Shown: in pieces, positions 1 through 28,180 of the stretch
How the letters are laid out: each line of letters begins with the position of its first letter
How positions within the stretch are numbered: the stretch's first letter is position 1
IMG/VR virus record: IMGVR_UViG_3300029822_000002
Coordinates: 66,107 to 94,286 of that record
DNA from: a virus
Reading direction: 5' to 3' (one strand)
Length of the DNA stretch: 28,180 nucleotides
Position numbers and translations under genes: made by a program
The notes under the pieces: model-generated
The model's input: the letters and a program-made list of their open reading frames with translations, nothing else
Database searches by the model: none
Told to the model about the DNA's origin: nothing

Positions 1-2
1 AT

Positions 3-215
3 ATCGATGATTCAACAGCAAAAGATTTTTTAAAAATGTTTAGTTTCATGGAGTGGTGTGGTAATGTTGGAGCTGGTAGATCATTTAAAGCATATTTTGA
101 TGGAGATGGACACTTCAGACCTAAAATTAAAATAGATGGATTTGACATGAAAGAAATTAAATCATTTGATGACGATTGGGACGAAGATACTTTAGATTTA
201 GATTTCGGTGCTTAA
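3..215 (+). CDS. Partial (5'-truncated) hypothetical protein
   Basis: Open frame from the window edge: IDDSTAKDFLKMFSFMEWCGNVGAGRSFKAYFDGDGHFRPKIKIDG...DLDFGA*, TAA at 213-215. Confidence 0.75.
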   Translation: MDDSTAKDFLKMFSFMEWCGNVGAGRSFKAYFDGDGHFRPKIKIDGFDMKEIKSFDDDWDEDTLDLDFGA

Positions 216-292
216 ATAAAAAATAAGAAAATAAAAAAAGATAAAAAATAAAATAATAGAATATATTATATCATAATTCTGCACGTTTTTTG

Positions 293-329
293 AAATGATT
301 GATTATTAAGTTAATCATTTTTTATTTTT
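293..329 (+). terminator. Possible intrinsic terminator
   Basis: AAATGATT...AATCATTT inverted repeat followed by a T-rich run. Confidence 0.35.
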
Positions 330-388
330 AAAAAATTAAAACAATACAATAAAATGATGTATAAATAATAAAAATATATTTTATTATA

Positions 389-1579
389 ATGAGTAAATCG
401 TTTTTATACCAATTTATACCGGAAAAATATTTATACTTAACAAAAGAAAAGAAGATTTTATATAAAAATAATAATTTAAAGACTGATTATCTTATCAATA
501 TTATAAATGAGATAATGATGAAATATTATTTTCATAAAGAAGATTTGATAGATAAAGAAATACATTTTAATATGTGGTCCAGTATACTAAGAAAGAATTA
601 TGGGGCTAAATATAATTATTATATTGATTATTTAGTTGAAAATGATTTTATTTATTTAGTATCAGATTATTATGCGAATAAAAAATCTAGAACATATAAA
701 TTAAACACTAATAATATTTTAAATGTTAAAAAATGTAGAATAGATGATCGATTTATCCTAAAAAAGACATCTAAGGAATTTTTACAAAAATCATTTTTAG
801 AATTAAATAATAGTCCTATACCTGTAAATATAAGAAGAAGATTGGTTGATGATTTATATAAAATAAAAATAGATGGTAATTCATCAATTAAATATATTGA
901 TAATTTAAAAAATAATAAAGAAATATCATATACAAAATATATGAAAAATTATATTAGTATTGAAAATATTTCATATGGTAACATTTTTTTTAAATTCGAT
1001 GAATATGGTAGAATGCATACTAATTTCACTGTTTTAAGAAAACATATAAGACAAAATTTTTTATCAATTGATAATGATATTATTGAAGAAATAGATTTAA
1101 ATAATTCTCAACCATTATTTTTAACAGTTCTTATGAAAGAACAAATGGATATTAAAAATTTAATAAAAAAAGATGTTAGTAGATATATAGAACTTGTACA
1201 AAATGGATTGATATACGAAGAATTAGTAAATAAGTTAGGGCTTACATATAGAGAAGATGCAAAGATCATGATGTATAAAGTATTATTCGGGCAAAATGGA
1301 GATGCTAAAAAAGAAAATAAAATGTTCTATTCATTATTTCCTAATGTATTTAATTTTATAAAAGATTATAAATCAGTCAGTGATAGTTATAAAACATTAA
1401 GTCATGATCTTCAATTACTAGAAAGTGATTTTATATTTAAGAAGGTTGTAAATCACATTTATAATAGTTATGATGATATAGTTATATTTACTATACATGA
1501 TTCTATTGCATATCCACATAAATATAAAAATGAAGTTAAACAAATATTTGATTATTATAAAAGAAATTTAATATCATAA
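389..1579 (+). CDS. Minimal superfamily-A (PolA/T7-RNAP-related) nucleic acid polymerase-like protein, no exonuclease domain
   Basis: Motifs in canonical order: DEYGR (T/DxxGR), EIDLNNSQP (motif A Asp), REDAKIMMYKVLFG (motif B), LQLLES, TIHDSI (motif C). Confidence 0.7.
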   Translation: MSKSFLYQFIPEKYLYLTKEKKILYKNNNLKTDYLINIINEIMMKYYFHKEDLIDKEIHFNMWSSILRKNYGAKYNYYIDYLVENDFIYLVSDYYANKKSRTYKLNTNNILNVKKCRIDDRFILKKTSKEFLQKSFLELNNSPIPVNIRRRLVDDLYKIKIDGNSSIKYIDNLKNNKEISYTKYMKNYISIENISYGNIFFKFDEYGRMHTNFTVLRKHIRQNFLSIDNDIIEEIDLNNSQPLFLTVLMKEQMDIKNLIKKDVSRYIELVQNGLIYEELVNKLGLTYREDAKIMMYKVLFGQNGDAKKENKMFYSLFPNVFNFIKDYKSVSDSYKTLSHDLQLLESDFIFKKVVNHIYNSYDDIVIFTIHDSIAYPHKYKNEVKQIFDYYKRNLIS

Positions 1580-1580
1580 T

Positions 1581-1611
1581 TTTGTATTATAAAAATTTTT
1601 TAATATCTTTG
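1581..1611 (+). promoter_or_regulatory. Bacteroidota-type housekeeping-sigma promoter (-33/-7)
   Basis: TTTG (1581-1584), 19 nt, TATCTTTG (1604-1611), 18 nt before ATG 1630. Confidence 0.7.
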
Positions 1612-1629
1612 TGAATTAAAAACAATAAT

Positions 1630-2742
1630 ATGATTTTTCGCTGGTTAAGATTAATTTTATATAAACCATATTTATTTAATGTTAATAAGTATGGTGATTT
1701 ATTGCGCAAATGTATCATTAAAAATAATGTAAAATTATTCATATCTACTATTAATTTTATTAAAGATGATTATAAGAAGTATAGTTTTAAAATAGATTCT
1801 ATTGATTATATTTTTTCAAGGAAATTAGTTAGAACTGAGATATTAGATTATATTTTAGAAAATACTGATTTAAATGAGTATGATACATATCTATTAAAAA
1901 AATCTATTTATAATTATGATAATTTGAAAATGTATCATAAAATATCAAAATATTTTATAGAAAAATCAGAAAATGTAAAAATAACAATTATTAAAAGTTT
2001 AATATCAGCTTATAATAGGCATGGTAGAAAAAAAATCGAGTATAAAGATGAAATTTATAGATTATATAATACTGATTATATACATTCTATAATGTCAGTT
2101 TATCTTGATGACTTGGTTATAGAATCATGTTTTTATAATGATTTTGAATTAATAATATATTTTATAAATAATTTAAAAGTAAAATTACATGAAGATACAT
2201 TAAGAAGAATATTAATAAAAATTATAAATATTAATAAATTAGATATTATTAAAATAATTTATAAAAAAATTAAAAATATTAAATATAATGATAATTTATT
2301 ATATTCTTGTATTAATAGAAATCATAAACAAATTTTTGATTTTTTTATTGATAAATATAAAAACGAATTAAGTGATGAGTCAATTAATAATAATTTATTA
2401 TTAACAATTCAATTTAATGATATTTATTATTTTGAAAAATTATTAAAAATTGATAAAAATCCATCTATGTTTAAAAATAAATGTTTAAATTATGTAATTA
2501 ATAATATTAAAAATCCATATTTTATCGATTTATTATTAAATCATAAATATTTTAAGTTTGAAAATATTGATAATGTAAATGAAATGATTTTTATATTATT
2601 TGAAAATAAAAATAAATATATAAATATAATTAATAAGATATTAAATAATGAATACATTTTAAGTAAAATTAGTTTAGATGTTAAGAATAGATATATACCA
2701 AATTATAAACCTAAAAAAATAAAAAGAGAATATTATGAATAA
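1630..2742 (+). CDS. Hypothetical protein with degenerate ankyrin-like helical repeats
   Basis: 370 aa ORF; recurring ~30-35 aa units such as SCFYNDFELIIYFI, ININKLDIIKIIY, SCINRNHKQIFDFFI, IQFNDIYYFEKLL. The repeat family call is weak. Confidence 0.5.
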   Translation: MIFRWLRLILYKPYLFNVNKYGDLLRKCIIKNNVKLFISTINFIKDDYKKYSFKIDSIDYIFSRKLVRTEILDYILENTDLNEYDTYLLKKSIYNYDNLKMYHKISKYFIEKSENVKITIIKSLISAYNRHGRKKIEYKDEIYRLYNTDYIHSIMSVYLDDLVIESCFYNDFELIIYFINNLKVKLHEDTLRRILIKIININKLDIIKIIYKKIKNIKYNDNLLYSCINRNHKQIFDFFIDKYKNELSDESINNNLLLTIQFNDIYYFEKLLKIDKNPSMFKNKCLNYVINNIKNPYFIDLLLNHKYFKFENIDNVNEMIFILFENKNKYINIINKILNNEYILSKISLDVKNRYIPNYKPKKIKREYYE

Positions 2743-3838
2743 AAAAGAAATTGAACAAACATTTTTAAAATTAATTGAGTATACTTATATTTATGGTTAT
2801 GAGGATTATGTAAAAGAAAATATATTACCTAGTAATTTAAAAAAAGATCAATTTGGTAATTATTATATAAAAATTGGAGAATCAAAAACTTTATTTACTA
2901 GTCATTTAGATACAGTTGGGAAACAAAAACTTAAAGTAAATTATGAAATTTATGAAAAGGATGGACATAGATTTGTAAAAACTGATGGTAATACAATATT
3001 GGGAGCTGATGATAAAGCAGGTGTAACTATTATGTTAAATATGATAGATAATAATGTACCAGGTCTTTACTATTTTTTAATTGGTGAAGAGACAGGTGGA
3101 GCAGGATCTAGATTGTTAGCTAAGTATATGTTTAATATGTTATCTAATTATGATAGATGTATATCGTTTGATAGAAGAGGTTATGGCTCTATTATAAATA
3201 GACAAGTTGGAAAATGGTGTTGTTCTAATGATTTTGTAAATGGTTTATCAGAAGAATTCAAAAAGAATGGAATGGAATTTAAAGCTGATCCATATGGAGT
3301 AAGAACTGATTCTGCATATTTTATGGCGATTATACCAGAATGTACAAATTTATCAGTTGGATATTTTAATGAACATAAAGTAACAGAAGAACAAGATTTA
3401 GATTATCTTTTAGAATTATGTAATGTTTGTACTAAAATAAATTGGGAATCATTACCTGTTGTTAGAGAACCAGAAAATTTTGATTCAACTGAACCAGAAT
3501 ATGTACAAAAAGTAACAGATTTACCAATGTATAAATTATTTAATATTTTTGATGAAGTATATGATATAATATATGAAGAAGTTAAATTTTTATGTGCTAA
3601 TGATAATTTTTTCAAACCAGAAAAAGAAATGATTTTTTATGATAAGAATGATTTAGAGGAAACTTTAAATTTTATTGCAATTGTTCATTCTGATGGTTCT
3701 ATAACATTAAAGAAAAATGATATAAAAATAAAAATTAAAAATATAGATTCATTGAAGAAAAATAAAAAAAGATTAAAATCTATATTATCATTTAGTCATA
3801 ATTTATATATTGACGAAAAATCTATTAACTATAATTAA
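2735..3838 (+). CDS. M20/M28-family Zn metallopeptidase (paralog 1)
   Basis: SHLDT, LGADDKAG, GEE, FDRRG, TDS, NLSVGYFNEH metal-ligand motifs. Confidence 0.85.
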   Translation: MNKKEIEQTFLKLIEYTYIYGYEDYVKENILPSNLKKDQFGNYYIKIGESKTLFTSHLDTVGKQKLKVNYEIYEKDGHRFVKTDGNTILGADDKAGVTIMLNMIDNNVPGLYYFLIGEETGGAGSRLLAKYMFNMLSNYDRCISFDRRGYGSIINRQVGKWCCSNDFVNGLSEEFKKNGMEFKADPYGVRTDSAYFMAIIPECTNLSVGYFNEHKVTEEQDLDYLLELCNVCTKINWESLPVVREPENFDSTEPEYVQKVTDLPMYKLFNIFDEVYDIIYEEVKFLCANDNFFKPEKEMIFYDKNDLEETLNFIAIVHSDGSITLKKNDIKIKIKNIDSLKKNKKRLKSILSFSHNLYIDEKSINYN

Positions 3839-4608
3839 TGATAACAAAATTTATAAAATATATTAATGAAGGTGTATATATCGATCAATTTAAATTGTTA
3901 TATGATAATGCACCTTCTTTATTAAAAGAAGAAATTGACAAAACTAAAAAAATAGAACAAAATCCATATTGGCATCCAGAAGGAAATACTTATATTCATA
4001 TACAACTAGTGACAAATAGATTACATAATTGTTATAATGATATAAATTTAACACTATCTGGGTTTTTTCATGATTTAGGAAAAACTTATACTACCTACTT
4101 TGATGATAAGAAACAATCTTGGTCAGCACCTGGTCACGAAGATATATCAGTTAAAATATTAAATAAATATTCTAACTGGATTAAAAAAATGGGAGGTGAT
4201 ATAAATATTATAGAGTATGTTATTCAAAATCATATGCGATATAAACATATAGATGAAATGAGATTAAACATACAGAAAAATCTTATAAATCATAAATATT
4301 TTAAATACCTAGAAAAATTTTCAACTGCAGATTATGGTGGTAGTGAATTAGAATGCAAACCAATAAAAGATATTAGTGATATTAAAAATAATATTAAAGA
4401 AAACGAAATAAAGGAAAAAGAAAATAAAATAATATCAGATAAATTTAATGGTAGAATTATTATGAGTAAATATCCACAATTAAAAGGTAAAGAATTGGGA
4501 AATACAATTAACAATTTTAAGAAATATATTGGTGATTTTAGAGAATATGCTTTATTTAATACATCTGATAAAATTTTAAATGATTTTGATAAATTTATCA
4601 ATATGTAA
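3838..4608 (+). CDS. HD-domain phosphohydrolase, of the type attached to CCA-adding enzymes
   Basis: WHPEGNTYIH, FHDLGK, PGHE, NHM, ADY; no nucleotidyltransferase head domain. Confidence 0.8.
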   Translation: MITKFIKYINEGVYIDQFKLLYDNAPSLLKEEIDKTKKIEQNPYWHPEGNTYIHIQLVTNRLHNCYNDINLTLSGFFHDLGKTYTTYFDDKKQSWSAPGHEDISVKILNKYSNWIKKMGGDINIIEYVIQNHMRYKHIDEMRLNIQKNLINHKYFKYLEKFSTADYGGSELECKPIKDISDIKNNIKENEIKEKENKIISDKFNGRIIMSKYPQLKGKELGNTINNFKKYIGDFREYALFNTSDKILNDFDKFINM

Positions 4609-4642
4609 AAATTAATATATAAATAAAAATAATATTTATATT

Positions 4643-5254
4643 ATGTCAAATATATTAAAATTTAATGATTTTCTAAATAAAATAGAAGAAGGTGTAGGTG
4701 ATAAATATCTTAAAAGAAAACATAATATATCAGATGAGTTTGAAGATTTTGAAAAAACATATAACAAATCTAAATTAAAAAAAGATAATATTATAGGTAC
4801 TATCGGGAAAACTAGTATAATAAAAAACCCATCTAATCTAGATAATATAGAATACGGTGTAAGATGCGTAATTACTAAAAATGGTGATTTGTATATATCT
4901 GATAGTATGAGTGATGTTATTCATAATGACATATTATTATTTTTAAAAAACAAAGGCATAATAAGTGAAAGTCATATTAAATGGGAAAATTTAGAAAATA
5001 GAAAACCAAATGAATTTATAACGGTTCAAAGAGTATGGAATAAGGATATTATTGCAATCGGTGAATCTTATATGATACCAAAAAGAGGAGAAGAAAAACA
5101 AAATGCTTTAAATTTATTTGTGCCTTTTTTTAATAATGCAAAAATTAAAAATCCTAATATTAAATTTGTACTATTAACTATAAAAAGCGCAGTTAGAGAA
5201 TATTTAAATGAAAAAGAAATAAGTGACTGGAGAACTAAAGGTTCAGGTTCTTAA
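4643..5254 (+). CDS. Hypothetical protein with CTS-like N-terminus (possible virion protein)
   Basis: 203 aa ORF starting MSNILKFNDFLNKIEE; TTAATATATA box upstream. Confidence 0.7.
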   Translation: MSNILKFNDFLNKIEEGVGDKYLKRKHNISDEFEDFEKTYNKSKLKKDNIIGTIGKTSIIKNPSNLDNIEYGVRCVITKNGDLYISDSMSDVIHNDILLFLKNKGIISESHIKWENLENRKPNEFITVQRVWNKDIIAIGESYMIPKRGEEKQNALNLFVPFFNNAKIKNPNIKFVLLTIKSAVREYLNEKEISDWRTKGSGS

Positions 5255-5284
5255 ACTTTTAATTTTTTTTAAAATATAATTATT

Positions 5285-5812
5285 ATGATATTACCAATTG
5301 TAACATATGGTGATCCTATTTTAAGGAAGAAATGTAATAATGTTAAAGAAATAACAGAAAATATAATTATTCTTATTAATGATATGTTTGATACACTTAA
5401 AAACACAGGTGGAGTAGGGTTATCAGCAAATCAAGTTAATATACCATTAAATATATTTATAGTTAATTATGAGTATAATGATGATTTTATCAGTAAAGTT
5501 TTTATAAATCCTAATATAATTGAATATAGTGATGATAAACAAATTTCAAAAGAAGGATGTTTAAGTTTCCCATCTTTATATGATGATGTATCTAGATCAT
5601 TGAGTATAAAAATTGAATATCAAGACATTGATTTTAATAATAAGGTTGATCATTATTCGGGTGATATTGCCAGAATAATACAACATGAATATGATCATTT
5701 AAAGGGTGTTCTTTTTATAGATAAAATAAATCCATTAAAGAGAAAAATTATAAGTAGTAAATTAAAATCTATTTTAAAAAAGAAAATACATACCAACTAT
5801 TTAATAAAATAA
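5285..5812 (+). CDS. def: Peptide deformylase
   Basis: GVGLSANQV, EGCLS and QHEYDHLKG signature motifs. Confidence 0.95.
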   Translation: MILPIVTYGDPILRKKCNNVKEITENIIILINDMFDTLKNTGGVGLSANQVNIPLNIFIVNYEYNDDFISKVFINPNIIEYSDDKQISKEGCLSFPSLYDDVSRSLSIKIEYQDIDFNNKVDHYSGDIARIIQHEYDHLKGVLFIDKINPLKRKIISSKLKSILKKKIHTNYLIK

Positions 5813-5828
5813 AAATTAATTTTGAATT

Positions 5829-6119
5829 ATGAAAAAGAATTTATCTATTAAAAAAAATGATGTTAAAATTTATGGGATGTCTAATAATGACGCCAATGAA
5901 ACATTAACAAATTTGATTAAAAATTGTGTTGATTTAACACTAAAAAGAACTAAGAGAGATAAAATTGTTAAAAAATTAAAAAACGGAATAGAAGATATTA
6001 GTATACATAATCCTGAAATATATGATGATAATATAAGAGAACAGATATTTTTTTATATGGATTCTGTTTTTAATCAGATGAATTATCAGGAAATCGATAT
6101 TGATGAATTATTTATTTGA
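5829..6119 (+). CDS. Hypothetical protein
   Basis: 96 aa ORF in operon, followed by a terminator. Confidence 0.65.
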   Translation: MKKNLSIKKNDVKIYGMSNNDANETLTNLIKNCVDLTLKRTKRDKIVKKLKNGIEDISIHNPEIYDDNIREQIFFYMDSVFNQMNYQEIDIDELFI

Positions 6120-6123
6120 AAAT

Positions 6124-6151
6124 AAATCCCGATTATTAATCGGGATTTTTT
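6124..6151 (+). terminator. Intrinsic terminator
   Basis: AAATCCCGATT-ATT-AATCGGGATTT stem plus T run. Confidence 0.75.
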
Positions 6152-6179
6152 GTATAATAAAATATTTTTTGTATATTTG
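6149..6179 (+). promoter_or_regulatory. Bacteroidota-type housekeeping-sigma promoter (-33/-7)
   Basis: TTTG (6149-6152), 19 nt, TATATTTG (6172-6179), upstream of ATG 6199. Confidence 0.75.
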
Positions 6180-6198
6180 CATTCTAAATAATAAAATT

Positions 6199-7005
6199 AT
6201 GATAAAATTTATTCCAACAAATTGTCCAGAATGTGATCATAAATTATCGATTATAGAAGGAAAAAATGGAAAGTTAAAATTAATTTGTCCAAATAAAGAT
6301 TGTATTGGTGTTTCTCTTAAAAAATTCCAAAAAGGTATGTCATCTTTTGAAATATCAGGAATTGGTCCAGCTGTTTATACCAAATTATATGAAGCTGGTG
6401 TTAGAAATATTGTTGACTTATTGACTTTTACCAAAGAAGATTATATTAATAGTGGCGTATTTAAAGATGGTAGATCACTAGATAAAATGATGGAATCAAT
6501 ATTATCATTAAAAAATATTAAACTATCTAATATTATTGAATCTTTACAAATTGATGGTATTGGCAATACTATTAGTAAAGAGGTTGAAAAATATATTATG
6601 ACAGGAAAATATAATCCATCTGGTATGGAATATTCGATACGTGAACAAATTGAAAATCCTAATTCTGAATTACATTCAAAGATTAATGAAATTGTTGATA
6701 ATATCGCAAGAATACGTGATGTTAATGTGTTGGGTAATATGGTTGAAGAAAAAATGGAAGATGGTATATCCACAAAAATTATTGAAATGACTGGTTCTCC
6801 TAAAGATTTTGGATTTAATACAAAATCTGATTTCATGGAAGTTATTAGTCCTTTTGGTTTTGTGCAAGGTAGTTTAAATAAAGATTGTAATTTTTTAGTT
6901 ACTGATGATTTATCATCAATGACATCAAAAATGTCAAAGGCTCAAAAATTGGGAGTACAGGTTGTTACTTATGGGCAATTAATTGAAATGTTTAACATTA
7001 AATAG
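6199..7005 (+). CDS. C-terminal half of NAD-dependent DNA ligase (C4 Zn finger, HhH, BRCT) without adenylation/OB domains
   Basis: PTNCPEC...CPNKDC; ISGIGP and IDGIG HhH motifs; MTG...FLVTD...SKMSKAQKLGVQVVTY BRCT. Start moved from 6100 to 6199 because a terminator and a promoter occupy 6124-6179. Confidence 0.8.
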   Translation: MIKFIPTNCPECDHKLSIIEGKNGKLKLICPNKDCIGVSLKKFQKGMSSFEISGIGPAVYTKLYEAGVRNIVDLLTFTKEDYINSGVFKDGRSLDKMMESILSLKNIKLSNIIESLQIDGIGNTISKEVEKYIMTGKYNPSGMEYSIREQIENPNSELHSKINEIVDNIARIRDVNVLGNMVEEKMEDGISTKIIEMTGSPKDFGFNTKSDFMEVISPFGFVQGSLNKDCNFLVTDDLSSMTSKMSKAQKLGVQVVTYGQLIEMFNIK

Positions 7006-7007
7006 AT

Positions 7008-7235
7008 ATGGAAAAGAAATTTGATTATTTAATAATATATCGTTTATTATTTGGTTTATTTAGAATAAAAATACATACTGCGATACCATCAATATCTGAA
7101 GATAAAATGGATTTTTTCAGAAAATACAGAGATGTATATGGTGATAAATATGGTAAAGATAATGTAATTATTGAAATGGTATGGGAAAATGAATCATTTA
7201 ATGGTTCTGGTAAAAGAATTTTTAAATTAAAATAA
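7008..7235 (+). CDS. Hypothetical protein
   Basis: 75 aa ORF tightly packed in operon. Confidence 0.6.
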   Translation: MEKKFDYLIIYRLLFGLFRIKIHTAIPSISEDKMDFFRKYRDVYGDKYGKDNVIIEMVWENESFNGSGKRIFKLK

Positions 7236-7244
7236 GTAAAAATT

Positions 7245-7565
7245 ATGAGTTATAATTTATTTTTAGATGATTGGAAAGTTCCTACTGATTGTAGAAATTA
7301 TAATGGTGATGGATCAATTTATGATACAGAAGAGTTTTTTATCGCTAGGGATTACGATAAGTTTTATGAAATCATAAAAAGAGAAGGAGTTCCAAAATTT
7401 GTATCATTTGATTATGATTTAGGATTATGTCCAAAAGATGGATTAGAATGTGCAAAATTTTTAAAATTCTATTGTGAAGAATTAGGTGTAGATTTTCCTG
7501 AATACAATGTACATTCAAGTTGGCCTGGTATAAAAGGAGAATTTGTAGATATAATTAAAAAATAA
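7245..7565 (+). CDS. Cyclic-phosphate-processing receiver-domain protein
   Basis: LFLDDWKVP, VSFDYDLG, DGLECAKFL, VHSSWPG match the LDDxRxP / SFDHDLG / GxDxAxxL / HSxNPxG pattern with substitutions. Confidence 0.7.
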   Translation: MSYNLFLDDWKVPTDCRNYNGDGSIYDTEEFFIARDYDKFYEIIKREGVPKFVSFDYDLGLCPKDGLECAKFLKFYCEELGVDFPEYNVHSSWPGIKGEFVDIIKK

Positions 7566-7576
7566 AAATAAAAATT

Positions 7577-7834
7577 ATGGTATATTATAAAGTTGAATAT
7601 TTATATTATGAGTATAATAATAATAAAACAAAAAAATCTTTTAAAAAATTTAATATTTTAAATGATGCAAGAAATTTCAAGAAAAAAATAGAAAAATATT
7701 TAATGTATTATAATATGGATGATCTTGATAATAAAATTATCAAATGGGGTGATGATATTTTAGAACAAAAAGGACATTTTACATCGGTTGGTAATATAAT
7801 CGAAGTTAACCATATAGAAAAAATAATTATATGA
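7577..7834 (+). CDS. Hypothetical protein
   Basis: 85 aa ORF; stop overlaps next ATG (ATGA). Confidence 0.65.
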   Translation: MVYYKVEYLYYEYNNNKTKKSFKKFNILNDARNFKKKIEKYLMYYNMDDLDNKIIKWGDDILEQKGHFTSVGNIIEVNHIEKIII

Positions 7835-8352
7835 TATATTTTTATAGGTATTTTTATAAATCATCTATTTTAAAGTGGATTATAAAAATGTTTAATTATT
7901 CTAAAGAAAGAAAATGGTACTCCGTTTATTTTGCCCTTGATATACATGGTGTTATATCTAAACCTGATTATAGAAAAACAATAAAAGAAATAAATTATTA
8001 TCCTTACGCTAAAGAAACATTACAATTATTAAGTAAAAGAGATGATATTGTAATGTTTCTTTTTACATCTTCATATCCAGATGAAATAAATAAATATATG
8101 GATATATTTAAAAAAGATCAAATACATTTTAAATATATTAATGAAAACCCAGAAATATCAGATTCTAATGGTTCATTTGGGTATTATGAAAAGAAACCAT
8201 ATTTTAATGTCTATTTTGAAGATAAAGCAGGATTTAATCCATATATTGATTGGTATCCTATTTATAAATATTTTAAAAAAACTAAATATTTACCTGATAA
8301 ATCATGGAATCATAAATATGTAGAAACATATCATAAATATAATAATTTATAA
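7831..8352 (+). CDS. HAD-superfamily phosphatase-like protein (DxH variant)
   Basis: FALDIHGVI (motif I), LFTSS (II), INENPE, KPYFNVYFEDKAG (III/IV). Confidence 0.7.
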   Translation: MIYFYRYFYKSSILKWIIKMFNYSKERKWYSVYFALDIHGVISKPDYRKTIKEINYYPYAKETLQLLSKRDDIVMFLFTSSYPDEINKYMDIFKKDQIHFKYINENPEISDSNGSFGYYEKKPYFNVYFEDKAGFNPYIDWYPIYKYFKKTKYLPDKSWNHKYVETYHKYNNL

Positions 8353-8387
8353 TTTATATATAAATTAAAAATAACTAATAAAATAAA

Positions 8388-9839
<1,452 letters not shown>

Positions 9840-9849
9840 TAATAAAAGG

Positions 9850-11162
9850 GGTTATCTAACAGTTCAAAAAAATTTACAAAAATTTATAAAAAATTTATAA
9901 AAAATATAAATATGAGCATATAAATTATGTTGAAGTCATTAAAAATTAGATTATATCCAAATAAAAGTCAAGAAAATTATATAGATGATTTGCTTGGTAG
10001 TTATAGGTTTGTATATAATAAATGCTTAAATCTTAAAATAAATGCATATAATGAAGAAAATAAATCACTGGGTTTAAAAGATTTAGGTTATTATTTTCAT
10101 AATGATTTAACTAAAAACTCTGATTTTCAGTGGTTAAATAACCATAACACTAAAGTTTTAAAACAATCAATAATTAATTTATTAGATAGTTATAACAGGT
10201 TTTTTAAAGGAAATGGTTTTCCTAAATATAAATCAAGAAAAGAATTTAAACAAAGTTGTAGATTTCCAGTTGAATCAATTTCTAAGAAAAATATTTTTAC
10301 TGATAATAAAATTTCATTAACTACAAAATTAAAAAATATTAAATTTAAATCATCTAGTAAATATATAAAATACTTAAACGAACATAAAAATAATATTAAA
10401 TCTGCTACACTAACTAAAAATAAATCAGGTAATTATCATTTAAGTGTCTTAATTGATATTAAACCATCAAAATCGTTACCGAAAACAGATCAAGTGTGTG
10501 GATTGGATTTAGGAATTAAGGATTTCATAACTACGTCCGAAGGACAATCTTATGAAAATCTTAAAATTAAAAGATCCAATGAAAGAAAACTTAGAAAACT
10601 TAATCAAAATTTATCAAGAAAACAAAAAGGAAGTAAAAATAAAAATAAATCAAGGATTAAATTAGCTAAATATCATGAAAAATTAAATAACATTAAAGAA
10701 AATTATTTACATTTAATTGTTAACCAAATAATTAACGAAAACCAAGTAATTGTTATGGAAGATTTAAATGTGAAAGGTATGATGAAAAATAAAAATTTAG
10801 CAAAATCAATTCAAGAATTATCATTAAACAGATTTAAAACTATAATGTCTTATAAATCAGAATGGTATGAAAGAGATTTAGTTTTTGTCGATAGATTTTT
10901 TCCTTCAAGTAAAACTTGTAGTTGCTGTGGTTATATAAATAAAGATTTAACATTGAATGATAGAAAATGGATATGTAATCAATGTGGTTCTGTGTTAGAT
11001 AGAGATTTAAACGCCGCAATTAATATTAAAAATGAAGGATTAAAAATAAATAAAGTAGGGCACCGTTTGCCCGATTTAAAGCCTTTGGAGTGTATTGAAT
11101 TGTCAAACACGATGAATTAGGAAATTAAATATTGTCAGATTTTTACAATATTTTTTGAACGG
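9850..11162 (+). mobile_element. Non-autonomous TnpB-only insertion sequence with IS607-like ends
   Basis: GG(TT) present at both junctions (9850-9853, 11161-11164); removing the insert restores a perfect 17-bp hairpin; left-end tandem AAAAATTTAY repeats; GTTCAAAAAA / TTTTTTGAAC inverted subterminal motif; no transposase gene. Confidence 0.8.
9927..11120 (+). CDS. tnpB: RNA-guided endonuclease TnpB
   Basis: KIRLYPN N-terminus; RuvC-I GLDLG, RuvC-II MEDL, CSCCG/CNQCG Zn finger, RuvC-III DRDLNAAINI; catalytic D/E/D intact. Confidence 0.95.
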   Translation: MLKSLKIRLYPNKSQENYIDDLLGSYRFVYNKCLNLKINAYNEENKSLGLKDLGYYFHNDLTKNSDFQWLNNHNTKVLKQSIINLLDSYNRFFKGNGFPKYKSRKEFKQSCRFPVESISKKNIFTDNKISLTTKLKNIKFKSSSKYIKYLNEHKNNIKSATLTKNKSGNYHLSVLIDIKPSKSLPKTDQVCGLDLGIKDFITTSEGQSYENLKIKRSNERKLRKLNQNLSRKQKGSKNKNKSRIKLAKYHEKLNNIKENYLHLIVNQIINENQVIVMEDLNVKGMMKNKNLAKSIQELSLNRFKTIMSYKSEWYERDLVFVDRFFPSSKTCSCCGYINKDLTLNDRKWICNQCGSVLDRDLNAAINIKNEGLKINKVGHRLPDLKPLECIELSNTMN

Positions 11163-11180
11163 TTTAATCTAAATTAAACC
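11040..11180 (+). ncRNA. Putative omega/reRNA of TnpB (scaffold overlapping the tnpB 3' end and right end; guide from the flank)
   Basis: GC-richer hairpins GGGCA..TGCCC and AAATATTGT/ACAATATTT at the expected position; boundaries approximate and inferred from known TnpB architecture. Confidence 0.55.
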
Positions 11181-11656
11181 CCTTTTATTCTTTCTATTTC
11201 TATTTTTAAATCATTGGCTTTTTCATACTCTTCATTTTTAGCATAATCTAACATTTTATCATTTAAGATATTTATTTTTATGTGATATAAATTATTATTA
11301 TCAATATTTAAAATAAGTTCAAATAAATTATCTTTATATTGTTTAATTATTTCTTCTATATAGTAATCGACATTATCATTTATTATTTGTGATATTATCA
11401 TTTTGTATTTTTTGTCTTGATTAATTGTAATATCTTCTAGTTTATTGTAAATTCTATAAAATTCAATAATAATATCATTTATATTATCAATATTATCAAT
11501 ATTATCAATAATGTCAATGTTTTTATTATAAATATAGTTAAAGAAATACTTAATAATTATATTATTACTATTTAATTTTTCATCACTATATAATCCAATT
11601 AAACTAAGATAATTAAATGTTAAAATATTTATTTTATCTAATTCTTTTTTATCCAT
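11174..11656 (-). CDS. Hypothetical protein with C-terminal UvrB/UvrC (UVR) interaction motif
   Basis: MLDYAKNEEYEKANDLKIEI; contains (ATATTATCA)x3 at 11481-11507 encoding IDN repeats. Confidence 0.7.
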   Translation of the reverse strand: MDKKELDKINILTFNYLSLIGLYSDEKLNSNNIIIKYFFNYIYNKNIDIIDNIDNIDNINDIIIEFYRIYNKLEDITINQDKKYKMIISQIINDNVDYYIEEIIKQYKDNLFELILNIDNNNLYHIKINILNDKMLDYAKNEEYEKANDLKIEIERIKGV

Positions 11657-11719
11657 AATTATATAAAAATTGATTATATTTTTAATATATATAAATATAA
11701 ATTTAATTTATAAATATCA

Positions 11720-11747
11720 AAAAATGAGTTAATATATTTTATATATA
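11720..11747 (+). promoter_or_regulatory. Putative phage late promoter AAAAATGA-N13-ATATATA
   Basis: Same two boxes with identical spacing at 18565-18592 and 24044-24071. Confidence 0.6.
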
Positions 11748-11785
11748 GATTAGTTAATTAAAGTTTAAAAAATAAATATAACAAA

Positions 11786-14700
11786 ATGCCAATACAAGAA
11801 AAAGATTTAGGTAAATACAAAAGATCAGCTATTTATATCGAAGAGATCAACAATTCAATAATAGAATTACCAGCACAAAATGTACTGATAAATTTAGTAC
11901 CTGGTTTTTCTAAAAAAGGACCTGTTAATAGACCAGTCTATATAGATAATAGAATAGATTTTGAAAGAATATTTGGTACTGTTGATAGACAATTAGAAAG
12001 TAAAGGTTCATTCTTTCATAGAACTGTTATAAAAATGTTGGAAACTGGACCTGTTTGGGCACTTAATTTATTAAGAACTTTACCAAATAGAGATATTTTA
12101 AATTACGCATCTGTATCTACAAGTGCATTATATCCAAATTCAGATTTTACAAACTTAAAAACAGCTGATTATGAAAGATTTTTCAATAGACAAGATTTTT
12201 GGGAAAGAGATTCAGAATCATTCTTAGATGTTGTTAATGATCCAACGCCTGATAATGATAGATTAATTCATCTTACAAACATGGGTGATAAAAAAATAAC
12301 AACATTTATATTTAAATCGACACTAAGAGGGTTTGATATTACTGCTTCACAATGGTATGGTGGTGATGTAAAAGTTCCAGAATTTATACATCCAAATGAT
12401 TTAATATCAGATTATATGGTAACTGTTCTTGTATTAAGTGGTGACTGGACAAATTATAAAGATTTAAGCGTTAGTACAACATGGTCAAAATACTTTACTA
12501 CTAATGGTTTAATAACAGAAAACATTCAAGATTTTGTAAATGAAAGAAATGTTATAACATTAGGTGTATATGACGTTAGTTTAATACCTGATTTTAAAGA
12601 TATTAATGATAATGACATGTTTATTGAAAATATTATAAATAATAATACAGATAAAACTGGATTATTTTGTACATATAATAGAGATATCATACAAGACAAA
12701 AATGGATTAACTGAAAATATAGATTTAATTGGTGGAACATTAGTTGGACTTGATGTTAGTAATATAAACTTCTTATCATATAATCAATCAATTAAAGAAG
12801 ATATCGAATATTCTATAAAACATCTAGATTCTCCTAATAATACATTTGGTACTACATCTTTTGGTAATAGAACAAATGATTGGAATAACTGGACACAATC
12901 AGGAATAGAAAATGAAATTTTTAATTCTGGTACAATGTTATTATCATTTGATAGTGGAACATATATCATAAATGGAGTAGAATATGATATGTCTGCTCTA
13001 AGTATGAGTAATAGTGTCACTATAAGTAATGTTACTGTTGGAAATCAAAGAAAAGATGTTATATATTTAGATTCAACCGGTTTAAATGTTATGAATGGTT
13101 TAGAAAATTTATCAGGCGAAACATTTATAAATAGATCAATAACATTTGATAATAATAATACAATAATACTTGGAACATTAGAACTACAAAATAGCGGTGG
13201 TACATATATTCATTCATTTGATTATATCACTGAAAGTAATGATTTAAATACAATTGGTATAACAGCAACAGACGAAACAGATTATATTAAAATTGAATTT
13301 ATAGGAACTAGTGGAACAACAATATCTAATAATGAATATTTTAAATTGAGATTACAAAAGATATATAATGAAATATCTACTAATTTACAATTAAATAAAG
13401 GTGTTATTATTAACACTGATGGATTAAATAAAACTGAAATAATAGATATTAATTCATTGTCTTATACATCATCTAATAATTCACAAATTCATATATATGT
13501 TGATACACCTGCTGATTATATAAATTCTGGTAATATTTTATTATATTATATCGATGATGAATTTATATTAAGTAGTAATACAAATGAATTTGTTACAAAA
13601 TATGATAGTGATGTAAATGTTGTAGCTAAATATTCTAAATTTTATGAAGATTATTTTAACGGTATAATATCAAATGGAGATTATATTGATTATTTAGGTA
13701 CTAAAATTAAAATAAATATGTATCTAAATACTAATGATATATTAACTGTTAAAATAGAAGAATTTATTAATGGTAGTGCTGGTATAACAGTATCATCTGA
13801 TATTGGAAATTGGAAACAAACATTAGAAATAGAAGATTTAATAATAGAAGATGAAACAAATACCGTATCTATAAGAATTAATAAAGATAGATATTCTGAA
13901 ATTAAAAGAAATATGTATGTAGAAGCATATTATGACGAAGATGACACTACAACAGTACATAGAAAATTAACAAGAATAATAGATGTTAAGAATGATCCAG
14001 ACAATACGGATTTTAAAATTATTTATACTGATGCACCAATAGCAATTAAACATATTGATGGTTCAAGTAGATTATATACAATTGTTTATCCACCAGTTTA
14101 TCAATATGTTACTACATTGAAAGGTGTGGCATTAAAACCATTTGTTATTCATCAAGATTCTATACCTGATGGTACAGAGAATAGACAAAATAATATTTTA
14201 AATGTTATTTCTAAAAATACTTCACTGTATAATGGTTTAGTTAATAAGAATAAAATAAGTTGGAGATATTTAATTGATTCATTTGGTTTAGGATTAACAC
14301 AAAATTCAAAACAACAATATTTGGATCTTTGTGGTAAGAAACTAAATTGTTTTGGTTTTATAAATATGCCAAGTGCTAAACAATTTAAAAAATCAATAAA
14401 CCCAAGTTTTGTTAATGATGATGGATCATTAAATACCGAATATATTAAGAATGGTGCAAATGAAGATAAAAACCCAAATTTCAGATATACTTTTGGACAA
14501 GGTGTTGGTAGATCAACAGTTGGTTATTTCTTCCCATATGTTAGAGTAACAGAAGATAATATAACTAGATTTGTTCCACCTGCAGCAAATGTAGCAACTG
14601 CATATATGAGAAAATTCACTACTAGTGCTTCTGGTGTATATCCACATACAATAGTAGCCGGTGTTAATATGGGTAGAATACCTGACATAGCAGGAACAGA

Positions 14701-15160
14701 AATGGACTTTACTGATAATGATTTAGATAATTTATCAGATATGGGATGTAATCCAATTATGTTTATTAGAAATGTTGGTTATATAATAAGCGAAGAAAGC
14801 ACTGCTGAAGTTTTTCCTGTATCTAGCTTAAGTTACATACATTCAAGAGAAGTATTAATTGAACTTGAAAATGAATTATATGACATGTTATTAAGATATC
14901 AATGGAAATTCAATACACCTGGAATAAGAGCAGAAATAAAGTATAGAGCTGACATGATATGTCAAAGATATGTTGATATAGATGCATTATATGATTATAA
15001 GAATATATGTGACGAAACAAATAATACTAATTATATAATAGATTTACAGGGTGGAGTATTAGATACACATATTGAGATAATTAAAGGAATGGGATGGATT
15101 GTTAATAATATCACGATTGAAAAAACAGGTGGTATTAGTTCATCAGGTTTCCAACAATAA
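11786..15160 (+). CDS. Contractile tail sheath protein (T4 gp18-like) with large central insertion domains
   Basis: 1124 aa; AIYIEE...VPGFSKKGPVNRPV N-terminus; FFPYV..VPPAA, CNPI, SLSYIHSREVL and VLDTHIE in the C-terminal sheath domain; upstream of tube gene. Confidence 0.85.
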   Translation: MPIQEKDLGKYKRSAIYIEEINNSIIELPAQNVLINLVPGFSKKGPVNRPVYIDNRIDFERIFGTVDRQLESKGSFFHRTVIKMLETGPVWALNLLRTLPNRDILNYASVSTSALYPNSDFTNLKTADYERFFNRQDFWERDSESFLDVVNDPTPDNDRLIHLTNMGDKKITTFIFKSTLRGFDITASQWYGGDVKVPEFIHPNDLISDYMVTVLVLSGDWTNYKDLSVSTTWSKYFTTNGLITENIQDFVNERNVITLGVYDVSLIPDFKDINDNDMFIENIINNNTDKTGLFCTYNRDIIQDKNGLTENIDLIGGTLVGLDVSNINFLSYNQSIKEDIEYSIKHLDSPNNTFGTTSFGNRTNDWNNWTQSGIENEIFNSGTMLLSFDSGTYIINGVEYDMSALSMSNSVTISNVTVGNQRKDVIYLDSTGLNVMNGLENLSGETFINRSITFDNNNTIILGTLELQNSGGTYIHSFDYITESNDLNTIGITATDETDYIKIEFIGTSGTTISNNEYFKLRLQKIYNEISTNLQLNKGVIINTDGLNKTEIIDINSLSYTSSNNSQIHIYVDTPADYINSGNILLYYIDDEFILSSNTNEFVTKYDSDVNVVAKYSKFYEDYFNGIISNGDYIDYLGTKIKINMYLNTNDILTVKIEEFINGSAGITVSSDIGNWKQTLEIEDLIIEDETNTVSIRINKDRYSEIKRNMYVEAYYDEDDTTTVHRKLTRIIDVKNDPDNTDFKIIYTDAPIAIKHIDGSSRLYTIVYPPVYQYVTTLKGVALKPFVIHQDSIPDGTENRQNNILNVISKNTSLYNGLVNKNKISWRYLIDSFGLGLTQNSKQQYLDLCGKKLNCFGFINMPSAKQFKKSINPSFVNDDGSLNTEYIKNGANEDKNPNFRYTFGQGVGRSTVGYFFPYVRVTEDNITRFVPPAANVATAYMRKFTTSASGVYPHTIVAGVNMGRIPDIAGTEMDFTDNDLDNLSDMGCNPIMFIRNVGYIISEESTAEVFPVSSLSYIHSREVLIELENELYDMLLRYQWKFNTPGIRAEIKYRADMICQRYVDIDALYDYKNICDETNNTNYIIDLQGGVLDTHIEIIKGMGWIVNNITIEKTGGISSSGFQQ

Positions 15161-15175
15161 ATACTACATACATTT

Positions 15176-15206
15176 AAAAACCCTACTATTAATAGTAGGG
15201 TTTTTT
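15176..15206 (+). terminator. Intrinsic terminator
   Basis: Perfect palindrome AAAAACCCTACTATT/AATAGTAGGGTTTTT ending in a T run. Confidence 0.85.
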
Positions 15207-15257
15207 ATTAAACAATAATTATTATTTTATATATAAGTATAAAATAATCGGTGAAGT

Positions 15258-18182
15258 ATGGATAGGAAAAATAAATTTATAAAGTTATCAAATGAAAAAC
15301 ATAATAATTTCTATAAATATGATAAAATTAACTATATAAATAATAAAACTAAAGTAATAATTACTTGTCCAATTCATGGTGATTTTGAACAATGCCCATC
15401 TTCTCATTTGAAAGGTTATGGGTGTAGGAAATGTGCAAATGATAAAAAAAGATTAAATAAGGATGATGTTTTAGTTAGATTAAATTCTATTCATAACAAT
15501 AAATATAAATATACTGATTTAATATTTAATAAAAATAGTGATAAAATAAAAATAATATGTCCAGTTCACGGTGAGTTTAAACAAATATTATCAGATCATT
15601 TAAGTGGAAGAGGTTGTCCTGTTTGTGGTGGTACAAAACCTAAAGATATTTATGAATTTATTAAAAAATCTAATAATATACATAATTATAAATATGATTA
15701 TATTAATTTTAAATATGTTAATAATAAAACAAATGGTATAATAATATGCCCTGTTCACGGAGAGTTTAAACAAAGTCCAAATATACATTTAAGGGGGTTT
15801 GGTTGTCCAGAATGTAAAACAAGAAAATCAAATACGACAGAATATATAGAAAAAGCAAAAATAGTACATAATAATTATTATACATATAATAATTCTAATT
15901 ATAATGGTAGTGATAAGTATATAATTATAACATGTCCAATTCATGGAGATTTTAAACAAAGAGCAGCTGGTCATTTACAAGGGTTTGGTTGTAGTAAATG
16001 CAATAAGAGTAAAGGAGAAATTAAAATTGAAAAATTTTTAATTGATAATAATATAAAATACGAAACCCAAAAATATTTAGAAGGGTGCGATAATATTAAT
16101 AAATTATATTTTGATTTTTATTTACCTTTATATAATCTATGTATAGAATATGATGGTGAATTTCATTATAAAAAAATATTTGAAAATAATGATATAAATA
16201 AACAAATAGAAAGAGATAGTATTAAAAATGAATATTGTAAAATTAATAATATTAAATTAATTAGAGTATCATATAAAGATTTTAAAAATATTGATAAAAT
16301 TTTAAAAAACAATTTATTTATGAATAATATGTTAGAACAACCTGATCCATCTGGTAAATTATCAAAAGAATCATATTTAAAATTAAATTATAATGAATTA
16401 TATTTAAATATAATAGATTATAGTAAAAACAATAATATTGAATCAATACCTTTTAAAGAAAAAGTTTATTGTTATAAACATAATATTATTCCTCCTAAAT
16501 GTAACAATCCAAATTGTGATAATAACGTTAAGTTTAAAAATTCTACATTTGGTTATAAACATTACTGCTCAATTAAGTGTATTAGTTCTGATCCAAATAT
16601 TAAAGAAATAAAAAAACAAAAATCTTTAGAAAAATTTGGTACTAAAACACCTGCAGAATCTCAGATAATTAAAGATAAAATTATTAAAACTAATAACAAT
16701 AAGTATGGTTATAATTGTTCATTACAGAATGAAGATATAAAGGAAAAAAGTAAAAAAACTTTAATGAAAAATTACGGTGTTGATGTACCATTAAAATCTT
16801 CTATTATACAGAAGAGAAGAATAGATAATTTTGATGTTAAAAAGTGGCGTAAAAAATTTGAAGAAACGATGTTGGAAAAATATGGAGTTAAGCATGCATT
16901 ACAATCAGATATAATCAAAGAAAAAATTAAAAATACAAATATAAATAAGTATGGTGAAGATAATCCAAATAAAGTTAAAAAAATTATTGATAAACGATTA
17001 AATAGTAGAGATGAAAATACATGGCAAAAAAATCTAAAAAATACAATGTTAGATAGATACGGTGTTTCTAATGCAATGAACATTGAAAAATTTAGAAAAA
17101 ATATATCATTAACACAAAGATTAAAGGAAAAAGAAAATAATAATTTAATATTAGATATTGATATAGATAATAAACAATATATAATGAAATGTGATTGCAA
17201 TAAAGATCATAATTTTGAAATATCTTTCCCTTTATATAAAAGTAGAAAACAATTTAATTATAAGTATTGCACAGTGTGTTATCCACCTTATAAAAATAAT
17301 ATATCACAATTAGAAGTAGATTTATTAAATTTTATAAAAGAAAATTATAACGGTAAAATAATAGAAAATTCAAAAAATATCATTCCACCTTATGAACTAG
17401 ATGTTTATTTACCTGACTTAAAAGTAGCATTTGAATTTAACGGTGTTTATTGGCATAATGAATTAAATAAACCAAATGACTACCATAAAACAAAAACTGA
17501 TATGTGTTTAGAAAAAAATATTCAATTAATTCATATCTATGAAGACGAATGGGTTTATAAACAGGAAATAGTCAAATCAATGATATTAAATAAATTAAAT
17601 AAGACTAAATATAAAATATTTGCAAGAAAATGTCAGATAAAAGAAATAACTGATAATAATTTGATAAGAAAATTTTTAAATTCTAATCATATTCAGGGTT
17701 TTATTGGTTCAAAAATTAAAATTGGTTTATTTTATAATAATAAACTGGTTAGTTTAATGACATTTGGCCAGTTAAGGAGAAACATGAATTTAAAATCATC
17801 AATTAATAATTTTGAAATGTTAAGATTCTGTAATAAATTAAATACCAATGTTATTGGAGGAGCATCAAAGTTATTTAAATATTTTATAAATAAATATAAA
17901 CCAGAACAAGTTATAAGTTATGCAGATAGAAGTTATAGTAGTGGGTATTTATACTACAAATTAGGATTTGATATGTTAAGTATAACAAAACCAAATTATT
18001 ATTATGTTATTGATGATATCAGAAGATATAGATTTGATTTTAGAAAAGATATTTTAGTTAAACAAGGATATGATAAAAATATGACAGAGCATGATATAAT
18101 GTTAGAAAGAAAAATTTATAGAATTTATAATTCAGGTAATTATAAATTTTTATATATAAATAAAAATAAAAATAAAAGATGA
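15258..18182 (+). CDS. Homing-endonuclease-like fusion: 4 Zn-binding CPxHG repeats, Vsr/EDxHD-like nuclease, KYG repeats, second nuclease, GNAT-like tail
   Basis: 4x CPxHGxFxQxxxxHLxGxGCxxC; FDFYLP..IEYDGEFH; repeated (E/N)KYGV; ELDVYLP..FEFNGVYWH..IYEDEW; RFC..GGASKLF..SYADR..GYLYYKLGF. Confidence 0.75.
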   Translation: MDRKNKFIKLSNEKHNNFYKYDKINYINNKTKVIITCPIHGDFEQCPSSHLKGYGCRKCANDKKRLNKDDVLVRLNSIHNNKYKYTDLIFNKNSDKIKIICPVHGEFKQILSDHLSGRGCPVCGGTKPKDIYEFIKKSNNIHNYKYDYINFKYVNNKTNGIIICPVHGEFKQSPNIHLRGFGCPECKTRKSNTTEYIEKAKIVHNNYYTYNNSNYNGSDKYIIITCPIHGDFKQRAAGHLQGFGCSKCNKSKGEIKIEKFLIDNNIKYETQKYLEGCDNINKLYFDFYLPLYNLCIEYDGEFHYKKIFENNDINKQIERDSIKNEYCKINNIKLIRVSYKDFKNIDKILKNNLFMNNMLEQPDPSGKLSKESYLKLNYNELYLNIIDYSKNNNIESIPFKEKVYCYKHNIIPPKCNNPNCDNNVKFKNSTFGYKHYCSIKCISSDPNIKEIKKQKSLEKFGTKTPAESQIIKDKIIKTNNNKYGYNCSLQNEDIKEKSKKTLMKNYGVDVPLKSSIIQKRRIDNFDVKKWRKKFEETMLEKYGVKHALQSDIIKEKIKNTNINKYGEDNPNKVKKIIDKRLNSRDENTWQKNLKNTMLDRYGVSNAMNIEKFRKNISLTQRLKEKENNNLILDIDIDNKQYIMKCDCNKDHNFEISFPLYKSRKQFNYKYCTVCYPPYKNNISQLEVDLLNFIKENYNGKIIENSKNIIPPYELDVYLPDLKVAFEFNGVYWHNELNKPNDYHKTKTDMCLEKNIQLIHIYEDEWVYKQEIVKSMILNKLNKTKYKIFARKCQIKEITDNNLIRKFLNSNHIQGFIGSKIKIGLFYNNKLVSLMTFGQLRRNMNLKSSINNFEMLRFCNKLNTNVIGGASKLFKYFINKYKPEQVISYADRSYSSGYLYYKLGFDMLSITKPNYYYVIDDIRRYRFDFRKDILVKQGYDKNMTEHDIMLERKIYRIYNSGNYKFLYINKNKNKR

Positions 18183-18538
18183 AAAATATTAAAATGTTTA
18201 ATGATTTTAATTTATTTGAAAATATTAAATTAAATGATGATGAAAAAAAATATTTATGGTCTAAAATAGAATATAGAAAAAAGAAGAATGCTATAGAACA
18301 AGAGAATGATTTATTTAATTTATTAAATGGAAATAAAAAATCTTTTAACAATGATGAATTTAATTTAATTTTAAACTCACTAGAATATACTTTTAGAAAA
18401 AAATTAAAAAGACAAGACAAGCCAATTGATAATGAATATTTTATGAGTATATCAGATAAAATTCCAGATGATTGGGTAGGTATTAAATATTCATCTATAG
18501 ATGCTAAAAATAAGAAAGATCAAAAAGATAAAAAATAA
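18179..18538 (+). CDS. Hypothetical protein with CTS-like N-terminus
   Basis: 119 aa ORF starting MKNIKMFNDFNLFE. Confidence 0.7.
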   Translation: MKNIKMFNDFNLFENIKLNDDEKKYLWSKIEYRKKKNAIEQENDLFNLLNGNKKSFNNDEFNLILNSLEYTFRKKLKRQDKPIDNEYFMSISDKIPDDWVGIKYSSIDAKNKKDQKDKK

Positions 18539-18564
18539 GTATTATTTTTTTATATATAGTATAT

Positions 18565-18592
18565 AAAAATGATAAAATATATTTAATATATA
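18565..18592 (+). promoter_or_regulatory. Putative phage late promoter AAAAATGA-N13-ATATATA
   Basis: Nearly identical to the sheath upstream element (AAAAATGAnnnAATATATTTwATATATA). Confidence 0.6.
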
Positions 18593-18619
18593 CTAAAAGA
18601 AAAAATAATTAAAAATAAT

Positions 18620-19189
18620 ATGGGAGGATTACCACATTTTACAAACATTACAAGTCATAATAGCAAATGGGAACCAGTTTATAAGAATTTGTTTGAAGTA
18701 GAGATATTTTTACCTGGTGTTTTATCTGAAATACATGGAACAGATGGTAAATTATTATTATTAGAAAATTGTAAAAATGCTAAATTACCAACTTATCCTA
18801 CATTATCAACAACTGAACAAAGATATAAATATTCAACTAGAATATTTGTTGGTTTTCCTGAATCAACATCTGTTACTGGACTAGATTTAGTTTTTAATAT
18901 AAATCAGAATGATAATAAACAAATGTTCACATTTAGAATGATAAAAGATTGGTATGATTTAGCTTGGAATAATGAAGATGGTTCTTCAAATTATAAATCA
19001 ACAATGACAGGAACTATAATTGTATATCAACATGATAGGGAAGGTGTTATTATAAGAAGGGTTACTTATCATAATGCACAAATAACCGGATTTAATGTTG
19101 GTGAAGATTTAACATGGGCCGGGGGAGCTGATATTCAAGAACTTACCGCTAATTTTGTGGCTGATTTTTGGGAGGACTACTATTTCTAA
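18620..19189 (+). CDS. Tail tube protein (T4 gp19-like)
   Basis: 189 aa; EPVYKNLFEV, DWYDLAWN, YKSTMTGTIIVYQHDREG, LTANFVADFWE; position after sheath. Confidence 0.75.
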   Translation: MGGLPHFTNITSHNSKWEPVYKNLFEVEIFLPGVLSEIHGTDGKLLLLENCKNAKLPTYPTLSTTEQRYKYSTRIFVGFPESTSVTGLDLVFNINQNDNKQMFTFRMIKDWYDLAWNNEDGSSNYKSTMTGTIIVYQHDREGVIIRRVTYHNAQITGFNVGEDLTWAGGADIQELTANFVADFWEDYYF

Positions 19190-19236
19190 CTGGTTGATAA
19201 CGAAGTAGTTAAGAAAAATAATAAATTTACATCTAT

Positions 19237-19266
19237 AACCCCTTAGAAATGAGGGGTTTAATTTTA
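19237..19266 (+). terminator. Intrinsic terminator
   Basis: AACCCCTTA-GAAA-TGAGGGGTT stem with GNRA loop and T-rich tail. Confidence 0.75.
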
Positions 19267-19301
19267 ATATCTTAATAATTTATAAATTAATATATAATAT
19301 T

Positions 19302-19682
19302 ATGAAATATAATAGTTATAAAATATTAGTTGTTGATGATAACTTAACATTTGTTGAAACATTAAGTTACATGATAAAAACTATATTAGGTGATAAGTTA
19401 TTATTATTAGATAGTGCAAATAATGGTAAAATTGCTATAGAAAAGGCAATAAAAAATAATTATAATATAATATTTATGGATGTTAATATACCAGAAATGA
19501 ACGGTATATATGCAACTAAAATAATAAATAGAGAATTATATAGACAAACTAAAATAGTATGTATATCGTTTAATAGAGATTTTAATACATTAAATGATAT
19601 GATATTATCTGGTGCTGAAAATTATATATATAAAGATGAATTAACGATTGAAAAAATTGAAAAAATTTTCAACGAATTATAA
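19302..19682 (+). CDS. Single-domain response regulator (REC, CheY-like)
   Basis: ILVVDDN, IFMDVNIPEMNG (phosphoacceptor Asp), CISF, GAENYIYK. Confidence 0.9.
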   Translation: MKYNSYKILVVDDNLTFVETLSYMIKTILGDKLLLLDSANNGKIAIEKAIKNNYNIIFMDVNIPEMNGIYATKIINRELYRQTKIVCISFNRDFNTLNDMILSGAENYIYKDELTIEKIEKIFNEL

Positions 19683-19802
19683 TTTTTAGATTTTATATAT
19701 ACTAATATAAATATCCCAATTATTTTTTTACTTTTAAATATCAAATTAATTTTGTTGTGCCCACATATTATAAATATATAATATAAAAAATAAATTAAAT
19801 AT

Positions 19803-20762
19803 ATGAATGAAGAAATGCAAAATTCTAATAAAATGAATATAGAGAAGAAGAATGAAAAATATCTTGAATCAATATTAGGTGATGATAAAAAACCAATTAA
19901 AAATGAACAAAAATCAGAAAATATTAATATATCATCATCAGAATATAATAATATTAATTTAGATATTCTTCCAGCTGGAAATTTCTATAAAACAGGAACT
20001 AAAATATCAATAAGAGCTGCAAAAGTATCTGAAATTCAATCGTATTCAATGGTAGATGATAATAATTTTGTTGATATAACTGAAAAGATGAATGATTTAT
20101 TATCAAAAAATATTATATATTATCATCCAGATGGTACAAAGGGATCTTATAAAGATATAAAAGATGCTGATAGGATGTTTTTAATATTTATGATAAGAGA
20201 ATTAACATTCCAAGGTGGTAATACTTTAACTAAAGAAGTAGTTTGTTCAGGATGTGGACATGAATTTAATATTCCATTTAGATCAACACCTGGTCAATAT
20301 GGACCGTCAACATTTGAACTACATACACCAAATAAAAATATTTCAAGATTTTATAATAAAGAAGATAAAGTATATGAATTATTGAATAAGGGTGTATCAT
20401 GGAGATTAGCTCCTCCAACAATAGGAATACAAGAAGATTTTTATGATGAAATTAAAAGAAATGTACAATCTGATAAAAAACCGAATGTTGCATTTATGAA
20501 AGTAATGCCATTTTTACTTCATGATAGATCTTCAATTTCTGAAGATGGTATAAAAGCAAAATTAAAAGATTTTAATAATATGGATGATTTAATTCTTTTT
20601 CAAGGATTAAATGAAATAATAAATAACATGACAGTTGGTATAAAAGGATTAAAAATGAAATGTAGTGAGTGTGGCATGGAGGTCCACACTGAATTGACCT
20701 TTCCATCAGGGGCATCTAAACTATTTGAAATCCCAAATATCTTGGATAGATTCGGAAAATAA
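19803..20762 (+). CDS. Baseplate hub assembly / tail assembly chaperone-like protein (T4 gp26-like)
   Basis: LPAGNFY..ISIRAAKVSE, DRMFLIFMIRELTF, two CxxC (CSGC, CSEC), RLAPPTIG; tail-module context. Confidence 0.65.
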   Translation: MNEEMQNSNKMNIEKKNEKYLESILGDDKKPIKNEQKSENINISSSEYNNINLDILPAGNFYKTGTKISIRAAKVSEIQSYSMVDDNNFVDITEKMNDLLSKNIIYYHPDGTKGSYKDIKDADRMFLIFMIRELTFQGGNTLTKEVVCSGCGHEFNIPFRSTPGQYGPSTFELHTPNKNISRFYNKEDKVYELLNKGVSWRLAPPTIGIQEDFYDEIKRNVQSDKKPNVAFMKVMPFLLHDRSSISEDGIKAKLKDFNNMDDLILFQGLNEIINNMTVGIKGLKMKCSECGMEVHTELTFPSGASKLFEIPNILDRFGK

Positions 20763-21090
20763 AAACAATGAACTAAAATCAAGAATATTTGCACTATTTC
20801 AAACAAATATTTTAGATTTACTAAAGAATAAATTTCAATGGATGGTTCAACATAGTATACCAACAAATGTGGTAGATAATTGGTATTATTGGGAATATGA
20901 AGAATATATAAAATTATTAAATGAAAAGAATAAAGAGGAAAATGATGAAAAAGAAAAACAAGAGAAAACACAACAAGAAAAATATTCTAATATATCTAAT
21001 TTTAATCCAAATTCATTTACTAAACAATATAATCCATCTACAATGATGAATAAATTTGGAGGAAATAATTCAGCATTTCCAAGAATATAA
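20725..21090 (+). CDS. gp51-like / tail chaperone extension ORF; start uncertain, possibly expressed by frameshift
   Basis: FQWMVQHSIPTNVVDNWYYWEYEEYIKLL resembles the small ORFs following gp26-like genes; overlaps upstream gene in +1 frame, only TTG before the conserved-looking part. Confidence 0.6.
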   Translation: MKSQISWIDSENKNNELKSRIFALFQTNILDLLKNKFQWMVQHSIPTNVVDNWYYWEYEEYIKLLNEKNKEENDEKEKQEKTQQEKYSNISNFNPNSFTKQYNPSTMMNKFGGNNSAFPRI

Positions 21091-21120
21091 AAAGGAGAAT
21101 TTATTTCTCCTTTTATTTTT
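21090..21120 (+). terminator. Intrinsic terminator
   Basis: AAAAGGAGAA...TTCTCCTTTT plus T run. Confidence 0.75.
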
Positions 21121-21150
21121 TATATATACATTAAAATTAATTTTTAATAA

Positions 21151-22032
21151 ATGCGAACAATTCATTTTTTCGACTTAGATGATACATTATGGAAAATAAA
21201 TGGTAATGTATGGATAATAAATAAAAATAATCCAAGTAAACCAATTATAAAATTAAATAAAATAGAATTATATGATATATTATCTGGAATACATATAAAT
21301 GATGAAATAAAGATAGATTATAATGGTAATACATATTGGATTAGTGAAAATATGTTTAACAAAATTAAAAAAAGATATCCAAATATATCAGAAGATCAAA
21401 TAGGTATATCTTTTATAGAATTTACAAATCCTTATATTATTAATAAAATATCTATATTTAGAGAAAATATAAGACATATAATAGGCAATAAAGATGATGA
21501 AATTGGTATCTTATCAGCTAGATATAGTGAAGAAAACGATAACTTATTATTATCCGCATTAAAAAAAGAATTAGAAAATAATGGTTTATTTATTGATAAA
21601 TTCTATTATGTAGGTGATTTTTTTAAAAGTAAAGTTAATGATGATATTGCATATAAAAAATCAAATGTAATATTAGAACATTTAATAGGGTTTAAAATAA
21701 AAAATGATCATTTCTTACCAATAAAACAAGATAAATATGATATTATTTATTTTTATGATGATGAATTTAAAAATATACAAGTAGCAAATGAAATTCAAAT
21801 ATTACTAGAAGAATATTTAAGAAATACTGAAGATGAAGTGTTTAATAGAATAATGAAATTATTAGAAACATCTAAACCCATATTATATAATAACTTAATA
21901 ACAAATAATAGTTTAAATAGATTTAAAACAACTAAAGTAGAATTAACAAAACCTATTACTTTCCCTATTAAAATAGAAGAAAGTTATAATATATTAAAAT
22001 TCAGTCAATTTAAAAATGATACTAAATTATAA
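21151..22032 (+). CDS. HAD-superfamily phosphatase (RNA-repair-type HAD-like)
   Basis: HFFDLDDTLW (DxD), ILSAR, YKK, FYDDEFKN. Confidence 0.75.
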   Translation: MRTIHFFDLDDTLWKINGNVWIINKNNPSKPIIKLNKIELYDILSGIHINDEIKIDYNGNTYWISENMFNKIKKRYPNISEDQIGISFIEFTNPYIINKISIFRENIRHIIGNKDDEIGILSARYSEENDNLLLSALKKELENNGLFIDKFYYVGDFFKSKVNDDIAYKKSNVILEHLIGFKIKNDHFLPIKQDKYDIIYFYDDEFKNIQVANEIQILLEEYLRNTEDEVFNRIMKLLETSKPILYNNLITNNSLNRFKTTKVELTKPITFPIKIEESYNILKFSQFKNDTKL

Positions 22033-22672
22033 TAAATTTATTAGTGAGAAACTTAGTATTTTTGGTGAAATGAAAAATTTAGCCGGTAAATTTTTATATT
22101 CAACATCAGGTGATACAAAAAAATCAGTTGAATTATTTATTAATAAATTAAATAATTCTAAAGATATAGATAATATGGAAAAAATATTTTTAAATTATCT
22201 TAAAAATAATAATCAAACATTAAAGGAATTATTAAAAGAAACAGATAATATAGAAGATATAAAAAATATATTTAAGGATAATTTATCATTTATTTATATA
22301 TCATTAAAATCATTTATATCATTTATAAATAAGAAAGAATATAATATATCAAATGTATTCAAAGATTCAAATAATAGTAATATTAAAAGATTATTTGTAG
22401 ATGATGAAAAAGTATTTAATAAAAATATTAATGGATTTGTTGATTTGTTTATTTTAGATTTATCTAAATCGCTTAATTTAAATACCAACAAAGGTCAAAA
22501 AGACGAAGAATTAGACAATATTATATCAAATGTGGATAAAGATTTGTTAAATGATATTAATGATATAAAAACGATTGAAATAGAAGAAGATTTAATAAAA
22601 TTAAAAAGTAATATTTTAAATTGGTTTAATATTAATATTATTAATAAAATTATTAATAATTTGAAACTATAA
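22016..22672 (+). CDS. Hypothetical protein with CTS-like N-terminus
   Basis: 218 aa ORF starting MILNYNKFISE. Confidence 0.7.
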   Translation: MILNYNKFISEKLSIFGEMKNLAGKFLYSTSGDTKKSVELFINKLNNSKDIDNMEKIFLNYLKNNNQTLKELLKETDNIEDIKNIFKDNLSFIYISLKSFISFINKKEYNISNVFKDSNNSNIKRLFVDDEKVFNKNINGFVDLFILDLSKSLNLNTNKGQKDEELDNIISNVDKDLLNDINDIKTIEIEEDLIKLKSNILNWFNINIINKIINNLKL

Positions 22673-22701
22673 TTTTAAAAATAAGTAAAATAGAAAAGTT
22701 T

Positions 22702-22742
22702 AATAAAATTTCCTAATAAAATTAAGGAAATTTTATTTTTTT
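22702..22742 (+). terminator. Probable intrinsic terminator
   Basis: AATAAAATTTCCT...AGGAAATTTTATT 13-bp stem plus T run. Confidence 0.55.
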
Positions 22743-22802
22743 AAATAAAACATTATTAAATAATAGATATATATAAGAATATTAAAAAAATAAAATGATT
22801 TT

Positions 22803-24026
22803 ATGAATTTTAATGAATTAAAAAAAATGACAACTAGTAATTTTGAATTTGATAATATAACTTTAAATGTTTTAAGATCTAATGGAAGAAGTAAAAATCC
22901 AGAAGATATTAATATGTTAGAAATATTTTATCAAAAATATAATAATAATCCTAATTTATATAGAATAATATCCAATTCTGGTCATTATTTTGATTGGGAT
23001 AAGATAGAAATTGGACTAAGAGAATTATATCCAGACATAAAATATTATTTTAAAGATGCTTATTATAATTTATCATTAGATAAACAATACAACAGAGAAA
23101 AAATATATGATTTTGGTAACGGTGTTATTTGTTTATTGAGTGGAGGTATACCACAAGATTTTTATCTTATTAATCACAATGTAGATAATGTTAATTTAAT
23201 ATGTTCAGATAATCTATTTTTGGTTAATGGTGAATTTGATGATTTTCATAAAATTATTGAATTGTTTAATAACAATATAATAGAGGAAGTTACAAATATA
23301 ACAATTGGTATGGTATCTTATGATGATGGCAATTTTTATGTTAAAGATTTTGATATAAATAATAAAAAAGTAGAATTAGTAGAACTAGATTTACATTATG
23401 GTGATGGATTTATAGATTTTAATGATAAATTATTAGAAAGATTAAATAATGATACAAAAGGTTTAACACTATTTCATGGTGTGGCTGGATCCGGTAAAAC
23501 TACCTATATCAGATACTTACTTAGAAAAATTAAAGAATTAAATAAAGATAATAACGTATTATATTTTCCTCCAACAATGGTAGATTCTATAACAGATCCT
23601 AGTTTTATAAATTTTATATCAGATTGGGTATCAGATAGTAAAGGGAAAAATTATATTTTTATAGAAGATGCAGAACCATTATTAGAATCCAGAGATATGA
23701 CAAGAAACATAGGGATAACAAATTTGTTAAATTTAACAGATGGTCTATTAAATGATATATTAAATATACAAGTTATTGCAACATTTAATACTAGTCCAAA
23801 AAATATTGATTTAGCATTATTAAGACCAGAAAGACTAACTGCTAGAAAGGAATTTAGAAAAGTTAAAGGTGAAAGATTAAAAAAATTATTAGAATTTTTA
23901 AATATAGATATATCTTTATCAAAAGATGAAATGACGTTAGCTGAAATATATTCATTAAAAAAGAATACAAAAACAATAACACATGATGTCGATGGTGATA
24001 GTAAAAAAATAGGTTTTGGTGGATAA
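22803..24026 (+). CDS. AAA+ ATPase
   Basis: Walker A GVAGSGKT, Walker B IFIEDAE, ATFN sensor, ALLRPERL, C-terminal KKIGF. Confidence 0.9.
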   Translation: MNFNELKKMTTSNFEFDNITLNVLRSNGRSKNPEDINMLEIFYQKYNNNPNLYRIISNSGHYFDWDKIEIGLRELYPDIKYYFKDAYYNLSLDKQYNREKIYDFGNGVICLLSGGIPQDFYLINHNVDNVNLICSDNLFLVNGEFDDFHKIIELFNNNIIEEVTNITIGMVSYDDGNFYVKDFDINNKKVELVELDLHYGDGFIDFNDKLLERLNNDTKGLTLFHGVAGSGKTTYIRYLLRKIKELNKDNNVLYFPPTMVDSITDPSFINFISDWVSDSKGKNYIFIEDAEPLLESRDMTRNIGITNLLNLTDGLLNDILNIQVIATFNTSPKNIDLALLRPERLTARKEFRKVKGERLKKLLEFLNIDISLSKDEMTLAEIYSLKKNTKTITHDVDGDSKKIGFGG

Positions 24027-24043
24027 AAGTATTAAAAATGGAA

Positions 24044-24071
24044 AAAAATGAGTTTTTTTATTAAATATATA
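24044..24071 (+). promoter_or_regulatory. Putative phage late promoter AAAAATGA-N13-ATATATA with no protein gene downstream
   Basis: AAAAATGAGTT identical to the sheath element, same spacing to ATATATA. Confidence 0.55.
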
Positions 24072-24077
24072 AATATA

Positions 24078-24215
24078 GAATTGTTATCTTCGTTAATTAT
24101 TATTAATGCAAGATAATCGTGGTAAAGGTGTAAATATAGTAACAAACTAGCTCCACTCTTCAACCACTATATATACAAGGGAAATCAGGTTAGTGCTGAT
24201 TTCCCTTCCATTTTT
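24078..24215 (+). ncRNA. Candidate structured small RNA of unknown class
   Basis: Promoter-like element upstream, three consecutive stems, GC content above background, ends in a 12-bp hairpin plus T run. Confidence 0.45.
24177..24215 (+). terminator. Intrinsic terminator-like hairpin
   Basis: AAGGGAAATCAG-7nt-CTGATTTCCCTT then CCATTTTT. Confidence 0.65.
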
Positions 24216-24234
24216 ATAAGATAAAATAAATTTA

Positions 24235-24270
24235 AAAAAACGATATAAATCATTATTTATATCGTTTTTT
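24235..24270. terminator. Bidirectional terminator at the +/- convergence
   Basis: AAAAAACGATATAAAT-CATT-ATTTATATCGTTTTTT perfect 16-bp stem. Confidence 0.8.
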
Positions 24271-24290
24271 AAATACTTTTGAATATTTAT

Positions 24291-24539
24291 TTATTCGGTA
24301 TATACTAATTTAGTAACTATTTTTCTATATCCTGATTCTAAAACCCATTGAGAACCATCCCAGTATTGATAATATAAACTACCATCATTTGAAAATCTTT
24401 GTTCTTCTGATTCATATGAATCCATCGTCCAACCATTTTCAGTACAAAATTGATTAACAGAATCATCATTTGCAACTAAATAAACATCATTTATTGCAAT
24501 ATATTGAACATTCATTGTAGGAAACTCTATAACTGCCAT
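24291..24539 (-). CDS. Hypothetical protein
   Basis: 82 aa ORF, low-Lys composition, ATATA boxes upstream. Confidence 0.75.
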   Translation of the reverse strand: MAVIEFPTMNVQYIAINDVYLVANDDSVNQFCTENGWTMDSYESEEQRFSNDGSLYYQYWDGSQWVLESGYRKIVTKLVYTE

Positions 24540-24588
24540 ATTTTAATTATTCTTTTTTTATTATATATTTTATTCTATATATTAAAAT

Positions 24589-24804
24589 TTAAATGTCTTT
24601 TTTTGATTTTCTTTTAGTTTCATGGTATGGTTTACCAATTTTATAATCAAATTTTTCTATACAATCTATGCAACATAGAAAAAAATGTGTTTCTTTATCT
24701 ATCCAAAAATATAATTTTTTATCTTTAGTAGAATCTAAACACTATTGACAAACTGGTGTTTCTGTTTTGTTCTTTTTTATTGGTTTTTTATAATCTTTTA
24801 TCAT
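24589..24804 (-). pseudogene. Small CxxC...CxxC Zn-finger-like gene with one in-frame TAG (pseudogene or readthrough)
   Basis: Manual translation MIKDYKKPIKKNKTETPVCQ*CLDSTKDKKLYFWIDKETHFFLCCIDCIEKFDYKIGKPYHETKRKSKKDI; TAG at 24742-24744; fills the gap between neighbours. Confidence 0.65.
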
Positions 24805-24811
24805 ATTTTTA

Positions 24812-25201
24812 TTATTTTATTGTCCATGTATCACCTTCATAAATTATTTCTGATTTAACACTATTTTTAAATCTACTATAATTTTGACTCCATTCCAATA
24901 ATGATTTTTTTAATTTATATAAATAATCATATCTTTCTTTGTCATTAAAGAATCTTCTTATTGAATAATTTTCATTAGGTCTATAATTAGATTCACTTGG
25001 TAATCTTATTGAATTAACACCTAACCAAAAACTATTTCTAGAATATATATAAAAATTATTCAATGAACTAGAATATGCTAATGTATCATTATTCTTTGAA
25101 ATAAATCTATCATCAAGTCCAATTAGTGTAATTTTTATTGAATAATTAGTTAAAAATTCTATTTTTAATTTTATTTTATAAATGTTTTTAAAAGATTGCA
25201 T
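24812..25201 (-). CDS. Hypothetical protein
   Basis: ORF; ATG at 25201 preferred because the 25219 TTG lies inside a promoter -7 box. Confidence 0.7.
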   Translation of the reverse strand: MQSFKNIYKIKLKIEFLTNYSIKITLIGLDDRFISKNNDTLAYSSSLNNFYIYSRNSFWLGVNSIRLPSESNYRPNENYSIRRFFNDKERYDYLYKLKKSLLEWSQNYSRFKNSVKSEIIYEGDTWTIK

Positions 25202-25216
25202 ATATTTGTTTTTTTG

Positions 25217-25248
25217 CAAATATATTAAAAAATATTTAATAAAACAAA
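25217..25248 (-). promoter_or_regulatory. Bacteroidota-type housekeeping-sigma promoter (-33/-7)
   Basis: Minus strand TTTG (25248-25245), 20 nt, TATATTTG (25224-25217). Confidence 0.7.
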
Positions 25249-26355
25249 TTAAAAATCCTTTTTATCTATAGACCACTTTAATTTATCAAATAAAAAATAT
25301 TTATCATACACTTTTCTAACTTGATCATATGTTATATCATCAATTATTTTTTCTAAATTCCAACTATCTGGTGTTATTAAATGTCTGATACTATTATACC
25401 TATTTATCTCATTTTTTTTGAATTGAACTTTATAAAAATCTTTAATAAGATCAAATCTTTCTTTTGTTAGATATTTGTCAGGATTAGATAATACCATATT
25501 ATATGTTTCTAAAACTTCATCAACTTTATCATCATCAGTTATTAATTCTGTACTTAAAAATCCATTATTATATGAATAACCATATACACTTGTACTTACA
25601 CCATAGGTTAATCCTCTTTTCTTTCTTATTTCATCCATTAATGGGGATTTCATAGATCCAGATAACATCATAGATATAAATTTAATATGAGCAAAATCAT
25701 CATCAACAAGTTTATAACCAATTATAGAACTTTTTTTGAAGTCAGCCATCTTTTCAATTATTAAATCCTTTTTATCTTCCTTTCTTATATATTTCTTATA
25801 TTCTTTATCTGAAAATATATCAAATCCTTCAAATTTATTATTTTTAGATACGTTTATAATTAAAGATGGTTTAGATAAATAATCTTTAAAATAACTTTTA
25901 ATATCATCATATGTTAGAGATTCTAAAGATTCCATTTTACCTATTGGACCATAATTACCTAATTCTTTTCTTAATATATTATAATAATGACTTGTTCCTT
26001 GATCTTGAAAAGTATCTCTATATTCTTGTATAACTACATCTCTTTCCGTTTCAAATTCTTTTTTTGGTATATTAAAATCAAGTAACATATTAACTAATTC
26101 GTGTCTATATTTATAGATATATTCATCTAATCCAGTTATATGATACACTATTTCAGTTGATGATGTGTATGCATTCCAATTTATACCATACCTGTCAAAA
26201 TCATCATATAATTTTTCAAATGATTTACACATCAAATGTTCCATTAAGTGTGATATTCCAAAATTTTTTTGTTCTTCATTCATAACTGAACCTTTATATA
26301 TTACATAAAATCCAGAAAAATCAGTCAGTGATTTTAAATTTATTATTTTACCCAT
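25249..26355 (-). CDS. M16 (insulinase-like) Zn metallopeptidase
   Basis: GISHLMEH (HxxEH), WNAYTS, ERDVVIQE, IRKKRGLTYGV. Confidence 0.9.
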   Translation of the reverse strand: MGKIINLKSLTDFSGFYVIYKGSVMNEEQKNFGISHLMEHLMCKSFEKLYDDFDRYGINWNAYTSSTEIVYHITGLDEYIYKYRHELVNMLLDFNIPKKEFETERDVVIQEYRDTFQDQGTSHYYNILRKELGNYGPIGKMESLESLTYDDIKSYFKDYLSKPSLIINVSKNNKFEGFDIFSDKEYKKYIRKEDKKDLIIEKMADFKKSSIIGYKLVDDDFAHIKFISMMLSGSMKSPLMDEIRKKRGLTYGVSTSVYGYSYNNGFLSTELITDDDKVDEVLETYNMVLSNPDKYLTKERFDLIKDFYKVQFKKNEINRYNSIRHLITPDSWNLEKIIDDITYDQVRKVYDKYFLFDKLKWSIDKKDF

Positions 26356-26375
26356 TTTTATTACTTATTTTTAGT

Positions 26376-26567
26376 TTATATATTATTTTTAATTCGTTTA
26401 AAAATTTGTTTAATTTTATTTTTTCTTTCTTCTAACAAATTAATATTTTCAAATTGTTCCGCTATTATTGAATTAACTATCATATAATTACCTCGTCCAT
26501 ATCGTTGTTTTTGGTTTATTAGGTTAGATGCTTTATTTATTTTATCAATTAGATCTTTTTTCATCAA
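26376..26567 (-). CDS. Small protein resembling an internal fragment of a T4 gp23-type major capsid protein, with C-terminal basic tag
   Basis: KINKASNLINQKQRYGRGNYMIVNSIIA recalls the gp23 segment ..IARQTGRGEGNFIIASRNVV..; ends RKNKIKQIFKRIK. Confidence 0.5.
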   Translation of the reverse strand: MMKKDLIDKINKASNLINQKQRYGRGNYMIVNSIIAEQFENINLLEERKNKIKQIFKRIKNNI

Positions 26568-26994
26568 TCATTTTTTTAATTTTTTTAATTTTTTGATTTC
26601 TTACTTCTAATATATCATATGAAAATTGTATGGCATCAAATGATATTATTTTAGAATTAATTATTTTACCGTTACTATCGACATTACCATTATATCTTGC
26701 AGAATAATTTATTTTGAATCCATTATTAACTAGTTCTTTTAATATTTTGCCATTTTGAGTATTTAAAATTTGTATATCACCAACTATCCCATCTTGATGA
26801 AGCTGTATATTTTTTACTATATGTGAAATATTATTCAAATTAATATAACCACTATTATGAATATGATTATAACCTAATTCACCATATAATACACTATTTT
26901 TTGACTTATCGATAATATCGTTCCAATCACAACTATCTATGTCATAATATATACCTTTTTTTATTTTATTAAATTCTATTAATTTCTTTTTCAT
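26545..26994 (-). CDS. Degenerate T4 gp21-type prohead core protease homolog, probably inactive, with C-terminal basic tag
   Basis: YGELGY, INLNNISHIV, GDIQILNTQNGKILKELVNNG, YSARYNGNV, SFD; canonical GELxH and SSRG motifs altered. Confidence 0.7.
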   Translation of the reverse strand: MKKKLIEFNKIKKGIYYDIDSCDWNDIIDKSKNSVLYGELGYNHIHNSGYINLNNISHIVKNIQLHQDGIVGDIQILNTQNGKILKELVNNGFKINYSARYNGNVDSNGKIINSKIISFDAIQFSYDILEVRNQKIKKIKKMIDEKRSN

Positions 26995-27020
26995 TTTGTA
27001 TAATTAAACTATTTTCAATA

Positions 27021-27599
27021 TCATATTCTCTCATTTAATCTTTTTTTAATGTTTTTAATTTTTGCTAATCTTGAATTAACTCCCTCAAAATATCCTAAAA
27101 TATAATATTTTTTACCATAAAAAGATATATTATTATAATCTATGTATAAGTAATCGATTAAAGTGTGTATTAATATTTCCGATGTTTCATTTATTATTTT
27201 TATAATAGTTTTAATATATTCATTTATTATAGTTTCAAATAATATTCTTTTAGTATCTATATTACTTTCTAATGATGATATATTGTGTGGTAAATTGAAT
27301 GAAAATTGAACTTTTTCTGTCTTTTTGTTTGTAAATTTTACTTTAGATAGATCAATATTTTTAAATATTTCCATAGTTATCTTAAATACCATTTCTGTAA
27401 AATCTCCAAATTTTTGTTCAATTAAATTATCATTAAAATTTTTTTCTAAATACACTGATACATCTTTCCAATATTCTTTTGGGATATTATATTTTTCTAA
27501 TTCGCATTTCCACTTAGATACAACATTATTAATATGATAATTATTTAAATAATAATCATTAAAATATTTTACTGATAAATTATAGTCATATTGTTTCAA
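27021..27599 (-). CDS. Hypothetical protein (TTG start), N-terminal half weakly capsid-N-terminus-like, with C-terminal basic tag
   Basis: 192 aa ORF; VSKWKCELE..WKDVSVYLE; ends RLAKIKNIKKRL. Confidence 0.6.
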   Translation of the reverse strand: MKQYDYNLSVKYFNDYYLNNYHINNVVSKWKCELEKYNIPKEYWKDVSVYLEKNFNDNLIEQKFGDFTEMVFKITMEIFKNIDLSKVKFTNKKTEKVQFSFNLPHNISSLESNIDTKRILFETIINEYIKTIIKIINETSEILIHTLIDYLYIDYNNISFYGKKYYILGYFEGVNSRLAKIKNIKKRLNERI

Positions 27600-27608
27600 A
27601 TTTTATTT

Positions 27609-27839
27609 ATTATTTTTTTAATCTTAAATTTTCTTTAATTTGTTTTATTTTTGATATATTCTTCCGATATTATATTTTCAAAAAAAATCACTATTATTTA
27701 TATTATCATATAATTCTGATGCAATTAATTGAATTCTTGATTCTTCGCCGTTATTAAATTTAATAATCAATGATGGTGACATTGTATGTTCGGATATAGT
27801 CATTATAGATGTAACATCATATTTTTTCAAGTAGTCCAT
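27609..27839 (-). pseudogene. Apparently disrupted small gene
   Basis: ATG 27839 (overlapping the upstream gene) runs 53 codons to TGA at the end of a T8 run (27678-27680); an out-of-frame tail ISKIKQIKENLRLKK* follows. Confidence 0.45.
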
Positions 27840-28065
27840 TTTTTATTCTATTAATTTTTTCAATCCTTAAACTAATAAATACTTCAAGTAATTTATTGTC
27901 TATTTTATCAAAAACTCCTTTTATATCAGATTGTTCATATATAAAATCAATTTTATTACCATTGTATAAATGTAAAACAACAATATGACGAATTACATTG
28001 TTTTTATCTTCATCATATACATGTACGATATTATATTCTTTCAATAGATAATTATATTTAAACAT
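27817..28065 (-). CDS. Hypothetical protein with C-terminal basic tag
   Basis: 82 aa ORF ending LRIEKINRIKNGLLEKI. Confidence 0.65.
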   Translation of the reverse strand: MFKYNYLLKEYNIVHVYDEDKNNVIRHIVVLHLYNGNKIDFIYEQSDIKGVFDKIDNKLLEVFISLRIEKINRIKNGLLEKI

Positions 28066-28078
28066 AAATATTATATTT

Positions 28079-28180
28079 TTATATTTGTATTTTGTTTTTT
28101 AATTTATTTAATTTAAATGATCTTTGTATTTCATTAATATTTATATTGTAGGTTTTATCTATGGAATAAACTTTTTTTTC
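28079..28180 (-). CDS. Partial (5'-truncated) hypothetical protein with C-terminal basic tag
   Basis: Manual translation EKKVYSIDKTYNININEIQRSFKLNKLKNKIQI*. Confidence 0.6.
   Translation of the reverse strand, partial: EKKVYSIDKTYNININEIQRSFKLNKLKNKIQI

Follow-up and report, generated by a model that had tools for sequence, protein, structure and literature searches.

A conserved promoter-to-terminator unit, predicted to encode a small non-coding RNA, in a clade of huge phages

Introduction

Where two gene blocks of a huge phage converge, a stretch of about 135 nt follows a promoter and ends in its own terminator with no protein gene between them, which raises the question of what this stretch encodes and what its product might do. 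The locus lies in a 28-kb window (the whole stretch of DNA analyzed here, 28,180 nt), which is the final part of a 94-kb viral fragment from IMG/VR. CheckV puts the fragment at ~13% completeness, so the phage is huge, and its closest named relatives, LR756501 and LR756503, are 735-kb uncultured phages that match the window with 68% nucleotide identity over part of an ATPase gene (42.5% protein identity). Almost everything known about huge phages comes from metagenomes, and the non-coding RNAs that they carry have hardly been charted; in literature searches, neither this RNA nor any small RNA (sRNA) family of huge phages was found described. The original prediction, made from the sequence of the window, proposed an abundant late RNA with an elaborate three-stem fold and no protein gene. 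By comparing the locus with its relatives, we conclude that it is very probably a genuine conserved non-coding unit.

Results

Gene setting and promoter

The unit lies at the junction where a plus-strand gene block, whose last member encodes a divergent AAA+ ATPase (407 aa; 22803..24026, +; Pfam AAA PF00004, E=1e-6), meets a minus-strand block that begins with a convergent 82-aa ORF (24291..24539, -), a neighbor that is also conserved. The ATPase has 936 homologues, on contigs up to 669 kb, and distant homologues are present in jumbo phages such as PA5oct and XacN1. A search by sequence for a PDB relative of the ATPase found none, and domain searches show no known RNA-binding domain in it, while the 82-aa protein belongs to no family in Pfam, PHROGs, NCBIfam, or Atlas. 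Elsewhere in the window are a tail sheath gene (11786-15160; PHROG E=1.5e-88) and, by database matches, a baseplate-hub-like ORF and a head-protease-like ORF.

Several other features of the region were recorded. On the plus strand there is a paralogous gene pair (2735-3838 and 8388-9839), both members of which match PHROG 4191 'peptidase' (E about 1e-68 and 1e-70). A 397-aa ORF (9927-11120, +) between a peptidase gene and the sheath gene matches PHROG 506 'transposase' (E=5e-114), and a 974-aa ORF (15258-18182, +), situated between the sheath gene and a 189-aa putative tube gene, strongly matches HNH/homing-endonuclease PHROGs (E=1e-153) and has several matches to zinc-ribbon/DUF7487 in Pfam. 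Outside the window, the 23-nt sequence AAAAAATCTCCCCAACTTATCCA occurs in three copies with ~200-nt spacing (G000:C1:22634-23070).

Upstream of the unit is a bipartite promoter (24045..24071, +) of the form AAAATGA (24045-24051)-N13-ATATATA (24065-24071), running on as AATATAG to 24078. There are exactly three perfect matches to AAAATGA-N13-ATATATA in the 28-kb window, all intergenic and on the plus strand: at 11721 before the sheath gene, at 18566 before the 189-aa gene, and at 24045 before the RNA unit. The unit had been described as following a sheath/tube-type promoter, and the sheath copy indeed matches with identical spacing; the tube identity of the 189-aa gene gained no confirmation from family searches. 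A T4-late-like box, TATAAATA, falls inside the downstream promoter element (24068-24075), and by itself this box is common in the AT-rich window, with 46 matches observed versus 29 expected. From its promoter, the RNA unit appears to be co-regulated with tail genes, and the words abundant and late, as first applied to the RNA, are predictions from promoter type.

Imperfect copies of the promoter are also seen. At the sheath and 189-aa genes, each perfect copy has a one-mismatch copy in tandem 34-54 nt farther upstream (11667-11693 and 18532-18558, +), and these may be double promoters. A further one-mismatch copy, AAAAAGA-N13-ATATATA at 24576-24602 (-), lies upstream of the 82-aa gene; judging by this match, the 82-aa protein, the sheath gene, and the RNA may all be part of one late regulon. 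The final codons of the ATPase gene, AAAAAAATAGGTTTTGG (24001-24017; K-K-I-G-F), resemble the upstream promoter box, AAAAAAATGAGTTTT (24044-24058).

Distribution of the unit

To collect relatives, 27 ATPase homologues were aligned, and the alignment was used to fetch their loci (here given L numbers) from IMG/VR and JGI metagenomes. The RNA unit follows the ATPase stop in every locus that has downstream sequence and an ATPase at least 52% identical, giving 22 distinct unit sequences (ATPase identity, 52-100%), all from one huge-phage clade. The unit starts 0-60 nt after the ATPase stop codon in every relative, and each comprises a bipartite promoter in which both boxes are kept, a 5' hairpin, the motif UGCAAGAUA, a core, and a terminator hairpin with a U-run. 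There are relatives whose promoter abuts the ATPase stop codon or overlaps with it; among L017-L020, the stop codon abuts the ATATATA box in some cases, which puts the upstream box within coding sequence. The unit is absent at the 45%-identity loci L024 and L025 and in the 735-kb LR756501.

With R1, a covariance model built from the core plus the terminator, each record yields a single copy and LR756501 yields none. Scanning 185,579 prokaryote genomes for the core pattern yielded 36 matches, a number estimated at about chance level, and R1 accepts only two of them, L057 (NZ_JAVESI010000051.1) and L064 (JBBAEW010000076.1). These are deposited in metagenome-assembled genomes (MAGs) of a Trichloromonas sp. 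and of Saccharofermentanales, respectively, and their lengths, 21,657 and 9,428 bases, equal those of phage contigs in IMG/VR and JGI. Both are probably phage DNA mis-binned into MAGs, and the bins are not evidence for the host. A second core pattern gave 0 matches in IMG/VR, and a blastn search of 50,697 phage records with the unit as query returned low-complexity noise only.

Fold and 5' domain

With its 5' end placed by promoter spacing, the predicted transcript is ~135 nt long (24081..24215, +). The 138 nt from 24078 to 24215 fold with -40.2 kcal/mol, versus -20.3 +/- 3.1 for 200 dinucleotide shuffles (z = -6.39), none of which is as stable. In the window the fold has three parts: a 15-bp 5'-terminal hairpin (24083..24117, +), a middle stem with interruptions, and a 12-bp hairpin with a T-run after it. 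Stem 1 of the original prediction (TTATCTT, 24084-24090, with AAGATAA, 24110-24116) was correctly placed. The alternative pairing TTGTTA/TAACAA is not kept across the family, its closing stem being absent from the nearest relative, L008.

Across relatives, the 5' domain ranges from 15 to 75 nt, and its sequences cannot be aligned, yet in most lineages it is self-complementary. Different lineages have the arm pairs ACUUUUUGU/ACAAAAAGU and UUUUACACA/UGUGUAAAA, and further lineage-specific pairs are AUUGCAUUUUUA/UAAAAAUGCAGU and AGUUUUUA/UAAAAACU. We compared duplexes formed by a domain's own two halves with those formed by permuted partners, a test of our own rather than R-scape. For 17 representatives, own halves sum to -145 kcal/mol versus -104 +/- 10 for permuted partners (p about 3.5e-4), so the hairpin persists although the sequences differ. 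When the 5' domains are aligned with MAFFT, RNAalifold finds no pairs because the arms do not align, and taken by themselves the 5' domains have modest thermodynamic z-scores (mean, -1.1). On the 3' side of the domain is the conserved motif UGCAAGAUA (24107..24115, +), which has at most two changes in 17 of the 22 units and a pairing partner that differs from lineage to lineage. The sequence-variable 5' hairpin probably shields the 5' end of the RNA.

Terminators

The unit ends in an intrinsic terminator, T1 (24177..24215, +), made up of the 12-bp hairpin (24177-24207) and a U-run (24211-24215). A terminator scan of positions 22000-26500 finds the T1 hairpin as the only site, against 0.4 expected. 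Across relatives, 96.4% of cells are paired and 7 of the 12 pairs covary, with 0 of 500 shuffles as good, and sliding the pairing partner by one column lowers pairing to 52-59%. The covariation in relatives that had been proposed as a check is therefore found in T1, and the 5' hairpin adds pairing kept through changed sequence. It is the top of the T1 hairpin that covaries; the five basal pairs, GGGAA/UUCCC, never vary. In a second, near-identical contig, one A-to-G change turns an A-U pair of T1 into G-U. The GGGAA...UUCCC hairpin form has a single occurrence in 94 kb and is thus not a generic terminator of the phage. T1 has a U-run, and since it lacks an upstream A-run and tolerates G-U pairs, it is expected to work on the plus strand only.

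A second terminator, T2 (24234..24271), is bidirectional, is shared with the convergent 82-aa gene, and is not part of the RNA, in agreement with the earlier placement of a terminal hairpin and T run separate from a bidirectional terminator; the coordinates of both hold. Relatives have an equivalent hairpin of variable sequence at this place. In one clade (L037:3683-3755 on the L006 contig, with equivalents in L015-L019), T2 likewise has the sequence GGGAAA...TTTCCC and is given 32 bits by the T1 model, which could reflect duplication of the terminator.

The conserved core and its lineage-specific mask

Between the 5' domain and T1 lies a G-free conserved core, CCACUCUUCAACCACUAUAUAUAC (24153..24176, +), consisting of two CCACUNU half-repeats and then a UAUAUAU tract. 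It directly precedes the invariant hairpin base GGGAA/UUCCC, and the block AACCACTATATAT..C(C/A)AGGGAA is near-invariant (alignment A4), compared with 35% identity in the flanks and 46% in the hairpin top, so that constraint falls on the core sequence itself. Its near-invariant part, AACCACUAUAUAUAUCC, has no G and is predicted to be mostly unpaired, and the proposed working part can be given as (C)CCACUAU..AACCACUAUAUAUAUCC. The variants AACCAUUAU and ACCCACCUAU are seen among lineages, and core length varies between lineages by indels of 1-3 nt. The predicted unpaired fraction of the core is 0.53-0.99, reaching at least 0.9 in half of the units. In the 94-kb record the core is single copy.

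The window has, in addition, a lineage-specific insert, the 'anti-core' (24119..24150, +), in which GUGGUAAAGGUG can pair with CACUCUUCAACCAC of the core to give stem 2. In the window, roughly half of the core is predicted to pair with this arm, and in both the window and L008 the arm GUGGUAAAGGUG is able to mask part of the core. The insert is present in L008, partial or weaker in L022, L019, and L010, and absent from most other lineages. Stem 2 was thus correctly located (GTGGT, 24119-24123, with ACCAC, 24163-24167) but is kept only in the closest relatives, and since it occurs in few lineages, it is a lineage feature that does not define the family. The elaborate three-stem fold of the original prediction does not describe what is conserved, namely, an unpaired sequence core and the base of the terminator.

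The core also bears on whether the locus acts as RNA at all. Its two CCACUAU half-repeats are direct and spaced by 9-11 nt, about one helical turn, with an AT tract following, and the conserved core fits a protein-binding site on RNA or on DNA equally well. Moreover, the ATPase stop and the RNA unit are not separated by a terminator, so ATPase transcripts should run into T1. The core and T1 might therefore constitute a cis element, either a 3'-UTR/terminator module of the ATPase mRNA with a role in its stability or processing or a site where protein binds the DNA, for example an iteron-like repeat or a transcription-primed origin; the promoters that abut or overlap the ATPase stop in some relatives would suit this as well. 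A conserved bipartite promoter that drives only the RNA segment is, however, hard to explain in this way, as is a 5' hairpin that compensating changes have preserved. T1 is strand specific and accepts G-U pairs, and the half-repeats number only two, in a single copy. Because of the dedicated promoter, the compensating changes, and the strand-specific terminator, we consider a cis or DNA role unlikely.

Coding capacity and known RNA classes

The only ORF in the unit is one of 14 codons (24106-24150), as first noted. A micro-protein encoded there, or in a longer frame with TAG read-through, would account for the ATG that lies within the UGCAAGAUA motif in many units, including that of the window. 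In other units, however, the corresponding triplet is GTG, GAG, AGG, or ACA or is absent, stops follow after 8-40 codons at different places, and no frame yields a conserved peptide across relatives, TAG read-through included. The core indels of 1-3 nt shift the frame and, together with the lack of a conserved start or frame, indicate that the core is not coding. A micro-protein is therefore almost certainly not what is conserved here; the possibility that a short peptide rather than structure is maintained has fallen away, and the description of a promoter-to-terminator unit without a protein gene stands.

The unit was said to be of no recognized class and not tRNA-like, and searches agree. 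Rfam 15 gives 0 matches at gathering thresholds over the whole window, and in a permissive Rfam scan of 24000-24300 no gathering score is reached, the sole match with E<0.4 covering just T2. ARAGORN finds no tRNA or transfer-messenger RNA (tmRNA) in the window or in the whole 94-kb record.

Candidate classes were also considered individually. A riboswitch, cis-acting leader, or attenuator was rejected, as no co-oriented gene lies past the terminator, where T2 is followed by minus-strand genes to the window end, with the same arrangement in relatives. A type III antitoxin (ToxI-like) was rejected because the only repeats are two 7-nt half-repeats rather than a tandem array, and a type I antitoxin because the unit does not overlap the convergent gene, from which T2 separates it. 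As for a CRISPR-repeat mimic, neither a CRISPR-like array nor another copy of the core is present in the 94-kb record.

The same downstream arrangement weighs on a further reading, that of a short transcript like lambda 6S RNA, made when a late promoter fires constitutively into a terminator ~135 nt on, which an antiterminator overrides. The ORF-less promoter-to-terminator layout and the late-type promoter are what such a transcript would have; nothing co-oriented, however, lies downstream to be reached, only T2 and then the convergent gene block to the window end, and we regard this reading as very unlikely. Of the features of a generic trans-acting sRNA ended by an intrinsic terminator, three are found: its own promoter, as judged by sequence, a covarying terminator with a U-tail, and no conserved coding capacity.

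Search for a partner

Targets for base pairing were sought in the phage. Over the 94 kb (~13% of the genome), RNAduplex picks out only the antisense strand of the locus itself; the next-best hits, at -22 kcal/mol, are inside ORFs. In 14 relatives, pairing with translation start regions of neighboring genes is not above the 5% background, and short complements of the core and of UGCAAGAUA give chance-level matches only. As the search space is ~13% of the genome and includes no host genome, these negatives are weak.

That the target search found none would nonetheless be expected if the RNA bound protein, as a decoy, sponge, scaffold, or cofactor, instead of acting as a base-pairing regulator. 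Here, an RNA-binding protein of the phage or the host would use the half-repeats and the invariant hairpin base as its platform; candidate partners are the adjacent AAA+ ATPase, which the RNA would serve as a cofactor in assembly or packaging, much like phi29 pRNA, or a titrated host factor, with the RNA as an anti-defense decoy. The two direct half-repeats with their 9-11-nt spacing suit such a platform, as does the hairpin foot, five base pairs of which are conserved in sequence, something not needed by a terminator. The promoter in common with the sheath gene suggests high late expression, and the unit invariably adjoins the ATPase gene. This adjacency, however, may reflect conserved gene order alone, and the ATPase is without a known RNA-binding domain. 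A protein-binding RNA, which the half-repeats and the hairpin base fit just as well, is the main rival to base pairing, and we judge it rather unlikely.

Discussion

The reading that we tentatively favor, at slightly less than an even chance, is a trans-acting sRNA that is separately transcribed, late, and active through its exposed core. The locus would be a self-contained non-coding RNA gene of ~135 nt, reaching from a sheath-type bipartite promoter to its own unidirectional intrinsic terminator. The G-free, mostly single-stranded core would be the constant working part, and late in infection it would base-pair with, or be bound by, a conserved partner of the phage or the host. In some lineages, that of the window included, the inserted 'anti-core' arm would partly mask the core. 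What favors a trans-acting late sRNA is the order of a 5' hairpin, an exposed stretch, and a U-tailed terminator, which is the layout of 3'-end sRNAs such as MicL and DapZ.

A bolder proposal is that the RNA accumulates late at the level of structural proteins and serves not as a classical regulator but as a ribonucleoprotein component or decoy, whether as an assembly cofactor of the ATPase or as a sponge for a host RNA-binding or defense factor. We see this as a long shot; if true, such a role would be one not described before for huge phages.

The comparative evidence delineates the promoter, terminator, and invariant core of the predicted RNA gene and thereby gives a handle on late gene regulation or host manipulation in the clade, for use in probe design, metatranscriptome mapping, and annotation by covariance model. 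By-products are a bipartite late-promoter motif ready for use and a family suitable for submission to Rfam.

Among known systems, bacterial sRNAs of the MicL and DapZ type have their own promoter at the 3' end of a gene and share its terminator. The RNA unit is similar in starting at or overlapping the upstream stop codon, in having its own promoter and a terminator in common with the mRNA, and in its succession of a 5' hairpin, a single-stranded conserved region, and a terminator hairpin with a U-tail. It differs in being phage encoded, with a phage late-type promoter, and in having no known chaperone, seed-target pair, or sequence similarity to these sRNAs.

Three phage RNAs also invite comparison. 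Lambda 6S RNA is the PR'-tR' transcript, with the lambda late genes downstream and reached by Q antitermination. It and the RNA unit share a late promoter, a terminator within 100-200 nt, and no ORF between, whereas downstream of the RNA unit there are T2 and convergent genes. The pRNA of phi29 is expressed from an early promoter and has a conserved secondary structure with interlocking loops and little sequence conservation. Like pRNA, the RNA unit would give a phage RNA in the range of ~120-170 nt that would act at virion assembly, and it adjoins an ATPase gene; in contrast to pRNA, it has a conserved sequence core and a variable 5' structure, and a link to packaging is purely hypothetical. 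T4 rnaC and rnaD are small stable RNAs of unknown function that lie in a tRNA cluster and are processed from a precursor. They likewise are small RNAs in a phage with T4-like virion genes, the RNA here being known from sequence; in contrast to theirs, the 94-kb record has no tRNA, and the unit has its own promoter and terminator.

Phage-derived sRNAs already described include lambda OOP and aQ, antisense RNAs of PAK_P4, and sRNAs of EHEC prophages (PMC12197685), and the same 2025 review also lists 38 phage sRNAs without a described function (PMC12197685). The RNA unit resembles them as a short, phage-encoded non-coding transcript, in this case a predicted one. Whereas most known phage sRNAs are antisense to a neighbor or come from temperate phages, the RNA unit overlaps no gene on the opposite strand, comes from a huge phage whose tail and head genes are T4-like, as judged by sheath, baseplate-hub, and head-protease matches, and features an unpaired core that is conserved. 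Phage-encoded sRNAs are thus a known kind, and the RNA unit represents a new predicted sRNA family within it, belonging to one AT-rich clade of huge phages.

Follow-up and report, generated by a model that had tools for sequence, protein, structure and literature searches.

Small, diverged paralogues of prohead proteases have been reported for phiKZ-like phages, namely SPN3US gp117, 201phi2-1 gp206 (145 aa) and PhiPA3 gp143 (136 aa), and the triad of gp21-type enzymes consists of His, Ser and Asp (Ali et al., 2017, PMC5694885). In the published proteomics tables for virions, heads and proheads, SPN3US gp117 is not listed. With regard to the proteases themselves, SPN3US gp245 loses a C-terminal propeptide, which has been suggested to direct the protease into the prohead (PMC7411985, PMC10052503), and T4 gp21, phiKZ gp175 and 201phi2-1 gp268 are also processed at their C-termini (PMC9026906). 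Cleavage by prohead proteases, e.g., T4 gp21, furthermore activates CBASS CD-NTases (PMC12991175). In the T4-like phages, duplication of the capsid gene is exemplified by the paralogous gp23 and gp24 (PF07068), the latter being a full-length vertex protein with HK97 fold. To our knowledge, head assembly in phages with genomes of 0.5–0.7 Mb is essentially unstudied.

The window analysed here, i.e., the whole stretch of 28,180 nucleotides, is located on a 94-kb contig of an uncultured phage with a genome of about 0.7 Mb and contains a cluster of real, conserved accessory genes of this huge phage (Table 1). The original prediction had described the three central ORFs as intact, tightly packed mimics of head genes lying away from any head operon. 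Their positions, integrity and packing are confirmed: there is a 23-nt overlap between the 149-aa and 63-aa ORFs, and gaps of 26 and 20 nt separate this pair from its neighbours. The remoteness from a head operon is true of the 94-kb contig, on which neither a portal nor a capsid gene was found and which represents only about 13% of the genome. Derivation from head genes is clear for the protease and probable for the capsid piece, both of which are intact and conserved in relatives, and is not supported for the 192-aa gene. A programmed frameshift fusing the 149-aa and 63-aa ORFs was considered and is unlikely, because a TGA closes the 63-aa frame just upstream and each of the two ORFs has a tag of its own.

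No defence-related or anti-defence genes are present among the neighbours of the cluster. Homologues of the M16 zinc peptidase encoded next to it occur solely in uncultured phages of 634–735 kb and in Bacillus phage G. In the complete 735-kb genome LR756501, the M16 gene is situated 1.2 kb from two tagged ORFs, and in three other huge phages its surroundings contain neither a mini-protease nor a capsid fragment out to 5 kb. The latter finding speaks against the peptidase as a conserved partner of the cluster, its link to which is uncertain.

Table 1. Features of the locus; positions refer to the window unless the contig is named.
Feature	Position	Strand	Remarks
M16 (pitrilysin-type) zinc peptidase	25249..26355	-	Pfam PF00675 + PF05193; HxxEH motif intact; 20 nt downstream of 63-aa ORF
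63-aa ORF (62 aa counted from ATG)	26376..26567	-	Residues 3-42 gp23-segment-like; residues 48-63 = tag
Tag of 63-aa protein, R48 to I63	26379..26426	-	
149-aa ORF, compact gp21/S77-fold paralogue ('mini-protease')	26545..26994	-	phrog_207 and predicted structure
Tag of 149-aa protein, R132-x-x-K135-I136-x-K138-I139 onward	26548..26601	-	Predicted helix 128-148; tag residues invariant in relatives
D120 of 'SFDA'	26635..26637	-	Aligns with 'VDAV' Asp of T4 gp21
'YSAR', residues 97-100	26695..26706	-	S98 aligns with T4 gp21 nucleophile Ser140; A99 replaces Ser141
GELGY motif (residues 38-42) and variable loop (42-53)	26836..26883	-	Alignment with canonical proteases and 5JBL
192-aa ORF	27021..27599	-	Tag-bearing; fold without assignment; capsid-N-terminus-like stretch at residues 23-56 not significant
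Tag of 192-aa protein, R177 to I192	27024..27071	-	
82-aa ORF, upstream, same operon	27817..28065	-	C-terminal tag at 27820-27867
3' portion of further ORF, truncated at contig end	28079..28180	-	Terminates in tag-like helix, S replacing R
Second tagged capsid fragment	contig 32950-33345		

The 149-aa protein and the short gp21-like family

The gp21-type protease pattern ascribed to the 149-aa ORF was borne out by a match to phrog_207, 'head maturation protease' (E = 1.6e-10), by tblastn matches to cyanophage g21 and huge phages (the best being cyanophage g21, Lak phages and the 735-kb phages) and by structure prediction. An AlphaFold model built on a 140-sequence alignment reached a pLDDT of 90.1 and replaced an earlier nine-sequence model that was poor (pLDDT 54) and was discarded. 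When the accepted model was submitted to Foldseek, chains of 5JBL (T4 gp21) were the top three PDB matches (TM 0.70–0.72, rmsd 2.3–2.5 Å, 133–137 columns), and the best viral matches were uncharacterised proteins of 124–148 aa from the cultured jumbo phages fHe-Yen9-04, Phabio, RAY, Psa21 and Aeromonas 65.2. Pfam PF03420 matched neither the 149-aa protein nor, at E ≤ 10, any other protein of the contig; one relative reaches 15 bits where the cut-off is 27, and another, P0008, has a precomputed PF03420 match. The protein shares with T4 gp21 (MEROPS S77, PF03420, 5JBL) the fold, the G-E-L motif, the nucleophile Ser, the Asp and a helical C-terminal tail. On the other hand, the N-terminal approximately 43 residues of T4 gp21, which include the self-cleaved segment blocking the active site, are absent, Tyr stands for His85, the gene lies outside a portal-protease-scaffold-capsid module and the PF03420 cut-off is not reached. 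According to the model, the 149-aa protein is the complete core fold of a gp21-type prohead protease without the N-terminal pro-segment.

The suggestion that this protease is dead was correct with respect to the catalytic His, Tyr42 of the GELGY motif occupying the position of His85 in T4 gp21, but the argument drawn from SARY in place of SSRG was wrong, as the nucleophile is kept as S98, and D120 is kept as well. The 5JBL chain reads 'GVASRG', with Ala at Ser140, and since 5JBL is the catalytically dead H85A/S140A mutant, it is the first Ser of 'SSRG' that acts as nucleophile. S98 is invariant in nine close relatives. D120 corresponds to an Asp in 138 of 152 family members and we take it to be the third residue of the triad. 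The loop formed by residues 42–53 has a three-residue insertion bearing His44 and His46 and is the sole low-confidence part of the model. Relatives with 63–82% identity read GELGH or GELNH (the His being kept in P0004-6 and P0008), so that loss of the His is specific to alleles within the lineage. Comparison with a relative that is otherwise 98% identical shows 166 differences, and 29 of these lie within positions 26800–26899, over the His loop; this hypervariable patch is the only hint of an arms race.

A profile of the 149-aa family retrieved 1961 proteins at E ≤ 1e-3, the top matches being mostly 110–185 aa long, and among the best 150 matches there are more than 100 clusters (50% identity) of gp21-like proteins of about 150 aa with conserved structural residues. 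The His/Ser/Asp triad is complete in 9 of 120 short vs. 23 of 32 long family members, 111 of the 120 short ones being devoid of at least one triad residue. At the nucleophile position Arg is the most frequent residue (60 of 152 members), and the pair S57-H58 hardly varies within the family, whether members are active or inactive. Because the triad is usually broken in this family, the 149-aa protein is, as far as its residues tell, a pseudo-protease, or an enzyme of weak activity at best, rather than the maturation protease of the phage. With Ser98 and Asp120 retained and His residues close by, some catalytic activity may remain. The size of the family argues for a conserved role other than catalysis, one that has gone unnoticed since the family was first noted in SPN3US.

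Small diverged prohead-protease paralogues having already been described in phiKZ-like phages (PMC5694885), the idea of an undescribed system does not hold for the protease paralogue. The 149-aa protein has the characteristics of the gp117 type, i.e., a length of about 135–150 aa, a gp21-like core, no long C-terminal domain and an incomplete triad. As in the case of SPN3US gp117 and its counterparts, a second short (about 140–150 aa) gp21/gp175-like gene is located at a distance from the true protease gene, its product aligns at the catalytic Ser and Asp but not at the His, and it has no counterpart to the C-terminal part of the true enzyme. It differs from the gp117 type in belonging to a separate T4-like/huge-phage branch, in a C-terminal helix that is common to unrelated proteins of the same phage and in adjoining a capsid-fragment gene, neither tags nor capsid fragments being described in the SPN3US paper (PMC5694885).

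The coexistence of such a paralogue with a canonical protease can be followed in LR756501, the one complete genome encoding a close homologue of the 149-aa protein. There, an 811-aa protease-scaffold fusion (GEFDH...SSRAAG) adjoins the portal and capsid genes, and a dead mini-protease of 178 aa (GELGY...FRPRAAG) is encoded about 62 kb from this real head module. This coexistence is seen in LR756501, the source contig of the 149-aa gene covering about 13% of its own genome. The mini-protease is dispensable, as it is missing from three of the four related 634–735-kb genomes.

Capsid-like and orphan ORFs

The 63-aa ORF had been said to resemble nothing but one segment of gp23-type capsid proteins, and this likeness is short but probably real. 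The ORF matches Pfam Gp23 (PF07068) with E = 2.9e-4 and 20.8 bits over 42 residues, below the cut-off of 24.4 bits, phrog_138 with E = 3.3e-3 and, in hhalign, a 78-sequence gp23 alignment with P = 3.4e-4. Among the 1003 ORFs of the 735-kb phage, the capsid protein is the best match of the 63-aa family profile (E = 1.9e-3; reverse search, E = 6e-4). These profile tests, which agree on gp23 with E values of approximately 3e-4 to 3e-3, are related to one another. All profile matches map to a single segment, roughly residues 353–386 of T4 gp23, and a PF07068 match is precomputed for two relatives. The 63-aa ORF therefore probably derives from a gp23 capsid segment of 35–40 residues, a slice of the axial domain. 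It is at most a fragment-derived gene and no capsid protein, because 63 aa cannot hold an HK97 fold. In this it differs from the full-length paralogue gp24, consisting as it does of some 35–40 capsid-like residues, matching a conserved gp23 segment, fused to a tag.

Capsid-fragment minigenes are not described in the literature searched. At least two huge phages distant from each other possess them: in LR756501, no fewer than seven small ORFs correspond to parts of the capsid protein of that phage (E from 1e-5 to 2e-26), two of them tagged. Weaker signs of such minigenes were seen in a third huge phage, LR745206.

The capsid-N-terminus-like stretch claimed for the preceding 192-aa gene can be aligned at the place indicated but is without significance (hhalign against gp23, P = 0.1; HMM of the gp23 N-terminus, E = 2 among 146 ORFs; BLASTP, E = 5). 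Neither Pfam nor PHROGs yielded a match for this ORF, and the ESM Atlas contained no usable match for either the 63-aa or the 192-aa protein. A 'mini-capsid' comparable to the 189–196-aa genes of LR756501 was rejected for want of a significant match, the best match in that comparison being a DPYGEE-like stretch (E = 0.006). By all sequence comparisons the 192-aa protein is an orphan.

All relatives of the three genes, down to 60–63% identity, have intact ORFs of constant length, i.e., nine of nine for the 149-aa ORF, five of five for the 63-aa ORF, in which the tag is near-invariant (one K/Q change) and the N-terminal half variable, and five of five for the 192-aa ORF (60–94% identical). In a single DNA-level comparison with one related contig, dN/dS was 0.61 for the 149-aa ORF and 0.90 for the 63-aa ORF (the latter from only five changes) vs. 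0.04 for the neighbouring M16 gene, which indicates weak recent constraint on the two small ORFs. In addition, dS over the gene with the His loop is six times that of the neighbouring gene.

The C-terminal tag

The tag is an amphipathic helix of the pattern hydrophobic-R-x-x-K-[IL]-x-x-[IL]. Of 140 contig ORFs, 13 have its strict form in their C-terminal 24 residues, and the 25,857 residues of these ORFs contain no internal match. The C-terminal tag reported as common to the cluster is indeed present on all three ORFs, but it is specific neither to the cluster nor to head-gene mimics, since about ten further, unrelated proteins of the contig carry it. For these other tagged contig proteins no function was indicated by Pfam or PHROGs. 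The same helix is present in 36 of 115 short gp21-like family members from unrelated phages. In LR756501 a different sequence, DPYGEE.W, is found at C-termini 42 times, on the mini-protease and on 41 other proteins, with variable wobble bases. A DNA-level signal was dismissed as an explanation of the tag: wobble positions vary and the motif is kept in phages that differ in G+C content, so that selection acts on the tag peptide.

Of the 14 tagged contig ORFs, 8, including all five in the window, have a T4-type cleavage motif, [LIVMFY]-x-E, no more than nine residues before the tag (background 0.16, p = 5.6e-4, the test having been chosen after the data were seen). In the window, a hydrophobic-x-Glu site thus adjoins the tags, but across the wider short family the motif is no more frequent than expected (7 of 34 vs. 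a background of 0.22, p = 0.64). The rule that a cleavage site always precedes the tag, true on the contig, was accordingly given up. Mimicry of the scaffold C-terminus by the tag is likewise unsupported: a tag scoring matrix derived from non-protease tags did not recognise the C-termini of the protease-scaffold fusions encoded by four huge phages (percentiles 0.07–0.75), and small active proteases were scored weakly (four of nine in the top 9%).

Like the T4 CTS of IPI-III and Alt, the tag is a short peptide at one terminus of unrelated proteins. It differs from the CTS in being C-terminal rather than N-terminal and in its sequence. For a C-terminal position, the comparison is offered by SPN3US gp245, the removed C-terminal segment of which is the one proposed to direct the protease into the prohead. 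T4-like N-terminal leaders are present on other genes of the contig, so that the tag would constitute a second, separate address.

Possible roles and occurrence of the cluster

A tentative reading, to which we assign a probability of about 40%, is that the tag docks proteins to one partner in common, which probably belongs to the assembling head, and that the genes specify minor components of assembly or cargo. The tag would be a lineage-specific docking peptide bringing many different small proteins to one common partner. This partner would most likely reside in the assembling prohead core, because gp21-fold proteins live there, the proteases of giant phages are thought to be targeted there via their C-termini and the phage uses T4-like N-terminal leaders. 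The pseudo-protease might join or modulate the real protease at this site, e.g., in mixed oligomers, the capsid-derived piece might reuse a capsid contact surface, and the products would be minor and probably transient assembly or cargo components, not immune decoys. This reading is favoured by the tagged capsid fragments and mini-proteases of the two phages, by the cleavage motif ahead of the tag on the contig and by the C-terminal processing known for other prohead proteases. It is opposed by the background frequency of this motif in the wider family, the poor recognition of scaffold-fusion ends and small active proteases by the tag matrix, the absence of gp117 from the SPN3US proteomics tables, the dispensability of the mini-protease and the weak recent constraint on the two small ORFs. 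More doubtful is a broader 'C-terminal address' system, in which a lineage-specific peptide would send dozens of small proteins, capsid slices and pseudo-protease among them, to one hub, the head-derived pieces acting as assembly regulators or mimics or as baits for host sensors and not as structural parts. In either case the interchangeable, lineage-specific tags provide an experimental handle on the binding partner. Were this partner the prohead, a second cargo-loading code would exist beside the T4 CTS, useful for the engineering of capsid cargo; were it a host sensor, a new principle of counter-defence would emerge, relevant to the sensing of prohead-protease activity by CBASS.

The immune decoy originally proposed, in which an impaired protease copy and a capsid piece would occupy cytoplasmic host sensors, e.g., by binding CBASS activation loops without cutting them, is neither supported nor contradicted by our findings and we consider it unlikely. 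As CBASS CD-NTases are activated by prohead-protease cleavage (PMC12991175), a substrate-binding inactive paralogue is a plausible trap. The accessory nature and patchy distribution of the genes, the failure to detect SPN3US gp117 in particles and the divergence hot spot at the loop of the lost His (29 differences in 100 bp between 98%-identical phages, sixfold dS) are in line with such a role. However, raised dS indicates recombination as much as selection, no known sensor epitope is tied to the 35-residue capsid segment, defence-related or anti-defence neighbours are lacking and the tag on about ten unrelated proteins would be left unexplained. Fragments serving as weapons, which would enter or cap the heads of related co-infecting phages in a dominant-negative fashion, appear very improbable, for the tag would steer them to the phage's own partner and not to that of a competitor, and many tagged proteins are unrelated to head genes; it is nevertheless true that capsid fragments and inactive protease subunits can in general poison assembly and that lineage-specific tags, the helix here and DPYGEE.W elsewhere, could allow discrimination between self and non-self.

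An active non-canonical protease, in which Ser98 and Asp120 would act with a His close by (H44, H46 or the near-invariant H58) and which would provide a second enzyme for processing, perhaps in concert with the M16 peptidase, is improbable. It would agree with the invariance of S98 and D120 in the lineage, with the canonical His of some relatives, with the family-wide near-invariance of S57-H58, with the insertion containing two His that accompanies most Tyr42 alleles and with the zinc peptidase gene that directly follows. Yet P0007, a close relative, has the Tyr and no His nearby, S57-H58 is kept in active and inactive members as would fit a structural role, and the function conserved in the family is apparently not catalysis, because Arg is commonest at the nucleophile position and the triad is complete in so few short members. 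Just as improbable in our view is that the genes are decaying or near-neutral duplicates of head genes, drifting without function. The high dN/dS values in one pair, the His/Tyr polymorphism among close relatives, the absence of the mini-protease from three related huge genomes and the shortness of the capsid-like piece (approximately 35–40 residues) would be expected from decay. It is countered by ORFs that remain intact and constant in length in all nine, five and five relatives, by invariant or near-invariant tags, by the more than 100 family clusters with conserved structural residues and by the confident model (pLDDT 90); moreover, the multi-segment in-frame 'mini-capsid' genes of LR756501 are hard to obtain by decay.

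With respect to expression, T4-type TATAAATA promoter cores are situated 65–90 nt upstream of the 82-aa and 192-aa genes, a motif that is frequent in the 20% G+C DNA studied here (46 found vs. 29 expected). Scans for sigma-70 promoters and terminators were uninformative. No RNA dataset with these genes was among the listed dataset matches; the DNA matches occur in landfill, fermentation and groundwater metagenomes.

Fold, active site and operon of the 149-aa protein

The cluster is part of a minus-strand operon (see table) on an IMG/VR contig of 94,286 bp with a G+C content of about 20%, the window being its final 28 kb. CheckV completeness is 13%, corresponding to a full genome of about 0.7 Mb. 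Further window genes encode a 1124-aa tail sheath protein, a homing endonuclease, TnpB, peptide deformylase and an AAA ATPase, while a search for a portal or capsid gene across the 94-kb contig found none.

In agreement with the original prediction, the 149-aa ORF encodes a real gp21-type protein, i.e., a relative of the T4 prohead protease. It matches the PHROGs family "head maturation protease" (E = 1.6e-10), and tblastn retrieved cyanophage g21 and Lak phages, with the complete 735-kb uncultured phage LR756501 as best match. A structure model from a 140-sequence alignment (pLDDT 90.1) has T4 gp21 chains (5JBL) as best PDB matches (TM 0.70-0.72, rmsd 2.3-2.5 Å, 133-137 columns), followed by weak matches to herpesvirus proteases. 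The protein begins at about gp21 residue 44 and thus does not contain the N-terminal segment that blocks the gp21 active site and is self-cleaved upon activation (PMC9958956).

The H85A/S140A double exchange abolishes T4 gp21 activity (PMC12991175), and the 5JBL chain carries precisely these exchanges ("GELNA" and "GVASRG"; tag offset of 19 residues), which identifies the first Ser of "SSRG" as the nucleophile. Loss of both catalytic His and Ser had been proposed for the 149-aa protein. This holds true for His, whose position is occupied by Tyr42 ("GELGY"), but not for Ser, which is retained as S98 of "YSAR", the sole change affecting the next residue. The conserved Asp is also present (D120 of "SFDA"). 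Of nine close relatives, four keep His (GELGH or GELNH); Tyr is found in the remainder, most of which also have an insertion of 3 residues containing two His.

At the DNA level, comparison was with a single relative contig, 98.1% identical across 8.1 kb (166 differences). The 450-bp 149-aa gene holds 52 of these, 29 of them over its His loop, and differs from the adjacent M16 peptidase gene in dS (0.156 vs. 0.026) as well as dN/dS (0.61 vs. 0.04, the latter reflecting strong purifying selection). In this one sequence pair, such a pattern suggests that the His loop has recombined or diversified and that recent constraint is weak. A second hot spot (84 of the 166 differences) lies around the place where a 189-aa ORF ends and a response-regulator receiver gene begins.

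M16 homologues among deposited phages are confined to uncultured phages of 634-735 kb, with two copies in LR756501, and, weakly, Bacillus phage G gp2; the gene may be a marker of this huge-phage group. Two paralogues elsewhere in the window, with E values of about 1e-68 to 1e-70 for phrog_4191 "peptidase", have similar N-termini ("...EYTYIYGYED" vs. "...DYTYTYGDED").

Coordinates of features in the window, its contig and other huge phages
Sequence	Position	Strand	Feature
Window	28079-28180	-	Partial ORF, first in operon (transcription order)
Window	27817-28065	-	82-aa ORF, second
Window		-	53-aa ORF, third, between 82-aa and 192-aa ORFs
Window	27021-27599	-	192-aa ORF, fourth
Window	27432-27470	-	192-aa ORF, residues 44-56
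Window	26545-26994	-	149-aa ORF, fifth, gp21-type
Window	26376-26567	-	63-aa ORF, sixth, 23-nt overlap with 149-aa ORF
Window	25249-26355	-	M16 zinc peptidase, seventh, HxxEH intact
Window		-	Two small orphan ORFs, end of operon, after M16 gene
Window	2735-3838; 8388-9839	+	phrog_4191 paralogues
Window	19000-19600		Second divergence hot spot
Window	19302-19682		Response-regulator receiver gene
Window	3838-4608; 4643-5254; 18179-18538; 22016-22672		T4 capsid-targeting-type N-termini, examples
Contig	24190-25920; 25920-27068; 56272-57732; 57766-58956; 65634-66008		T4 capsid-targeting-type N-termini, examples
Contig, outside window	32950-33345 (L010:12950-13345)		131-aa ORF, second capsid-fragment gene
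LR756501.1	276342-276932; 565330-565899; 542326-542892; 552409-552918; 730457-730711; 145891-146127; 564998-565333		Capsid-fragment ORFs
LR756501.1	240978-241208		76-aa ORF matching protease N-terminus
L137	9002-9154		Helix-tagged small ORF near M16
L138	8493-8696; 9349-9579		Helix-tagged small ORFs near M16
L139	6480-7042		Helix-tagged small ORF near M16

Short gp21-like proteins

By sequence, the 149-aa protein is one of many short gp21-like proteins, a large family in which most members are non-catalytic. A lineage profile search of 1.84 billion cluster representatives yielded 1961 proteins (E <= 1e-3), and most of the top 150 are 110-185 aa in length. When the best-scoring matches were grouped by size, His, Ser and Asp were all kept in only 9 of 120 short members (185 aa or less) vs. 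23 of 32 long ones (over 185 aa), the latter including protease-scaffold fusions of 540-680 aa. Both His and Ser are missing from 44 of the short members. Arg-Pro is most common at the nucleophile site, and the structural residues G38, S57-H58, R100 and D120 are kept in both groups. LR756501 contains both types: an 811-aa fusion (GEFDH...SSRAAG) adjoining portal and capsid genes, and a 178-aa copy (GELGY...FRPRAAG) elsewhere in the genome.

Among viral proteins, the model is structurally closest to 124-148-aa proteins from cultured jumbo phages, which are uncharacterised. The 149-aa "mini-protease" is a new member of a known, uncharacterised class that was originally recognised in SPN3US gp117, 201phi2-1 gp206 and PhiPA3 gp143, in which Ser and Asp align and His does not (PMC5694885). 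A search of three other phages of 634-642 kb did not find a mini-protease, which marks it as an accessory gene.

Capsid-like fragments

The proposed resemblance of the 63-aa ORF to a segment of the T4 capsid protein gp23 stands as probable, not proven, homology. Five tests, which are not independent of each other, agree on the same 35-40 residues (about gp23 residues 353-386): Pfam Gp23 (E = 2.9e-4, below cut-off), phrog_138 (E = 3.3e-3), hhalign against 78 gp23 sequences (P = 3.4e-4; control profile P = 0.69), the family profile against 1003 LR756501 ORFs (capsid protein as best match, E = 1.9e-3) and the reverse search (63-aa ORF best among contig ORFs, E = 6e-4). The five family members share 82-100% identity, with a nearly invariant C-terminal third.

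For the 192-aa ORF, a capsid-N-terminus-like stretch had been suggested; the alignment falls at that very place and is non-significant (hhalign P = 0.1, N-terminal HMM E = 2, BLASTP E = 5), so that this suggestion is not upheld. The family is conserved (five members, 60-94% identity) and searches for a family or structure lead gave none. Its invariant S-x-Y-L-E-x-N-F-N motif aligns to DPYGEENW, the tag on one LR756501 ORF (E = 0.006, 1003 ORFs); this could reflect a degenerated copy of that tag inside the protein, or a chance match.

Parts of the 583-aa capsid protein of LR756501 are matched by at least seven small ORFs from the same genome (78-196 aa; E 1e-5 to 2e-26). Two "mini-capsid" genes of about 190 aa comprise the N-terminal region plus a helix, one also the C-terminal strand, and two capsid-fragment ORFs carry the DPYGEE tag. 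Small capsid-fragment ORFs are present in the huge phage LR745206, too. The 131-aa ORF on the window's contig matches LR756501 fragment 542326-542892 (E = 3.8e-6) and has a helix motif, R-K-L-K-I-N-K-I, about 30 residues before its end. The literature searched described neither tagged capsid-fragment minigenes nor interchangeable C-terminal tags.

C-terminal tags and their possible role

The tag R-x-x-K-[IL]-x-x-[IL], a predicted helix, is the best conserved part of the 149-aa, 63-aa and 192-aa families. In its strict form (R..K[IL].[KRNQ][IL], within the final 24 residues) it occurs in 13 of 140 contig ORFs, as opposed to no internal match in 25,857 residues; no functions are known for the other tag-carrying contig proteins. 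Among 115 short gp21-like proteins, 36, from unrelated phages, terminate in this helix, alternative ends in this family being DP[YF]GEE.W or N-[KR]-R-[YFI]-K-[FL]. Of about 100 copies of DP[YFW]GEE.W in LR756501, 42 form the very C-terminal end of an ORF, with the mini-protease among the carriers. These terminal copies are frequently arrayed in tandem (499-506 kb and 552-561 kb) and usually follow [KR]-R-[VI]-[FY]-[ST]. Wobble bases vary among the copies, which indicates selection on the peptide; the literature searched contained nothing on this motif in phages. Judged from these distributions, the tags act like labels that are specific to a lineage and attached to many small proteins, with the mini-protease as a recurrent carrier.

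Beyond the observed identity, conservation and recurrence of the cluster genes and the specificity of their tag, we infer, as the favoured reading, that the tag would serve as a docking peptide bringing tagged proteins to a common partner, which would be located in the prohead core. Proteins of the gp21 fold reside in the prohead core. Also in favour are hydrophobic-x-Glu directly upstream of the tag in all five tagged window ORFs (8 of 14 across the contig, p = 5.6e-4, in a test picked after the data had been seen), T4-like N-terminal targeting leaders on many other contig genes (e.g., M-K-x-[IL]-K-x-[YF]-N-E-S and M-x-x-I-L-K-F-N-D-F), and the C-terminal propeptides that are removed from giant-phage proteases and proposed to direct these enzymes to the prohead core (PMC7411985, PMC10052503). 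On the other hand, the cleavage motif is not enriched across the wider short gp21-like family, the tag is unlike scaffold C-termini in a scoring-matrix test, published proteome tables for virions, heads and proheads do not list SPN3US gp117, related phages dispense with the mini-protease, and its recent constraint, seen against the one relative contig, is weak. Alternatively, the head-derived proteins may act as immune-sensor decoys, which would fit the hypervariable His loop and is consistent with CBASS sensing of prohead-protease cleavage (PMC12991175), although this analysis found no positive evidence for such a role.

Helix-type tags also end small ORFs near the M16 gene in three other phages of 634-642 kb (e.g., R-I-N-K-I-K-K-I and R-R-N-K-I-N-R-I), so that the helix tag is common to several huge-phage lineages.
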